In this document: in pieces, positions 1-64,000 of the stretch
Numbering within the stretch: position 1 is the first letter of the stretch
Layout: the number at the start of each line of letters is the position of its first letter
Translations under genes and position numbers: made by a program
Source of the DNA: Candidatus Latescibacterota bacterium
Lineage (GTDB): Bacteria > Latescibacterota > UBA2968
Length of the DNA: 64,000 nucleotides
Direction: 5' to 3'
Assembly (NCBI GenBank): GCA_038279365.1
Contig: JAYODI010000017.1
Location: 1-64,000 of the forward strand
The notes under the pieces: model-generated
What the model was told of the DNA's origin: nothing
Database searches by the model: none
The model's input: the letters and a program-made list of their open reading frames with translations, nothing else

Positions 1-1
1 A

Positions 2-3000
2 ACCTAAAGCATTGCCGACGGCCTTCCATCACCACATATCGCACACACCATGCAAGACAAACGCGGTTATCTTTGGTTGGCCACAGATGGCGGGCTGTGT
101 CGCTTTGATGGCGAACAATTTACCATCTATACGTCTCAAGACGGGCTACCCAGCAATCAAATTACTTACATACTTGAAGACCAACACGGCAACATATGGA
201 TCGCAACCCGCGAAAATGGCATTTGTCGTTTCGATGGCAAAACCTTTACCACATTTACCACACGAGATGGATTGAGTGACAACCAAGTTTGGGTCATATT
301 TGAAGACAGTAAAAGTAATATTTGGTTTGGGACCGATGGCGGAGCCACCCTATTTGATGGCAAACGGTTCATACATTACGATCACAAAGACACGGCATCA
401 GCGCCCATTTTAGTATACGATATTTTAGAAGACAAAAAAGAAAACATATGGTTTGCAACACGTGAAGGCCTCTATCAATTTGACGGCAATACATTTATCC
501 GTTGGTCCACAGAACACGGGTTGCCAAGCAACGATGTTCGCGAACTGATGTTTGATCAACAAGACAATCTCTACATCGGTAGTTCTGCAGGTGCTGCACG
601 CTTTGCACCCAACCAATCCAACCAACACTTTGTCTCAACCGCATTCAAAAATACAAAAACAGCCGTCAAACAAATATTCAAAGACAGTCAAGGAAACCTT
701 TGGTTTAGTACCTTGGCCGATTTTCAAAAAGAAGATGGTGGCACGGGTGTTCATTTTTTTAATCACCACCATCAAGAAATCTTCACAACTGAAAGTGGCT
801 TGGCCGGCAACAACATCCTATCCATTTTTGAAGACCGCGAAGGCAGACTTTGGTTTGGAACTGCACAAGGTGGTCTAAGCCGATATGATGGGCTCTACTT
901 TACCAATTACACCCAAAAACAAGGTTTGGCAAGCAACGATGTTCGAAACATCTACCAAGACAATCAAGACCGCATTTGGTTTGCAACAGCTCAAGGTGTA
1001 AGTGTTTACAACGATACATCATTCACCACTTACACCACAAAAAATGGCCTCCCCAGTAACACCATACGCGACATCACACAAGACCATCAAAACAACATTT
1101 GGATAGGTACAGATAAAGGGGCTGCCCGTTATGATGGTCACACATGGCAACCCTTCACAACCCAACAAGGCCTATACCACAACAGCATTCTCACCACATT
1201 CACAGATCAAAAAGGTCAGGTTTGGTTCGGTTTGGGCGATCCCTACACCCGAGATGGTTGGGGCGCATCGCGTTTTGATGGCCATACCTTCACCCACTTT
1301 GATGTTTCAACCATTCATAAAGACACACCCAATGCGGTTCGTAAAATAACCACCGATCAAAAAAATCATATTTAGTTTGGCACCCAGTTAGGGGCCAGTC
1401 AATATGATGGCAACACATTTACATATTTATTACCCGCCCAAATTATCACGCACAACAACATTTACGACATCTTGCAAGATCGTTTGGGCAATTTTTATAT
1501 GGCCTCTTTATTTGGCGTACATCATTACAATGGCAAAACATTTCACGCATTTACGACAGAGCATGGTTTGGCCGATAACCGCGTACAAACCCTCCTTGAA
1601 GACAACAATGGACACATATGGTTTGGCACAGCCAGCGGTGTTACACGCTATGACGGAAACGTGTTTCAAAACCTTTTTCCAACAGATGGCTTAGTACAAC
1701 ACAATATCCGCGACTTACACGAAGACAGACAAGGTAACATTTGGATTGCAACCGAAGGAGGCGTGACCAAATATCGTCCTCATCGAGAACCCTTTTCGAT
1801 CAAGCTCACACAAGTCGTTGCCGACCGAGAATACCAAACACAGGAACCGCTCACGCTGTCTTCAGACCAGCACTACATTGCATTTGAATTTTCAAGCGAA
1901 CGTTTGGTCACCCGACAAAACGCCATCGTTTACCGCTATCGCCTCAAAAACCATGATCTAACTTGGCAACAAACGCGTGCAAATCGAGCAGAATATCGCG
2001 ACCTCAAACCAGGTGCATATACCTTTGAGGTCGAAGCAATTGACTTAGATCTCAACTATTCACCACCCGTACAAATGACACTCACCATTGTCACACCTTG
2101 GTATCGCGAACCAGGGTCTGTTGTTTTGTCTGGTGGTCTTCTTTTTGCAGGACTCTTAGGCATCGGTTTTCTCACATCACGCTACATCCGCCAACGCCGC
2201 GAATCGGCACATTTACGCATTCTAATTCAAGAACAAGAACATCAAGCCCGCCTCCAGCTTCAAAAACCAAATGAAGAATTGGCCAAAGCCAAAGAAGAAG
2301 CCGACAACGCCAACCAAGCCAAGAGCACTTTTTTGGCCAACATGAGCCACGAAATACGAACGCCCATGAACGCGATCTTAGGCTACACACAAATCCTCAA
2401 CAAAGACACCAACCTGTCACCCGATCAACGCAAAGCCATCGAAACCATTGGGCACAGTGGTGAACATCTTTTAGGACTGATCAATGATGTGCTCGATATC
2501 TCTAAAATTGAAGCTGGACGTGAAGAATTATATCTCACCTATTTTAGCCTCAACGATTTTCTAATAGGGCTGGAACAAATCTTTCAAATACGATGCCAAC
2601 AAGAAAATCTCATTTGGAAAATGGAAGAAAACTTGCCCAGAGTCTCTGTACAAGCTGACGAAAATAAATTGCGTCAGGTTCTCATCAATCTTTTGGGCAA
2701 TGCCATCAAGTTCACCTCCCAAGGCGAAATCAAATTAAAAGTCGAACAACGTGAAAACAACCAATACCACTTTGAGATCTCAGACTCTGGACCAGGTATT
2801 TCCAAAGAGCGACAAAGCAAAATTTTCGAACCCTTTCATCAAGAAGAAGCAGGCAAAAAACAAGGAGGCACAGGACTGGGGTTGGCCATCTCATTGCGTC
2901 ACATCAAAATGATGGGCGGGCGCATTGAATTGCAATCTGCACCAGGAGAAGGTGCAACATTCTTCTTCACCCTCACCCTGCCCACCATAGAAACAACGTC

Positions 3001-3667
3001 AGTATCTGATGGTGTTCAATGGACACAGGCACAACGGTTATCTGAAGGTCTGGCAGTAAACGCTCTCGTTGTTGATGATACCCCAACCAATATTGATATT
3101 TTAGAGCAAATGCTCCAAAAAATAGGTGCCACTGTAGAAACCGCCCAAAATGGCAAACAAGCCCTTGAGAAAATAGAAAAATCGATGCCCGATATCATTT
3201 TTATGGACATACAAATGTCAGAAATGGATGGCCCAACAACCCTGCAACATATCTTTGATAGACACGGCAAAGGAACCACCAAAATCATTGCCGTTACAGC
3301 ATCGGTATTTGACCACCAACGCCAACGTTATTTCACCATGGGCTTTGATGATTTTATAGACAAACCCATTCGCATAGAACGGGTTTACACCTGCTTGTCT
3401 CAACATCTAAATGTTTCATTCGACTTTGTTGAACAAGCAGCTCCCCAAAATACAAGTTGGACAGACCTGATCATGCCCCTTGAATTGTACAATAATTTTC
3501 AAAATGCCATCGACACACACAGCATCACAGAGTTGCGCCAATATATTGGTCAATTAGAAAAAATGGGCGAGCAAGAACAACACCTCGCCAATCACCTAAG
3601 AACCCTTGCCCAATCATTCAATATCGAAGCCATAAAAACCACCCTCACAACCGTCAAATACCAATAA
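2..3667 (+). pseudogene. Hybrid sensor histidine kinase (Reg_prop beta-propeller repeats, Y_Y_Y, TM, HisKA/HATPase, REC) interrupted by in-frame stops; 5' end outside window
   Basis: ORFs 50..1375 and 1472..3667 share a frame. TAG 1373-1375 sits in NHI*FGT where other repeats read IWFGT; TAA 5-7 sits in T*SIADGLPS. H-box [34 protein letters not shown] present. Confidence 0.85.
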
Positions 3668-3704
3668 AAAAGGCTTCGATATAAAAAATCGAAGCCTTTC
3701 TTTT
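3668..3704. terminator. Probable bidirectional intrinsic terminator
   Basis: aaaggcttcgat..atcgaagcctttctttt between convergent genes. Confidence 0.75.
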
Positions 3705-3727
3705 CCCATCTTTCCCCAACATAATAA

Positions 3728-6700
3728 TCAATCTGCCGCTTCAGAAACCGCTACATCTCCTTTGCGACGACGTTGCAAGTAATCCATCAAATCTTCCATC
3801 ATCATATACAAACACGGTACCAAAACCAAAATAATCCCCGTGGCAAACACAATGCCATACCCCAAAGACAACGCCATCGGAATCATAAAGCGTGCCTGTC
3901 GAGATGTCTCAAAAATCATCGGTGATAAGCCACCAAAGGTCGTCAGTGTGGTCAACAAAATGGGGCGAAAACGTCGCACGCCCGCACTGTGAATCGATTC
4001 AAACGGACTGGCACCCGCTTTGCGCTGTCCATTGGCATAGTCAATCATCACCAGCGCATCATTGATCACCACACCCGACAATGCAATAATGCCCATCATA
4101 CTAATGATGCTCAAACTATATCCCATAATCAGATGCCCAATAACGGCACCAAAAATACCAAAGGGAATGGCCACCAAAACAATCAATGGCTGTGTATAAC
4201 TGCGAAACGGAATGGCCAACAACACATAAAAAATTACCACAGCCAAAAGAAAGCCATAGGCCAAAGCCGTTAAGGACTCTTTAAAATCAGCTTGTCGACC
4301 TTCAAAACCATATGCAAGCCCCGGATAATCACGCGCCAATTGGGGCAAAATTTCAGCCGTTAATGCAGCCAACACCTGACCCGTTTCATCCACAGGTTCC
4401 ACAACCGACGTCACCGAAATCGTACGGCGACCATCACGGCGTGTAATGCTTGTATACGCACGCCCAGCCGATACCTCCGTCACTTGGCGCAAAGGCACAT
4501 CACGCCCAGAGGGTGTGCGAATCAACAAATGTTCAATATCAAACTCGCGCACACGCTCAGATTCTGGCAAACTTACCCGCACACGCACCTCATTGCGCCC
4601 ACGTTGTTGTCGCAATGCTTCAGCGCCATAAAAAGCCGCGCGCACCTGCCGTGCCACTTCTGTAGACGTTAACCCCAAGCTGCGTCCTTCTGGTGTCAAT
4701 TGGAAGTCCAATTGCCGTTTGCCAGGTGTATAGCCATCATCAATATCCTTCGTTTGTGAAAACTGTTCCAAAGATGCAGCCAAAGCCGTACTGGCTTGGT
4801 CCAGCACAGCAATATTGCGATGGCTCAGTTCCACCGTAATCGAAGGCCCCGAACCAGGCCCCCCTCGATCTGACTCATATCGCAAAACCTGCAACCCAAC
4901 AAGGGTGCCTACTTTTTCACGCCACACCTCAGCCACTTGCGTTGTGCTGATGGGGCGCACTTCGGGAGGTGTTAAATAAGCCGATACTTCAATGCGGTTT
5001 TCATCAATGGTTGCATAAACCCCTTCAATGAGTTGCTCACCCCCATATTCTGCGGCAACCGCATTGGCACCTGCCACCAATTGATCACGTACTGCCTCCG
5101 CTTTTTCCATCGCACTGCCATAAGGCAAAATGGCCGTCACCACGGCTTGGTCAGACTCCACCTTGGGCATCAAAATTAAACCCATACGCCCACTTAACGC
5201 ATACGCAATTACAATCATCAATGTGGTCACTGCAATGGCCGACGTCAAATACCGCGCATGCATACACTTTTCTAAAAACGGTGAATAAACCGTCTCAACA
5301 AAATGAATAAACTTCCGACTAAACCGTTGTTGATGACGATGTAAAAATGTCGCCAAACGTCCGTCTTTGGCATGTTCACCGTGCGCCAAATGCGATGGCA
5401 AAATCAACAACGACTCCACCCACGAAATCAGAAATACCGTGATCACAACAGCCGGAATCACTTTCCATATTTTACCCAAAAAGCCCGGTACATACATCAG
5501 TGGCAAAAACGCCACCACATTGGTCAAAATACTAAACGTAATGGGCACAGACACATCGCGCGCGCCTTTAATAGCCGCATCGAAAAAAGACATGCCTTGT
5601 TGACGATATTCAAAAATATTTTCACCCGAAATAATCGCATCATCCACCACAATGCCCAATGCCACAATAAATGCAAATAGTGAAATGATATTAAGCGACA
5701 CCCCCATGCCAGATAAAAACAAAAACGAACCCAAAAACGAAATGGGAATCCCCAACGTCACCCAAAATGCCAGCTTAAACTCCAAAAACAAACCCAACAC
5801 ACACAACACCAACACCAAACCCAAAAACCCATTGCGCAACAACAAATTCAAACGCTGGCGATAAATGGTAGACCGATCGTTATTAATCGCATAATGCACC
5901 CCTGGCGGCAGGTCGGCCACAATTTCTTCCATCGCATCCCGCACGGCATCGGCCACCTGAATGGGTGTTTGCTCACCAATACGAAACACATTTAAACCCA
6001 CCGTACGATGCCCATTATATGTGGCCGCCTGATTGGACTCTTCAAAACCTTCGCGAACCTGCGCAATATCACTCAAGTAAATTGTTGTACCATCATTGGA
6101 TGTAACAATAGGAATTTGTGCAAATTCACGTGCCCAGTTGCGCCGTTCTTTCATGCGCATCAAAATTTCACCACTGGCCGTTTTGACACTGCCACCCGGT
6201 ATCTCTACCGCCGTTGCATCAATTTTGCGCGCAATTTCATTCAACGTCAAACCATAGGTTCGCAACTGATCTTGTGAGATCTCTACACGCACTTCATAAT
6301 CACGCACCCCATCCAATTCGACCAATGCAATATTGGGATTTTGCAACAATTGGTCGCGCACCAACTCTGCCAAATCGCGCAAAGCCCACTCACTCGCTTC
6401 GCCATAAATTTGCAGGGTAAGCACACCTCGACGACGCGTTTCGAGCACCACTTGCACCTGTTCTGTATCTTCTGGAAAAGTGGTGATACGATTGACTTGT
6501 TGCTGAATATCTTGATACACTTTTTGTTGATCCACGCCAGGCATCAATTCGACCATCACGCTGCCCATACCTTCACCAGCAATACCATTTACTTCTTCAA
6601 CACCATCCAAACCCCGCACCGCTTCTTCTACCGCCAACACAATGCCCTGTTCCACTTCTTCGGGGCTTGCACCAGGGTAAGGCACACGAATGCTCACCTG

Positions 6701-6856
6701 ATCCAAATCATAAGAGGGAAACACCTCTTGTTTAATGCGCGTGGCCATAAACAACCCACCCACAATAAAGATCAACATCAATATATTGGGTGTGACTCTA
6801 TTTTGAACCATCCACGCCAACGGCCCACCCGCATTGTCAGACGATGAATCGCTCAT
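3728..6856 (-). CDS. RND efflux permease (AcrB/AcrD/AcrF family)
   Basis: 1042 aa; YPGASPEEVE, GIVVDDAII, RRFRPILLTTLTT. Confidence 0.95.
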   Translation of the reverse strand: MSDSSSDNAGGPLAWMVQNRVTPNILMLIFIVGGLFMATRIKQEVFPSYDLDQVSIRVPYPGASPEEVEQGIVLAVEEAVRGLDGVEEVNGIAGEGMGSVMVELMPGVDQQKVYQDIQQQVNRITTFPEDTEQVQVVLETRRRGVLTLQIYGEASEWALRDLAELVRDQLLQNPNIALVELDGVRDYEVRVEISQDQLRTYGLTLNEIARKIDATAVEIPGGSVKTASGEILMRMKERRNWAREFAQIPIVTSNDGTTIYLSDIAQVREGFEESNQAATYNGHRTVGLNVFRIGEQTPIQVADAVRDAMEEIVADLPPGVHYAINNDRSTIYRQRLNLLLRNGFLGLVLVLCVLGLFLEFKLAFWVTLGIPISFLGSFLFLSGMGVSLNIISLFAFIVALGIVVDDAIISGENIFEYRQQGMSFFDAAIKGARDVSVPITFSILTNVVAFLPLMYVPGFLGKIWKVIPAVVITVFLISWVESLLILPSHLAHGEHAKDGRLATFLHRHQQRFSRKFIHFVETVYSPFLEKCMHARYLTSAIAVTTLMIVIAYALSGRMGLILMPKVESDQAVVTAILPYGSAMEKAEAVRDQLVAGANAVAAEYGGEQLIEGVYATIDENRIEVSAYLTPPEVRPISTTQVAEVWREKVGTLVGLQVLRYESDRGGPGSGPSITVELSHRNIAVLDQASTALAASLEQFSQTKDIDDGYTPGKRQLDFQLTPEGRSLGLTSTEVARQVRAAFYGAEALRQQRGRNEVRVRVSLPESERVREFDIEHLLIRTPSGRDVPLRQVTEVSAGRAYTSITRRDGRRTISVTSVVEPVDETGQVLAALTAEILPQLARDYPGLAYGFEGRQADFKESLTALAYGFLLAVVIFYVLLAIPFRSYTQPLIVLVAIPFGIFGAVIGHLIMGYSLSIISMMGIIALSGVVINDALVMIDYANGQRKAGASPFESIHSAGVRRFRPILLTTLTTFGGLSPMIFETSRQARFMIPMALSLGYGIVFATGIILVLVPCLYMMMEDLMDYLQRRRKGDVAVSEAAD

Positions 6857-8079
6857 TTTACAACTCCTTCTTCAACATTCTTTTGTTTGGTCACCTCATT
6901 CACCCGCAAAGGCATCCCTGCCACAGGAGCCCCCAAATCGGTTGTCACCACACGCTCTCCCAACCGCACACCTTTTTTTACTAAGACCTCATCACGCCCT
7001 CGAAAAAGCACATCTACCGCACGTATATCCAACTGATCGGCGTCATTCATCACCCAAACCATATTTCCATCACGCAGTGATGTGCGCGGCACCACCAACG
7101 CGTGGTCCATCTGAATGCCCGTTATTTCAACACGCACATACGTGCCCAACAACATTGTTGGCAGTGCTGCTTCCTCTTCATCACGCCCCAAAGGATTATC
7201 CACAGACACAATCAACCTGGCCATACGCCCTTCGGCCTCTACTGCAGGAGCCAAGCGAATTACATGCCCCGTGCGAAAAATATCACGCCCCCAAGCCGCT
7301 TCATTATAGATATGCACCACAGATCCCATACCGCTTTTTGATCGGGGAATATGTAACCACTGCAACTGATCTACAGGTACAGACACCTCAACCCAATAGG
7401 CATCCGTACCCACAAAAGTACCCAAAGAAGTCGATGGCGAAACTTGTGTGCCCACATTCACATGTCGGCTTTGCAACACCCCATTAAAGGGCGCCACCAC
7501 CTGTGTGCGTGATTGTGCCAAACGGGCCGCTTCCAACAACGCTTCTGCGGCCTCATACGCTGCTTTTGCACTCTCAAGCTGGGGTTTTCGCAACACCAAA
7601 TCGCGTTCGTCTTTCGAAATGGTCTCGCCCAACAATTCATATTCACGTTCAGCCACCAATTGTTGTGCCACCTCTAACTGATAAGCACTTTTAGTACGTG
7701 CCACATCGCTCTTGCGCTGACGCACAATGAGGGTATAATCCAGCGGATCAATTTGCACCAATGCCTGCCCTGCCACAAAGCGCCCACCCGGCACAAAATC
7801 GGCATCTATGGTCACAATCTCACCACTCACTTGAGGTCGTATATCAACCGTACGTGCTGGCACCACAGTACCCATAGCATCAACCACGATGGGCTTTTCA
7901 GCGTGTCGAATGGCTTGCACCTCCACCAATCGCGCATGGCGTGGCCGCTCTTTTCGCTGAGCCTGTGGTCCTGTTTCCATCAAAACAAAAACCACAATAG
8001 CACCAGCAATCACAATCAAAAGCGGCAAAATGGTCCACAACCGCTTCGAACCCACCCTATTTTCATTTACCAACGCCAA
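6853..8079 (-). CDS. RND periplasmic adaptor (MFP) subunit
   Basis: N-terminal TM, PQVSGEI and APFNG lipoyl-like motifs; GGAGG before TTG; overlaps permease start. Confidence 0.92.
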   Translation of the reverse strand: MALVNENRVGSKRLWTILPLLIVIAGAIVVFVLMETGPQAQRKERPRHARLVEVQAIRHAEKPIVVDAMGTVVPARTVDIRPQVSGEIVTIDADFVPGGRFVAGQALVQIDPLDYTLIVRQRKSDVARTKSAYQLEVAQQLVAEREYELLGETISKDERDLVLRKPQLESAKAAYEAAEALLEAARLAQSRTQVVAPFNGVLQSRHVNVGTQVSPSTSLGTFVGTDAYWVEVSVPVDQLQWLHIPRSKSGMGSVVHIYNEAAWGRDIFRTGHVIRLAPAVEAEGRMARLIVSVDNPLGRDEEEAALPTMLLGTYVRVEITGIQMDHALVVPRTSLRDGNMVWVMNDADQLDIRAVDVLFRGRDEVLVKKGVRLGERVVTTDLGAPVAGMPLRVNEVTKQKNVEEGVVK

Positions 8080-8099
8080 TCCTCCAAATATTAAGAACT

Positions 8100-8164
8100 G
8101 TCACAGGTCGCAAGTCAACAAGTCACCCGTCTGAAAGCTTGTACCGTCTTTAGACCTATGACCT
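8100..8164. repeat. Heptamer (GTCACAG/GTCGCAA) palindromic repeat, family A, degenerate copy
   Basis: gtcacag-gtcgcaa-gtcaacaa-gtcac ... gacctat-gacct; same units as 52228..52327. Confidence 0.65.
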
Positions 8165-9584
8165 ATTTCATCACCCGTTCTTGCCCAACCATCTCCCAGC
8201 CCCCACCCAATGCCCGACACAAATCTACTCGGTAACCAATCAACTCACGCTTAGCCGTCAAATGTGTACGCTCCAACTGCTGATGGGTTTGCAAAGCATC
8301 CAAAACCCGCAAATAATCTGCACCACCACTCGTATAATTATCTCGCGCCCGCACAATGACCTGCTCAGACAAAATCAATTGTTTTTCCAAACTCTCCAAA
8401 TACACCGCTTGCTCAGCTTCTTGCACCAATGCGTCTTCTACTTCTGCCAAAGAATTCAACACCACCTGACCATACACCTGCAACCGCTCATTCACAATGG
8501 CTTTGGTACGCGCCACTTCTGCCCTACGCCGCCCCCCATCAATGAGTGGTCCCACCAAATTAGCCGAAAAATTAAACAGCCAATCTTTAAACAAACCACC
8601 CACACGGCTATCTGACGATGTGGCTTGCCCAGACAGGCTCAAACGTGGAAAACGATCTGCCACCGCAGAAGCTACCCGTTTGTCGGCAGCCATCACATCA
8701 AAAAATGCCGCTTGAATATCAGGGCGTCGCTGAATCAAATCAGCAGGTACACCCACTTGGGGCAATGGAGATAAATTGATCAAATTGGCCGTTGAATCGG
8801 CCACACCAAACAAAGGGGGTTGCCCCAACAAAATAGCCAACTGATGCGCCAAAACTGATTTTCGAGACCGTGCCAATGCCATTTGCCCACGCGTGGCTTC
8901 TGCAAATTGCCGCTGGCGCAACACATCGGCGGCACGCACCAAACCGCGTTTAAAACGCAAATTTATCAGTTCTTGAATCTGTTCATTAATGGCCAACTGT
9001 TCGGTCAACAAATCCACTTGTGCCTGTTGCTCCACAAGCCGATACCATGCATTGGCCACAGAAGCCGACAAAGTCATACCCGCCGCCTTCAAATCGGCCT
9101 CACTGGCCCGCATATCCAACCGGGCCGCTTGTGCCGTAGACCGCACACGCCCCCACAAATCCACCTCATAACCCGCCGAAGCCCCCACAGACCAATTATT
9201 CGTCGATGTGGTCACACCTGCATTTCGACGTGTGGTGCGATCTGCCCCAGCACGTACATCTAAGGTTGGAAATTGACCAGCACCGTCTTTTTTGGCCACC
9301 GCCTTAGCCTGTGCCAATCGTTCATAAGTCGCCAACAAACCCGGATTGTTCACCAAAGCCTGATCCATCAACGCATTTAAATGCGCATCATGAAGTGACA
9401 ACCACCACCGCGCGTCCAAAACCACTTCACCCGATGACGAAAATACCGCAGGTGTCACCGCCTCGGGCACAGGGCTTCGACGCGGAACAGACGCACACGC
9501 CGTAAACAAAAAAATCACCCAAATGTACCGAAAAAAACCATGGCATTGGGCAAATGAACAGCTGTTTAAAGCTCTTAATTTCAT
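8163..9584 (-). CDS. Efflux outer-membrane factor lipoprotein (NodT/TolC family); start uncertain
   Basis: Lipobox-like FTAC; YEVDLWGRV, LIQRRPDI, ALGGGW. Confidence 0.92.
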   Translation of the reverse strand: MKLRALNSCSFAQCHGFFRYIWVIFLFTACASVPRRSPVPEAVTPAVFSSSGEVVLDARWWLSLHDAHLNALMDQALVNNPGLLATYERLAQAKAVAKKDGAGQFPTLDVRAGADRTTRRNAGVTTSTNNWSVGASAGYEVDLWGRVRSTAQAARLDMRASEADLKAAGMTLSASVANAWYRLVEQQAQVDLLTEQLAINEQIQELINLRFKRGLVRAADVLRQRQFAEATRGQMALARSRKSVLAHQLAILLGQPPLFGVADSTANLINLSPLPQVGVPADLIQRRPDIQAAFFDVMAADKRVASAVADRFPRLSLSGQATSSDSRVGGLFKDWLFNFSANLVGPLIDGGRRRAEVARTKAIVNERLQVYGQVVLNSLAEVEDALVQEAEQAVYLESLEKQLILSEQVIVRARDNYTSGGADYLRVLDALQTHQQLERTHLTAKRELIGYRVDLCRALGGGWEMVGQERVMK

Positions 9585-9668
9585 AATCTTATCATATCTC
9601 AAAAAAATGGTGTTGTCAAATACACTATTAGACGTAAACACAAGCGCCAATGTTCCTTTAATATCGTG

Positions 9669-10958
9669 CTAAATCAAATTCAAACTGCGTGGAATCCACA
9701 ATGAAAGTGTTGGCCAATATGTAATCAGCATCAAAGCAACAATCATAGCCAAGAAAAATGGAATCAAAGGACGGGTCACTTCGGCAATACTGATTTTTCC
9801 AACCCCGCATCCCAGAAACAAACACGTACCCACAGGGGGAGTGCACAACCCAATACATAAATTTGTAATAAGAATCATGCCAAAATGTACGGGATGCATC
9901 CCTAAGTTCACCACCACAGGTAAAAAAATGGGCGTAAAAATAAGCACCGCAGGGGTCATATCCATAAACGTGCCCACAAACAACAACAGCAAATTAATAA
10001 TAATAAAAATAACCCACGTACTGTCAGAGATACCCAGCAAAGCAGTACTCACCGTTTGAGGAATATTTTGATAAGCCAGCACCCAACTCATGGCTTTGCT
10101 CGTACCAATTAAAATCATCACGATAGCAGTCGTCTTGCCACTTTGGAGCAAAATCTGCGGCAAATCACTTATCTTCACTTGCCGATACACCACAACCGCC
10201 AACACAAAAGCATAAGCCACTGCAATGGCCGCCGCCTCTGTGGCCGAAAACACACCCCCCAAAATACCACCCAATACAATCACAATCAGCAACAAACTGA
10301 GCGCAGCCCGTTTAAAAGCGACAAGCATTTCCTTAAAAGAACGCCTCTCGCCAGCACCATACCCATTTTTCCAACTCAACATACCACACACAACCATAAT
10401 AAATGCACCCACCAAAAGCCCTGGCAAAATGCCCGCCATAAACATCGCCGCAATAGAAACATTGCCCGCCACCACCGCATACACAATCATGATATTACTC
10501 GGTGGAATCATTAACCCAGTCGTGGCCGCCGTGGTGGTCACCGCCACAGCGAAACGGTTGTCATAACCTTTGCGCTTCATTTCGGGAATCATAAACCCAC
10601 CCACCGAAGACACAGCCGCCGCTGCAGACCCCGAAATAGAGCCAAACATCATACACGTTAATGTACTCACATAACTTAACCCACCCGTAAAACGCCCCAC
10701 CAAGGCTTCGGCAAAATCAATCAACCGACGCGCCATCCCCCCTTGCCCCATCAACACACCTGACAAAATAAAAAACGGAATGGCCAGAAGTGGAAAACTT
10801 GCAATGCCCGTAGACATGCGCTGGGCAATGATATAATTGGTTGGCACATCGCCCAATGACAAAATAGTCAAAAATGTGCTCAATCCAATCGCCACAGCAA
10901 TGGGCACATTCATCACCAACAAAATCAAAAAACTCACAACCAAAATCAAAACTTCCAT
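9669..10958 (-). CDS. dctM: TRAP transporter large permease
   Basis: FPLLAIPFFIL, IPPS, TPPVG motifs; 429 aa hydrophobic. Confidence 0.93.
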   Translation of the reverse strand: MEVLILVVSFLILLVMNVPIAVAIGLSTFLTILSLGDVPTNYIIAQRMSTGIASFPLLAIPFFILSGVLMGQGGMARRLIDFAEALVGRFTGGLSYVSTLTCMMFGSISGSAAAAVSSVGGFMIPEMKRKGYDNRFAVAVTTTAATTGLMIPPSNIMIVYAVVAGNVSIAAMFMAGILPGLLVGAFIMVVCGMLSWKNGYGAGERRSFKEMLVAFKRAALSLLLIVIVLGGILGGVFSATEAAAIAVAYAFVLAVVVYRQVKISDLPQILLQSGKTTAIVMILIGTSKAMSWVLAYQNIPQTVSTALLGISDSTWVIFIIINLLLLFVGTFMDMTPAVLIFTPIFLPVVVNLGMHPVHFGMILITNLCIGLCTPPVGTCLFLGCGVGKISIAEVTRPLIPFFLAMIVALMLITYWPTLSLWIPRSLNLI

Positions 10959-10969
10959 TGGTCATCCCT

Positions 10970-11443
10970 TTATGATTGAAACACATTCACCAAATCTTCA
11001 ACACAGTATAAAAGCACAAACAGCCCACTAATAGGCACTGCCAAATAAACATATCCAATAGGAAGCCCCATCGCAGGAGAAACCTGACCACTGGCCAATG
11101 TTTTGCTCACCAGTTCATAACCACCATAAACCATTACCGCACCCGCAAAAAATCCTACGACAAATGTAATCACCACCGTCATTATTTTTTGTGCATCAGG
11201 GTGCAATTTCTTCACAAAATAATCCACACCCAAATGCCCCTTATCACCAAATGCTGCACCCGCACCCAAAAGGGATGCCCATATCAGCAGCATCGTTGCC
11301 AACTCTTCCGTCCAACGACTTTGCGCACCCAAAACAAAGCGCGATATCACCCCCCACAACACATCCAACACAAGCACACCCATAGTTATGATCACCAATA
11401 TTTCCAACACATATGTCAATTTCTGGCGAACGCTTCCAAACAT
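10970..11443 (-). CDS. dctQ: TRAP transporter small permease
   Basis: 157 aa, ~4 TM, WTEEL and HLGVD. Confidence 0.9.
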   Translation of the reverse strand: MFGSVRQKLTYVLEILVIITMGVLVLDVLWGVISRFVLGAQSRWTEELATMLLIWASLLGAGAAFGDKGHLGVDYFVKKLHPDAQKIMTVVITFVVGFFAGAVMVYGGYELVSKTLASGQVSPAMGLPIGYVYLAVPISGLFVLLYCVEDLVNVFQS

Positions 11444-11446
11444 AAA

Positions 11447-12466
11447 CTACTCCGTTTCCAAAATGCGATTGAGCAAACGTCCAAGAGGTGTGCCCGCATA
11501 AGACTTGTGCATTGCTGTAACTTTTTGAACAAATGCACCCTTATCGGGGTAATAAACTTTAACCCCTTCTTTCTCCACGGCTTCTAAAGCCTCTGCCGTT
11601 TTTTGTGCCCAAAGATCCCGCTGATAACGTGCAGAAGCATCGGCAGATTCTTGAACCCACTGTTGTACATATACTGGCAACCGCTTCCACACCTCACTGC
11701 TCATCAACAAGATATCGGGCACACGGCTGTGTTCATCAATTGAAAAATGTCGGGCCACTTCAAAGTGGCGGTTGGTATAAAAACTCGGCAAATTATTTTC
11801 GGCACCATCCACCATCTTTTGTTGGAGTGCCGTGTAGAGTTCGCCCCACGGAATCGGTGTGGGAGAACCACCCAACGCATCTACCATGTCCATCATCGTT
11901 TTGCTCTTCATCACTCGAATCTTCAACCCCGTTAAATCATCTGGGCTAAGAACGGGTGTGTTGGTTGTGTAAAAACTACGGCTTCCTGCATCATAATAAC
12001 ACAACCCCCTGAGCCCAACCGCTTCGCCAGCCAAAGCCAATTCTTTACCAATGGGCCCCTCTAAGACACGCCAATAATGATCGGCATCTCTAAAAATATA
12101 AGGAATACCAAACACACCCATTTCAGGAATAAACCCTTCCATTGGTGCGGCAGACGTTTTTGTCATGGCAAGGGCACCGCGTTGCAACTGTTCAATACAT
12201 TCTGTTTCAGAACCCAATTGCCCATTGGGATAAATCTCCAAAACCACAGACCCACCCGACTTCTTTGCCAATTCTTGAGCCATATACACCATTCCCGCAT
12301 GCACCGGGTGAGAGGTATCCAAACTGTGGCCCAACTTTAAAACAATGTGTTGCCCACTTTCTTGTCCTGCCAAATTTTGGCCTCGTACAAACAGAGCAAA
12401 AACACCAGTGGCCAATAGCACACCTGTTAACAGCCCCACCACAAACATAGACACAGATTTGCTCAT
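11447..12466 (-). CDS. dctP: TRAP substrate-binding protein (DctP family, likely sugar acid)
   Basis: YPNGQLGSE, GLKIRV, GELYTALQQ..VDGAENN; GGAG before ATG 12466. Confidence 0.92.
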   Translation of the reverse strand: MSKSVSMFVVGLLTGVLLATGVFALFVRGQNLAGQESGQHIVLKLGHSLDTSHPVHAGMVYMAQELAKKSGGSVVLEIYPNGQLGSETECIEQLQRGALAMTKTSAAPMEGFIPEMGVFGIPYIFRDADHYWRVLEGPIGKELALAGEAVGLRGLCYYDAGSRSFYTTNTPVLSPDDLTGLKIRVMKSKTMMDMVDALGGSPTPIPWGELYTALQQKMVDGAENNLPSFYTNRHFEVARHFSIDEHSRVPDILLMSSEVWKRLPVYVQQWVQESADASARYQRDLWAQKTAEALEAVEKEGVKVYYPDKGAFVQKVTAMHKSYAGTPLGRLLNRILETE

Positions 12467-12692
12467 CTTAATCTCCACATTGAGATATAAAATCTAAGCG
12501 ATCTACATACATCGACCCAAAATCAGCTCACACCCCATAAAAGAGATTGGCCAAATTGCTTGATCGCTTTTTGGTTCCAAATATTCATCGGTCAAAAATC
12601 ACAACTTAGACACGTTACCAAACCCACCCCAGCTCTAAACAGAGATGGGATGGATGAACTTACGTCACAAAATGACAAAAACCAACAGGAGA

Positions 12693-14801
12693 TTAATAAC
12701 TCAAACCATGCCCAAATGGAAACAGGGTATCTGCTGGATCATAACCGGGTGCATCGGGTGCCTGTTTGATAATGGCTTCTGTCGTTTTGGCCAATGCAAA
12801 TGGCATTTTGCCCGATGGCTTGAAATTACCTGTCAAAACATCCATAATCGCTGCATCACTCACACCAAAGGTTGCCAAAATCGCACCGGATTTGAGCAAG
12901 CCACTCGCCTCATCCAATACAAATGGTTGTCGAAATCGAATGGCAAGAATGGTCTTGTCGGCTCCCACTTCTTTCATCACCGCTTGGATATCTGACAAAG
13001 AAGGGGTGATTGTCCATGACTTTGCTTTTGCCATGTCGGAGAATGACAGCATGTTTAACTCTTCTGGCAATGGCCCACCAAAACGTCGGTCGGGTGAACG
13101 ATCATTGCCAACCACAACGCGGATAATGGCATAATCAGTACCTGTTGGAACAGGTGGGCGTGTTTCTTCTTTTTTTGAATCATAATCACCCGACACAACC
13201 GTAAAACCATACCATCGATCATCACGCACAACATCAGGGTTCATACCCATAGTATAAAGTTTGACGGAGTCGCGTTCACTGTGTGCAGCCCTTTCAATCT
13301 GACGTCCGCGAAGACCTGCAGGTAATCTTTCGCCCACTCGCTTAGGTTTTGGCATGGGAAGTGGCAAGAACCCTTCCTGACGCTGAAGCAACACGATTGA
13401 CTTGCGCTGTGCCAGCTCCGCTTTTTCTTGAAAAGCACGGTTGCCCACCAAATAGGCAGCGCGATTGGGGTCAACATAAGGGTTTTCAAACAATCCCAAT
13501 TGAAACTGTTCTGTTAAAAGTCTTTTGACAGAAAGATTCACTCTGTCTTCGGACAACTTTTTGGATGTGATCAAATCTAAAATTTGCTTGTTGTTGTCAA
13601 ACCCAGACAAAACATCTGTGCCTGCTTCTATGGCAATCACAATCTGCTCTTCAACACGCTTATCTTCCAACCCCCATGCCCGATCTCCAATAATGCCCGT
13701 ATCGGAGTTCACATACCCTTTAAACCCGAGCTTATTTCTCAGCAACTCCGTCACAATCCCTTTTGAAAAGGCCATGCCCACATCATTTGGCAAATATTTT
13801 TGACCAACAGGAATGCCATAATAAGGCATAATAGACGACACGCCCGCATCAATGGCTGCCACAAATGGTTTCATGTGATATTCAAAATTACCTGAAGGAT
13901 ACACCTGATTTTTACCAAAGTCATAGTGTGGATCGCCACCACCCTCTTGCGGGCCTCCGCCAGGGAAGTGCTTCATCGTTAAAGCCACACTTTTGCGATT
14001 TAATTTTTCACCCTGCAAATTTTTCACCAGAACCGTCATAATATTGGCCGCCAAATCGGCATCTTCTGTAAATGTTTCGTGGTTGCGATACCAGCGTGGT
14101 TCAGTTGCAAGGTCTGCCATATAACCATACATCGAACGCAATCCAATGGAAGTCCATTCCTGTGCCATAATGCGTGCAAACTCAGCAATCAAATCCATAT
14201 CACGCGTTGCCGCCAACCCTGCTTCTTTGGGCCATTCCGAAAAAGATCCAGCAGAAACATTGATACCTGCGGCCGCATCGTGTTCGTAGTGATTTCGGGC
14301 ATTGGATTTAAACAGCACAGGAATACCAAGCCGTGTGGATGCGGCAAGTTCTTGCATGAGATTCATAAATTGTGCAGCTTCATACGCAGTAACATCTGCG
14401 CCACCTCGCCCACCCGCAGATGGATTGGGTGTGGCGGTTACGGTGTTTCTAAAAACAAAGCGGGTCATTTTCTCAGTTTCAATATATGGCGCGGCTTTTT
14501 CATCAAGCCTGCCACCGGCATCGGCATTTAATGTGTTAATCAGCAACATCCCCGCTTTTTCTTCTAATGTCATTTGAGAAAGCAAATTGGCCACGCGCTT
14601 TTCAACCGGTTGTCGCCAATCTTCATACACATCAACTTTGCCATTTTTATTTAGATCTTTAAACAAAAGGCCATTGTGATGAAGCACGGTTACAACGCGA
14701 GATTCCAATTCTGGTTGAAATGCATATGTGCCCTGTGCCTGAATCTCTGTGGTGCCTGTTGCCAAGCAAAACAAAAAACTAAAAATATAGATTTTTAGCA
14801 T
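12693..14801 (-). CDS. Secreted glycoside hydrolase family 3 (beta-glucosidase-like)
   Basis: Signal peptide; MTLEEKAG, MKHFPGGG, VNSDTG nucleophile region, FPFGHGLSY. Confidence 0.92.
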   Translation of the reverse strand: MLKIYIFSFLFCLATGTTEIQAQGTYAFQPELESRVVTVLHHNGLLFKDLNKNGKVDVYEDWRQPVEKRVANLLSQMTLEEKAGMLLINTLNADAGGRLDEKAAPYIETEKMTRFVFRNTVTATPNPSAGGRGGADVTAYEAAQFMNLMQELAASTRLGIPVLFKSNARNHYEHDAAAGINVSAGSFSEWPKEAGLAATRDMDLIAEFARIMAQEWTSIGLRSMYGYMADLATEPRWYRNHETFTEDADLAANIMTVLVKNLQGEKLNRKSVALTMKHFPGGGPQEGGGDPHYDFGKNQVYPSGNFEYHMKPFVAAIDAGVSSIMPYYGIPVGQKYLPNDVGMAFSKGIVTELLRNKLGFKGYVNSDTGIIGDRAWGLEDKRVEEQIVIAIEAGTDVLSGFDNNKQILDLITSKKLSEDRVNLSVKRLLTEQFQLGLFENPYVDPNRAAYLVGNRAFQEKAELAQRKSIVLLQRQEGFLPLPMPKPKRVGERLPAGLRGRQIERAAHSERDSVKLYTMGMNPDVVRDDRWYGFTVVSGDYDSKKEETRPPVPTGTDYAIIRVVVGNDRSPDRRFGGPLPEELNMLSFSDMAKAKSWTITPSLSDIQAVMKEVGADKTILAIRFRQPFVLDEASGLLKSGAILATFGVSDAAIMDVLTGNFKPSGKMPFALAKTTEAIIKQAPDAPGYDPADTLFPFGHGLSY

Positions 14802-14849
14802 ATCACTTCCTCCGATGATATCGTAGTAAACATGATTTGTGCGTCAACG

Positions 14850-15003
14850 CCTTCCCAATGCGTTTTGTATTTCATTTCCCACGAGGCTTTCAATTGTTCG
14901 TGGGCCCGAGATAAACGCGACTTGACCGTGCCAATGGCACAGCCCAATACCTCTGCAATTTCGAGATACATTCAGCCATCAATTTCTCTGATGACAAGGG
15001 TTT
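14850..15003 (-). pseudogene. ECF sigma-70 region 4 remnant
   Basis: Manual translation: TLVIREIDG*MYLEIAEVLGCAIGTVKSRLSRAHEQLK; internal TGA 14972-14974; no region 2. Confidence 0.8.
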
Positions 15004-15007
15004 TTAT

Positions 15008-17677
15008 TTAAGGATGGGAAGATATGCGAATGCCGCTTAACAGTGTTTTTCCAATTGTTGGGCTAAAATCTGTCTGAATGCCTGTTCCGTTTTCTACATC
15101 AATGACAAAATCAAGTGTAACGGCTCTTAAACGACCATAATCGCGTTCCAAGTTTAATTTTTTCACAACATTTTTCCCATTAATAGCAATATCAAACTCC
15201 CGAGCTTCGGCCGTATTTTCAGCCGAATCACGGGTTGAAAGATTATTGATCAATTCATTTTGACGCGTGCGGGTAATGTATTCTTGAAAACAAAGTGTGA
15301 GTTTATATTGACCATCGGGCACATCAAAACGATAGTTTTTGATGCCTTCGACAAAGGTTTGAAATACAGGATCCATTTCTGTACCCAATACATTCTGAGA
15401 AATCCCTGTTATGCGCTGTCTACGCTGTGTGGCATACGGTTCCCCACCCACATACCCCCAGGTTTTTGGTGTGTATTTCCGATCAGGTATCCACAAAACT
15501 TTTGTTTTAGGGTCATAAAATGATACATCAGAGCCTACATTAATTGCCAACGCTTTGACACCTACGGCATCAAGGTGAAAGGGTATCATTGTATAATTGA
15601 TTACAACCTGATCCAAATGACCACTTTCATCGACGGCTTTCAACACATTTTTTCCCTCTTTAAAGGGAACCTCAAAATTTACTTCATGATCTTTAACGGG
15701 TTTTTGACCCAGTGTTTTGCCGTTCAAAATTAATTCTATTGTTTTCTGGTTTGAGAATACTTTAATGGAATCCAAACAAATGCCTGTGCCCGCTGATTGT
15801 TCAATGCCTGCACGATGGGTATTGTGATGTGACGCAATATGAACCACAGATTCAGACAAAAAATATGCACGATAAAGCCCACACACATCTTTCTCTGTGC
15901 GGTCAAAATTAACCAGTCCTTTCTGATTGACAAAGGGAATGGTATCATTTCGTCTTTCCGATCCAAAATCCGCAAAATTCCAAACAGCAAATCCAGCCAG
16001 ATAAGGCATATTCATCATTTGTTTGAGATAAGAAGCATGCAAGACATATTGATACTCTTCCGAAAAATCCCAGGGAACAGGCGTTTTGGCATGTATACGA
16101 ACGTCTGCGCCTGGTCCATATTCCGATACGATCATAGGTCGTTTTGGATATGTGGCATGTTGCTCAGCCAAAAATGTTGTTAGATCATCAATGTTCTGAT
16201 AATACCAGCCAAAATAAAGATTCCAGCCCACCACATCTGGAATATCTGCCAAACCCGATTCGTTGTATGAAGGACTATTGTGCAGTGCCATAACCGTGTA
16301 ATGGTCGGGTGCCTCCATTTTGGTTAAGGCTTCCAATTTTTTGGCCAAATCAACGGTGGCCATTAAGGCCTGTTGGCGCTCGGTATCTGAAAGGCTCCTG
16401 TTATATTGTAATCCAAGCAGGACTTCATTCATATACCCATAAAAAATGACAGATGGATGATTACGCGTCTGGCGAATATGTTCTCGCTGCATATTCAGGC
16501 TGTTTTGTGCAAATGCTTCAGAATCTGTAATGCTGCTGACAACAGGAATTTCTGACCACACCAGCAAACCCAATTCATCACAAACTCGGTAGACTTCTGG
16601 TGCTTGTGGATAATGGGCTGTGCGTATAAAATTGAAGCCCATTTCTTTTATTTTTTTGTAGTCGTTAAAATGATATGCATCTGACAGGGCATTGCCCAAA
16701 TCTTCAAAATCTTGATGGCGATTGGCACCCACAAGTTTCAAGGGTTTGCCGTTTAGCATAAAACCACCCGCTTGGTCAAATTCATACCACCTGAGTCCCA
16801 CGGGTAAAACCATTTGATCAAGAACAGGAGCCGCCTGAGCATCTTCTTTGATTTGTGTGATGGCCTGATAAAGGTAGGGATGATCTGGATGCCAAAGTTT
16901 TGGAGACTGAATTTTCAACTTTTCAATAGAAAAATCAGTTTTGCTGTTGGGAGGCAGTCGAAGTTTGGTTGCTTTTTTTGCAACCACCTGATTGTTTTTG
17001 TCAATGATGGCCGTTTCAATTATGACGTTCTTGCGAATGGCTGTGTCATTGGCAATACTGCCCAAGACTTTTACCAGAGCATTTTGCTCATTGACAGAAG
17101 GTGTTTCAACAAAGACACCGTCTGAGGCGTTGTTGAAAAAATCAAAATGGATGGGTTCTGAAACAATCACGCTGACATTGCGGTAAATGCCACCATAAAA
17201 TGTGAAATCTGCGCGTAATGGCGGAATGTTTTCATCGTGTGCATTATCCAGTTTTACAGCAACCGTGTTCATGTCTCCATATTTCAGGCCCTTTGACATA
17301 TCAAAAGAAAAGGCTGTATACCCTCCCACATGGTTTCCCAATGGTTTGCCATTTAGAAAAACTTCTGCTTTTTGATTGGCGCCTTCAAAATACAGAACGA
17401 CGGTCTTGCCTTTCCATTCCTGTGGCACTGGCAGTTCTTTGACATACCAGCAAACACCGCGATAATAATCGGGCGTTTCATCAAATGCATCCTGATCATT
17501 CCAGGTATGAGGCAAGTTGATTATGCGCCATTCTTCTGCATGGATATTTGTCACGGGCGCCTGGATGTCCCCTTCGTGGAATCTCCAACCGGCATTCATC
17601 GTCGTATTGATCCGTTGCGCCATGATGCTGTTTGAACAAAGCAAAACGAAAAACAAAATCATAAGTATCTTCTTCAT
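15008..17677 (-). CDS. Secreted GH2 hydrolase, probable beta-glucuronidase, with C-terminal malectin/CBM57-like domain
   Basis: LPHTWN, YGGIYR, RTAHYPQ, MNE, SEYG, NQKG motif; malectin-like YRFDVPDGQYKLTLCFQE. Confidence 0.9.
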   Translation of the reverse strand: MKKILMILFFVLLCSNSIMAQRINTTMNAGWRFHEGDIQAPVTNIHAEEWRIINLPHTWNDQDAFDETPDYYRGVCWYVKELPVPQEWKGKTVVLYFEGANQKAEVFLNGKPLGNHVGGYTAFSFDMSKGLKYGDMNTVAVKLDNAHDENIPPLRADFTFYGGIYRNVSVIVSEPIHFDFFNNASDGVFVETPSVNEQNALVKVLGSIANDTAIRKNVIIETAIIDKNNQVVAKKATKLRLPPNSKTDFSIEKLKIQSPKLWHPDHPYLYQAITQIKEDAQAAPVLDQMVLPVGLRWYEFDQAGGFMLNGKPLKLVGANRHQDFEDLGNALSDAYHFNDYKKIKEMGFNFIRTAHYPQAPEVYRVCDELGLLVWSEIPVVSSITDSEAFAQNSLNMQREHIRQTRNHPSVIFYGYMNEVLLGLQYNRSLSDTERQQALMATVDLAKKLEALTKMEAPDHYTVMALHNSPSYNESGLADIPDVVGWNLYFGWYYQNIDDLTTFLAEQHATYPKRPMIVSEYGPGADVRIHAKTPVPWDFSEEYQYVLHASYLKQMMNMPYLAGFAVWNFADFGSERRNDTIPFVNQKGLVNFDRTEKDVCGLYRAYFLSESVVHIASHHNTHRAGIEQSAGTGICLDSIKVFSNQKTIELILNGKTLGQKPVKDHEVNFEVPFKEGKNVLKAVDESGHLDQVVINYTMIPFHLDAVGVKALAINVGSDVSFYDPKTKVLWIPDRKYTPKTWGYVGGEPYATQRRQRITGISQNVLGTEMDPVFQTFVEGIKNYRFDVPDGQYKLTLCFQEYITRTRQNELINNLSTRDSAENTAEAREFDIAINGKNVVKKLNLERDYGRLRAVTLDFVIDVENGTGIQTDFSPTIGKTLLSGIRISSHP

Positions 17678-17690
17678 GTGTCATTCCTTT

Positions 17691-18042
17691 TTAGCGCACC
17701 CGCTCAGATGTACCTTCAATTCGGTTCAGTGTTCGATTGACAACGCGTGATACATACTTGCTTTCATCTTTGCAATACGGTCGAATATCTTCCAAAACAA
17801 TTATAGCGATTGAATCGGTCTCATCTAAACACATTGGTATATCGAACACCCACTGATGCCAACTGGTCAATGAAAGGGGTCACCGCGATGGGATCGCCAT
17901 AACACCCATGCAAAGGACCAATGTCTTCTGTCGAAATCCACAGAATATTTGGCCGTTTGGTGCCTTGTGCAAACAACTCTGGCGCCATCAATGACGCCGC
18001 GGTACCAACCCCAACAGCTTTAATAAAATCGCGCCGATCCAT
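17691..18042 (-). pseudogene. Tat-exported sulfatase remnant with large internal deletion
   Basis: MDRRDFIK Tat signal, RPNILWISTEDIG...TPFIDQLASVGVRYTNVF then stop before the CxPxR motif; shifted frame reads LDETDS...KYVSRVVNRTLNRIEGTSERVR* to 17691. Confidence 0.78.
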
Positions 18043-18167
18043 ATCGTCCCTCCTCCAATGTGACCTCTATCATGGGCCTGATAAGTCAGTCCGTAGCCAA
18101 ACTATAAAAGCGTATCAAATAGGTTTTGTTGGCAGTCTCTTTTCCATAATCTGCCTTTAAAATCTGA

Positions 18168-18614
18168 CTACGAATCCACCCTTCTCGACCAATCTTCCAT
18201 CAGAATTTCCCGCAATGTTTCGAGTCGTTCTTTGCCAATAACTGCGGCAATCTCATCTTCCAATGCGCGAAGATGTTCGCCAGCGCGCTCCCTCTGTCGT
18301 TGCCCCAATGGTGTAACGACAACGATCTTGTCCCGACGATTGCCCTCTGCCGACTCGAGACACAAATAACCTCGCGCCACGAGATCAGATACCGTGCGAT
18401 GTACCGACTGCCTGCTAACACCCCGCAAACGAGCAATCTCCGAAATGGTCAGACGACGGCCACGCAGTGTGCCAAAGATTTTGCCCTCGGCGGGTGTGAG
18501 TTCGGAAGTTTTATTCTCTGCCATACGCGCCTTCATCAGGCTTGTAATCCACTCCGATTTGTCTCGCATGAGACGGTTGATGTTGTGATTCAGAAAGTCT
18601 GCTGATTTGGACAT
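18168..18614 (-). CDS. MarR-family transcriptional regulator
   Basis: TISEIARLRGVSRQSVHRTVSDLV..GY, NRRDKIVVVTPLG winged HTH; GAGGGG RBS. Confidence 0.88.
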   Translation of the reverse strand: MSKSADFLNHNINRLMRDKSEWITSLMKARMAENKTSELTPAEGKIFGTLRGRRLTISEIARLRGVSRQSVHRTVSDLVARGYLCLESAEGNRRDKIVVVTPLGQRQRERAGEHLRALEDEIAAVIGKERLETLREILMEDWSRRVDS

Positions 18615-18625
18615 TTTCCCCTCGC

Positions 18626-18689
18626 ATATTGTCAATGTGCGTTGACAATATATGCCTACAAATTTTATTTGTCAACATATGCTGACAAA
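18626..18689. promoter_or_regulatory. Two palindromic operators, probably for the MarR protein
   Basis: ATATTGTCAA-tgtgcg-TTGACAATAT (18626..18651, perfect 10-bp arms) and TTTGTCAAcatatgCTGACAAA (18668..18689). Confidence 0.7.
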
Positions 18690-18900
18690 AATTTGCCACA
18701 AACCTGCGCAATGCGATCCAACAATTTGACGGAGATCAAACGCCTTTGATAAAGATAGACATCCAGCCACAAACACAGATAAGGTGTGTCTGAAATCCAA
18801 CCAAAGTTTTTAGAAAACGGATACCATTATTTGCAACAACCTTTATCACCCAATAAATTGCAAAATTTAGAGCATCACTATCACCTTATCAACACGCATA

Positions 18901-18938
18901 AAAAAATGCCCAATCTCTTAACAAGATTGGGCATTTTT
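18901..18938 (-). terminator. Intrinsic terminator after purK
   Basis: aaaaatgcccaatct..agattgggcattttt. Confidence 0.8.
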
Positions 18939-18953
18939 AATCGCTCAAAATAT

Positions 18954-20057
18954 CTATTGTAGCACAGGCGCACACGCAGGTAAAAATCGGTTTAATTCTT
19001 TAATACGCGCCACAAGATCAGCTTGAGAATCTGCACAAATATTCATATGCCCTATTTTGCGACCAGGGCGTTCGCTCTTGTCGTACAAATGCAAATGCGT
19101 TCCTGGCATTTCCAAAACCTGATAAGGGTCATTCAACTCGCCAATAATATTGATCATTGCCGTATAACAACGCACATCGGCCTGTCCAAGCGGCCAATCC
19201 ATAATCCCACGCAAATGATTTTCAAACTGACAGGTCACCGCACCGTCTTGTGTCCAATGCCCCGAATTGTGTACGCGTGCCGCCATCTCATTGGCAAACA
19301 ATCCCGCTTCTGTCTCAAACATTTCAAGCGTACACGTACCCACATAACCCAAATGATCAAGAATACGCCCCACATAATTTTGTGCCTGAACCGTCAGATC
19401 ATCACAAAGATTGGGGGCGGGTGCTAAAGTATAGCGCAAAATACCTTCATAATGAAAGTTTTCAACCAAAGGGTAAAATACAATATCACCCCTTCTGTTA
19501 CGCGCTGCAACCTGTGATAACTCGCGCCGAAAAGGCACAAATTGCTCGATGATTACTTCCGTCTGAAATTTTTCCCAGAGGGTGTCCGCCACAGACAGTT
19601 CGCGGACCACTGCCTGCCCTTTGCCATCATATCCCATTGTTGTCGTTTTAACAACCACCGGAACCCCTAATTTTTGAAAAGCTTTTTGCATTTCATCTTC
19701 TGATCGTGCAATTTCATAAGGGGGTACAGGTATATCAAGTTCAGTAAAAAGACGCTTTTCACGCCCCCGATCTTGAGACCGTGCAAGATTTTCAACAAAC
19801 GGGTAAAACGGTTTTTTTTCAGCAACTTTCTGAGCAAGATCAGGGAGAAAGTTCTCAAACTCATACGTAAAAACATCATTCGCATCGATGAACTTGTTCA
19901 GTGCATCATCATCCACATCGGGGTTAAAATAGGGGCCCAAATCAGAAATGGGTGGATTGAGCGGCGTGTCATAAAAAGAAAAAGTCAGCCCCAATGGACG
20001 CCCTGCAAGAGCCATCATGCGCCCCAATTGCCCAGAACCTAAAATACCAATTTTCAT
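18954..20057 (-). CDS. purK: N5-carboxyaminoimidazole ribonucleotide synthase
   Basis: [33 protein letters not shown]; coupled to purE. Confidence 0.96.
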
Positions 20058-20548
20058 GATTGCGCCTTAGGATCGGGGTTGTCGAGCACGCGCTGGGTTT
20101 GTGCCTTGCGATATGCAGACACCGCCTCGCGAATGTCGGGATATTTGCGAGCCAAAATTTGCGCAGCCAACAACGCCGCATTGACAGCGCCGGCACGACC
20201 AATGGCCAATGTGCCCACCGCAATGCCGGCAGGCATTTGTGCAATAGACAGCAAAGAATCCATCCCTTTCAGCGCATGAGACTCCATGGGCACCCCCAAA
20301 ACAGGCAAATCGGTTTTTGCTGCCGCCATACCGGGCAAATGTGCCGCACCGCCAGCCCCAGCAACAATCACTTCTATACCTCGCGATTCGGCAGATGACG
20401 CATATTCAAACAACAAATCAGGTGTGCGATGTGCCGACACGATGCGTGCTTCGTGAGGCACATTTAGTGCTTCAAGGGTTTCAACCGTATTTTGCATAAT
20501 GCCCCAATCAGATTGAGACCCCATAATCACACCCACAAGAGGTTGCAT
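20054..20548 (-). CDS. purE: N5-CAIR mutase
   Basis: [30 protein letters not shown] before ATG 20548. Confidence 0.97.
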
Positions 20549-20971
20549 AGTCCATTCTCCCAGAGTTATATCGTTTTCTTCATTATAAAAAAACAAATTC
20601 ACCGAAATTTACTTTAAATTCTTCACGTCATTCAACGCCGTGTCGCGACCAGGCTTACCAATAACCTCACAATCTTTAAGCCCCTTCAATTAGACAGGCG
20701 AATCAACTTTCATGTTTTACCTGATCACCTACCACAGCACAAAAATATAAAACGGAACGTTTCAATATAAAAAAATAACGAATAAAAACAATGACCGATA
20801 TCCTTCAAAACCAAACGAGCCTTGTTTATTTTGAAGGATATACAAAGCTTATAAAATTTATCTTGAAAATTATCATGTCGCGCCTTAACTTCCAACCACT
20901 TGCACCCAAGGCAAAACCGGTGCCCACTCGGACGCTGGTTTTTTGCTAAAATCTCACCCTTAGGAATCCTT

Positions 20972-22720
20972 TTGGAACGCGTCCCTCTTAGCCACTACGC
21001 CGCACTCTTATCACAATATCTTCGCCCTTACTGGAAACGCGTTATTGTACTTGGCGTTTTCATGTTCTCTGGCATTGGCCTCAATTTGCTCAACCCTCAA
21101 ATTGTTCGCTACTTTATCGACACCGCACAGGCCGACGGTGCCATCCGTGATCTCGTTTGGGCAGGCATTGCCTTTCTTGCCGTGGGCATTATTCGCCAAG
21201 GTGTGCAAATTGTCAGTTCCTACCTCGGCCAAGATGTGGGTTGGCGTGCCACCAACCAAATGCGCAACGATCTGGCCCACCATTGCCTCACCCTCGACAT
21301 GGGTTTTCACCATCAGCACACACCAGGTGAAATGATCGAACGCGTCGATGGTGATACCACAGCCCTCTCCAACTTCTTCTCCCAATTTGTCATCCAAGTT
21401 ATCGGCAGTGTGTTTTTTCTCCTTGGCGTACTCATTTTGGTCTACCGCGAAGACTGGCGCGTAGGCACCGCACTCACCATTTTTTCCGTTGTCGCCTTCT
21501 TCGTATTCAATCTTACACGCAATATAGCCGTGCCTATCTACACCGCCGAGCGCGAAAGTTATGCACGTCTCTACGGTTTTTTGGAAGAACGCTTGCTCGG
21601 CCTTGAAGACATTCGCACCAATGGCGCAGGCAATTATGCCATGAACCGTTTTTTCAATGTCAACAATGGCGTGTTTGCCCGCATCAAAAAATCGGAAGTC
21701 ATGAGCGAAATCTTACGCGCCATCACAGGTATTATGTTTGCACTCGGATATGCACTGGCAATGGGCATGGGCATTTGGATGTATCAAGAAGGTACTTTTA
21801 CCATTGGTGCTGTTTTTCTCGTTTTCAACTACACCTCAATGTTGCGCGAACCCCTTTTTCAAATCAGCCAACAAATCAACGAACTCCAACGTGCCACCGC
21901 TGGGCTCAAACGCATTGAAGAACTCCACCGCATTCAAACAGGCATTCAAGATGGCCACCAAAAATTGGTGGCCACACGCCCCTTAGGTGTCACCTTTGAC
22001 AACGTCACCTTTGCTTACAACCCCAATGAAAACGTACTCAAAAACGTTACGTTCACCCTCGAACCAGGTAAAACACTGGGCCTTTTGGGGCGCACAGGCA
22101 GTGGCAAAACCACCATCACCCGCTTGCTCTTTCGTTTCTACGACATTCAAAGTGGGCAAATTCGTTTGGGTGATCAGCCCATCCAAAACATCCACCTCGA
22201 TGACCTTCGCCAACACGTGGGCCTTGTGACCCAAGATGTGCAACTTTTTAATGCCTCTGTGCGAGACAATCTCACCCTTTTTAAACCCAGTGTTTCCGAT
22301 GACAAAATCATCACCATCTTAGAAGAACTTGGGTTAAGCACGTGGTATCACGCCTTGCCCAATGGCCTCGACACCGAGCTCAGCACCGGAGGCAGTGGTC
22401 TGTCTGCTGGTGAAGCCCAATTGCTCGCCTTTACCCGTGTCTTTCTCAAAGACCCAGGCCTTGTCATTCTCGATGAACCGTCTTCACGCCTCGATCCTGC
22501 CACAGAGCAAAACATCAACCGCGCCGTAGAACGCCTCTTACAAAATCGCACAGGCATCATCATTGCTCATCGCCTCGATACCGTACAGCGCGTTGACAAC
22601 ATTCTCATTCTTGACCACGGAAACATCCAAGAATTTGGCTCCCGTTCAGAACTTGTCTCAAACCCCCATTCGCAATTTTCACGCCTACTCAAAACAGGCT
22701 TAGAGGAACTCATCACATGA
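20972..22720 (+). CDS. ABC exporter, fused TMD-NBD, subunit 1; start uncertain
   Basis: Walker [25 protein letters not shown] before TTG 20972. Confidence 0.92.
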
Positions 22721-24474
22721 CCATGGGGCAAACCACATGGCGCCTCCTCAAGTATCGGCCTGGCCTCTTTTTGGCCACCATCTTTTTTCGGGGCATTGAT
22801 GACGTGGCGCCATTTTTGGCAGGCGTGATCATGAAAAATTTCTTCGATGCCCTTACTGGCCAAGCCGAAGCCGACTTTGGCGCGTGGACACTGGTGGCCC
22901 TTTTTGTGGCCGTAGAAGTGGGTGATCGCATCGCCCTCTTAGGTTCGGCATATGCTTGGCCACGCTGGTGGTATGCCGTAGAAACCCTTCTGCGCAGAAA
23001 CCTCATGACCGCCATTCTCGAAGTGCGCAATTTGGCGCACATTGCCAACGCTTCGGGCGAAGTCACCAACCGTTTTCGCGACGATGTGATGGGCATCATT
23101 CAATATCTTAACCGTTACATTCACATGTGGGGCAACCTCGTTTTTGCAGGGCTCGCCATCACCTACATGGCCAAAATTGATCCCTTTATCACGTTCATCA
23201 CCATCATCCCAGCCATTTGTGTGGTCATTATTGTTGACTTTGCCCGCAAATACATCCATAAATATCGCACCGCCCAACGCATTGCCACCGAGCGCTCCAC
23301 CAACTTTATCAACGAAATGTTTCAGTCTATTCTTGCCATCAAAGTGTCCAACACCGAAACCCACGTGACCGAGCATTTTCGCATCCTCAACGATGAGCGC
23401 CGCAAATCCACCCTCATTGACAACCTCTTTAATCAAATCTTAAGCTCCATCAACTTCAACCTCGGTCACATTGCCACAGGCGTGATCCTCATTCTTGTGG
23501 CACAAAAAATGAAATCGGGTTCATTCACCGTTGGCGACATGGCGCTTTTTACCACTTATGTCGGTCAAGTGGCACGCAGCGGTTCGCTCTTGGGCACCAT
23601 TCTCACCAACCACAAACGCGCCGAAGTCTCTTATTTTCGCATGGCCCATACCATAGACGACATTCCTCGCGAGCGCATTTCAGAACACAATCCCGTCTAT
23701 CTCAATCAAGAAGCCCCAGCTTTACATCTGCCTGCCCGAACCGAGAAAGACACGCTTAAAACACTCACCATTCGCAACCTTTCTCATACCTATGGCAAAA
23801 CCAACAACGGCATTCACAACATTGACCTCACAGTGCCAGCAGGGTCTTTTACCGTTATCACAGGACAAATTGGCTCGGGCAAAACCACCCTCATTCGCAC
23901 CCTCTTGGGTGTGCTGCCAAAATCAGAAGGCGATATTTTGTGGAATGGAGAATCTGTCACCGATCCCAAATCTTTCTTTGTGCCACCACGCTGTGCATAC
24001 ACCCCACAAATTCCACACCTATTTAGCGAAACCCTGCGCGACAACATTTTGCTTGGGCTTCCTGACGATCCCAAAACCATCGCACAAGCCATTCACAACG
24101 GCGTCATGGAAACCGATGTGCCCACCCTCGAAGATGGTCTCGACACCGTTGTAGGCCCACGAGGTGTCAAACTCTCTGGCGGGCAAATTCAACGCACAGC
24201 CGCCACACGCATGTTTATTCGCAACCCCGAGCTACTCGTTTTTGATGACCTTTCAAGCGCCCTCGACGTCGAAACCGAACGCATCTTATGGACACGCGTC
24301 TTTGAGCAAAAACAAGCCACCTGTCTTGTCGTGTCACACCGTCGCCCAGCGCTTCGCCGTGCCGATCAAATCATTGTTCTTAAAAACGGGCATATCGAAG
24401 CCGTGGGCACACTGGATGCACTCCTCGAATCGTGCGAAGAAATGCGCCAATTGTGGCAAGGAGAAGACACATGA
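22717..24474 (+). CDS. ABC exporter, fused TMD-NBD, subunit 2 (probable heterodimer partner)
   Basis: [27 protein letters not shown] overlap. Confidence 0.92.
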
Positions 24475-25523
24475 AAATTTCATTTCACGCCGGTGATCTC
24501 AGCGAACAACACTTGCGATATGCCAAACAACTCGGTGCCGATGGCCTCACCTGCACCGCCAGTGTGATTCCCAACTACGCCGAAAAACGCGTGGTCAACA
24601 TCGACGAACTCAACACGCTCCAAAAACACATCGCATCTTACGACCTCGAACTGCTCACGCTGCGCTTTCGCCCACAAGACACCTTTAATACCCTGTGTAA
24701 CCCAGCAGATCGAGATCGCGAAATAGACAACATCTGTACCACCATTCGCGCCGCAGGAAAAGTGGGCATTCCCTTTGTGTATTACAACCTCACCCCGTGG
24801 CGCAGCCTCAACACCTCGTGGTCCAGCATCCCGTCATTACCCGCACTTAAAAAAGGTGACCTCAGCCACGGCTCTGGCCCAGGGCGTTATCACCTCGCCT
24901 CAGGACGCGGTCAAGCCGACTTACTCACCCACACGTCTGCCCGCGCAATTGAAGACATGCAAAGCGTGCCCGATAAAGAAAATGCACCCTATGGTCACAT
25001 CAGTGCCGACGAACTTTGGGACCGCGTCCGTTACTTTTATGAGCGCGTCATTCCCACCGCCGAAGAAGCAGGCGTTAACGTAGGTGCACATCCCAACGAC
25101 CCACCCGAGCCCATTTATAGGGGCGTAGAACAAATTCATCACACCGTAGATGGGCTCCAAAAACTCGTCGATCTTGTTCCCAGCGAACGCAGTGGCCTCC
25201 TCCTCTGTATTGGCACCCTTCACGAAATGGGCGACAATACCATGAACGCCATTGAACATTTCCTACAGCAAAAGAAAATCTTCCAAGTCCACTTCCGCAA
25301 TCCCACAGGTACCGTTCCCGCAGGTTATTACCAAGAAGACTTTCTCGACCAAGGCGACCTCGACATGCACGATGTGATGCAACTGCTGTATAAATACAAC
25401 TATCAAGGCAACATCGACCCCGATCACGCTGTGGGCATTGCAGGTGACAATGATGGACGTATCGGCTTTGCGTGGGAACTCGGTTACATCAAAGCACTCA
25501 GAGATGTGGTGATGAAAGGGTAG
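24471..25523 (+). CDS. Mannonate dehydratase (UxuA)-like protein
   Basis: [36 protein letters not shown]; divergent, substrate uncertain. Confidence 0.8.
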
Positions 25524-25575
25524 AAGAATAGATTCCAGAATTTGATGAAACAATGTCCAAGATCTATTAAAACAT

Positions 25576-25669
25576 AAAATTACCCCTGCATTTATCATCA
25601 TGCAGGGGTAATTTTTATTATTCCCTATTTAATAAAAAAAGCCAACCAAAGATGGTTGGCTTTTTTATT
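25576..25669. terminator. Two adjacent terminator hairpins between convergent genes
   Basis: aaaattacccctgcat..atgcaggggtaatttt and aaaaaagccaacca..tggttggctttttt. Confidence 0.8.
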
Positions 25670-25670
25670 C

Positions 25671-26888
25671 TTAAAATGAAGAAGCAAGAAGCTTTTCATA
25701 AACACTAAAATGTTCACCTTCTCGTTCTTCAGGGTCAACGCGTTTTAACCAAAGCGCGCGGTTCTTTTTGCTCGGATTTATTTCATTCACAGGCCCTGCT
25801 TTTTCAGGATGAGGCCCATTCCAAATAACCTCACCATCTTGAAGAAAAATATAATTGCCTGCATATTTTTTTGTAAAATCGTTTTGATTGTCGCGATAAT
25901 ACAAAGCTTGTTCACAAGCTGTTTTTCGCAAAAGCGCAATGCCTTCTTCGCTGTTGAGTTCTTTCGAATTAAACTCAGCCAATGGGGCAACCAATCCACC
26001 CAAATCGTGATCAATCTCGTTCAAATCCACGGTGCCAAATCCGTGCTCAGCTGCCACAGCAATAGGGCTGCGATCCCGCCGATAAGGTGGATTAGGCCAA
26101 TCAAGTGCAGGATCCGTTCCCATCAGGTGCGTACCACACGCATCCGTAGCAACAATGTGATCACCAGCTATCAGCGCATCACAAATGCGCCCTTCGCCAC
26201 CCCACTCCATTTTCGACTGCCCCGTAAGCCCATCAATAATATTCAGACAAGGATTGGCAATTTGACCCAAATCGGGCAAAACGTAAGACAAGCGAATGGG
26301 GTGATGAAAATACGTGCGCACACGACCATGAGGCGGAATAGGCGGCAAACCAAACAGATTTTTAAGACACAGTGTAATCCCCATAAACGCGTGGCTCTTC
26401 ATCTTTGCCAACGATACAAACGCATCGGCTTCACCAAGCGCAGCCGAAAGCTGATATTCGGAAAACATAATGCCGCCGCCAGGCACTTTGTATTGTGTAA
26501 AAGGTGGGTCACCCGCTTCGACGTAGGGGATTTTGTATTCCTCAAAAATCGCCCGCATATTAAAATCAGCCCCAGGGCGTTCCCCCACTGGTGCGGTACT
26601 CGTATCCAACACAAAAATATGCGCCTGTGTGCGTTCTCTTAACAAACGCAACACGCCGTGCAACACATCTTCATCCACCAATTCCTGACGACGCCCCCCA
26701 ATGCGACGGATGTTATCCGTGCGCATTTGCATATTCACTTTAATGCCAATCTTCTTGGCTTTTTCGAGCTTATCCCAACTGCGCGTCAATGGTTCTGTCA
26801 CCGTTTTGAGCTTTTGATAAATCTCTTCACGCGAAGCCTTATGACTGCAATGTGTTGCACGAACTTTATATGCTTTTTCTGTAGCCAT
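25671..26888 (-). CDS. DUF362 domain protein with C-terminal extension
   Basis: IGIKVN, AKMKSHAFMGITLCLKNLFG, IIDGL, GDHIVATD; GAGG before ATG 26888. Confidence 0.82.
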   Translation of the reverse strand: MATEKAYKVRATHCSHKASREEIYQKLKTVTEPLTRSWDKLEKAKKIGIKVNMQMRTDNIRRIGGRRQELVDEDVLHGVLRLLRERTQAHIFVLDTSTAPVGERPGADFNMRAIFEEYKIPYVEAGDPPFTQYKVPGGGIMFSEYQLSAALGEADAFVSLAKMKSHAFMGITLCLKNLFGLPPIPPHGRVRTYFHHPIRLSYVLPDLGQIANPCLNIIDGLTGQSKMEWGGEGRICDALIAGDHIVATDACGTHLMGTDPALDWPNPPYRRDRSPIAVAAEHGFGTVDLNEIDHDLGGLVAPLAEFNSKELNSEEGIALLRKTACEQALYYRDNQNDFTKKYAGNYIFLQDGEVIWNGPHPEKAGPVNEINPSKKNRALWLKRVDPEEREGEHFSVYEKLLASSF

Positions 26889-27147
26889 TTGTTTTTCCTC
26901 AATAAAAGTGTGTGCACATAATTTACGATGAAGCACAGATGCTTCAAAGACAAAATATAGAAACACTCTTTAAGAAAAAAATAAAAAACACATTATGATA
27001 ACACCTGCACTTTTTCCCTGTGGGAAAATACCCAAAACAGGAACTAATAACTTCATATTTTTGTAAACGAATTTTTAAATTTTGTACTTTTCACGCTCCT
27101 TTTTAAACCCTATCATATACCCATTCACACAACCAAAGGAGCAACAA

Positions 27148-27906
27148 ATGAAAATTGATCTCACAGGAAAAGTCGCCCTCATTTCGGGTGCATCGCGCGG
27201 CATTGGCCGTGGCATTGCCATTGAAATGGGCAAAGCAGGTGCAAACGTCACCATCAACTGTCGCACCCACCCCGACGAAGCCGAAGAAGTCGCCGAAGAA
27301 ATTCGCAAAGCAGGTTCTCAAGCTCTCGTTTATCAGGCAGACGTTTCAGACCGCACGGCCGTTAACGCCATGGTTCAAGCCACCGTCGAAAAATTTGGCC
27401 ACCTCGACATTGCCGTCTCCAACGCCTACTACTCCAAACGCCAACCCTTTCTCGAACTTGAACTCGACGGTGCACACAGAACTCTCGACGTCACGTTTTG
27501 GGGTGCGTTTCACATTGCGCAAGCAGGTGCCCAACAAATGGCCAAACAAGGCAACGGGGGCGCCATTCTTTTTATCAGCTCTGTTCTCTCCAAAATACCC
27601 ATGAAAACATCACTCCCCTACAACGCCGCCAAAGCAGGCATCAATCAAATGTCGGCCACCATTGCCAACGAACTCACCGATCACCGCATCCGATCTAACG
27701 TGATCACGCCCGGTTACATCGACACACCCGGCGAACGCCAATTTGCCACCGATGAACAAATCAAAGAAGCCGCCAAAGACATACCGTGGAAACGCCTTGG
27801 CACCCCCGAAGACATCGCAAAGGCAGCCACATTCTTATGCTCCGATGCCGCCGATTACATTACGGGAACCATCCTAAACGTCGATGGTGGGTTTTGTTTG
27901 AAATAA
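27148..27906 (+). CDS. SDR-family NAD(P)-dependent oxidoreductase
   Basis: SGASRGIG, YNAAK, VDGG; AAGGAG RBS. Confidence 0.93.
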   Translation: MKIDLTGKVALISGASRGIGRGIAIEMGKAGANVTINCRTHPDEAEEVAEEIRKAGSQALVYQADVSDRTAVNAMVQATVEKFGHLDIAVSNAYYSKRQPFLELELDGAHRTLDVTFWGAFHIAQAGAQQMAKQGNGGAILFISSVLSKIPMKTSLPYNAAKAGINQMSATIANELTDHRIRSNVITPGYIDTPGERQFATDEQIKEAAKDIPWKRLGTPEDIAKAATFLCSDAADYITGTILNVDGGFCLK

Positions 27907-27947
27907 TCTTACCCTCAACCCAAAACATCATCAATCTACAAATAAAT

Positions 27948-27982
27948 AAGGGCGAAAGATCTAACCGATCTTTCGCCCTTTT
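27948..27982. terminator. Intrinsic terminator
   Basis: aagggcgaaagat..atctttcgccctttt. Confidence 0.75.
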
Positions 27983-28031
27983 GAAAAGCAAGGCTCTGAT
28001 TCCCGCTTCTCCCCCTAAGGTCTGTGTGTGA

Positions 28032-29156
28032 CTAATCGTCCCAAGACAACGCGCCCGCACTTTGATAATCGGTCACGCGTGTTTCAAAGAAATTCTTTTC
28101 TTTCACAATATCAATCGTCTCACCCATCCAAGGGAATGGATTTTTGGAACCGTAAACACCAGCCAAACCAATGCGCTCCAAACGACGATCTGCAATAAAC
28201 TGCACATATTCACGGAACATCTTCTCATTTAAACCCATCACACCTTCGGGCAAACAATCTCGTGCGTAGCGCACTTCATATTCCACAGCTTCATTGACCA
28301 TATCATAAACATCGCGTTGCAAATCGTGTGTCCAAACACCTGGGTTTTCAACTTTAATGGTATTGATCAAATCAATGCCAAAATTCAAGTGAATCGTCTC
28401 ATCACGCAAAATATATTGGAACTGTTCTCCGATGCCCGTCATCCGATTTTGGCGGTGGAAAGACAAAATCATCACAAACCCACTATAAAAGAAAATGCCT
28501 TCCATAATCACATAAAAACCAACCAAGTTTTTGATAAACTTTTGCATCCCCTCAATAGATTCAGTCGAAAAATTGGGATCCAATACATCAGCTGTCAATT
28601 TCATCACAAACTGGTCTTTGCCCTGAATAGACGACACTTCGTGATACATGTTAAACACTTCGCGACCATCCAACCCCAACGACTCCACAATGTAGTGAAA
28701 CGTGTGTGTATGAATGGCCTCTTCAAAAGCTTGGCGCAACAAATATTGGCGTGCTTCCGAATTGGTAATGTGCTTAAAAATTGCCAGCACAATATTGTTG
28801 CCTACCAAACTTTCACCTGTGCTAAAAAAGCCCAAATTGCGCAAAATCACTTGGCGTTCGGCATCGGTTAACGCATTGGTACGCCACAATTCAATGTCGC
28901 GCTGCATCGGTACTTCAGTTGGCATCCAATGGTTCGCACAACCATTCAAATAATGTTCCCAAGCCCAGTCATACTTTAAAGGCATCAGTTGATTGACATC
29001 CACTTGTTTGCAATTGAGCAAACGTTTGTCTTCGGCTTTAAATGGTTTTTTCAAATCATAGGCTTCGCCATTGTCCCCGCAGCATCCCGTGCTCGTATGC
29101 ACCTCTTCAGCGTCTGCCGTTTCTACCTCATCTTCAAATGTTAACGTATCGGCCAT
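28032..29156 (-). CDS. nrdB: Ribonucleotide reductase beta subunit, class Ic (R2c)-type
   Basis: [54 protein letters not shown]. Confidence 0.95.
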
Positions 29157-29207
29157 ATTCAATCACTCCTCAGGTTCAATCAACAAAAAATAAGTGTCTC
29201 GACATAT

Positions 29208-29297
29208 CAGGCAAACGGCAAATGTGAAACGGCAAAAACATCAAACCAACACCTAAACACAATAACAGCTACACGTTTGCCATTTGCCGTTTGCCGT
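29208..29297. repeat. Heptamer (GGCAAAY) palindromic repeat, family B, between nrdA and nrdB
   Basis: caggcaaacggcaaatgtgaaacggcaaaa ... cacgtttgccatttgccgtttgccg; inverted copy at 37288..37382. Confidence 0.8.
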
Positions 29298-29304
29298 CTC
29301 AACC

Positions 29305-32178
29305 TTATTGACACGCTTCACAAGATCCATCGGTAATATCACAAGCCACAGGCGTGGGTTGTTTGGGTAAGCGCTCAGATGCAGGGGGTGTTGCCACCTC
29401 GTCACGATTCACCTGCACATCACCCGAAGCAGACTTTGAACGCATCCAACGCGGTTGCACACCACGCCGGTTAATATCCATCGTAGACTTTTCAACTTGT
29501 GTGGCCGCAATTGAGCGCAAATAATACGTCGTTTTTAAACCGCGCACCCAAGCCAGTTTGTACATATCATCCAACGCCTTGCCACTGGGGGCGGCAATAT
29601 ACAAGTTGAGCGACTGGCCCATATCAATCCACTTTTGACGGCGGCTGCCACAATCAATCACCCACTGAGGGGCCACTTCAAATGCCGTGCGATACAAAGC
29701 CTTCAAGTCATCAGGCACCCGATCAATTTCGGCCAAAGAACCATCAAAATACTTCAAATCATCCACCATCTGATCGTCCCAAATACCGTGGGCTTTTAAG
29801 TCTTCAACCATATAGGTGTTCAATACCGTAAAGTCACCCGACAAATTGGCCTTCACAAACAAATTGCGATACGTGGGTTCAATCGATTGCGTCACACCCG
29901 AAATGTTTGAAATCGTTGCCGTAGGTGCAATGGCCATCACGTTGCTGTTTCGCATGCCGTGTTTGGCCAACGATTTGCGCACCACATTCCAATCCAAGCG
30001 CACCGACATATCCACTTCAAAATGTGAACCACGTTCTTCGGCCAACAATTTCAAAGTATCAATGGGCAACATGCCACGGTCCCACTTAGAGCCTTTATAC
30101 GACTCGTAGGTGCCACGCTCTTCGGCCAATTTGGTGGATGCCAAAATTGCATAATATGAGATCAATTCCATGCTCTCATCGGCAAATTCAACCGCACCAT
30201 TCGAATCATAAGGCAAACGCAACTTGTAAAGCGCGTCTTGAAAGCCCATCAACCCCAAACCAACTGGGCGATGGCGTTTGTTTGAGTTGGCCGCTTCTTC
30301 TGTTGGATAGAAATTGATATCAATAACATTGTCCAACATACGCAACGCCGTAAAAATCGTGTCTTCCAACAGCTCGCGATCCAAACCACCATCTTTTAAA
30401 TGTGCCACCAAGTTCACCGACCCCAAGTTGCACACTGCCGTTTCGTCACGGCTGGTATTGAGCAAAATTTCCGTGCACAAATTGGAGCTGTGAACCACAC
30501 CTTTGTGATCTTGGGGCGAACGAATGTTAGATGGATCTTTAAAAGTGATCCACGGGTGACCCGTTTCAAAAAGCATCGACAACATTTTGCGCCACAATTG
30601 TACGGCATCAATCTGGCGGTATTGGCGCAGTTCACCTGCTTCGGCCTTTTTTTCATATTCCACATATTTCGCTTCAAATGCTTTGCCATATAAATCGTGT
30701 AATTCAGGTACTTCATCGGGGCTAAACAACGTCCAAGTAGACTTTTCCATCACGCGCTTCATAAACAAGTCAGGAATCCAGTTGGCCGTGTTCATGTCGT
30801 GTGTTCGACGGCGGTCATCCCCCGTATTTTTGCGCAATTCCAAAAAGTCTTCCACATCCAAATGCCATGTTTCCAAATAAGAACACACCGCACCCTTGCG
30901 TTTGCCACCTTGGTTGACTGCCACAGCCGTGTCATTCACCACTTTCAAAAAGGGAATCACACCTTGGCTTTTGCCATTGGTGCCCGCAATATAAGAATTC
31001 GTTGCCCGCACATTGGTCCAGTCATTGCCCAAACCACCAGCCCACTTTGACAACTTGGCATTGTCAGACACCATTTTGAAAATGTGTTCCAAATCGTCTT
31101 GCGCCGTAGACAAATAACAAGACGACAGTTGTGGGTGGAGCGTGCCCGAGTTAAACAAGGTGGGCGTGGCCGATACAAAACGGAAACTCGACAACACTTC
31201 GTAAAATTGAATGGCGCGATCTTCTTTATTTTCTTCATCTACAGACAAACCCATCGCCACGCGCATCCAGAAAAATTGAGGCGTTTCAATGCGGCGGTCA
31301 TTCACGTGCAACAAATACCGGTCATAAATCGTTTGCATGCCCAAATATTCAAAATCTTGATCCCGCTCAGGTTTTAAAGCCGCGGCCAATTTGCCCAAAT
31401 CGAAATCGCGCAACACCGGGTCGAGGCGATCATTTTCAATGCCCGTTTCGATAAATTTGGCAAAACCTTCACGACAAGCTTTATCCACATCTTCAACAAT
31501 GGGTTTCATACCCAACGCGTGGCGATAAATCACGTTCAACAAAATGCGCATAGACACTTTGCCATAAGCAGGTTCTTTTTCCACACGGCTGCGCGCAGCC
31601 AAAATCATCGCCCGTTCAATATCTGAGGGTTGAATATCATCATATAAAGAACGATAGATTTCTTCCAACAAATCTTCGGCATCTACACCTTCAAAACCAT
31701 CACAAACCGTAAAAATTTCAGCCCGAATACGATTGGCATCTAAAGGTTCACGCTTGCCGTCAGCCGTTTTGACACGCAACTTAGGCGCATTGGGATCAGC
31801 AGGTGTTTCTTCACCGCTCAACACACGCGCTTTTTTGTGATCTTCACGATAAACAATGTAACGACGGGCAACCGTAAAGTGACCTGCACGCATCATCTGA
31901 ATTTCAACTTTGTCCTGAATGCGCTCCACATCCACCGCATTTTCAGGGTCACGCAAGTTACTCGACACATCTGCAATCACAGTATCTGTAATATCTGAAA
32001 TATCGCCTGCAATCTTAGGTGGCAAAGCTTGCCCTTCGGGAAGCCCTAATTCTGCTCTAAAAGCAGCAGAAATTGCGCGCTCAATAAGAGAACGATCAAA
32101 TGCCACAATGCGACCATCACGTTTGCGCACCATAAAATCAACTGATGCTTGTACGGCTTCTTCTACTGCCTCGACCAT
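29305..32178 (-). CDS. nrdA: Ribonucleotide reductase alpha subunit with two N-terminal ATP cones
   Basis: VRKRDG, SSCY, SNLCTE, VCNLGS, TTYYLRS, C-terminal CEAC; AGGAGG before ATG 32178. Confidence 0.96.
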
Positions 32179-32534
32179 GCGTGCCTCCTGAGTGCAACGG
32201 GTGGAATAAGAAAACGTCTGGGCGCACGAATCCATATTCCAAAAAATGAATAAGAGACCATCTCCCACAGACGCCACACTGTGGGAAATCTCAAAACTTG
32301 AATATTCGTAGGGAAAGGGAGAAACGGGGGAACAAACGCAGGTAAAACTCGCGGTCAAAAGACCCTATGCGCAGAATTGGGGAAAAACCACATAAAGATC
32401 TTTTTAACCGGCGACAAAACGAGCTTTGAAAGGGGGCTCTCAAAGCTCAAATCATTGTTTTATCAACGGCTTCCAAAAATCAGCCTACGTATCGCTCGAA
32501 TGGTGTGCGAGACACACCACGTTTCACAAGGTGA

Positions 32535-32582
32535 ACACAATATATGGTGGTTTTCGTTAAAAGTCAACACAAAATGTATGCA
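32535..32582. promoter_or_regulatory. Tandem NrdR boxes
   Basis: ACACAATATATGGTGG (32535..32550) close to consensus acaCwAtATaTwGtgt; weaker ACACAAAATGTATGCA starts 32 bp later. Confidence 0.75.
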
Positions 32583-32938
32583 ACCACTCACATTACACAA
32601 TTGCTTGTATCTGCGGAATTTAGGTCTAAAAGTGTCCGATTTTGGGACACTTTTAGATCATGTAAATGATCCTCAGACCCAAACCCAAAAAAAAATTTAC
32701 AATTCGACACCCATCATTTTGGATCTGAAAAACAATCCTCCAACAAATCAAATTAACATCAAAAACAAGACTTATATATATGGTGTATTTACTATAAGAA
32801 TTTTTACACAATATTGCGCCATCTGACACTCAAAACCCATTGACGCACGTCAAAACCGTTTGTAGTTTGCATCTTTTCTACCCCAAAAACACCTGCCCCA
32901 ACGCACTTATCCCTAAAAATCCAAATCAGCGAGTCGCC

Positions 32939-33865
32939 ATGTCCAATCAAACCGTCATCATCGCCACCGTACAAACTGGGCGCACCTCCCAAAACCTGGG
33001 CCTTGAAGCCAACTTTAACCTACTGGCCCACCAAGCACGCCAAGCCACAATAGCCCGCCCCGACCTCATCGCCTTTCCCGAATACACCATTTCAGGCTGG
33101 CCCTATCCACCAGAAGACATCATCAACAGCATTGCCGAACCCATTCCAGGAAACGGCACGTGGTACTCACGTTACCAAACACTCGCCCAAGAACTCAAAA
33201 CCCCTCTTCTCTGCTGGTTGGTCGAAACCGAAAACAACCAACTTTACAACACCGCCTTTATACTCAATGCATCGGGTGAATATGTGGGCAAATACCAAAA
33301 AGTGCACACCAACCTCGGCGAACAAACCTGGTGGGGGTGGTCACAAGGCCCATCTTTTGTCCCTATTGAGCTCAATGGGGTCAAATATGGCATCAGCATT
33401 TGTGCCGATATGTGGTTCCCCGAAACCGTGCGCTGCTGGGAACTCGTTGGTGCCGATATCGTCATTCACATTTCTATTGCCGACGATATGAGCCACCTGA
33501 TTCCCGCCCGCGCCTTCGATTCCGAATTGCCCATTGTGGCCGCCATCTACAACGGTGGATCTTATGCCGTTGATGCTCAAGGCAACCTCATCAGTAAGCT
33601 CTCAGCCCATCATCCTGGTTGGATGGCATTCCACCTTCAGCCCTTTTTGGAGCGTACCGCAAACAAATATGGTGGTCAGTGGGTTCCCAAAAAAGGCAAC
33701 CAAAATATGCGCAACATATCAGCCTATTCGCCCTTAGTCGATCCAACCACACGCCCGCCTTGGACAGATATATTTCGCGACAAAGACGGCAATCCACAAA
33801 CAAGAGACCAGCTCCAAATACGCTTTAAAGGGCGCTACGACGCCAACGACCCCACGCCCCAATAA
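32939..33865 (+). CDS. Carbon-nitrogen hydrolase (nitrilase superfamily)
   Basis: Triad FPE, YQKVH, ICADMWFPE. Confidence 0.88.
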   Translation: MSNQTVIIATVQTGRTSQNLGLEANFNLLAHQARQATIARPDLIAFPEYTISGWPYPPEDIINSIAEPIPGNGTWYSRYQTLAQELKTPLLCWLVETENNQLYNTAFILNASGEYVGKYQKVHTNLGEQTWWGWSQGPSFVPIELNGVKYGISICADMWFPETVRCWELVGADIVIHISIADDMSHLIPARAFDSELPIVAAIYNGGSYAVDAQGNLISKLSAHHPGWMAFHLQPFLERTANKYGGQWVPKKGNQNMRNISAYSPLVDPTTRPPWTDIFRDKDGNPQTRDQLQIRFKGRYDANDPTPQ

Positions 33866-33939
33866 CCCCCTTTTGCATTGCACAGACATATTTCGTACTC
33901 TATATTCCTTTAACATCAACACTTTAAGGATACCCATTT

Positions 33940-36222
33940 ATGAGTACACAATCCCACCACACCACCGACCGCGTTACATTTGCCCGCAACTTAGGATGCT
34001 TCGATGCCACCATGATCGGCATTGGTGCCATGATTGGAGCGGGCATTTTTGTGCTCACAGGCATTGCCGCTGGTGAAGCAGGCCCAGCCTCCATTCTGGC
34101 ATTTGCCCTCAATGGGTTTGTCACCCTCCTCACGGCCTTTTGTTATGCCGAGCTGTCCTCTGCCATTCCAGAAGCAGGTGGGGGGTATTCTTATGTCAAA
34201 AAAGCCTTTCCTGGCCACATCGGGTTTCTAGCAGGTTGGATGCTCTGGTTTGCCTACACGGTAGCCTGCTCGCTCTATGCCTTAGGGTTTGCCGGTTATT
34301 TTTGGGAGTTCTTCCACAAATATCTACCCGATATCAGCCACACCATCCAACACGCCATCGGTGTCAACCCGTCCATAGCCATCATCACCATCATCATTTG
34401 TGTCTTTTTTGTTTGGCTCAACATCCGTGGCACCGAAGGCGCTGGCAAAGCCGAAAACATCATCACACTGGCCAAAGTTGCCGTCTTGCTCGTCTTTATT
34501 GCCTATGGCATATCACACATCATTGACACACCCGAGCAATCCTTTAAAAACTTTCAGCCCTTTCTTCCCAAAGGTATGGGCGGTGTGCTCGTGGCTATGG
34601 GGCTTACCTTCATCGCCTTTGAAGGGTATGACCTCATCGCCACCGTTGCCGAAGAAATCAAAGACCCCGAAAAAAACATTCCCAAAGCCACCTTCATCTC
34701 TCTTGGCGTCACCATTGTCATTTATTTGCTCATCCTCTTTGTTTGTTTGGGTGCCGTACAACCCGAAGTAGGGTCGTCTTGGGAATTTCTCGGAGCCTAT
34801 CAAGAAACCGCCATTGTCAAAGCCGCCGACAGCTTCATGCCAGCCTTTGGCGTGGCCACCATCGTCTTTGGTGGGTTATTATCCACCATGTCGGCCCTCA
34901 ACGCCACCGTAATCGCTTCAAGCCGTGTGGCCTTTTCTATGGGCCGAGACCGCTGGTTGCCCAGCATGGTAGGCATCATTCACCCCACAAAACGCACCCC
35001 TCACATCGCCATTTTGGCCACGGGGGGCATTTTGTTGGCCATTGCATTAATTTTGCCCATCCAAGTGGTCGGTTCTGCCGCAAGCCTTATGTTTTTGCTC
35101 ACCTTCACCTTGGTCAATCTCTCACTTATCGTATTGCGCCGCCGTGAACCCGGCATTGTACGCCGATACAAAATTCCACTCTTTCCGTGGTTACCCCTTA
35201 CCGCAGCAGCCTCCAATCTCTTTCTCGCAGTTTATCAATTTCAATTTGACCCATTGGCTTGGTATGTGGCCATTGCGTGGATCATACTGGGTTTGTTGGC
35301 CTATGCCCTTCATTTTCGAACAGCCGCAGGAGAAGATCAACCCCGCGTACTCGAAGCTTTGCCCCTTGATATTTCGCAAACGGCCTACCGAGTGCTCGTC
35401 CCCTTAGCCAATCCCAGCAATGTCAAATCACTACTCGATATTGCCACCCCCATTGTACGCGCCAGAAATGGCGAAATTCTCGCCAGCACCGTCATACAAG
35501 TGCCCATTCAATTGCCCATCCACCAAGGCATGACCTATATCGATCAACGCATGCCTCTGCTCAATGCCGCAAGAGACTATGGGCAAACCAACGATATTCC
35601 CATCACCTCAGACATTCGCGTGGCCCACCAAATTGAAGAAGGCATTCTCTCTGCCGCCAATGACGAACCCGTAGACCTCACCCTGATGGGTTGGAAAGGA
35701 TACACCACCACAGGCGAACGCGTCTTTGGCGAAATTATTGACCAAGTGGTACACCGTGTGCGTGGAGACATTGCCGTGGTGCGCCTACGCGGAGAGCCCC
35801 CATTCAAACGCATTCTTTTTCCCACAGCAGGTGGCCCCAACACAGAGTTTGCCGCCGAGCTCATTGCTCCCCTCGTTAAAGCATGGGGCGCACAAGTCAC
35901 CGCGTGCAACATCATTCCCGAAGAGGCCAATGCCCAGCAAGAACGCGACGCCAAAGGCTGGATTCAACGCACCTTGCGCAATGTAGACCTTGGCGATGTT
36001 GAACACCGCATTGTGCGATCCAACATCATCGCAGACGGCATCATCAGCGCAGCAGATGGACACGATCTCGTCGTACTGGGTGCCGCAGTCACAGGCTTGT
36101 TCCAACAACTCGTGTTTGGCGAAATCCCCGACCGCATTGGTCGATATGCACCCATCTCCGTCATGCTCGTTAAACGCCGCGAAGGTCCCGCCAAAGCGTG
36201 GTTACGCCGCCAAATCAGCTAA
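33940..36222 (+). CDS. APC amino-acid permease fused to two universal-stress-protein domains
   Basis: GAMIGAGIF, AELSSAIPEAGG, FIAFEGY; RVLVPLANP and RILFPTAGGPN. Confidence 0.9.
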   Translation: MSTQSHHTTDRVTFARNLGCFDATMIGIGAMIGAGIFVLTGIAAGEAGPASILAFALNGFVTLLTAFCYAELSSAIPEAGGGYSYVKKAFPGHIGFLAGWMLWFAYTVACSLYALGFAGYFWEFFHKYLPDISHTIQHAIGVNPSIAIITIIICVFFVWLNIRGTEGAGKAENIITLAKVAVLLVFIAYGISHIIDTPEQSFKNFQPFLPKGMGGVLVAMGLTFIAFEGYDLIATVAEEIKDPEKNIPKATFISLGVTIVIYLLILFVCLGAVQPEVGSSWEFLGAYQETAIVKAADSFMPAFGVATIVFGGLLSTMSALNATVIASSRVAFSMGRDRWLPSMVGIIHPTKRTPHIAILATGGILLAIALILPIQVVGSAASLMFLLTFTLVNLSLIVLRRREPGIVRRYKIPLFPWLPLTAAASNLFLAVYQFQFDPLAWYVAIAWIILGLLAYALHFRTAAGEDQPRVLEALPLDISQTAYRVLVPLANPSNVKSLLDIATPIVRARNGEILASTVIQVPIQLPIHQGMTYIDQRMPLLNAARDYGQTNDIPITSDIRVAHQIEEGILSAANDEPVDLTLMGWKGYTTTGERVFGEIIDQVVHRVRGDIAVVRLRGEPPFKRILFPTAGGPNTEFAAELIAPLVKAWGAQVTACNIIPEEANAQQERDAKGWIQRTLRNVDLGDVEHRIVRSNIIADGIISAADGHDLVVLGAAVTGLFQQLVFGEIPDRIGRYAPISVMLVKRREGPAKAWLRRQIS

Positions 36223-36247
36223 TCATCCATATCGAAACAATCCAGAC

Positions 36248-36290
36248 AATAAAAAAGCGTGTGAGCAAATGACTCACACGCTTTTTTATT
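36248..36290 (+). terminator. Intrinsic terminator
   Basis: aataaaaaagcgtgtgag..ctcacacgcttttttatt. Confidence 0.8.
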
Positions 36291-36441
36291 AAACCATCAA
36301 GATCAAAATTGTCATGACCCATTCTGTCTTGATGAATATCACTGGATTTTGTCATAAAACCCCTTATTTTGATCGTCAGTAAAATCCACAATGAATATCT
36401 ATATGACTTTCATAAACAAAAGGCCGTCAAAAGGATTCACC

Positions 36442-37281
36442 ATGCAATTTACACCCGAGCAACTTAAAAAATACAATGAACAAGGCTACGTCATTATCGA
36501 CTGCCCATTTCCTCAAACCCTAACAGACAAATGCCTTGAAGCCGTTGAAAAAGTAGCCGAAGAACCCAAGCCCGAAGACGATGACAAAATGAACCATCAT
36601 CGCCTACGCCCCCAAATGCCCAACTCGTATTGGAGCAAACTTGATCATTCACTCCCTTTCCTCCAAATAGAACTGCATGCCGAAATCGTCGAACTGATTC
36701 GCCAACTTGAAAACGACTCAGACGTCTATTATCGCAACGGTGGCATTAATGAACTCGCCCCAAACCGTTCGTTCCTTTGGCATCGCGATTCAGAATGGGA
36801 TTATGTCGAATTCATGCACTACTTTTCTGGGTCCACAAGAGAAAACGGCTGTCTCCGCGTCGTACCCGGCAGTCACATAGGCCCCGTAGACCCCTTTACC
36901 AAACAAGTCGAAGACCTGCGCAAACAACACGGCCATCACAATCCCAAAACAGGCCAATCCATCCCCGATGTCGAATTACCCAATGAAGTCTCACTCGAAC
37001 TCTCCCCCCACCAACTACTCGTGCGCAGTTCCCGCATCTACCACGCCACCTGGGTCAACCAAACCGAGCAAAGCCGCCTCATGCATCACTGGCTCTTTCG
37101 CCCTGCCAAAGAAGCCAATCACCGCTTTCACTTTGAACAATGCCTCACCCCCGAACTCATAGCCCAACTCACACCCGAGCAAAAAGAAGTGCTCTGGCTC
37201 AACCGCACATTCGACATTGATCCCAAATATGCCAAAGAACAAGAACGCGAAAATGGCAAAGTTTTTTGGTCTGTGGTATGA
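36442..37281 (+). CDS. PhyH-family Fe(II)/2OG dioxygenase
   Basis: YNEQGYV, WHRD, NGCLRVVPGSH, IYHA; AAGGA RBS. Confidence 0.87.
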   Translation: MQFTPEQLKKYNEQGYVIIDCPFPQTLTDKCLEAVEKVAEEPKPEDDDKMNHHRLRPQMPNSYWSKLDHSLPFLQIELHAEIVELIRQLENDSDVYYRNGGINELAPNRSFLWHRDSEWDYVEFMHYFSGSTRENGCLRVVPGSHIGPVDPFTKQVEDLRKQHGHHNPKTGQSIPDVELPNEVSLELSPHQLLVRSSRIYHATWVNQTEQSRLMHHWLFRPAKEANHRFHFEQCLTPELIAQLTPEQKEVLWLNRTFDIDPKYAKEQERENGKVFWSVV

Positions 37282-38840
37282 ACAACACAAACGGCAAATG
37301 GCAAATGGAAAACGTGAAGTCATCACCGTCTTGGGGTAGTTGGGTTGGGCCTTTTGCCGTTTCACATTTGCCATTTGCCTGTCTAACCCTCTGCGTTCAC
37401 CTCTGCGTGCTTTTATCCCTCTCCCACGCCACCCCCATCATTCGCAACATCACCATCGAAGGCAACACGCGCACACGCACCGAAATTATTCAGCGAGAGC
37501 TCATTTTCCAATCGGGGCAACCTCTCGACACCCTCAAAACAGCCGAAACAGAACGCAACTTACGACGCTTGTATTTCCTTGGCAATGTCGCCCTTCACAT
37601 CCAACAAGACAGCCTTTTTGCAGACATCACCATTCGCGTCAAAGACCTCTATGCACGCGCACTCTCACCGCTCTTAGAAGGCAACAAAAACGAACTCAGT
37701 TACGGCATCACCGCATTAGACTTCAACTTTTTAGGGCGTGGGCAAATTACCCAACTCACCGCATTTCACGATGCCGTTACAGGCAACAGTGCACGGTTTT
37801 ACTATCACAATCCACGCCTAAACGGCTCACATTACGCCATCACATCCAACACAGGCATAGCCGACGAAGGCCATCATCTGATCCTCTCGCTCACCCATCC
37901 ATTTTACACCCTCGATACCCCTTGGAACTATGGGTTCAGCATCTATAACCAAGAGCAAATCCAACGTCGCTATCGTGGCGGAATCTTGGCAGACAAATAC
38001 AACGACCGCATCTCAGGTGGCAATCTCTGGGTCATTCGCTCCTATGGCAAAACCATCAAAGCCCGACCCGGTTTGCAACTGAGCATCTCAGACCAAAAAT
38101 TCACGCCCGAAACAAGCTACACCTACAGCCCCAAAAACCGCCGTCGCATCTTACCCGCATTCACATTTACCTTGTGGAAACCCCACTACGAAAAACAGGT
38201 CTTCGTACGACAATTGGGTCGCACCGAAGACCTGCAAATGGGCAGCAGCATCTATACACGGTTAGGCATCTCAAGTAAAATGCTTGGCTCCGATCAAAAC
38301 CATCTTTTCTATACCCTGCAAGTTTCCCCCCGTTACAAACCCACAGAAAACACATTTCTTTTTGCTCACTTTTCACTCAGCGGGCGATATCAAAACAGCA
38401 CCTACACCAATCTCTTTTCGCAAGCCGAACTCACATTTTACACACGCATCAACAACATACATACGCTCGCCTTTCGCGCCCGCTATAACACCCTATCACG
38501 CCCAGAAGACAATGACCAGCTCCTCCTCGGTCTCAACCGTGGCCTACGCGGTTACCTCCCACGGCGTTTTGATGGCACACGCCGCTACACACTGAACATC
38601 GAAGCCCGCCCCACACTCTATCAACACCGCACATTCATTGTTGGCTCTGCGTTCTTCGTCGATACCGGAGATGCCTGGACACCCCACCAAACATCCCCCA
38701 CATTCAACACCGCCGCAGGTTTGGGCCTTCGTTTTGCCGCCAGCAATGTCTACGACCAACCCATTCTCCGCACCGACCTTGCCTATGCCATCCAAGATCG
38801 TGCTTGGCAAATCTCTCTCGGTCTTGGACATTATTTCTAA
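37278..38840 (+). CDS. POTRA + Omp85 (BamA/TamA-like) outer-membrane protein
   Basis: ITIEGNTRTR..IIQREL, NFLGRG, GLRGY, FFVDTG, C-terminal Phe; ATGA overlap with upstream gene. Confidence 0.82.
   Translation: MNNTNGKWQMENVKSSPSWGSWVGPFAVSHLPFACLTLCVHLCVLLSLSHATPIIRNITIEGNTRTRTEIIQRELIFQSGQPLDTLKTAETERNLRRLYFLGNVALHIQQDSLFADITIRVKDLYARALSPLLEGNKNELSYGITALDFNFLGRGQITQLTAFHDAVTGNSARFYYHNPRLNGSHYAITSNTGIADEGHHLILSLTHPFYTLDTPWNYGFSIYNQEQIQRRYRGGILADKYNDRISGGNLWVIRSYGKTIKARPGLQLSISDQKFTPETSYTYSPKNRRRILPAFTFTLWKPHYEKQVFVRQLGRTEDLQMGSSIYTRLGISSKMLGSDQNHLFYTLQVSPRYKPTENTFLFAHFSLSGRYQNSTYTNLFSQAELTFYTRINNIHTLAFRARYNTLSRPEDNDQLLLGLNRGLRGYLPRRFDGTRRYTLNIEARPTLYQHRTFIVGSAFFVDTGDAWTPHQTSPTFNTAAGLGLRFAASNVYDQPILRTDLAYAIQDRAWQISLGLGHYF
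37288..37382. repeat. Family B heptamer palindrome, inverted copy inside the 5' end of the Omp85-like ORF
   Basis: Arms match the reverse complement of 29208..29297. Confidence 0.8.
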
Positions 38841-38914
38841 ACCCATTTATATCTGGTCAATACAGCATTAGTTTGTCATATTTCAAAATAAAAACATCCA
38901 TCTGGAGATCCTCT

Positions 38915-39856
38915 TTGAACGAATCGCTACACTACCTGATCGAGTATGGTTACATCATTCTCTTCATCGGCGTTCTTGTCGATCAAATCGGCATTCCACT
39001 TCCCGTCTTGCCACTCCTTCTCACAGCCGGTGCCCTATCGGGAACAGGTCAACTCGACCTTTTATCCATCATTCTGCTATCCGCCAGTGGTTCTTTTTTG
39101 AGCAACATCTTCTGGTATGAAATGGGGCGATGGAAAGGAAAGGCCATTCTCGGTTTGATCTGTAAAATTTCATTTGAACCCGATTCTTGTGTCCGTCGTA
39201 CAGAAGACACGTTTTTACGACATGGCAAAGGCTCTTTGCTTCTTGCCAAATTTGTCCCCGGCCTCAATGCCGTCGCAGCACCCGTGGCGGGTGTTTTCAA
39301 AATGTCTCGTGTTGTCTTTTTGTTTCTCAATGGCCTAAGCGCCATACTATGGGCAAGCAGCTTCATAGGTCTGGGTTATTTCTTTCACAGCCAATTGGAA
39401 GAACTGCTCGAAATTGCACTCAACCTCAGTGGCAGTCTGGCCACCGTTGTGATTGCCCTGCTCATCATATATGCCGCTTATAAATACGTCCGTCGCTACT
39501 TCATGATCCGCACCCTGCGTGTCTCTCGCATCACCCCAGAAGAGCTCAAACAAAAGCTCGATGAACAAACAGACGTAACCATTATTGATTTACGACACGC
39601 CTTAGACCTTAAAAACACATCCAAAACATTGCACAATGCCCTGCATATAGCACCTCATGAACTAAACACCCGATATCACGAAATTCCCAAAGATCGTGAA
39701 ATTATCCTGTTTTGCACATGACCAAACGAAGCAACCAGTGCCCGTGTGGCACTCAAACTCAAACGCTACGGCATCACAAAAGTACGTCCACTTGCAGGTG
39801 GTCTCAATGCCTGGATAGAAAAAGGATTTCCTGTAGACATCCTCAAACCGTCTTAA
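38915..39856 (+). CDS. DedA/VTT-rhodanese fusion, probable selenoprotein (UGA 39719-39721)
   Basis: DedA motifs GIPLP, AKFVPG; readthrough gives ILFCT-U-PNEATSARVALKLKRYGITKVRPLAGGLNAWIEKGFPV to TAA 39856; GGAG before TTG 38915. Confidence 0.85.
39737..39753 (+). promoter_or_regulatory. Candidate bacterial SECIS hairpin
   Basis: AGTGCC-CGTGT-GGCACT; loop begins 21 nt after UGA, G at second loop position. Confidence 0.6.
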
Positions 39857-39880
39857 TTCATTTTTACAAATGAGATCACC

Positions 39881-40798
39881 ATGTCCATACCCATCCAAAT
39901 TCCCGAAAAATTATCTCGCAATCAAAAATGGGCCGATTGGCTCGCTGAATTGCCAGACATCCTCGCCTCATGTGCAAAAAAATGGCATCTCAATATCGAA
40001 GCACCCATGACCGAAGACTATGCCGAAATGGGCTACGGATATATCACACCCGCCACACAACAAAACGGCACCGAGGTCGTACTCAAAATCATCCCCCCAA
40101 ACCTAATCGCAGAATTGAGAGAACGACAGGCACTGCAACTATGCGATGGCAAAAGCACCATCAAACTCCTCGGTTACGATGACAAATTAGGCACCATCAT
40201 GATCGAACGTGCGCGTCCAGGCATTCCCTTATCCGTCAACACAGACGACGAAGAAAACACGCGCATCGCCTGTCATCAGATGAAAAAATTTTGGCGACTC
40301 CTTCCTACAAAACACAACTTTATATCAACCGATTACGAAATCGAAGGCTTTGAAAAATTGCGCAAAAAAAACAACGGCACCACGGGCAAATTTCCCGAAA
40401 AATGGGCCACGCGTGCAGAAACACTTTATGCAGAACTCATGGCCACAAGCACACAAACCGTTCTTCTTCATGCCGACTTGCATCACTACAACATCTTAAG
40501 TGCCACACGCGAACCGTGGCTCACCATTGATCCCAAAGGCTATTATGGTGACCCGGGTTACGAAGTCGGTGCCTATTTGGCCAACTATCCCGAAGAATCA
40601 TGTAATGGACAAGACCGAAATGAAATCGACGTGCGCCGCATCCACATCATGATCAAAGAACTCGACCTGCCATCTGATCGCGTGATCAAGTTTGGCGTCG
40701 TATTGGCCTGTATCTGGGCAAGGTGGAACATAGATGACCCAGAGGAAGGTTGGCGTGAATCTATCAGACGTGCCGAAGTTTTGGATGGTTTAATTTAG
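39881..40798 (+). CDS. Aminoglycoside/hydroxyurea phosphotransferase family (APH(6)-like) kinase
   Basis: VVLKI, LLHADLHHYNIL, WLTIDPKG..GDPGYE. Confidence 0.85.
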   Translation: MSIPIQIPEKLSRNQKWADWLAELPDILASCAKKWHLNIEAPMTEDYAEMGYGYITPATQQNGTEVVLKIIPPNLIAELRERQALQLCDGKSTIKLLGYDDKLGTIMIERARPGIPLSVNTDDEENTRIACHQMKKFWRLLPTKHNFISTDYEIEGFEKLRKKNNGTTGKFPEKWATRAETLYAELMATSTQTVLLHADLHHYNILSATREPWLTIDPKGYYGDPGYEVGAYLANYPEESCNGQDRNEIDVRRIHIMIKELDLPSDRVIKFGVVLACIWARWNIDDPEEGWRESIRRAEVLDGLI

Positions 40799-40817
40799 AG
40801 AAGAATTCATATATGTT

Positions 40818-41642
40818 TTACCCATAAGCCCCTTTTTTATGTCGTCCCAAAAACCTTTGCAGCCGCTCATCAGCACCCTGCCACACATCGTCGGGCATTC
40901 GATAGTCAATAAATGGATACAACCGCTGAGCAATAACCCGCTGGCTATAGACCACCGAGCCCACATAACGAACCTGATCTGATATATTCTTACGCCCTCG
41001 ATGCCATACCTGATTGTGAAACATCACCATATCACCTGGTTCGCCCAACAATGACACGGGGCCTTGTCCATCAAATTCGGGTACCCCTTGTGGATCAGCA
41101 GGACGTCGGCCCGAATAATGACTGCCTGGCACCACCTCTGTAACACCATACTTCACATCATCAACACGGCTCAAAGGAAACAGTGCATTCAACACAAAAC
41201 ATGGCAACCTCAATCGCGCATCGTGCCGAGGAATGTCATCTGGCAATGGAAAATGAACCCGATCATCCACATGCCAACCTCCTCCTTGACCGGGTTCATA
41301 ACGCAATGCATTTTGCGACATCATATGACAATCATCACCCAAAATTGCTTCAGCCAAACTCGCCACAGGTTCTCGTGTGATCAAATCGCGAAAGTTGATA
41401 TCATACTCATACATCCGCATCATACTTATGCCACGAATATGATCACCAGATTCCTCGTGCATTTTAGGATCTTGAAATTTGCGTTCCATCAATTCACGAA
41501 GCACGTCTACTTCTTTCGCCGTCAAAATACCCTTCAAAAACAAATACCCATCGCGATGAAACTGCGCCACAAGTTCTCGTGTTTTGTCTGCATCAAATGG
41601 CGCCACATCTTTTTTTATGACACGCTCAACTGTTGTATACAT
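40818..41642 (-). CDS. PhyH-family dioxygenase (HxD)
   Basis: FHRDGYL, GWHVD, VVPGSH, VWHRG. Confidence 0.88.
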   Translation of the reverse strand: MYTTVERVIKKDVAPFDADKTRELVAQFHRDGYLFLKGILTAKEVDVLRELMERKFQDPKMHEESGDHIRGISMMRMYEYDINFRDLITREPVASLAEAILGDDCHMMSQNALRYEPGQGGGWHVDDRVHFPLPDDIPRHDARLRLPCFVLNALFPLSRVDDVKYGVTEVVPGSHYSGRRPADPQGVPEFDGQGPVSLLGEPGDMVMFHNQVWHRGRKNISDQVRYVGSVVYSQRVIAQRLYPFIDYRMPDDVWQGADERLQRFLGRHKKGAYG

Positions 41643-41645
41643 ATC

Positions 41646-42467
41646 TCATCCCTTATTGGGCCATGCCCGAAATAAGCCGCGTTGATCATCCGTATATCTT
41701 GCAAACGTTTCTTCAGTTACAAACGGAGGTTCATCCATTGTTGCAATATTTTGCGACATCATCCAATACGGCCCATATCCCACATGAATCGTTTTACGCA
41801 CCTGATCCGAGCGATTGGTCAATCCGCCATGTCTTAAATGCTCTGTAAAAAAGATCGCATCACCCGCCTTCACTTCCAACCCAATCATGCCAGGCTCCAC
41901 ATCGGGGTCATTGTCATATGGGCACTTCAAATTGCCCTTATGCGTCCCAGGCACCACACAAAACGCACCCTGCTCATTGGTCACATCGTGAATAAAATAA
42001 ACCATCCGCACCATCAAACAATTGATACCACCCTCAAATGAATATCGATACTTACTGTTATCGGGCCGGTTGCCACCATGACTGCGTGAGGCATTGCCTC
42101 TGTATCGAATGCGAATCTCCGAATTGTTAATCGTTGGACGACTGCGTACCACCGCCTTCACATAAGCCATCGTTTTTTCATGATTCACCAACACATCAAA
42201 TGTCGAATCCGCATTCCAAAAATCTTCAACAATCAATGTCTTGCCTTCTTCATTTGAACCCTGAACATGATACCCCTTCTCTTCATTGACATGATATTCA
42301 GGCCCCCAAGCACTCACCAATCGAGGCGGTTTGTTCACATTGTCCAAAGCATGAGCCTCCAACGCATCCACAGCCCGTCGCAAAGCATCAACCTCATGAC
42401 CGGTCAACATATTCTCAATCACAATATACCCTTGCCGATCAAACTCATACTGTTCAACTTCGTTCAT
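41646..42467 (-). CDS. PhyH-family dioxygenase (HxG variant)
   Basis: FDRQGYI, RSHGG, VVPGTHK, EHLRHGG. Confidence 0.85.
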   Translation of the reverse strand: MNEVEQYEFDRQGYIVIENMLTGHEVDALRRAVDALEAHALDNVNKPPRLVSAWGPEYHVNEEKGYHVQGSNEEGKTLIVEDFWNADSTFDVLVNHEKTMAYVKAVVRSRPTINNSEIRIRYRGNASRSHGGNRPDNSKYRYSFEGGINCLMVRMVYFIHDVTNEQGAFCVVPGTHKGNLKCPYDNDPDVEPGMIGLEVKAGDAIFFTEHLRHGGLTNRSDQVRKTIHVGYGPYWMMSQNIATMDEPPFVTEETFARYTDDQRGLFRAWPNKG

Positions 42468-42478
42468 AAAAACTCCAT

Positions 42479-43222
42479 TTATTTTAATCGTAAAATTTCA
42501 CGCTGATCATCAGAAAGCGGTTCCATCACCCGATCACTAAAATGCAAACCTTGGCCTCCCCAATCGGGCATATAGCCCGTGCTGTAACAATAATACAACG
42601 TTCGCCTTCGCCGCCCAGATACATTCACCATAGAACCATGTGTCAACGCTTCTGTAAAAATAATCGCATCACCCGCTTTTGCAGACACTGGCACCAAAGC
42701 CGGATTTTCATCGGGGTGATTGCCCCACGGTTTCGGAAAATTACTCTTGTGCGCTCCCGGAATCACAGCAAAACAACCATCTTCAGCATCACAATCCAAC
42801 AATGGAAAAACCGCCTTTGTCAAGGTAGACATCATCTGCCCATTCTCACACCGGTATTGGCACTTGGGAATCATGGGCGTACCGTGCATATGCAGCCCCG
42901 TATACCCACCACCCCACCTATAAATGGTGTACGTATGATTTAACCGATACGGCCCACCCGTCACCGTCTTTACCACATCCAACACCTCAGGCAAATCAAT
43001 CAACGGAATAAAAGCCGAATCACCCTCTAAAATATTCGAAATATACAACTCTTTCTCTGTCTTCGGTTTGCCCAAGCACAACGGTTCAGGAAATGCGTTG
43101 GGGTCCATTTCTTCAAACCGATCCAACGCCTTATGGCATGCATCCATCACCTCATTGGGCACCACATTTTCCAACACAATATACCCCTGCAAATCGAACA
43201 CATACTTTTGCTCATCCGTCAT
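42479..43222 (-). CDS. PhyH-family dioxygenase (no acidic ligand evident)
   Basis: FDLQGYI, LHMHGTP, VIPGAHK, EALTHGS; GAGGA before ATG 43222. Confidence 0.85.
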   Translation of the reverse strand: MTDEQKYVFDLQGYIVLENVVPNEVMDACHKALDRFEEMDPNAFPEPLCLGKPKTEKELYISNILEGDSAFIPLIDLPEVLDVVKTVTGGPYRLNHTYTIYRWGGGYTGLHMHGTPMIPKCQYRCENGQMMSTLTKAVFPLLDCDAEDGCFAVIPGAHKSNFPKPWGNHPDENPALVPVSAKAGDAIIFTEALTHGSMVNVSGRRRRTLYYCYSTGYMPDWGGQGLHFSDRVMEPLSDDQREILRLK

Positions 43223-43232
43223 AAATGATTCC

Positions 43233-44108
43233 TCATTGCTTTTCATAAAGTGTAATGCTCACCTGCGTTCCCGGAAAATTTCCCGACGGATGTACATACG
43301 TTCGATTGCCACGAATATACACCCGCTCATCCCCAGATCGTATATGCAAGCTCCCCCCATTGTCCTGACAAATCTGCCCCACAATATACAACCCCAACCC
43401 ACGTGTATCGCCCCGCGAAAACTCCTTTTGCACCGCCATCTTAATTGCCTGCCCATGGCTCCACGCAGACGTATCGTGTTTGCTCGACAAACTCTCCCGA
43501 ATCCCAATACCCAAATCACACACGCCAATAATCGCAAACTTCTTCTTAAGCTTATGGTTGATATACCGCTGCGCCACCACAAAACCCTTATCCCCACTGT
43601 GATCAATAATATTGTGGCACAACTCTGCCACCACATTTTTAAACCCCGTAATCTCCCGCACCGTATAATGCAACTCTTCACTCAAAATCGCACCCACCCG
43701 CTGTTCAATCACACCCAACACTGTCTCAATATCCACCTTCTGCTCAATCGACATCACCTCCAACAAACGCTCATTATGAACAGGTGGGCGTTCCGTTTGC
43801 GGCGTGCCTTCCAACGTGGCATAAGCCGCCAAAGATTCAAACACCTTCATACGCGTCAAATAACTCACCACATCGGGGTCCGATGGCAACCGACACGTCA
43901 TGTCCCAATACCGCGTACTCAAATGACGTCCAATCAAACACAAAATCCCCATCCCATAAGGATCTACAAACCCCAACTGCGACAAATCCAACACAATATT
44001 GTCTTCGCGTCGCTTTTGCATAAACGCATCCAAATCGCGCATTACAGCATCACACGACACAGCCGACAAATTATTTTCTGTAATCGCCAACGTATTGTCC
44101 AAAATCAT
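43233..44108 (-). CDS. STAS-like + HATPase_c (GHKL) protein; start uncertain (44108 or 44141)
   Basis: LDLSQLGFVDP; ELCHNIIDHS, DLGIGI, RGLGL, FPGTQV; no H-box dimerisation domain. Confidence 0.8.
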   Translation of the reverse strand: MILDNTLAITENNLSAVSCDAVMRDLDAFMQKRREDNIVLDLSQLGFVDPYGMGILCLIGRHLSTRYWDMTCRLPSDPDVVSYLTRMKVFESLAAYATLEGTPQTERPPVHNERLLEVMSIEQKVDIETVLGVIEQRVGAILSEELHYTVREITGFKNVVAELCHNIIDHSGDKGFVVAQRYINHKLKKKFAIIGVCDLGIGIRESLSSKHDTSAWSHGQAIKMAVQKEFSRGDTRGLGLYIVGQICQDNGGSLHIRSGDERVYIRGNRTYVHPSGNFPGTQVSITLYEKQ

Positions 44109-44297
44109 ACCGCCCCAATCGTTCAATTTTAAGTCACCCAAACCCCATTACAATGTATGGTTAACGCCATAAGATCAAGCATTTTGTATCACCCTCATCA
44201 CACCCAAACCATGCGATCCATTTTTAACTTCAAAAGACCTCTCCAAAACCGTATTTTATACCCATCATTCATAATCTCTTTTACAAGGAGTGTCACC

Positions 44298-44738
44298 GTG
44301 AGCAGCCTCGCCGAAATATATCCCTATCTCAAAACCCTCCACATCCTCTCCATAACCCTTTGGATGCTGGGCATGTTATATCTCCCTCGCATCTATGCCT
44401 ACCACACCGAAACACTTTCTGGCTCAGAAGCAGACACCGCCTTCCAAACCATGGAAACACGTCTCCTCAAAAGCCTGCTCACCCCCACCATGATCTTGGT
44501 CTTCATCACAGGCATCCTCCTCATCTTTGCCGTCGGTGGCCAAGTAGGCGGTTGGTTCCACCTCAAATTCTTACTCGTCATCCTCCTTGCAGGCCTACAC
44601 GGCATGTTCGCCAAACACAGAAAAAACTTTGCCAACGGCACAAACACCAAAGAAGCCAGCTTCTTCCGCACCCTCAGCCTCATCTCTGCCGGCTTCCTGA
44701 TCATCATCACCTTCCTCGCCGTTGTGAAACCTTTCTAA
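44298..44738 (+). CDS. hemJ: Protoporphyrinogen IX oxidase HemJ
   Basis: KTLHI, GMLYLPRIYAYH, METRL, WFHLK, AVVKPF; AAGGAG before GTG 44298. Confidence 0.88.
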   Translation: MSSLAEIYPYLKTLHILSITLWMLGMLYLPRIYAYHTETLSGSEADTAFQTMETRLLKSLLTPTMILVFITGILLIFAVGGQVGGWFHLKFLLVILLAGLHGMFAKHRKNFANGTNTKEASFFRTLSLISAGFLIIITFLAVVKPF

Positions 44739-44750
44739 AACCCCCAATAT

Positions 44751-44966
44751 CACCCACAGGTGGTGGGGGCCGTTGTGCCGTTGGTGTGGATGTGATGTGT
44801 GGGTGAAGGGCGCGTGGAACGCGAGGCAGGGTGTGGGAACGGCATGGGCAGGTGAGGGTGATTCAGGCCCGTAAAAACACGGAAGTCCATTTAATGCCCC
44901 ACGCAGTGGCACCCTTCTTTTGCCTACTTTTCTTGGGTGTTCAAGAAAAGTAGGTCGCCGAAGGCA
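44751..44966 (+). repeat. ~216-bp structured dispersed element, copy 1 (MITE/REP-like or ncRNA)
   Basis: Colinear with 55531..55747; shared blocks CACCCACAGGTGG, GGGCAGGTGAGGGTG, GTAAAAACAC, CACGCAGTG, TCGCCGAAGGCA. Confidence 0.85.
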
Positions 44967-45012
44967 TAAAAAACATCTTTTATAAATAACCCACAAAAAA
45001 TGAGACAAACCC

Positions 45013-46674
45013 ATGAAACCCATCATCACACTCATCGCCCTTTTATTCATCACCACAACCATCCAAGCGCAACCCACCGCCATCCCAACCTTCGAATGCA
45101 TCGGCCTCTATTACCCATCCGAAAACGCTGGCGAATGTACCGTCCAATATCGCCCCATCAAAACCAAAACATGGCACCAAGCCCTCAGCCTCGTATTCGA
45201 CCCCCGCAACAACGAACACAGAGGCAGCATCGTTGGCCTCACACCCAACACCGAATACGAAATCCGCCTCACCCAAAACAACATCTCTCAAACGCTCAAG
45301 TCTCAAACCCTAAACGATCAATTCCCCATTGGCAAAACCACACACGTCACCTCACAATCAGCCACCCTCAACATCACCGAATCGGGCACACCCAAAGGCT
45401 ACCATCTCTACACACCGCCCCCTCAAATGCGCACCACCTTTGACGTGGGCAACCAAGCCAACAACAACATTGTTATCGATGCCGATTACATCATCATTCG
45501 CGGTCTCGAACTCAAAAACGCCGCCATTCACAGCATTCACATTGCCAATGGCCGCCACCACATTATCATTGAAGATTGCCGCATCACATTCTGGGGTCGC
45601 GTAGGTGGCCCCCTCACCTTTGGCAACGAAGGCGGTAGCGACAGTGCCATTTATGCTGGCACAGGTGCAGGCCACCTCATCATCCAACGCAACCGCATTG
45701 AAGACCCAAGAGGCGGTTCCAACGATTGGGACACCGGTCATCCAGCCGGCCCACAAGCCATCAGCCTCAGAAACTCCTCGGGCAACAACATCATTCGCTA
45801 CAACGAAATTGTCACCACCGACGACCACGGCTTCAATGACGCCATTGGCGGCGGCTCCAACTACAGCTTCGAAGGCAGCCCCAACCGCGACTCAGACATC
45901 TACGGCAACTTCATCGCAGGTGTTTGGGATGACGCCATCGAAAGCGAAGGCGCAAACATGAACGTGCGCATCTGGGGCAATCACATCGAACGCACCTTTC
46001 AACACATTGCCACGGCCTGCACATCCAAAGGTCCGCTTTATATCTTTCGCAACGTCTTCGGCTCCAGCCGCCGTACGCACAAAAACCCACAAGGCGGATC
46101 GATGATCAAAACCGGTCAGCGCAATGAATTTGGTGGTGGTCGCAAATACATCTTTCACAACACAGGCGTACAACCCAATGGCGCCTTTGATGTCTTCAGC
46201 GGTCATCCCGACCCCAACACCGTCACCCGCAACAACATCTTCGACGCCCCAGGTCGCTTGGCCTCCAAACGCGAAGTAGATGTCGATGGTGATTACGACT
46301 ACGATTTCTACACAGGATATGACCGAGGCCGTGCCAAAGAACCCAACGGTCTTCGAGGCAAAATGGCCTACATTCCCTCACCTTACCTCGAATACTATCC
46401 CGCCCCCGTGACCACCAAAATCGAATGGGGGCGCATTGCCGTTCAACAAGGTGGCAAAGAACGCCACATCACAGACCCCGTCGTGACCGTGCCCAATCCC
46501 GTCATCGACGGGGGCACACCCATTCCCAACTTCAACGATGGCTTCACAGGCAATGCCCCCGACGTAGGTGCATTCGAAATCGGACACGCGCCCTTGCGTT
46601 TTGGTCGCCGCGCTTACAACAACATTTGGGCCCCTTGGGAATTGTACGCCAACGAAAACCCTGAAAATAAATAG
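45013..46674 (+). CDS. Secreted right-handed parallel beta-helix protein with N-terminal FN3-like domain (putative polysaccharide lyase/hydrolase)
   Basis: Signal peptide, GLTPNTEYEI, repeated IxxN ladders, APDVGAFE. Confidence 0.78.
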   Translation: MKPIITLIALLFITTTIQAQPTAIPTFECIGLYYPSENAGECTVQYRPIKTKTWHQALSLVFDPRNNEHRGSIVGLTPNTEYEIRLTQNNISQTLKSQTLNDQFPIGKTTHVTSQSATLNITESGTPKGYHLYTPPPQMRTTFDVGNQANNNIVIDADYIIIRGLELKNAAIHSIHIANGRHHIIIEDCRITFWGRVGGPLTFGNEGGSDSAIYAGTGAGHLIIQRNRIEDPRGGSNDWDTGHPAGPQAISLRNSSGNNIIRYNEIVTTDDHGFNDAIGGGSNYSFEGSPNRDSDIYGNFIAGVWDDAIESEGANMNVRIWGNHIERTFQHIATACTSKGPLYIFRNVFGSSRRTHKNPQGGSMIKTGQRNEFGGGRKYIFHNTGVQPNGAFDVFSGHPDPNTVTRNNIFDAPGRLASKREVDVDGDYDYDFYTGYDRGRAKEPNGLRGKMAYIPSPYLEYYPAPVTTKIEWGRIAVQQGGKERHITDPVVTVPNPVIDGGTPIPNFNDGFTGNAPDVGAFEIGHAPLRFGRRAYNNIWAPWELYANENPENK

Positions 46675-46753
46675 TCCAATCGATCAACGCACCCAAATAA
46701 ACGTGAACATTCTCCACATTCATCTTTAGACATAATTTACAATTGGATATGCA

Positions 46754-48058
46754 ATGGATATGCTACGTGTCATCGGCCCCACACCGCTTCGTGGAGACGT
46801 ACAATTACCCGGCGCAAAAAACGCCATCAGCAAACTCTTAACCGCTTCCATGCTTACTGCCGAACGTTGTGTTTTTTCCAATGTACCCGCCATTGGTGAC
46901 ACACGCATCACCCAACAAATTTGCCAAAACCTCGGCGCAAAAATTCTCGAAGACGATCCTCGCCTGCTCATTGCTCAAACCAAAAACATCACGCACGTAG
47001 ACGTACCCGAAGACCTTGCCCTCAAAAACCGCCTCTCCATCATGATGCTCGCTCCCCTTTTACATCGTGCGGGCAAAGCCGTCATTCCATCAGCAGGTGG
47101 TGACCGCATCGGGGTGCGTCCCATCAACTTTCACCTCGATGGCTACCGCAAAATGGGGGCACACATTGAAGAAAAAGAAGGTGTCTATATTGCCGAAGCA
47201 GACCGCCTGAAAGGCGCAGAAATCACACTGCCTTATCCCAGCGTCACCACCACCGAAAACCTGCTCATGGCCGCCGTACTCGCCAATGGCCGCACCTTCA
47301 TCCGCAATGCCGCCATTGAGCCCGAAATTATGGACCTCGTTTATTTCCTCCAAAAAATGGGCGCCATTATCGACTACCAAATTGATCGCACCTTTATCAT
47401 CGAAGGTGTCGATACCCTTCATGGAGCTTTACACGAAGTCATTCCCGACCGCTTGGTCGCGGCCTCCTTTGCCGTAGCTGCCATCGCCTCCAAAGGCGAT
47501 CTCTTTGTGCGCGGTGCACGCCAAGCCGACTTGCTCACCTTTCTCAACACCTTGCGCCGCGTGGGCGGTCACTTCGACATCGAAGCCGATGGCATTCGTT
47601 TTTACCACACACAAAACCTCAAATCCATCGCCCTTGAAACCACAGTACACCCAGGCTTTATGACCGATTGGCACCCCCCATTTGCCGTCTTGCTCACCCA
47701 AGCCCAAGGCATCTCTGTCATTCACGAAACCGTCTTTGAAGACCGTCTCACTTATGTGCCTCAACTTCAAAAAATGGGGGCAGATATTGCCGTATATGAC
47801 CAATGCCTCGGCACAGGCAATTGCCGATACCACACCACCAACAACCGACACAGCGCCCTCATCAAAGGCCCCACACCCCTGCAAGGCACCGACATCACCA
47901 TACCCGACTTGCGCGCAGGCTTCACGTATCTCCTTGCCGCCATTATCGCAAAAGGTGAAACCACCATTCACGGTGTTGATGAACTCGACCGTGGTTACGA
48001 GTCTATCGACCAAGCCTTAAGCAAAGCCGGTGCAACCATTATCAGAGAAAAAGAATAA
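46754..48058 (+). CDS. murA: UDP-N-acetylglucosamine 1-carboxyvinyltransferase (Asp-type active-site loop)
   Basis: GAKNA, GGDRIGVRPINFH, PSVTTTEN, NAAIEPE, PGFMTD, PDLRAG, RGYE. Confidence 0.95.
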   Translation: MDMLRVIGPTPLRGDVQLPGAKNAISKLLTASMLTAERCVFSNVPAIGDTRITQQICQNLGAKILEDDPRLLIAQTKNITHVDVPEDLALKNRLSIMMLAPLLHRAGKAVIPSAGGDRIGVRPINFHLDGYRKMGAHIEEKEGVYIAEADRLKGAEITLPYPSVTTTENLLMAAVLANGRTFIRNAAIEPEIMDLVYFLQKMGAIIDYQIDRTFIIEGVDTLHGALHEVIPDRLVAASFAVAAIASKGDLFVRGARQADLLTFLNTLRRVGGHFDIEADGIRFYHTQNLKSIALETTVHPGFMTDWHPPFAVLLTQAQGISVIHETVFEDRLTYVPQLQKMGADIAVYDQCLGTGNCRYHTTNNRHSALIKGPTPLQGTDITIPDLRAGFTYLLAAIIAKGETTIHGVDELDRGYESIDQALSKAGATIIREKE

Positions 48059-48099
48059 CAGAGTAATTTTGTTTTTTGTAAACACAACATCTTTACCAA

Positions 48100-48156
48100 A
48101 TAAAAAGGGATACGTCAGAAGATTCATTTAACCTTCTAGCGTATCCCTTTTTTTAT
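48100..48156. terminator. Probable bidirectional terminator
   Basis: aaaaagggatacg..cgtatccctttttt. Confidence 0.75.
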
Positions 48157-48173
48157 TGCATTTTACAAACGCT

Positions 48174-49208
48174 TTACCCGTTTAATTCCAACGTCGCTTT
48201 GCGCACACAAAAATTGTCATCTCCCGAAAACACCAAATACATCGTCTTCCCATCATCACCCATCCACTTAGGCGGAAACTCACCCCGTTCACCCGGCCCC
48301 ACATCCCATTCACGCGTAAAAAATGCCGTTGTCCACGGCCCCCAAGGTTCGGGTGCATCATAAATGCCAAACCCACCTTGAAAACGTGTATCACCCCGAT
48401 CTTTATGCCCCGGTTCATTTGGAATGTGTTGCCACCACAGATAGCGCTTTAAGTCTGCGTTATAACTAATCCCCGACCGCAAACACGCATCTTCATGCTC
48501 AAACACTGCGCCTCTGCTATGAATAGAAGGCGACCAAGTCGGTTTGTTCTGATCGTCAGCGCGAACAAAAAATTCATACGCATCACGATCCAAAATGCGG
48601 TCTTTTGGAACACGCATCAACACAAACCGATCTGCAGGTCCATCGGCCATCGGCGCATCGTGTGTCACCGTATACACATACCCATCACGTGCACCCGCAT
48701 AATCTTGACCAAAATTGATAAACGCACACAAACCAAACTCAGCAAACTTCCACGGTGCAAATGTCCACGTCTTGGCCCCATCTACCGAATGAGCCAACTG
48801 TGCTTGCCCACCTTGTTCATCGGCATGAAACACCCACATATACAACACCCCACCCACCGACAACATCCCACTGCCCTTTTTGCCCGACCGACCGTGTCCT
48901 CGATTTTCACCGTCAGATCGAATATTCACACCCTTAAAACCTTCAGGCCCATCCAACACCTTCGCAAACCCCATGCCCAACTTCATAGGCAATTCCGGTT
49001 CAAACCCATACCCATCACCATAAGCCGTATACAAGTTCCCATCAGCGGCCCACGTAATCGGAAAATTATCACTGCCATCACGATTGCCCCGCTTGCCCTT
49101 GGGCCCCAACACCTCACGCACCACCTCCAAATCCCACACCACCCGTTTAATCACCGCACTACGTGGCACAGGGGGTCGCCCCATTTCTACATTTGGATCA
49201 TTCAACAT
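48174..49208 (-). CDS. Predicted beta-propeller protein (DUF4185-like)
   Basis: SDNFPITWAADG.LYTAYGDG, SVDGAKTW Asp-box, DAPEPWGPW. Confidence 0.65.
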   Translation of the reverse strand: MLNDPNVEMGRPPVPRSAVIKRVVWDLEVVREVLGPKGKRGNRDGSDNFPITWAADGNLYTAYGDGYGFEPELPMKLGMGFAKVLDGPEGFKGVNIRSDGENRGHGRSGKKGSGMLSVGGVLYMWVFHADEQGGQAQLAHSVDGAKTWTFAPWKFAEFGLCAFINFGQDYAGARDGYVYTVTHDAPMADGPADRFVLMRVPKDRILDRDAYEFFVRADDQNKPTWSPSIHSRGAVFEHEDACLRSGISYNADLKRYLWWQHIPNEPGHKDRGDTRFQGGFGIYDAPEPWGPWTTAFFTREWDVGPGERGEFPPKWMGDDGKTMYLVFSGDDNFCVRKATLELNG

Positions 49209-49311
49209 AAAAAAGCCCTCTTCGAATGAGAATTCATTGACAACACATACCACACACCATAATATAACATCGAGATACATCACACAACGATCATTTCACC
49301 CGAAAGATTTT

Positions 49312-50508
49312 ATGAAAAACATCGGTCCAATCATTCAAAAACTATTGCCCGACATCATCAAACTGCGCCACCACCTTCACCAAAACCCAGAGTTACATTA
49401 CGAAGAACACAACACCGCAGCTCAGGTTTTGGCACATTTAAAGAAGATTCCCAACATCGACATTCGCAGTGGCATCGGTGGCACAGGCATTGTCGCCACT
49501 TTAGGCAAAGAAAAAAAAGGCCCTTGTGTTGCACTCCGTGCCGACATGGATGCCCTGCCGATGCAGGAAGAATCTGACCTGCCTTACAAATCCAAAGTCG
49601 CCGGAAAAATGCACGCCTGTGGGCACGACGGTCACACCAGTTGCCTCGTAGGCGCAGCCCTTGTTTTAGCCCAATGCACAGAAGACCTTTCTGGCCCCGT
49701 CAAATTTATCTTTCAACCCGCCGAAGAAAACGGTGCTGGCGGGCGCACCATGTGTGAAGAAGGGGCCCTCGAAAACCCCGATGTTGCCGCCATCTTTGGC
49801 CTACACGGCTGGCCAGAAATGTCCCAAGGCCAAATCGGTCTTTGTGCGGGTGGGTTTTTAGCAGGCACCGACGATTTCGAAATCGAGGTCCACGGCACAG
49901 GGGGCCATGCTGCCTTTCCACATCAAGGCACAGATCCCATCCTTATTGCCTCACATATCGTCACCGCCTTACAATCCATCGTCTCACGCAACACCAATCC
50001 ATTAGACAGTGCCGTTGTCACCGTTGCCCAATTTCACGCAGGTTCTGCCGACAATGTCATTCCCCCAGTGGCCACACTGCGAGGCACCGTGCGCACCCTC
50101 AATGAAGACGTTCGTGCCCACACCCTCGAACGCCTCATGCGTCTTACCACCCAAATTGCCGAAGGGTTTGGCGGGCATGCCAACGTGCACATCGACCCCG
50201 GTTATCCGCCCCTCATCAACGATGCCCAAGCCACACAAATCGTGCAAACCATTGCACAAGAAACACTCGTCGCAGACATCAAAGCCACCCACATTCAACC
50301 CGTTATGGGCGGCGAAGACTTTGCTTTTTATGCCCAACAAATTCCAGCATCCTTTTTTGCCTTAGGTCTTCGCGCACCCCACCAAGACACCTACGCACAC
50401 CTGCACCAACCCGATTTCGATTTTGCCGATGACGCATTGCCCTATGGCATTAAAATGCATGTCGAAATTGCCCGCAATTTTCATCGCTTTTGGAAATCCA
50501 AAAAATAG
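49312..50508 (+). CDS. M20D amidohydrolase
   Basis: HQNPEL, ALRADMDALP, MHACGHDGH, FQPAEE, GGEDF. Confidence 0.93.
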   Translation: MKNIGPIIQKLLPDIIKLRHHLHQNPELHYEEHNTAAQVLAHLKKIPNIDIRSGIGGTGIVATLGKEKKGPCVALRADMDALPMQEESDLPYKSKVAGKMHACGHDGHTSCLVGAALVLAQCTEDLSGPVKFIFQPAEENGAGGRTMCEEGALENPDVAAIFGLHGWPEMSQGQIGLCAGGFLAGTDDFEIEVHGTGGHAAFPHQGTDPILIASHIVTALQSIVSRNTNPLDSAVVTVAQFHAGSADNVIPPVATLRGTVRTLNEDVRAHTLERLMRLTTQIAEGFGGHANVHIDPGYPPLINDAQATQIVQTIAQETLVADIKATHIQPVMGGEDFAFYAQQIPASFFALGLRAPHQDTYAHLHQPDFDFADDALPYGIKMHVEIARNFHRFWKSKK

Positions 50509-50563
50509 ACCCATCGAAGACACACTCAAAAAACAAAAATCTTAACCTTCACAAGGAAACCAC

Positions 50564-50869
50564 ATGATCGAACATATTGTTTTACTCAAACTAAAAAATG
50601 GCGTCACAGAAGCCCAAACGCAAACCCTTCACGACGGCCTCATCGCCCTTCAAAAAAAAGGCACCATCCCAGGCATCGAATCTGTCACCGCCGGATACAA
50701 CAACAGCCCCGAAGGCAAAGAACACGGATTTACTTGGGGGTTCACCATGCGCTTTAAAAATATCGCCGCACGCGATGCCTATTTGCCACACCCCGACCAC
50801 AAAGAACTGGCAACAACTCTTTTGCGTCCCTTAGTAGACGATGTATTGGTCTTTGATTATGAATTCTAA
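50564..50869 (+). CDS. Dabb (stress-responsive A/B barrel) protein
   Basis: MIEHIVLLK, IPGI, YLPHPDH, FDY; AAGGA RBS. Confidence 0.88.
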   Translation: MIEHIVLLKLKNGVTEAQTQTLHDGLIALQKKGTIPGIESVTAGYNNSPEGKEHGFTWGFTMRFKNIAARDAYLPHPDHKELATTLLRPLVDDVLVFDYEF

Positions 50870-50964
50870 TTTATTGATTGATATATTTAATGCGGAAAAG
50901 GTACTTGGTAACCTCCTTAAAAGCATCCCATCAGAAGAACTTGTATAAGTTCACTTATGTGAAC

Positions 50965-51006
50965 AAAGGCCCGTCAAGCAATGTTCCTTGGCGGGCTTTT
51001 TTTTTA
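50965..51006 (+). terminator. Intrinsic terminator
   Basis: aaggcccgtcaag..cttggcgggctttttttt. Confidence 0.7.
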
Positions 51007-51103
51007 GAAATCAAACAATCCGAAATTCGATATAGACACAACACATCATTCCAACGTATATTGTAAAACATTCACCATTTTCACCTATTGAGGAGCTTAA
51101 CAG

Positions 51104-51394
51104 ATGTCAGAACCCCAAATGCGACAAAAATTGCTCTATTTATACTTGGGCAATTCCAACTTAGAAGCCGCCGTCATTGGCTGGTCTTTATATGATGGTA
51201 CAACAAAAGAAAACTTCGAAGCCGCTGGCGAAGCACAAGAACCGCCTTACAAATCTGTTTTAGATGCCATGCGCGATGGTTGGCGTGTCATTCAATCACC
51301 CACACTCAAAGCCCCGCAAGTTGGCCGCGAATACCAAGTCGATTATCTCGACTTTGAATTTGTTCTTGAAAAAATGGAGGCAATTAATGGCTGA
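51104..51394 (+). CDS. Hypothetical 96-aa protein coupled to PhyH gene
   Basis: GAGGAG RBS; stop overlaps next start; globular composition. Confidence 0.75.
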   Translation: MSEPQMRQKLLYLYLGNSNLEAAVIGWSLYDGTTKENFEAAGEAQEPPYKSVLDAMRDGWRVIQSPTLKAPQVGREYQVDYLDFEFVLEKMEAING

Positions 51395-52223
51395 TAAAGA
51401 TCTCAAACTCAACTCACTCGAAATGGCCCAATTTGTGCGCGATGGGTTTTTGCGCTTTGACAATCTTGTACCCAAAGAACTGTGCCAAGCCGCCCACAAA
51501 GAAATGATCGACGGCACGCACAAAACCGCCCAAAAAACAGCCGCGCCCTTCTCAGAAGTTTGGCCCACCGAAGCATTGGGGCAAGTCTTTCGTTTGCCCA
51601 AAGTTGAGGCCATTATTCACAGCCTCGTAGGCCCCAACCCCCGTTACGACCACCACGCCGCGCACCTCACCCCGGCCAACACGCGCAAAGGGGCCAACCT
51701 ACACCAAGATGCCGAATACGACATTCGCGAGCATCACTTTGACATTCAAACCTGCTTTTTCCCTGCCGACACCCCACTCGAAAGTGGAGGCACCCTCTTG
51801 GTGCCAGGCAGCCATTTTCGCCGCGTACACGAAGCCGACATCATGCGCTACCAAAACATCGTCGGCCAAGTGCAATCCGTATGCGAAGCAGGCACCATTG
51901 TTTTCTGGCACGCCAATTTGTGGCACTCGGCACGCAGCAACACCACCAACCAAGACCGTTACATGCTCAAACTGCGCCTCAACCCCACCGTGCGCCAACA
52001 ACGCCTGTGGAACACCGATGACATTACCGATCCCAAAATTCCTGGCATCCTCAGCCAAAGCATTCCTTGGCATGGCCAACGCAACCGCATCGAAATCATG
52101 AACCGCATCAAACTCTGGCGTTTCTTAACAGGCGACAACGACTTTGATACCGGCTCCTTGTGGTGGACACGTGTCGAAAACACACCCGACATCATTCATC
52201 GCGAACAGCGCGTAAGCATATAA
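51387..52223 (+). CDS. PhyH-family dioxygenase (HxD)
   Basis: FVRDGFL, LHQD, LVPGSH, LWHS; GGAGG RBS. Confidence 0.87.
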   Translation: MADKDLKLNSLEMAQFVRDGFLRFDNLVPKELCQAAHKEMIDGTHKTAQKTAAPFSEVWPTEALGQVFRLPKVEAIIHSLVGPNPRYDHHAAHLTPANTRKGANLHQDAEYDIREHHFDIQTCFFPADTPLESGGTLLVPGSHFRRVHEADIMRYQNIVGQVQSVCEAGTIVFWHANLWHSARSNTTNQDRYMLKLRLNPTVRQQRLWNTDDITDPKIPGILSQSIPWHGQRNRIEIMNRIKLWRFLTGDNDFDTGSLWWTRVENTPDIIHREQRVSI

Positions 52224-52227
52224 GACA

Positions 52228-52327
52228 GTCACAGGTCAACAAGTCGCAAGTCACAGGTCAAAACCTTGAAAGACGACAGGTTTTTCAGATTTTGACTTGT
52301 GACCTGCCAACCTGAGACTTGCGACCT
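52228..52327. repeat. Family A heptamer palindrome, full copy
   Basis: gtcacag-gtcaacaa-gtcgcaa-gtcacag-gtcaaaa ... ttttgac-ttgtgac-ctgccaac-ctgagac-ttgcgac. Confidence 0.8.
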
Positions 52328-52365
52328 TGTTTTATGAAGGAAGCATGTAAAAATAATGGTGATTA

Positions 52366-52402
52366 AAGAAGCTCTGGATACGTTATCCAGAGCTTTCTTT
52401 TT
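52366..52402 (+). terminator. Intrinsic terminator
   Basis: aagctctggata..tatccagagctttcttttt. Confidence 0.7.
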
Positions 52403-52493
52403 GCCTACTCGAAACGATTGCTTCAGCACTTAGAGTTCCCTATCTTGCACCTCAACCATATCTTTATACACCTTCTCAAACATAGGTTCTACA

Positions 52494-55343
52494 ATGCCCT
52501 CAAAAAATCTACCCGGCTTTTACCCCTTCTGGTTTTGGAACGATGAACTCTCCGAAAAAGAAATTCGCTGGCAAATTGCCGAAATGGCCAACAAAGGCAT
52601 TCGCGGTTTTTTCATTCACCCTCGACAAGGTCTCAAACAACCCTATCTATCCGATGCCTTTTTCAAAATGGTTGAAGTGGCCATCAACGCCGCCGAGCAA
52701 CACGGCCTCTTCGTACACCTCTACGACGAATACCCCTACCCCAGTGGCATTGCAGGCGGCGAAGTCACAGAAGGCAACCCACACTTCCAAGGCACCCGCT
52801 TAATACAACGCACCTACGACACACACGGCGGTCCCATTCGCCAAGAATTGCCACGGGGCAATGTGCTCTCTTGTATTGCATACCCAATCAAAAATGACCA
52901 AGTCGATTGGCATCACCCCACCGACTTGCGATCCAGCGTGGGCATGGTCCTCGCCGACGAATCCTACAACGTGGCCGGTCTCACCCAATACAATCAAAAA
53001 CGCTACTTTGCCAGCAACCCCACGCCCACACTCGAAACCCTTTTACCCGAAGGCACACACCGCATCTTTGTCTCCGTGCAAGCCCAAGTCACCACCCACA
53101 AATACTGGGGGTATTACACAGACGTCATGAACCCCGAAGCGGTGCAACACTACATCAACCTCACCCACGAACGTTATTATGCGCGTTTCGGTGACAAATT
53201 TGGCACCACCATTCGCTCCATCTTTGTAGACGAAACATTGCCCAGCTGGTCCACACTGCTTCCCAAAGCATTTCAAGCCACCTATGGCTACGACCTCATC
53301 CCCCTGTTGCACGCACGCCAAGATCCCACACACCCCCAACATCTCCAAGTCACTAGAGACTTCTATCACTTCCAATACGAACATTTTCTCAACACCTACG
53401 ACAAACCCATGCAAGCTTGGTGTGAAAAACACGGTGTTGCCTACTCGGGTGAAAAAGGCAGCATGCGCCTCTCCCAGCTGCAATACATGCACATTCCAGG
53501 GTGCGACCCAGGCCACACCAAAGCCGGAGCCGAAGAACTCGACACCCTCACCGGCGACACCCGCCGAAGTGCCAAAGCCACCGCATCAGCCGCTTACTTT
53601 TACAACAAAGAGGGTGCCCTCGACGAATGTTATCACAGCCTCGGTTGGAGTGGTACCGTGCAAGATGCCAAATTCATTGCAGAGTCTCTCATCCTCATGG
53701 ACATTCGCTACCTCGTCCCCCACGGCTTCTTCTATTCCACACACGCCCTCAAAAAACACGATGCCCCACCCACCTTCTTTTTCCAAATGCCCTATTGGCC
53801 CTTGTGGAAACACCTCTCCGATCACATCGACACCTTATACGAACACTTCGAAGGCACCCACATCCCTGCCGAAACCTTGCTCATCGACCATGCCACCGTC
53901 TTGCCCACACGCGAAGACATCCGCACCGACGATGTCATTCGCAACACCCTCATCCAAAACCAAATCGACTTCCTCATTGTCGACACCGACATTCTCGAAT
54001 CGGGCACCATCCAAAACGGGCGCGTTCACATCAAAGACATTCAGGCCAAACTCGTCATTTGCCCACCGGGTCGAGACATTGAAGCACCCCTCGCCAACTG
54101 GCTTGCCACCTTTGAACAACAAGGCGGACACGTCCTCCACATTCAACGCCAAGACACCGCCGACACCATTTACCAACAGGTCCAAAACATCGTCACACCC
54201 CATCTCAAACTACAAGCCACAACAGGCGACCTCAAAAAGCTCCAACTCGTCACCCGCACAAACAAAGACCAAACTTTATACTTTCTCATCAACACCGGCA
54301 GTGAATCTCTCGGTCTCCAATTTGACCAACCCGTCCAAGAAATCCCACTCAATAACATGCCCGTGTGTTTACACAACAACCAACGCAGCCTCGCCCCATT
54401 CGAATCCACCCTCCTCAAATCAGTCACGCAATCTCAACCCGTTTCACCTCTGCCCCACATCACCATCCCAATTGCAGGCCCAGCCAAAGTCACCACCCCA
54501 AACAAAAACCTCCTGCGCCTCTACAACTGGGACATGTCACTGCTCGACATGCAAGACAACATCATCCAAACCGAAACCGTACCCGCCATTCCCATCACCA
54601 ACCAACTCGCCCACGGCAAATTCCGCATCGCCCCAGACATTCACATGTCCTTTGGCATCATGCCCAGCATCCACCTGCCCGAATTGCGCGTGCGTTATAC
54701 CACCACATTTGAAAACACATACAATGATCGCATCGAACTCGTCATGGAACCCGACTCCCTCGTAGGCGAATGGGCCATTCGCATCAACGACTCAGACCCC
54801 CTCGTTCCTCCCGAATTTGCACCACTCGATGCCCACGTACGCGGCAGCCTTGGCACCAACATCACCCCCTTTGTCAAACAAGGCACCAACACCATCACCA
54901 TCGACCTCATCACCCACCGCCCCGACGGAGGCCTTGTTAACCCCCTCTACCTCGCTGGCGATTTTGGTGTCACCCTCACCCCCACAACCCTCTCTCCACG
55001 CCCCCAAACAGGCAACTTCGAAACCTACGAAAAAAATGGCCTCCCCTTTTACGCAGGCATCGTCGAATACGAAATGCCATTTACCCTCAACACCATCCCC
55101 AATGGCGACACCCTCCTCGCCCACTTCGCATTTGAAGAACCCTTCCTCGAAGCCTGCGAAATCGCCATCAACAACTCAAATGACCACCCCCTCCTCTGGT
55201 CACCCTACACCTGCCCCATCCCAAGCAACACCCTTAACACAGGAGAAAACACCCTCAAAATACGCGTCTACACCTCCCTCATTCGCTCCTTCGAGGGCCA
55301 ACGCTTTGATCACCACACCCATACCTATCACGATATTGAATAA
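52494..55343 (+). CDS. GH106-like glycoside hydrolase (alpha-L-rhamnosidase-like), no signal peptide
   Basis: PFWFWN, GFFIHPRQGL, LYDEYPYPSG, THERY, IFVDE, HGFFYS. Confidence 0.8.
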   Translation: MPSKNLPGFYPFWFWNDELSEKEIRWQIAEMANKGIRGFFIHPRQGLKQPYLSDAFFKMVEVAINAAEQHGLFVHLYDEYPYPSGIAGGEVTEGNPHFQGTRLIQRTYDTHGGPIRQELPRGNVLSCIAYPIKNDQVDWHHPTDLRSSVGMVLADESYNVAGLTQYNQKRYFASNPTPTLETLLPEGTHRIFVSVQAQVTTHKYWGYYTDVMNPEAVQHYINLTHERYYARFGDKFGTTIRSIFVDETLPSWSTLLPKAFQATYGYDLIPLLHARQDPTHPQHLQVTRDFYHFQYEHFLNTYDKPMQAWCEKHGVAYSGEKGSMRLSQLQYMHIPGCDPGHTKAGAEELDTLTGDTRRSAKATASAAYFYNKEGALDECYHSLGWSGTVQDAKFIAESLILMDIRYLVPHGFFYSTHALKKHDAPPTFFFQMPYWPLWKHLSDHIDTLYEHFEGTHIPAETLLIDHATVLPTREDIRTDDVIRNTLIQNQIDFLIVDTDILESGTIQNGRVHIKDIQAKLVICPPGRDIEAPLANWLATFEQQGGHVLHIQRQDTADTIYQQVQNIVTPHLKLQATTGDLKKLQLVTRTNKDQTLYFLINTGSESLGLQFDQPVQEIPLNNMPVCLHNNQRSLAPFESTLLKSVTQSQPVSPLPHITIPIAGPAKVTTPNKNLLRLYNWDMSLLDMQDNIIQTETVPAIPITNQLAHGKFRIAPDIHMSFGIMPSIHLPELRVRYTTTFENTYNDRIELVMEPDSLVGEWAIRINDSDPLVPPEFAPLDAHVRGSLGTNITPFVKQGTNTITIDLITHRPDGGLVNPLYLAGDFGVTLTPTTLSPRPQTGNFETYEKNGLPFYAGIVEYEMPFTLNTIPNGDTLLAHFAFEEPFLEACEIAINNSNDHPLLWSPYTCPIPSNTLNTGENTLKIRVYTSLIRSFEGQRFDHHTHTYHDIE

Positions 55344-55354
55344 AAACGACCGAA

Positions 55355-55513
55355 TCCCCTTCTAAAAGAGATTGAAAAATGACTTCGGTAATCGCCCACC
55401 CTTCGCGCAGGAATAAATTCCCACGCTAAGATGGAAAAGTCCTTCGGACTCAAGGTCAAAAACGAATCAAATCTATTACCGAATTATTTCAACAAAATCC
55501 ATACGGAAGGGGA
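55355..55513. repeat. Nested inverted-repeat element
   Basis: tccccttc/gaagggga outer arms; ttcggtaat/attaccgaa inner arms; internal AGTCC-TTC-GGACT hairpin. Confidence 0.55.
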
Positions 55514-55530
55514 ATCAAAAACGTCAATTC

Positions 55531-55747
55531 CACCCACAGGTGGGGTGGGCCGTTGTGTGGTTGGTGTGGCGGTGTTGGGTGTGTGTGGAAGGGGCATATG
55601 GAATATGCGGAAGGGCGGGAACCACACGGGCAGGTGAGGGTGGTCTCTGCCTGTAAAAACACCAAAGTACATTTAAGGCCTCACGCAGTGACGGCTTTCT
55701 TTGGATACTTTCTTTAGCTGTTGAAAGAAAGTATCTCGCCGAAGGCA
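55531..55747 (+). repeat. ~216-bp structured dispersed element, copy 2
   Basis: Colinear with 44751..44966, with compensatory stem changes. Confidence 0.85.
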
Positions 55748-55797
55748 CAAAAATCAAATCCCTTTCATCCACTCAATTTCCCAAAGAGACCCAAACC

Positions 55798-57033
55798 ATG
55801 AACCCAGCCATTCAACAAGCCCGAGACGTCGCCCTCGACAAACTCAAACCCTCCCAACGCGACCTCGACCACGGCCTCGAACTCCACAAAAACGCCCTCG
55901 TCATCGAATCCTACGGCCTCGGTCTCGGTGCCCCCGTAGACCCCGACATTGTCAACCAAGCCATCGAAGCCGGTGCCTCCGACCGCGAGCTACAAGACCT
56001 CACCGAAGACATGCGCATGACCCGCTGGGCAACCGTGCCCAAGCTCACTCAAGAATACCAAGACGCCTGGCACGCCTCGGGCGTAACCTGCACCTTTAAA
56101 AATGCCGGAGAAGAAAGCAACGACCCCCTACGCCTCATCAAACGCCTTGCCCGACACACCTACAACACCGACGCCATCACCTTTATGCACCGTGTGCCCA
56201 CCCCCAAAGACATTGAAGTGGCCCACCAACAAAACAAACACTGCACCTACCTCACCTGCAACGGCATTCCCCTTTCAGGCGACCAAACCAACCCCGATGA
56301 AGAACTGCGCTACATCCGCATCTTTGCCCAACTCGGTGCGCGCATGATGCACCTCACCTACAACCGCCGCAACCCCATTGGCGACGGCTGTGGCGAACCC
56401 GCCAATGCCGGCCTCAGCGATTTTGGCCATGCCACCATTCAAGAAATGAACCACCTCGGCATCATCATCGACCTGGCCCACACCGGTTGGCAAACCTGCC
56501 TCGAAACCGCCCAAGCTTCCAAACAACCCGTTGTGGTGAGCCACTCCACAGCCTGCGCACTCAACACACACATCCGCAGCAAACCCGACAACGTCATCCG
56601 CGCCGTGCTCGACACAGGCGGCACCATGGGCATCACCAACGTGCCCGCCTTTTTGGGTGGCAACGGAGACATCATCGCCTTTCTCGACCACATCGACTAC
56701 GTGGCCAAAACATTTGGCACAGACCACGTTACCATTGGCACAGACCGCCCCTACAACTCCCAATACATTCCCGAAACCAACCGCGCCCTCAAATCGCGTG
56801 GCCCACAAAGAAACCGCTGGGAAGCCCTTTGGCCCAAAGATGACCCCGTCAAATCACCCGACTGGAAACAACCCCACCAAGAACAAAGCCTCGCCTGGAC
56901 CAACTGGCCCCTCTTTACCGTTGGCCTCGTGCAACGCGGTTACACCGACGAAGACATTCTCAAAATCATTGGCGGCAACATCCTCCGCGTTGCCAAAACC
57001 GTCTGGTCAGGTTCCGCCTACGCCATATCTTAA
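55798..57033 (+). CDS. Membrane dipeptidase (M19) family protein, divergent metal site
   Basis: MHLTYNRRN, GLSDFG, IDLAH, VVSHS, HIDYV, IGTD, IIGGNILRV. Confidence 0.85.
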   Translation: MNPAIQQARDVALDKLKPSQRDLDHGLELHKNALVIESYGLGLGAPVDPDIVNQAIEAGASDRELQDLTEDMRMTRWATVPKLTQEYQDAWHASGVTCTFKNAGEESNDPLRLIKRLARHTYNTDAITFMHRVPTPKDIEVAHQQNKHCTYLTCNGIPLSGDQTNPDEELRYIRIFAQLGARMMHLTYNRRNPIGDGCGEPANAGLSDFGHATIQEMNHLGIIIDLAHTGWQTCLETAQASKQPVVVSHSTACALNTHIRSKPDNVIRAVLDTGGTMGITNVPAFLGGNGDIIAFLDHIDYVAKTFGTDHVTIGTDRPYNSQYIPETNRALKSRGPQRNRWEALWPKDDPVKSPDWKQPHQEQSLAWTNWPLFTVGLVQRGYTDEDILKIIGGNILRVAKTVWSGSAYAIS

Positions 57034-57052
57034 AAAACGTATCTCCACCAAT

Positions 57053-57096
57053 AAAAAAAATCCGCACACTGATAACATTCAGCGTGCGGATTTTTA
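57053..57096. terminator. Probable bidirectional terminator
   Basis: aaaaatccgcacactga..tcagcgtgcggattttt. Confidence 0.75.
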
Positions 57097-57116
57097 TATT
57101 TCAAATGGTGGACAAA

Positions 57117-57188
57117 CAATCAGCTATCAGCAATCAGCTATCAGCGGTCAGTCAAAAGCTGAATGCTGACCGCTGATAGCTGATTGCT
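57117..57188. repeat. Heptamer (CAGCWAT) palindromic repeat, family C
   Basis: Perfect 23-bp arms 57129..57151 and 57166..57188 built from 7-mers. Confidence 0.85.
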
Positions 57189-57199
57189 TAAAACCCTAT

Positions 57200-57973
57200 C
57201 TACCCCGCAAAAGGAAACGTCCCTGCATACCCCAACTGCTCCAACGTAAATTGCGGATTGCTCACAAACTTAATCCCCGGAAACATCGGGTTTTGCTGAT
57301 AGTGCAACACAATATTGGCACGGTGTTGCCCCGGTGCATCTGGCCCCGTCTTTGCGCCCTGGTGTGGCACATGGCTATAAAACAAAACCATATCTCCAGC
57401 ATTGGGGTACAAGTCTACATGAGGTTGCTTGTCACACCACACCTGAAACGGATTGGTGCGATCATCAGTATACCCCCAGTGTTGGCGCATTTCATCGGGA
57501 ATGGGTTTTTTAAAAAACTCTTTAATAAACGTCAACCGACCTGTTTCAGGTGTGTTGTCCGTCAAATAAAGCGTCGTATTCATGCACAAAGCAATCGCAG
57601 GTTTTTGGGCTTCGGCCTTTTCTTCTTGATACCAATAATCGTAAAAATCCATATGCCATTCTTGCAAATATTCACGTGGGTTCACATGGGCCCGCAAACT
57701 GCGCAACTGACACTGCTTGCCCATAATCGCCTTCAAATAAGGCGCCACACTTTCATGCCCAATCAAAGCCTTAGACATCTCTGGTTGCAACTGAAGCAAT
57801 TTTTCAAAAGCCACATTGCCCACACTGTTGTTGATCTCATACGCTCCACGATCATACAAATCGTATAAGATCGTCTTCCACTTTTCAACCGTTTCCTTGT
57901 CCAACGCATTTTTGATCAACAAAAAACCATTGTCTTCCAAGTCCTTCAAATTTTTTTCAAAAACATCAGCCAT
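57200..57973 (-). CDS. PhyH-family dioxygenase (HxD)
   Basis: LEDNGFL, WHMD, AGDMVLF...PHQG; GGAG RBS. Confidence 0.82.
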   Translation of the reverse strand: MADVFEKNLKDLEDNGFLLIKNALDKETVEKWKTILYDLYDRGAYEINNSVGNVAFEKLLQLQPEMSKALIGHESVAPYLKAIMGKQCQLRSLRAHVNPREYLQEWHMDFYDYWYQEEKAEAQKPAIALCMNTTLYLTDNTPETGRLTFIKEFFKKPIPDEMRQHWGYTDDRTNPFQVWCDKQPHVDLYPNAGDMVLFYSHVPHQGAKTGPDAPGQHRANIVLHYQQNPMFPGIKFVSNPQFTLEQLGYAGTFPFAG

Positions 57974-58022
57974 TGTATCTCTTCTCCAAAAAATAAATGA
58001 TCATGAACTTTTTATTATCACC

Positions 58023-61000
58023 TTACACCATGACCTTTTCGGCCAAAATGCGTTCACCCTTTTCGCGATACCGCTTCTTATCGGCTGGTTCAACCGTGCG
58101 CCAAATCAAAAACTGTTTGCGCAACGCATTAATAAAGCTTTGGTTCACCCGCTGCCACGATGCCGAATCACCACTTAAACGATCAATTGTAAGTGTGAGT
58201 GTAAAAATGTCGTATTCTTCCATAGGCCGCGCTTCAAAATGCACCTGTTGACTCACACCCAAATCAAAAGGCGCCAACCACGCCGTGGTATCAATGGTAT
58301 ACGCTTTTCCAGTCTCCGTTTCAATGGCGTCAAAAGTCGCCCCCTCGGTGAAAAAGTTGCCCATATCTTCCGACTCGTGCGCCACAAAAAAATCGACCAA
58401 ATACACAGACAACCCAAACACATCGCGCCCACCCACCGTAAATGGAAATTCAAACACCCAGCGATCACCTTGTGTGGGTGGCAACTTCCACCGGCGCGTC
58501 ACATCGGGCACCGCCATATGAGACGCTTGGCGAGCCGGATATAGCGATGACAGCAACACCACCAACATCACCAGCGCCGAAGAAATCACTGTAGACATAG
58601 CCGAATAATTCAACACAAACCCATCCAACCACCCACCCCAAAGCAACACTTTGGCCACACCTTGCCCCATTAAATAACCCGACACCGTACCCAACACCGC
58701 ATACACACACGCCTCAGCAATAAACAAAAATGAAATGTGCACAGGTGCCAAACCCACGGCCGAATACACGCCAATTTCACGAAAACGTTCATACACCGAA
58801 CCCATCATGGTATTCAGCACAATAAGTGCCGCCACCAAAATGGGAATAAACAAATTGGCCAACCCGCGCAAAGACGTATTGCCCAATGAACTATAAACCG
58901 ACACATTAACTTTTCCCGTTGCATCGGGAATACCCGCAAACAACACCACCGACAACCGCGACAAATAGTCTTTCACACGCGCTTCTACATTCACCCCCTC
59001 ATCAAACCGCACCGCCACAGATTGCAACGGACTGCCAATGCCACGCAAGAAGTCATAAGGCACCAAAATCACCACATCGGGGTGCAAATGATCAAACGGT
59101 GCAATTTCCACTTCGGGCATCTCCAAACCTTGTCGCTCGCGTTGTTCCGTTTGTGTCATGTCTTCCACCACATCAGAACCCGTGGCCTGAAAGTCGGCAG
59201 GAGTAAGTGGTTCTTCATCCAAGTCGTAAAACTTTTGCATCTTTGTTGCATTCATCAACCCAATAACCCGCAAGTTTTTGCCAAATAATCGCACATAGGC
59301 CTGGCCCACGTTGCTTTTGGTCACACCCAATTTGTTCGCCATTTTTTGGGGTAAAATGCACGCCTGCTCACCAGGCAAAAACCAACGCCCTGCCACCAAC
59401 AGCGTATCCAAATGGGTCACCATTTTTTCTTCAGGCGTCACACCCAACACACCCAATGCTTTGGTACGCGAGGTATCTGCCGTTACTGGAATGGCTTTTT
59501 TATTGCGCGTCATATACCAGCTTCGCGGTGCCACCGTACCCACATCTTCAAAATTGACCCGCGCATAATCATAAGCCGTTTCTTCCAGTGCCCCCCAAAA
59601 CTTGCTGCGAATCAACATGCCCGGATACGCCCCATCGGTATCACGAGGCAAACGATGATATTCCAATGCCGATTGAATCGACGTAAAAGACAACACCGTA
59701 AAGGTCAGCAAAACCAATGTCACAAACGTCAAACAGGTTCGCAATTTTCGACGCTTCATATTGGCAATGCCCAAATGAAATGCCGCCAAAGAGGCACTGA
59801 TGCGCCCCACATCCGTTTCGTGCAACATCACTTCGGCACTGCGCAACCGCCGAATATTTTCATTAAAACGCGCAGACACAATCGAAATCACAAAAATGGC
59901 CAATGCAAAAATCACAAACGCCAACAAAATCACCATTGGGCTCGACAACTCAAATGCCGGATGCACCTGCGACAAAAACATCCAAATCACCACAAACACA
60001 CCCGAAAAACCTAAAATCTGGTACCGAATATCGGCAAAGGTAAACAACAAGCGTTCCACAAAATAAGCACATGGAATGACCAACAACATGAAGAAAATCA
60101 CACCCTGGATCACATCATTTTGTGTGGCTTTCACATCGGGATACGCACGCGATTCAATGCCCATACCCGCACGGGTATATTTCACAAAATCGCCCCACCG
60201 TTTGTCTTGCATAGCGGCTTCTGCCCGATCCAAATAAGACTTGGATTGTGCATGCAAATTGTTAAGCCGCATATTCTCCACCGAATAAGCCGCCAACTCA
60301 TTCATCCGTGCTTCATTGAGCAACCACATATCTTTGGCCGCCTGATACGACGTGCGCAAAAACGACCCATGTGTGAGCGTTTGAAAGCCTTTTCCACGCG
60401 CCATCTCTTCGGTGTCCGACCCAGATGAATTGAGCAACAAATACCGCACCCCTATCGAACCTGAACGCATCGCAATTTTCACGCGTTCACCCGGTGTGGT
60501 AAACACCACACCCACCGGTTCATCGGCACCAAAACCAATGGCATAGCCATATTCTTGCGGTGCCGTATTGCCCGGCCCATAAATGCTGATGCTCGACAAT
60601 TTGGTCAAATACCGTGGATCAACGGTTTCATAAAAATCGGTGGCGATACACGGAAACAAAATGCGCGTGGTTTTTGTAATCCACCAATCCATATCAAATT
60701 CACTGCGATAAATGCGCGCCTGACGCCCCCGATTGGGCGCATACGTAATCTCACCTGAGGTGGGGTCAATATAATAAGACTGAACATCCACACGCCGCTC
60801 GGCAATGCCCGGCATATAAAACTCACCCTGTTCATCGGCCAAGTCAAAATAGATGCGTCGCACCCCTTTAACCGACTTGTCATTGCCCATACGCAGTGAA
60901 GAAATCGCACCCGCACGTGGCCTGTCGGGTGTGATGCTTCGCCTTGGAAAGGTGCGCACAAAACCTTTTAAACCCCGCATGTCATCCTTGGGATCAATGG

Positions 61001-62513
61001 GATAGGGCGGAATAAAGTTTTCCTGATTCATACCCAAATCCAACACACCTGCAAGCGTGCGAATTTGCCCCGTCAAATTTTTCACGTTCACATAGGCCGG
61101 CACATCCAAAGGGGTATCTACCCGAAAGCGTGCATCATTCACCGTAATCATCGACAGCGATGGCAACCCAGCCGTCATGGTGACCTGCCCATCGGTGCGA
61201 ATCATTTGCCCTGGCACATACATCTCCCAACTCATGCCCCCTTTTGGATTAATACCATCAACCAAAGCATCTTCTGGCGCCAAACCAAAACGCTCGGCAA
61301 TCGCCTGCGAATACGTCACAAATGTTTTTCCAAAAGGCGTAAAAAATCGCTTAAAATAAACGCTGTTGACATTGTTGTGCCACACACCAATCTCATCGGT
61401 TTGGCTCGTCAAATCCAGGCCAATAAACAGCTTTAAGTCCAATGGCTCAGTCATCAACTTGGCAAAGTGTTCTTCTTTGCGCGCATGCCGAGCCAAAAAA
61501 TCACAAATGCCCCGAAAGCCCAAATGATGCCCCGAGCTGGCCAAAAACAACACCGTGTGTTTGGGGGGGTATTGCGCAAAATACTCGGCCAACTTCAACA
61601 GCCCCACAATAGAACTTGCCATTTCGGCACCCGGTGCCAGTGCCGGTACCACCGACATGGCATCGTAATAGGCACTGATCACAATCGTTTTCTCTTTCAG
61701 CACAGGATCTGTACCCGGTATCCACCCCAACACATTGGGCACGTCGTGTTTTTCCCAAAGCATTTCGGCCTCAAGAGATACCGTTAATGAACCCTTTGCT
61801 TCAAGTTCGGCCTGAAGTTTGCGCCCCGACGCCTTATCAATCCAAAACCGCTCCACACTGTTGGGTACCTGCAAAAACTTTTGCTCGGCTTCTGCTGTTA
61901 ACGTCGAATCGGGCTCTATAAAAATAACCTGCTTGGCCCCCAACATCCCCGCATTGATCCAATTGTTCCACGAATTAAATTCCATCAACACAATGGCCCC
62001 TTCCATCTCATGCCCATCAAAAGAGGCAAATGTGCCATCGCCACCATAAATCAATTGGCCTTGTGTTTGAGGAACGGTAGATGTCTTGACCAAGTTGGGC
62101 CACACACTGTGAAGAGCAAACGTTTCACCCGTGTCCAGGCGCTGAAGCACCCCACCTTTATCAATGGGTGCCGTTACACCAAACAACTCGGTTTCCACAT
62201 TGGTTAACCCCAACCGCTCAAATTCTGACACAATAAATTGTGCGGCTTGCGTGTGCCCATCATACCCTGGCACACGTGAACCAAAATTGGCAAACCGATT
62301 GATCAACGCTTCTACATCGGCTTCTATCACATGGTTTAACACACGGTCAGCAACACGGTCGGCTCGTGGCACAGGAATAGGGGCTACAGCCGGAGGCGTC
62401 TCCACCCCAAACAGCGTGTTCAAAATGGGGTTCATCCGATCAGGCCCCAGTGCCATGACCACAAAAGCCAAAGCCACAACGGCTACAAGCGTATAGGATG
62501 TTATTTTTTTCAT
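58023..62513 (-). CDS. Large membrane protein: PA/M28-peptidase-like domain fused to FtsX/MacB-like permease
   Basis: SRVPGYDG, NVLGWIPG..P.LKEKTIVISAYYD; NMKRRKLRT.LT; NTMMGSVYERFREIGVYSAVGLAP, YPARQAS. Confidence 0.85.
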   Translation of the reverse strand: MKKITSYTLVAVVALAFVVMALGPDRMNPILNTLFGVETPPAVAPIPVPRADRVADRVLNHVIEADVEALINRFANFGSRVPGYDGHTQAAQFIVSEFERLGLTNVETELFGVTAPIDKGGVLQRLDTGETFALHSVWPNLVKTSTVPQTQGQLIYGGDGTFASFDGHEMEGAIVLMEFNSWNNWINAGMLGAKQVIFIEPDSTLTAEAEQKFLQVPNSVERFWIDKASGRKLQAELEAKGSLTVSLEAEMLWEKHDVPNVLGWIPGTDPVLKEKTIVISAYYDAMSVVPALAPGAEMASSIVGLLKLAEYFAQYPPKHTVLFLASSGHHLGFRGICDFLARHARKEEHFAKLMTEPLDLKLFIGLDLTSQTDEIGVWHNNVNSVYFKRFFTPFGKTFVTYSQAIAERFGLAPEDALVDGINPKGGMSWEMYVPGQMIRTDGQVTMTAGLPSLSMITVNDARFRVDTPLDVPAYVNVKNLTGQIRTLAGVLDLGMNQENFIPPYPIDPKDDMRGLKGFVRTFPRRSITPDRPRAGAISSLRMGNDKSVKGVRRIYFDLADEQGEFYMPGIAERRVDVQSYYIDPTSGEITYAPNRGRQARIYRSEFDMDWWITKTTRILFPCIATDFYETVDPRYLTKLSSISIYGPGNTAPQEYGYAIGFGADEPVGVVFTTPGERVKIAMRSGSIGVRYLLLNSSGSDTEEMARGKGFQTLTHGSFLRTSYQAAKDMWLLNEARMNELAAYSVENMRLNNLHAQSKSYLDRAEAAMQDKRWGDFVKYTRAGMGIESRAYPDVKATQNDVIQGVIFFMLLVIPCAYFVERLLFTFADIRYQILGFSGVFVVIWMFLSQVHPAFELSSPMVILLAFVIFALAIFVISIVSARFNENIRRLRSAEVMLHETDVGRISASLAAFHLGIANMKRRKLRTCLTFVTLVLLTFTVLSFTSIQSALEYHRLPRDTDGAYPGMLIRSKFWGALEETAYDYARVNFEDVGTVAPRSWYMTRNKKAIPVTADTSRTKALGVLGVTPEEKMVTHLDTLLVAGRWFLPGEQACILPQKMANKLGVTKSNVGQAYVRLFGKNLRVIGLMNATKMQKFYDLDEEPLTPADFQATGSDVVEDMTQTEQRERQGLEMPEVEIAPFDHLHPDVVILVPYDFLRGIGSPLQSVAVRFDEGVNVEARVKDYLSRLSVVLFAGIPDATGKVNVSVYSSLGNTSLRGLANLFIPILVAALIVLNTMMGSVYERFREIGVYSAVGLAPVHISFLFIAEACVYAVLGTVSGYLMGQGVAKVLLWGGWLDGFVLNYSAMSTVISSALVMLVVLLSSLYPARQASHMAVPDVTRRWKLPPTQGDRWVFEFPFTVGGRDVFGLSVYLVDFFVAHESEDMGNFFTEGATFDAIETETGKAYTIDTTAWLAPFDLGVSQQVHFEARPMEEYDIFTLTLTIDRLSGDSASWQRVNQSFINALRKQFLIWRTVEPADKKRYREKGERILAEKVMV

Positions 62514-62558
62514 CGTTTTTAGATCACAAAGGCAATGTAACAACCGCAACTTTTGTGA

Positions 62559-64000
62559 TTATCCTTTCATATGCACCGGATGCCCATTCTCAGGAAACCA
62601 AATGGCATCAATAACAGTGGAAAACGCAACGCCCAAAACATAGCCCACCAACAACCCCACAAACAACGGTTTAGACTTTCGATATATGGAGGGCCCACCA
62701 ATTTTTAAGATCACCAACTTGAGCAACCATGTGAAGAATATGGTAAAACTGATGTGCCGCAACAAATGCGTGCCCGACACCGCCAAACCCACCGGATGAA
62801 GGGGCCACCACACAAACCGATGACGCAAAAAAATCAACCCCGCCATCAGCCCACTGCCAATGACAAAAAACAAAAACTCAGAGGGTTCTTTAATAAAAAA
62901 CGGGGGGGCATTGGGGTGTTTTTTGAGCACATCAATAATATGGTTAAACTGACGGTCGGCACTCGATGGAATTTCAAACGCCCCAAAACTATAGGCCCCT
63001 TCCACATATCCCAACCGAATCGTGATATACACACTAAACACAAAACTCACCACAATGGCCAAGGCCACGGCCCCCATCAAATTGCGCCGTTGACGAGCGG
63101 GTATGCCTTCGGCAATGCGCCCCACATGCATCATCCCTGGCAACATGCGCCCCGTCCAGTTGCCTGCGGCAATATACACAAACCGCTCAGCCACATGTGT
63201 GACTGCCGAAATATTGCGATTGCCCCAAAAAGACAAGATCAAATTCCAAGACCCCACCGGTGGCTCTTGCAAAGAGATCATCACCGGAATGCCCGTATCG
63301 GCCAAAATTTTGGCCAACCCCACATACGAAAACACAAACATCACCAACAGCAAAAACGCGAGCAATGGGTCAAAGTGCAACTGCATCATCCACACATACA
63401 AAAACACCATGCTCACCACAATGCCAATCAACGCCCCCCGATAAGACAGCATCTCACCCGAATCGTCAATGCGATCATCACCCTTCCCAATGGCCTTAAA
63501 AAACACATCTTTCAAATGCGTGCGGGCCACCCAAAAAATCGACAACACCAGCGTAAAATAAGCCCCTTGCATTTGCCAACGATACACACCACGCGGTTCA
63601 TAAGGGGTCATCACCTTATACCCCAGTTGATTGAGCCAACCGCCCTCAAAAACAAACAACAAATCAAAAAACCACAAACTAAACAAAACGTCTAAACTCG
63701 CAAAATAGGCAAAAAACAACGTAAAAATGCCCAAATACCCCCGAATGGGTGGATACTGCCGATCAAACCACACCCAACTGCCTCTGCCAATGGGAAACTG
63801 CGGAAAACCAGGTAAAAAATAACTGATGCAATTCCAGGCAATGGCACCAAATGCAAGGGTAAACCCAATCCAAAACAATCGGTTTCGCGTAAAGGCAGGC
63901 AACCACCCTTTGCCATCTCCGGGCTGAGACACCATCTCTATCAAGGGGGCCACAATAGGAAACGCCAACCGCTCATTTTCGGCCCACTGCTTGCGAAACA
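62559..64000 (-). CDS. DUF6785/DUF6784-type polytopic membrane protein; 5' end outside window
   Basis: Frame open to the edge: FRKQWAENERLAFPI; NRLFWIGF, FSLWFF, WWPLHPVG, KPLFVGLLVG. Confidence 0.8.
   Translation of the reverse strand, partial: FRKQWAENERLAFPIVAPLIEMVSQPGDGKGWLPAFTRNRLFWIGFTLAFGAIAWNCISYFLPGFPQFPIGRGSWVWFDRQYPPIRGYLGIFTLFFAYFASLDVLFSLWFFDLLFVFEGGWLNQLGYKVMTPYEPRGVYRWQMQGAYFTLVLSIFWVARTHLKDVFFKAIGKGDDRIDDSGEMLSYRGALIGIVVSMVFLYVWMMQLHFDPLLAFLLLVMFVFSYVGLAKILADTGIPVMISLQEPPVGSWNLILSFWGNRNISAVTHVAERFVYIAAGNWTGRMLPGMMHVGRIAEGIPARQRRNLMGAVALAIVVSFVFSVYITIRLGYVEGAYSFGAFEIPSSADRQFNHIIDVLKKHPNAPPFFIKEPSEFLFFVIGSGLMAGLIFLRHRFVWWPLHPVGLAVSGTHLLRHISFTIFFTWLLKLVILKIGGPSIYRKSKPLFVGLLVGYVLGVAFSTVIDAIWFPENGHPVHMKG

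Follow-up and report, generated by a model that had tools for sequence, protein, structure and literature searches.

The window analysed here is a 64,000-nucleotide stretch at the start of contig JAYODI010000017.1 from a Candidatus Latescibacterota bacterium. Its end lies within a minus-strand operon of four genes (DUF6785b, DUF6785a, a giant membrane protein and PhyH, in order of transcription), with a strong hairpin at each end. Window and contig share the same numbering, and the locus contains the following features.

57056..57095, no strand: terminator-like hairpin closing the operon at its 3' end, where the PhyH gene and the M19 dipeptidase gene converge; 17-bp stem with a T tract
57200..57973, minus: PhyH-family 2OG/Fe(II) oxygenase, 257 aa, final gene of the operon; Pfam PhyH (PF05721), 31.2 bits against a cut-off of 22
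58023..62513, minus: giant membrane protein, 1496 aa from the ATG at 62513; the open frame reaches a TTG at 62549
62559..64000 in the window, minus: DUF6785/DUF6784 protein "a", predicted OPT/Yellow-Stripe fold; C-terminal 479-480 residues only
contig 64562-66646, minus, beyond the window: DUF6785/DUF6784 protein "b", 694 aa, 76% identical to "a"
contig 66647-67529, beyond the window: about 0.9 kb of non-coding DNA upstream of DUF6785b
contig 67530-67568, minus: terminator-like hairpin with an 18-bp stem, terminating the upstream PIN-gene unit

The original prediction, made from the window alone, placed a DUF6785-type gene before the giant in an operon running past the window edge. The operon indeed extends 2.6 kb beyond position 64000, and the DUF6785 neighbour is present, but as two tandem genes rather than one; the whole DUF6785a gene covers contig positions 62559-64559 (666 aa). 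The giant has an open frame of 1508 codons from the TTG (58023-62549, minus strand); the publicly annotated gene for the identical protein begins at ATG 62513. Residue numbers of the giant's domains are counted below from the TTG. An M19 dipeptidase gene adjoins the operon. The PhyH-family protein matched no NCBIfam family at E<=0.001, and an Rfam scan of the 15.7-kb locus gave no match at the gathering score. Metatranscriptome contigs from three runs in three studies matched segments of the giant gene with 0-1 differences, as scattered pieces only, and one contig of 202 nt bridged the junction between DUF6785a and the giant. These matches are a weak sign that this part of the operon is expressed, because contigs from RNA libraries can contain DNA.

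The giant was divided into six parts.

62448..62504, minus: N-terminal membrane anchor, residues 16-34 (hydropathy; a long helix at 2-35 in the AlphaFold model)
61014..62378, minus: PA and M28 aminopeptidase fold with a degenerate metal site, residues 58-512 (AlphaFold model, structure and profile matches)
60114..61013, minus: beta-rich domain and three-helix stalk, residues 513-812 (secondary structure of the AlphaFold model; fold-search matches were mostly taken by the M28 domain and gave no fold for this part)
59877..60113, minus: extra cluster of three membrane helices, residues 813-891 (hydropathy; an HPAF motif is kept across the family)
58515..59732, minus: MacB/FtsX-type module (TM1, periplasmic core domain, TM2-4), residues 940-1345 (Pfam and PDB MacB matches)
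58026..58514, minus: conserved cytoplasmic C-terminal domain, residues 1346-1508 (invariant columns in family alignments)

Hydropathy indicated eight membrane segments (16-34, 813-831, 841-859, 873-891, 940-958, 1227-1245, 1259-1277 and 1318-1336), grouped as 1+3+1+3. Pfam FtsX (PF02687) matched residues 1234-1345 with 53.6 bits (cut-off 25.5), and MacB_PCD (PF12704) matched residues 984-1120 with 32.6 bits (cut-off 27), between TM1 (940-958) and TM2 (1227-1245). This arrangement of an FtsX membrane domain and a MacB periplasmic core is that of MacB in MacAB-TolC and of the type VII ABC permeases LolC/E, FtsX, YbbP and YtrF. The best PDB sequence matches were MacB, YtrF and LolC/E/F; against MacB 5lil, the single sequence reached an E value of 7.6e-9 and the profile one of 4.5e-20. 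The two domains thus support the assignment of the giant to the type VII ABC permeases (MacB/FtsX/LolCE-like), for which ATP-driven mechanotransmission is predicted. Unlike MacB, the giant has neither a fused nor an adjacent ATPase at this locus, and it adds four membrane helices, a PA/M28-fold head of about 800 residues and a conserved cytoplasmic tail of 160 residues. Its regular gene neighbours, with which it is at times fused, have an OPT-type permease fold, another difference from MacB. The tail (1346-1508) had no family or PDB relative by sequence, and the ESM Atlas gave no usable match for it. The duplicated orphan permeases ADOP (TIGR03434) are likewise FtsX-type permeases without an adjacent ATPase; however, the match to them was weak (20.8 bits, far under the 622-bit cut-off), and the giant has a single FtsX module and a different ectodomain.

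The AlphaFold model of residues 13-812 (pLDDT 94.3, pTM 0.90) matched M28/PA aminopeptidases, with a Foldseek E value of 1e-23 to 2ek8 and a VIA Z of 29.6 to the Aeromonas aminopeptidase 1rtq (rmsd 2.7, 271 of 291 residues). Pfam M28 (PF04389) gave no match to the giant at E<=0.1, and two paralogs in the same genome (C52 and C20) exceeded its cut-off of 21.3 with 30.4 and 30.7 bits. The degenerate motifs reported earlier are present: in the profile alignment ISAYYDAMS, PGAEMASS and SSGHHLG fall on the HxD, GAxDD and EE motifs of the active enzymes 2ek8 and 6hc6. The metal ligands of these entries are presumably His, a bridging Asp, Glu, Asp and His. On this alignment three of the five ligands are replaced in the giant and a fourth is ambiguous, and the catalytic Glu is replaced too (His by Tyr294, the bridging Asp by Glu309 or Met310, Glu-Glu by His341-His342, and the second His by Gly454). 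Asp379 alone is retained among the ligand positions. The combined sequence and model evidence supports an M28 fold that lacks the canonical di-zinc catalytic site, and the head is predicted to be receptor-like. An unorthodox active site is still conceivable, given the conserved Tyr, Asp, Glu, His and Asp residues in the pocket. A mono-zinc site of the glutaminyl-cyclase type was considered, since such enzymes were among the structural matches, but it was rejected as unsupported because the corresponding ligand positions are also replaced in the profile alignment.

Altered catalytic sites on an M28 (and PA) fold are also found in transferrin receptor 1 (TfR1), nicastrin, nicalin and GPAA1. Profile matches of the giant included nicalin (E 2.7e-11), TfR1 (about 3e-5) and nicastrin (about 1e-4), and structural matches of the head included TfR1 and a GPI transamidase chain, which we take to be GPAA1. 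In contrast to these eukaryotic receptors, the giant is bacterial and its head is fused to an ABC-type membrane module, with its own conserved set of Tyr295, Asp296, His341 and Asp379 lining the former active site. The head domain is matched by 2264 representative clusters. On the whole, the architecture first read from the sequence, a protein of about 1500 residues with MacB/FtsX motifs and a dead-M28, receptor-like head joined to a mechanotransmission permease, agreed with the Pfam domains, the eight membrane segments, the AlphaFold model, Foldseek, the profile alignment and VIA.

Both DUF6785 proteins exceeded the cut-offs of PF20581 and PF20580 (334 and 76 bits for full-length DUF6785a, 331 and 78 bits for DUF6785b). 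The structure model (pLDDT 88.4, pTM 0.89) matched 7wst/7wsr in Foldseek with E 1.9e-7, TM 0.58/0.63 and probability 1.0, every other match having TM<=0.17. By VIA the best match was barley Yellow Stripe 1 (HvYS1), at Z 23.4 and rmsd 3.9 over 540 of 601 residues, and the runner-up reached Z 5.7. Pfam OPT (PF03169) had no match at E<=10 in the four DUF6785 proteins tested and none anywhere in the genome, and the ESM Atlas gave only leads, at 0.79, to "peptide transporter"/OPT clusters. We are nevertheless confident in predicting, from the models, that DUF6785/DUF6784 takes the OPT/Yellow-Stripe fold over its whole chain, as the original prediction had suggested checking. Unlike Yellow Stripe 1, to which it is about 10-12% identical, it is encoded beside an ABC-type partner. 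HvYS1 is described as a homodimeric proton-coupled elevator-type symporter acting as an importer (PMC9691689). A full-text literature search found no publication mentioning DUF6785 or DUF6784, in line with the view that the system is uncharacterised.

The genome contains 28 DUF6785 copies, related genomes often 20 or more, and 24 of the 28 do not adjoin a giant. Such abundance raises the possibility that the two families are mere neighbours, the adjacency being incidental and the giant acting alone. Linkage was assessed in those full-length giants of 79 related loci that had at least 2.3 kb of upstream sequence, 69 in number. A DUF6785 gene lay directly upstream in 51 of them and within 0.7-3.8 kb in eight more; the remaining 10 had none, a point against a joint machine, and these counts are not independent because the sampled loci are close kin. 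One giant paralog in the same genome (C20) had only a P810-like neighbour. Against chance stand the conserved gene order and short gaps of related loci and a dedicated clade of partners (SH-aLRT 100), in which 27 of the 30 rows marked as giant-adjacent grouped together and which excluded all 24 other paralogs of this genome. Presence and absence were also matched, with both families in 47 of 61 Latescibacterota genomes, neither in 13, and the giant only in one genome that is 67% complete. In addition, a natural fusion, giant::DUF6785::DUF6784, was found: the 40 members read of a 56-member cluster included four distinct proteins of 2120 aa and an NCBI record of 2083 aa. A word-indexed search for longer DUF6785 fusions found none, which is weak evidence, the fusion having surfaced by another route. 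Thus, the co-occurrence elsewhere on which the original prediction had staked itself was observed, and the reading as mere neighbours, already disfavoured, is very improbable.

The common family module includes a third membrane partner, P810 (about 810 aa), which follows the giant in 48 of 74 related cases and is missing at the window locus. P810 is a remote relative of DUF6785 (hhalign 93.5%, E 2.3e-7, N-terminal ~196 columns). In two lineages it is followed by a PqqD-like peptide chaperone and a conserved protein of ~330 aa ("c43"); P810, c43 and several small neighbours matched no Pfam or NCBIfam family.

The statements on a missing ATPase held in part. No stand-alone ATPase was found near the operon, and the remaining 6.7 kb of the contig added the second DUF6785 gene but no ATPase; the window does, however, carry two ABC_tran domains about 34 kb from the operon (22037-22483 and 23815-24249, plus strand, in frames of 617 and 619 aa). 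Nor is a candidate partner lacking in the family, as an ATPase of the LolD/DarD/DevA/YbbA/FtsE/MacB class lies upstream of giants in 17 of 60 related loci. Its ortholog in this genome, 78% identical and with the same divergent neighbour, is on another contig (C187), which has no FtsX gene and is consistent with joining contig C125 via the two halves of a minus-strand gene. In one type of related locus (L064) a strong hairpin follows the ATPase gene, and the ATPase is therefore probably a neighbour there and not an operon member. Of 36 Poribacteria-like loci returned by the search, many on short contigs, 10 had a LolD/FtsE-class ATPase. In the one examined, the ATPase gene follows giant, P810, c43 and PqqD across short gaps, and no terminator-like site on the plus strand intervenes; in this lineage it is apparently part of the operon.

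Of 60 related loci, 10 have an HlyD/RND-type adaptor in the cluster, a further likeness to MacB-type systems. The adaptor suggests an export machine, in which a peptide or metabolite would reach the periplasm through the OPT-fold proteins or by another route, and the giant, an adaptor and an outer-membrane duct would expel it as MacAB-TolC does, the pseudo-peptidase head holding the cargo. The ATPase scores near the darobactin, bacteriocin and DevA exporter ATPases, and known MacB-type pumps are exporters. The PqqD-like chaperone and ~330-aa protein behind P810 also speak for this scheme, although such a chaperone suits import no less than the export of a made peptide. Yet adaptors turned up only in a group of loci with 64-69% identity, no adaptor was found in the window operon or the rest of the contig, nor was an outer-membrane gene recognised among the genes annotated there, and the annotated neighbours included no recognisable gene for a precursor peptide or a maturase. 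The DUF6785 paralogs lie in catabolic loci, and their sole solved relative, HvYS1, is an importer (PMC9691689). We consider export unlikely.

EnvC itself is a catalytically dead peptidase. The locus could resemble FtsEX-EnvC: an ATP-driven dead peptidase domain would activate or position hydrolases of the cell wall or surface, and released (glyco)peptides would be recycled by the OPT-fold permeases. FtsEX acts via EnvC, which regulates the amidases AmiA and AmiB (PMC7668044). FtsEX-EnvC and YbbAP-TesA, both type VII ABC systems driving a periplasmic partner, share with the giant a MacB-like module coupled to a periplasmic domain of peptidase-like or hydrolase type, but in the giant this domain is an M28 fold rather than LytM or lipase, belongs to the same chain and is accompanied by extra polytopic partners. 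LysM and NMB0315-domain-I modules stand at the N terminus of Poribacteria-like giants, an S49 peptidase is encoded upstream in the Poribacteria-like locus, and the M19 dipeptidase gene beside the window operon points the same way. However, the window giant lacks LysM, no cell-wall hydrolase gene is conserved across the loci, and the examined copies occupy variable catabolic neighbourhoods. The family also has 1-7 matches per genome among genomes holding it, above the need of a house-keeping division system. A role in envelope remodelling is thus quite improbable.

Instead, starting from the folds, the degenerate M28 site, the operon, the linkage and the fusion established above, we favour, at a probability of roughly 55%, a conserved inner-membrane machine for ATP-assisted capture and uptake of peptide-like substrates; the complex, its ATP dependence, the direction and the substrate class are what we infer. 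The giant would be the type VII ABC mechanotransmission subunit, with a MacB-like core, four extra membrane helices, the cytoplasmic tail and the periplasmic head, and would be powered by a LolD/FtsE-class ATPase encoded elsewhere in this genome. The head may capture a peptide-like or other oligomeric periplasmic substrate without cleaving it. ATP-driven motion of the MacB-like module would then pass the substrate to an elevator-type OPT-fold permease, or gate this permease, which would move it into the cell. Its permease partners would be the two tandem DUF6785/DUF6784 proteins here, and one DUF6785 with P810 in most relatives. PhyH and neighbouring hydrolases may process the substrate afterwards; PhyH genes recur near DUF6785 paralogs.

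We lean to import because the 28 DUF6785 paralogs adjoin catabolic genes (polysaccharide lyases, sulfatases, sugar-acid enzymes and peptidases) and the characterised members of the OPT family that we know of are importers. The HlyD-type adaptor points to efflux and thus counts against import. No type VII ABC system that we know of assists import; those described work in the envelope to expel, extract or activate. A tentative and rather doubtful form of the uptake reading is a hybrid transporter: an ATP-driven mechanotransducer of the type VII ABC kind, bearing a pseudo-aminopeptidase receptor, would be physically coupled (fused in one lineage) to elevator-type OPT-fold permeases, the ABC motor loading, gating or energising the secondary-transporter fold. 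Such a device might be a major means of nutrient capture in Latescibacterota and neighbouring phyla.

Within our searches, we met no precedent for linking or fusing a secondary-transporter fold to a MacB/FtsX-type ABC module that bears a dead M28 head, and a literature search on FtsX, M28 and permease gave nothing related. If the parts work together, they would represent a new coupling of ATP-driven periplasmic mechanics to membrane transport and a bacterial counterpart of the eukaryotic dead-M28 receptors nicastrin, nicalin and TfR. In any case, DUF6785/DUF6784, an orphan family, gains a confidently predicted fold and a likely role. It is among the most expanded membrane families of a phylum widespread in sediments and estuaries, and its predicted OPT fold, together with 28 copies beside degradative genes, means that the transport capacity of these uncultured degraders needs rereading.

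The genes encoding the giant, a 1496-aa membrane protein with an M28-fold head and a MacB_PCD/FtsX module, and its DUF6785/DUF6784 neighbours are located on C129, a 70,725-base contig of a genome of 6.03 Mb in 199 contigs. Judged by spacing and flanking sites, DUF6785b, DUF6785a, giant, and PhyH (2OG/Fe(II) oxygenase family) read as one operon of four genes, preceded by some 0.9 kb of DNA that would serve as leader or promoter:

67530–67568, minus strand: hairpin with an 18-bp stem, ending the preceding PIN-gene unit
66647–67529 of the contig, outside the window: non-coding stretch of about 0.9 kb on the operon's 5' side
64562–66646, minus strand: DUF6785b, 694 aa
62559–64559, minus strand: DUF6785a, 666 aa
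58023–62513, minus strand: giant, 1496 aa from an ATG, the start being that of the public gene call of an identical protein
57200–57973, minus strand: PhyH, the final gene of the operon
57056–57095: hairpin with a 17-bp stem, between PhyH and a convergent M19 dipeptidase gene

The intergenic gaps from DUF6785b to PhyH are 2, 45, and 49 bases, and the open frame of the giant starts further out, at TTG 62549. The operon thus runs past the window edge, as originally predicted, with DUF6785a reaching across it and DUF6785b wholly beyond. An Rfam search of the leader DNA gave no match, and one RNA-library contig matched the upstream DNA (L001, 11810–11984). Three RNA libraries, each from a different study, yielded contigs that matched parts of giant, PhyH, and DUF6785b with 0–1 differences, and one contig covered the DUF6785a/giant junction; these matches hint at expression of the operon, with the reservation that RNA libraries may hold DNA. 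C129 also shows very strong strand asymmetry, with a GC skew of -0.10 to -0.29 in each 5-kb bin. The genome's contigs longer than 20 kb fall into two groups, at about -0.2 and +0.2 (range -0.26 to +0.30), and this skew is unusually large for a bacterium.

The window's genome encodes 28 DUF6785 proteins and four giants. Three giants (C129, C125, and C52) adjoin DUF6785, and that of C20 adjoins only a gene resembling P810, an approximately 810-aa polytopic protein. Related loci were taken as the best 79 of at least 648 tblastn-confirmed relatives, labelled Candidatus Latescibacterota and in some cases Gemmatimonadota. Among them, 69 full-length giants had 2.3 kb or more of sequence on their upstream side. 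DUF6785 was found directly upstream (gap of at most 400 bases) in 51 of these and 0.7–3.8 kb upstream in 8 more; it was absent upstream in 10, one of which has DUF6785 8.4 kb away, and as the genomes are close kin (51–89% identity), these counts represent non-independent events. One relative carries a tandem duplication of the entire DUF6785–giant pair (L088:1066–14551). On the tree of 54 DUF6785 proteins, 30 rows carried the label giant-adjacent, and 27 of these clustered in one clade (SH-aLRT 100), which contained the window's two copies as well as the one from C125 and none of the 24 non-adjacent paralogs. The long-branched C52 protein and L098 were placed in a second clade together with L004, a non-adjacent paralog from the same genome as the window; the third exception, L072, was labelled adjacent, yet lies 7.5 kb downstream of its giant.

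The two families also occur on a single chain. P0020, retrieved as a match to the giant head region (query residues 66–800), is a fusion of 2120 aa with MacB_PCD, FtsX, DUF6785, and DUF6784 domains. Its 90% cluster has 56 members, and the 40 examined included four non-identical sequences of 2120 aa that came from several sources; a 2083-aa NCBI record, [quoted passage not shown] also belongs to it. Across the same 61 Latescibacterota genomes, DUF6785 was present in 47 and the giant head in 48; both were absent from all 13 genomes of one family, and the sole discordant genome is 67% complete. This profile amounts to roughly one family-level split, which is weak statistically and agrees with the linkage. 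Co-occurrence elsewhere, the check proposed for the original prediction, was thus found both in gene order and in the joint presence of the families in 47 of the 61 genomes.

The giant scored above the cut-off for FtsX (53.6 bits) and MacB_PCD (32.6 bits) in Pfam, and by sequence it comes closest, within the PDB, to MacB, YtrF, and LolC/E/F. Because the eight membrane segments detected by hydropathy fall in a 1+3+1+3 arrangement, the sequence fits a cytoplasmic N-terminus followed by an anchor helix and a periplasmic head of about 780 residues, then three helices returning to the cytoplasm, and finally TM1, a periplasmic core domain, and TM2–4 in the MacB order. The last approximately 160 residues, placed as a cytoplasmic tail, contain many invariant positions; searches of Pfam, NCBIfam, PDB profiles, and the ESM Atlas detected no relative of this tail.

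The head was modelled over residues 13–812 from a 75-row alignment (pLDDT 94.3, pTM 0.90). Residues 46–500 of the model matched M28 and PA-M28 aminopeptidases, with 1rtq aligned over 271/291 residues (Z 29.6, rmsd 2.7) and 2ek8 found by Foldseek at E 1e-23, followed by BSAP, PaAP, transferrin receptor 1, and GCPII. Residues 513–800 of the model comprise a beta-rich domain plus a stalk of three helices, and the matches listed by the fold searches were taken up by the M28 part. Together with the Pfam and hydropathy results, the model bears out the predicted architecture of an M28-like head, a MacB/FtsX base, and a tail. In the Pfam search, the window giant itself fell below the M28 threshold, which was passed by two of its three paralogs in the genome. 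The former active site was compared by profile alignment with the active enzymes 2ek8 and 6hc6, whose zinc-binding residues we take to be those assigned in the M28 literature. The His of AHYDS is replaced by Tyr294, the Glu-Glu pair by His341-His342 (His-Phe in other paralogs), and the His of SDH by Gly454, and the Asp of GAxDD aligns with Glu309 or Met310; Asp379 is the sole position retained, in agreement with the predicted degeneracy of the zinc and catalytic motifs. Since Tyr295, Asp296, His341, and Asp379 are nearly invariant among 61–75 diverse relatives and most ligand positions are replaced, the pocket is, on these alignments, conserved but different from the canonical di-zinc site.

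The DUF6785 model, built from a 54-row alignment (pLDDT 88.4, pTM 0.89), matched only barley Yellow Stripe 1 in a Foldseek search of the PDB (7wst and 7wsr; E 1.9e-7, probability 1.0, TM 0.58/0.63), and the remaining matches had a TM of at most 0.17. VIA-align superposed the model on Yellow Stripe 1 over 540/601 residues (Z 23.4, rmsd 3.9; runner-up Z 5.7). The YS1/YSL group is part of the OPT family, so the OPT-like fold put forward for checking was found. Because the Pfam OPT model gave no match at E ≤ 10 for any of the four DUF6785 proteins tested, nor anywhere in the genome, the modelled kinship is at the fold level only. HvYS1, a member of the YS1/YSL group, is described as a homodimeric symporter with proton coupling and an elevator-type mechanism (PMC9691689). 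Searches of the full text of papers returned no mention of DUF6785, DUF6784, or their accessions and no relevant paper on an M28/FtsX giant with a permease.

The 28 DUF6785 copies (L002–L026; e.g., C81:59064–61064, C3:35099–37099, and C69:12482–14494) often adjoin polysaccharide lyases (PL8, heparinase-type, and pectate lyases), sulfatases, glucuronyl esterases, sugar-acid, enolase-superfamily, and sugar-isomerase-like enzymes, PhyH oxygenases, and peptidases (M1, M81, and zincin). Judging by these neighbours, DUF6785 looks like the permease that generally serves PUL-like catabolic loci in Latescibacterota.

FtsX-type permeases pair with ATPases of the LolD/FtsE/MacB class. The original prediction stated that the window contains no ABC ATPase, which was incorrect:

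22037–22483, plus strand: ABC_tran domain in a 617-aa frame
23815–24249, plus strand: ABC_tran domain in a 619-aa frame

By their size, these two proteins of about 618 aa are probably a pair of fused half-transporters. Sixty of the best 79 loci extend at least 8 kb upstream, and 17 of these carry a different ATPase, of 262 aa, on the upstream side of the cluster; the top NCBIfam scores of this ATPase were for LolD, DarD, DevA, YbbA, FtsE, and MacB, each below the cut-off. In loci of the L064 type, the ATPase gene is probably a separate transcription unit, since a 17-bp hairpin comes after it. The P0091 relatives are giants of about 2450 aa with LysM at the N-terminus, and one member of the cluster bears the name Candidatus Poribacteria. 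Their loci have the gene order giant, P810-like, c43 (about 330 aa, no family), PqqD-like, and LolD-class ATPase. The ATPase was seen in 10 of about 16 loci judged to have enough downstream DNA, and in this Poribacteria-like lineage it is apparently encoded within the operon. At L114, read gene by gene, spacing is tight, with no plus-strand terminator-like site between the genes and no further FtsX gene in the neighbourhood. An ATPase of the right class is thus associated with the giant family. In the window's own genome, its ortholog (C187:554–1327, 78% identical) lies 553 bases from a contig end; the divergent AP_endonuc_2 gene next to it is the one that also flanks the ATPase gene in related genomes. 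FtsX genes are absent from C187. Both C187 (1–1327) and C125 (1–542) break off within a gene on the minus strand, with a cohesin domain in the C125 part, so the two contigs may be neighbours. If joined, they would put the LolD-class ATPase on the upstream side of the DUF6785–giant–P810 cluster of C125, as in related genomes.

In the best 79 loci, 74 giants have 2.7 kb or more of sequence on their downstream side, and P810 (about 806–814 aa) follows 48 of them. It belongs to no Pfam or NCBIfam family; its profile aligned with the N-terminal approximately 196 columns of the DUF6785 profile (hhalign 93.5%, E 2.3e-7; 53% for a single sequence), and both share an E(R/K)LxFP motif. P810-like genes also stand beside the C125 and C52 giants and are missing beside the window giant, where a tandem DUF6785 duplicate takes their place, as in the nearest relative, L082. 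In two distant lineages, c43 and a PqqD-like gene follow the giant and P810 (L114:19169–21458 and L098:17077–18445), and a link of this pair to peptide handling is possible. The window's genome has such a pair apart from any giant (C182:119378–123686); roughly 1.8 kb downstream of it, in the same orientation, a 268-aa frame matches ABC_tran. An HlyD/RND-type adaptor was found in 10 of 60 related loci. In the L031–L040 subgroup, two to three TPR proteins of about 800 aa surround DUF6785, and a protein of about 220 aa without a family comes after the giant, where P810 would otherwise stand.

The locus is therefore a conserved operon that combines two known membrane-protein folds and a degenerate peptidase head, with tight evolutionary linkage that includes a fusion. 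In the mechanism we propose, the giant, the OPT-fold partners, and the ATPase would form one complex, in which the ATPase would drive MacB-like movements, the head would bind the substrate without cleaving it, and the OPT-fold partner would provide the translocation path. Uptake is favoured on three grounds: the one relative with a solved structure imports its substrate, the paralogs of DUF6785 neighbour the lyases, sulfatases, and other enzymes listed above, and genes for amidohydrolases, epimerases, aldolases, and microcompartments lie in the giant loci. Live rivals are export via a MacAB-like pump and regulation in the manner of FtsEX. The substrate may be peptide-like, as suggested by the folds of the head (aminopeptidase) and of DUF6785 (OPT), the PqqD-like chaperone of two lineages, and the peptidase neighbours. 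The interpretation originally offered thus stands for the architecture, and the function it assigns is putative. On the sequence and model evidence, the locus encodes a type VII ABC module together with an OPT fold, both of known kinds.
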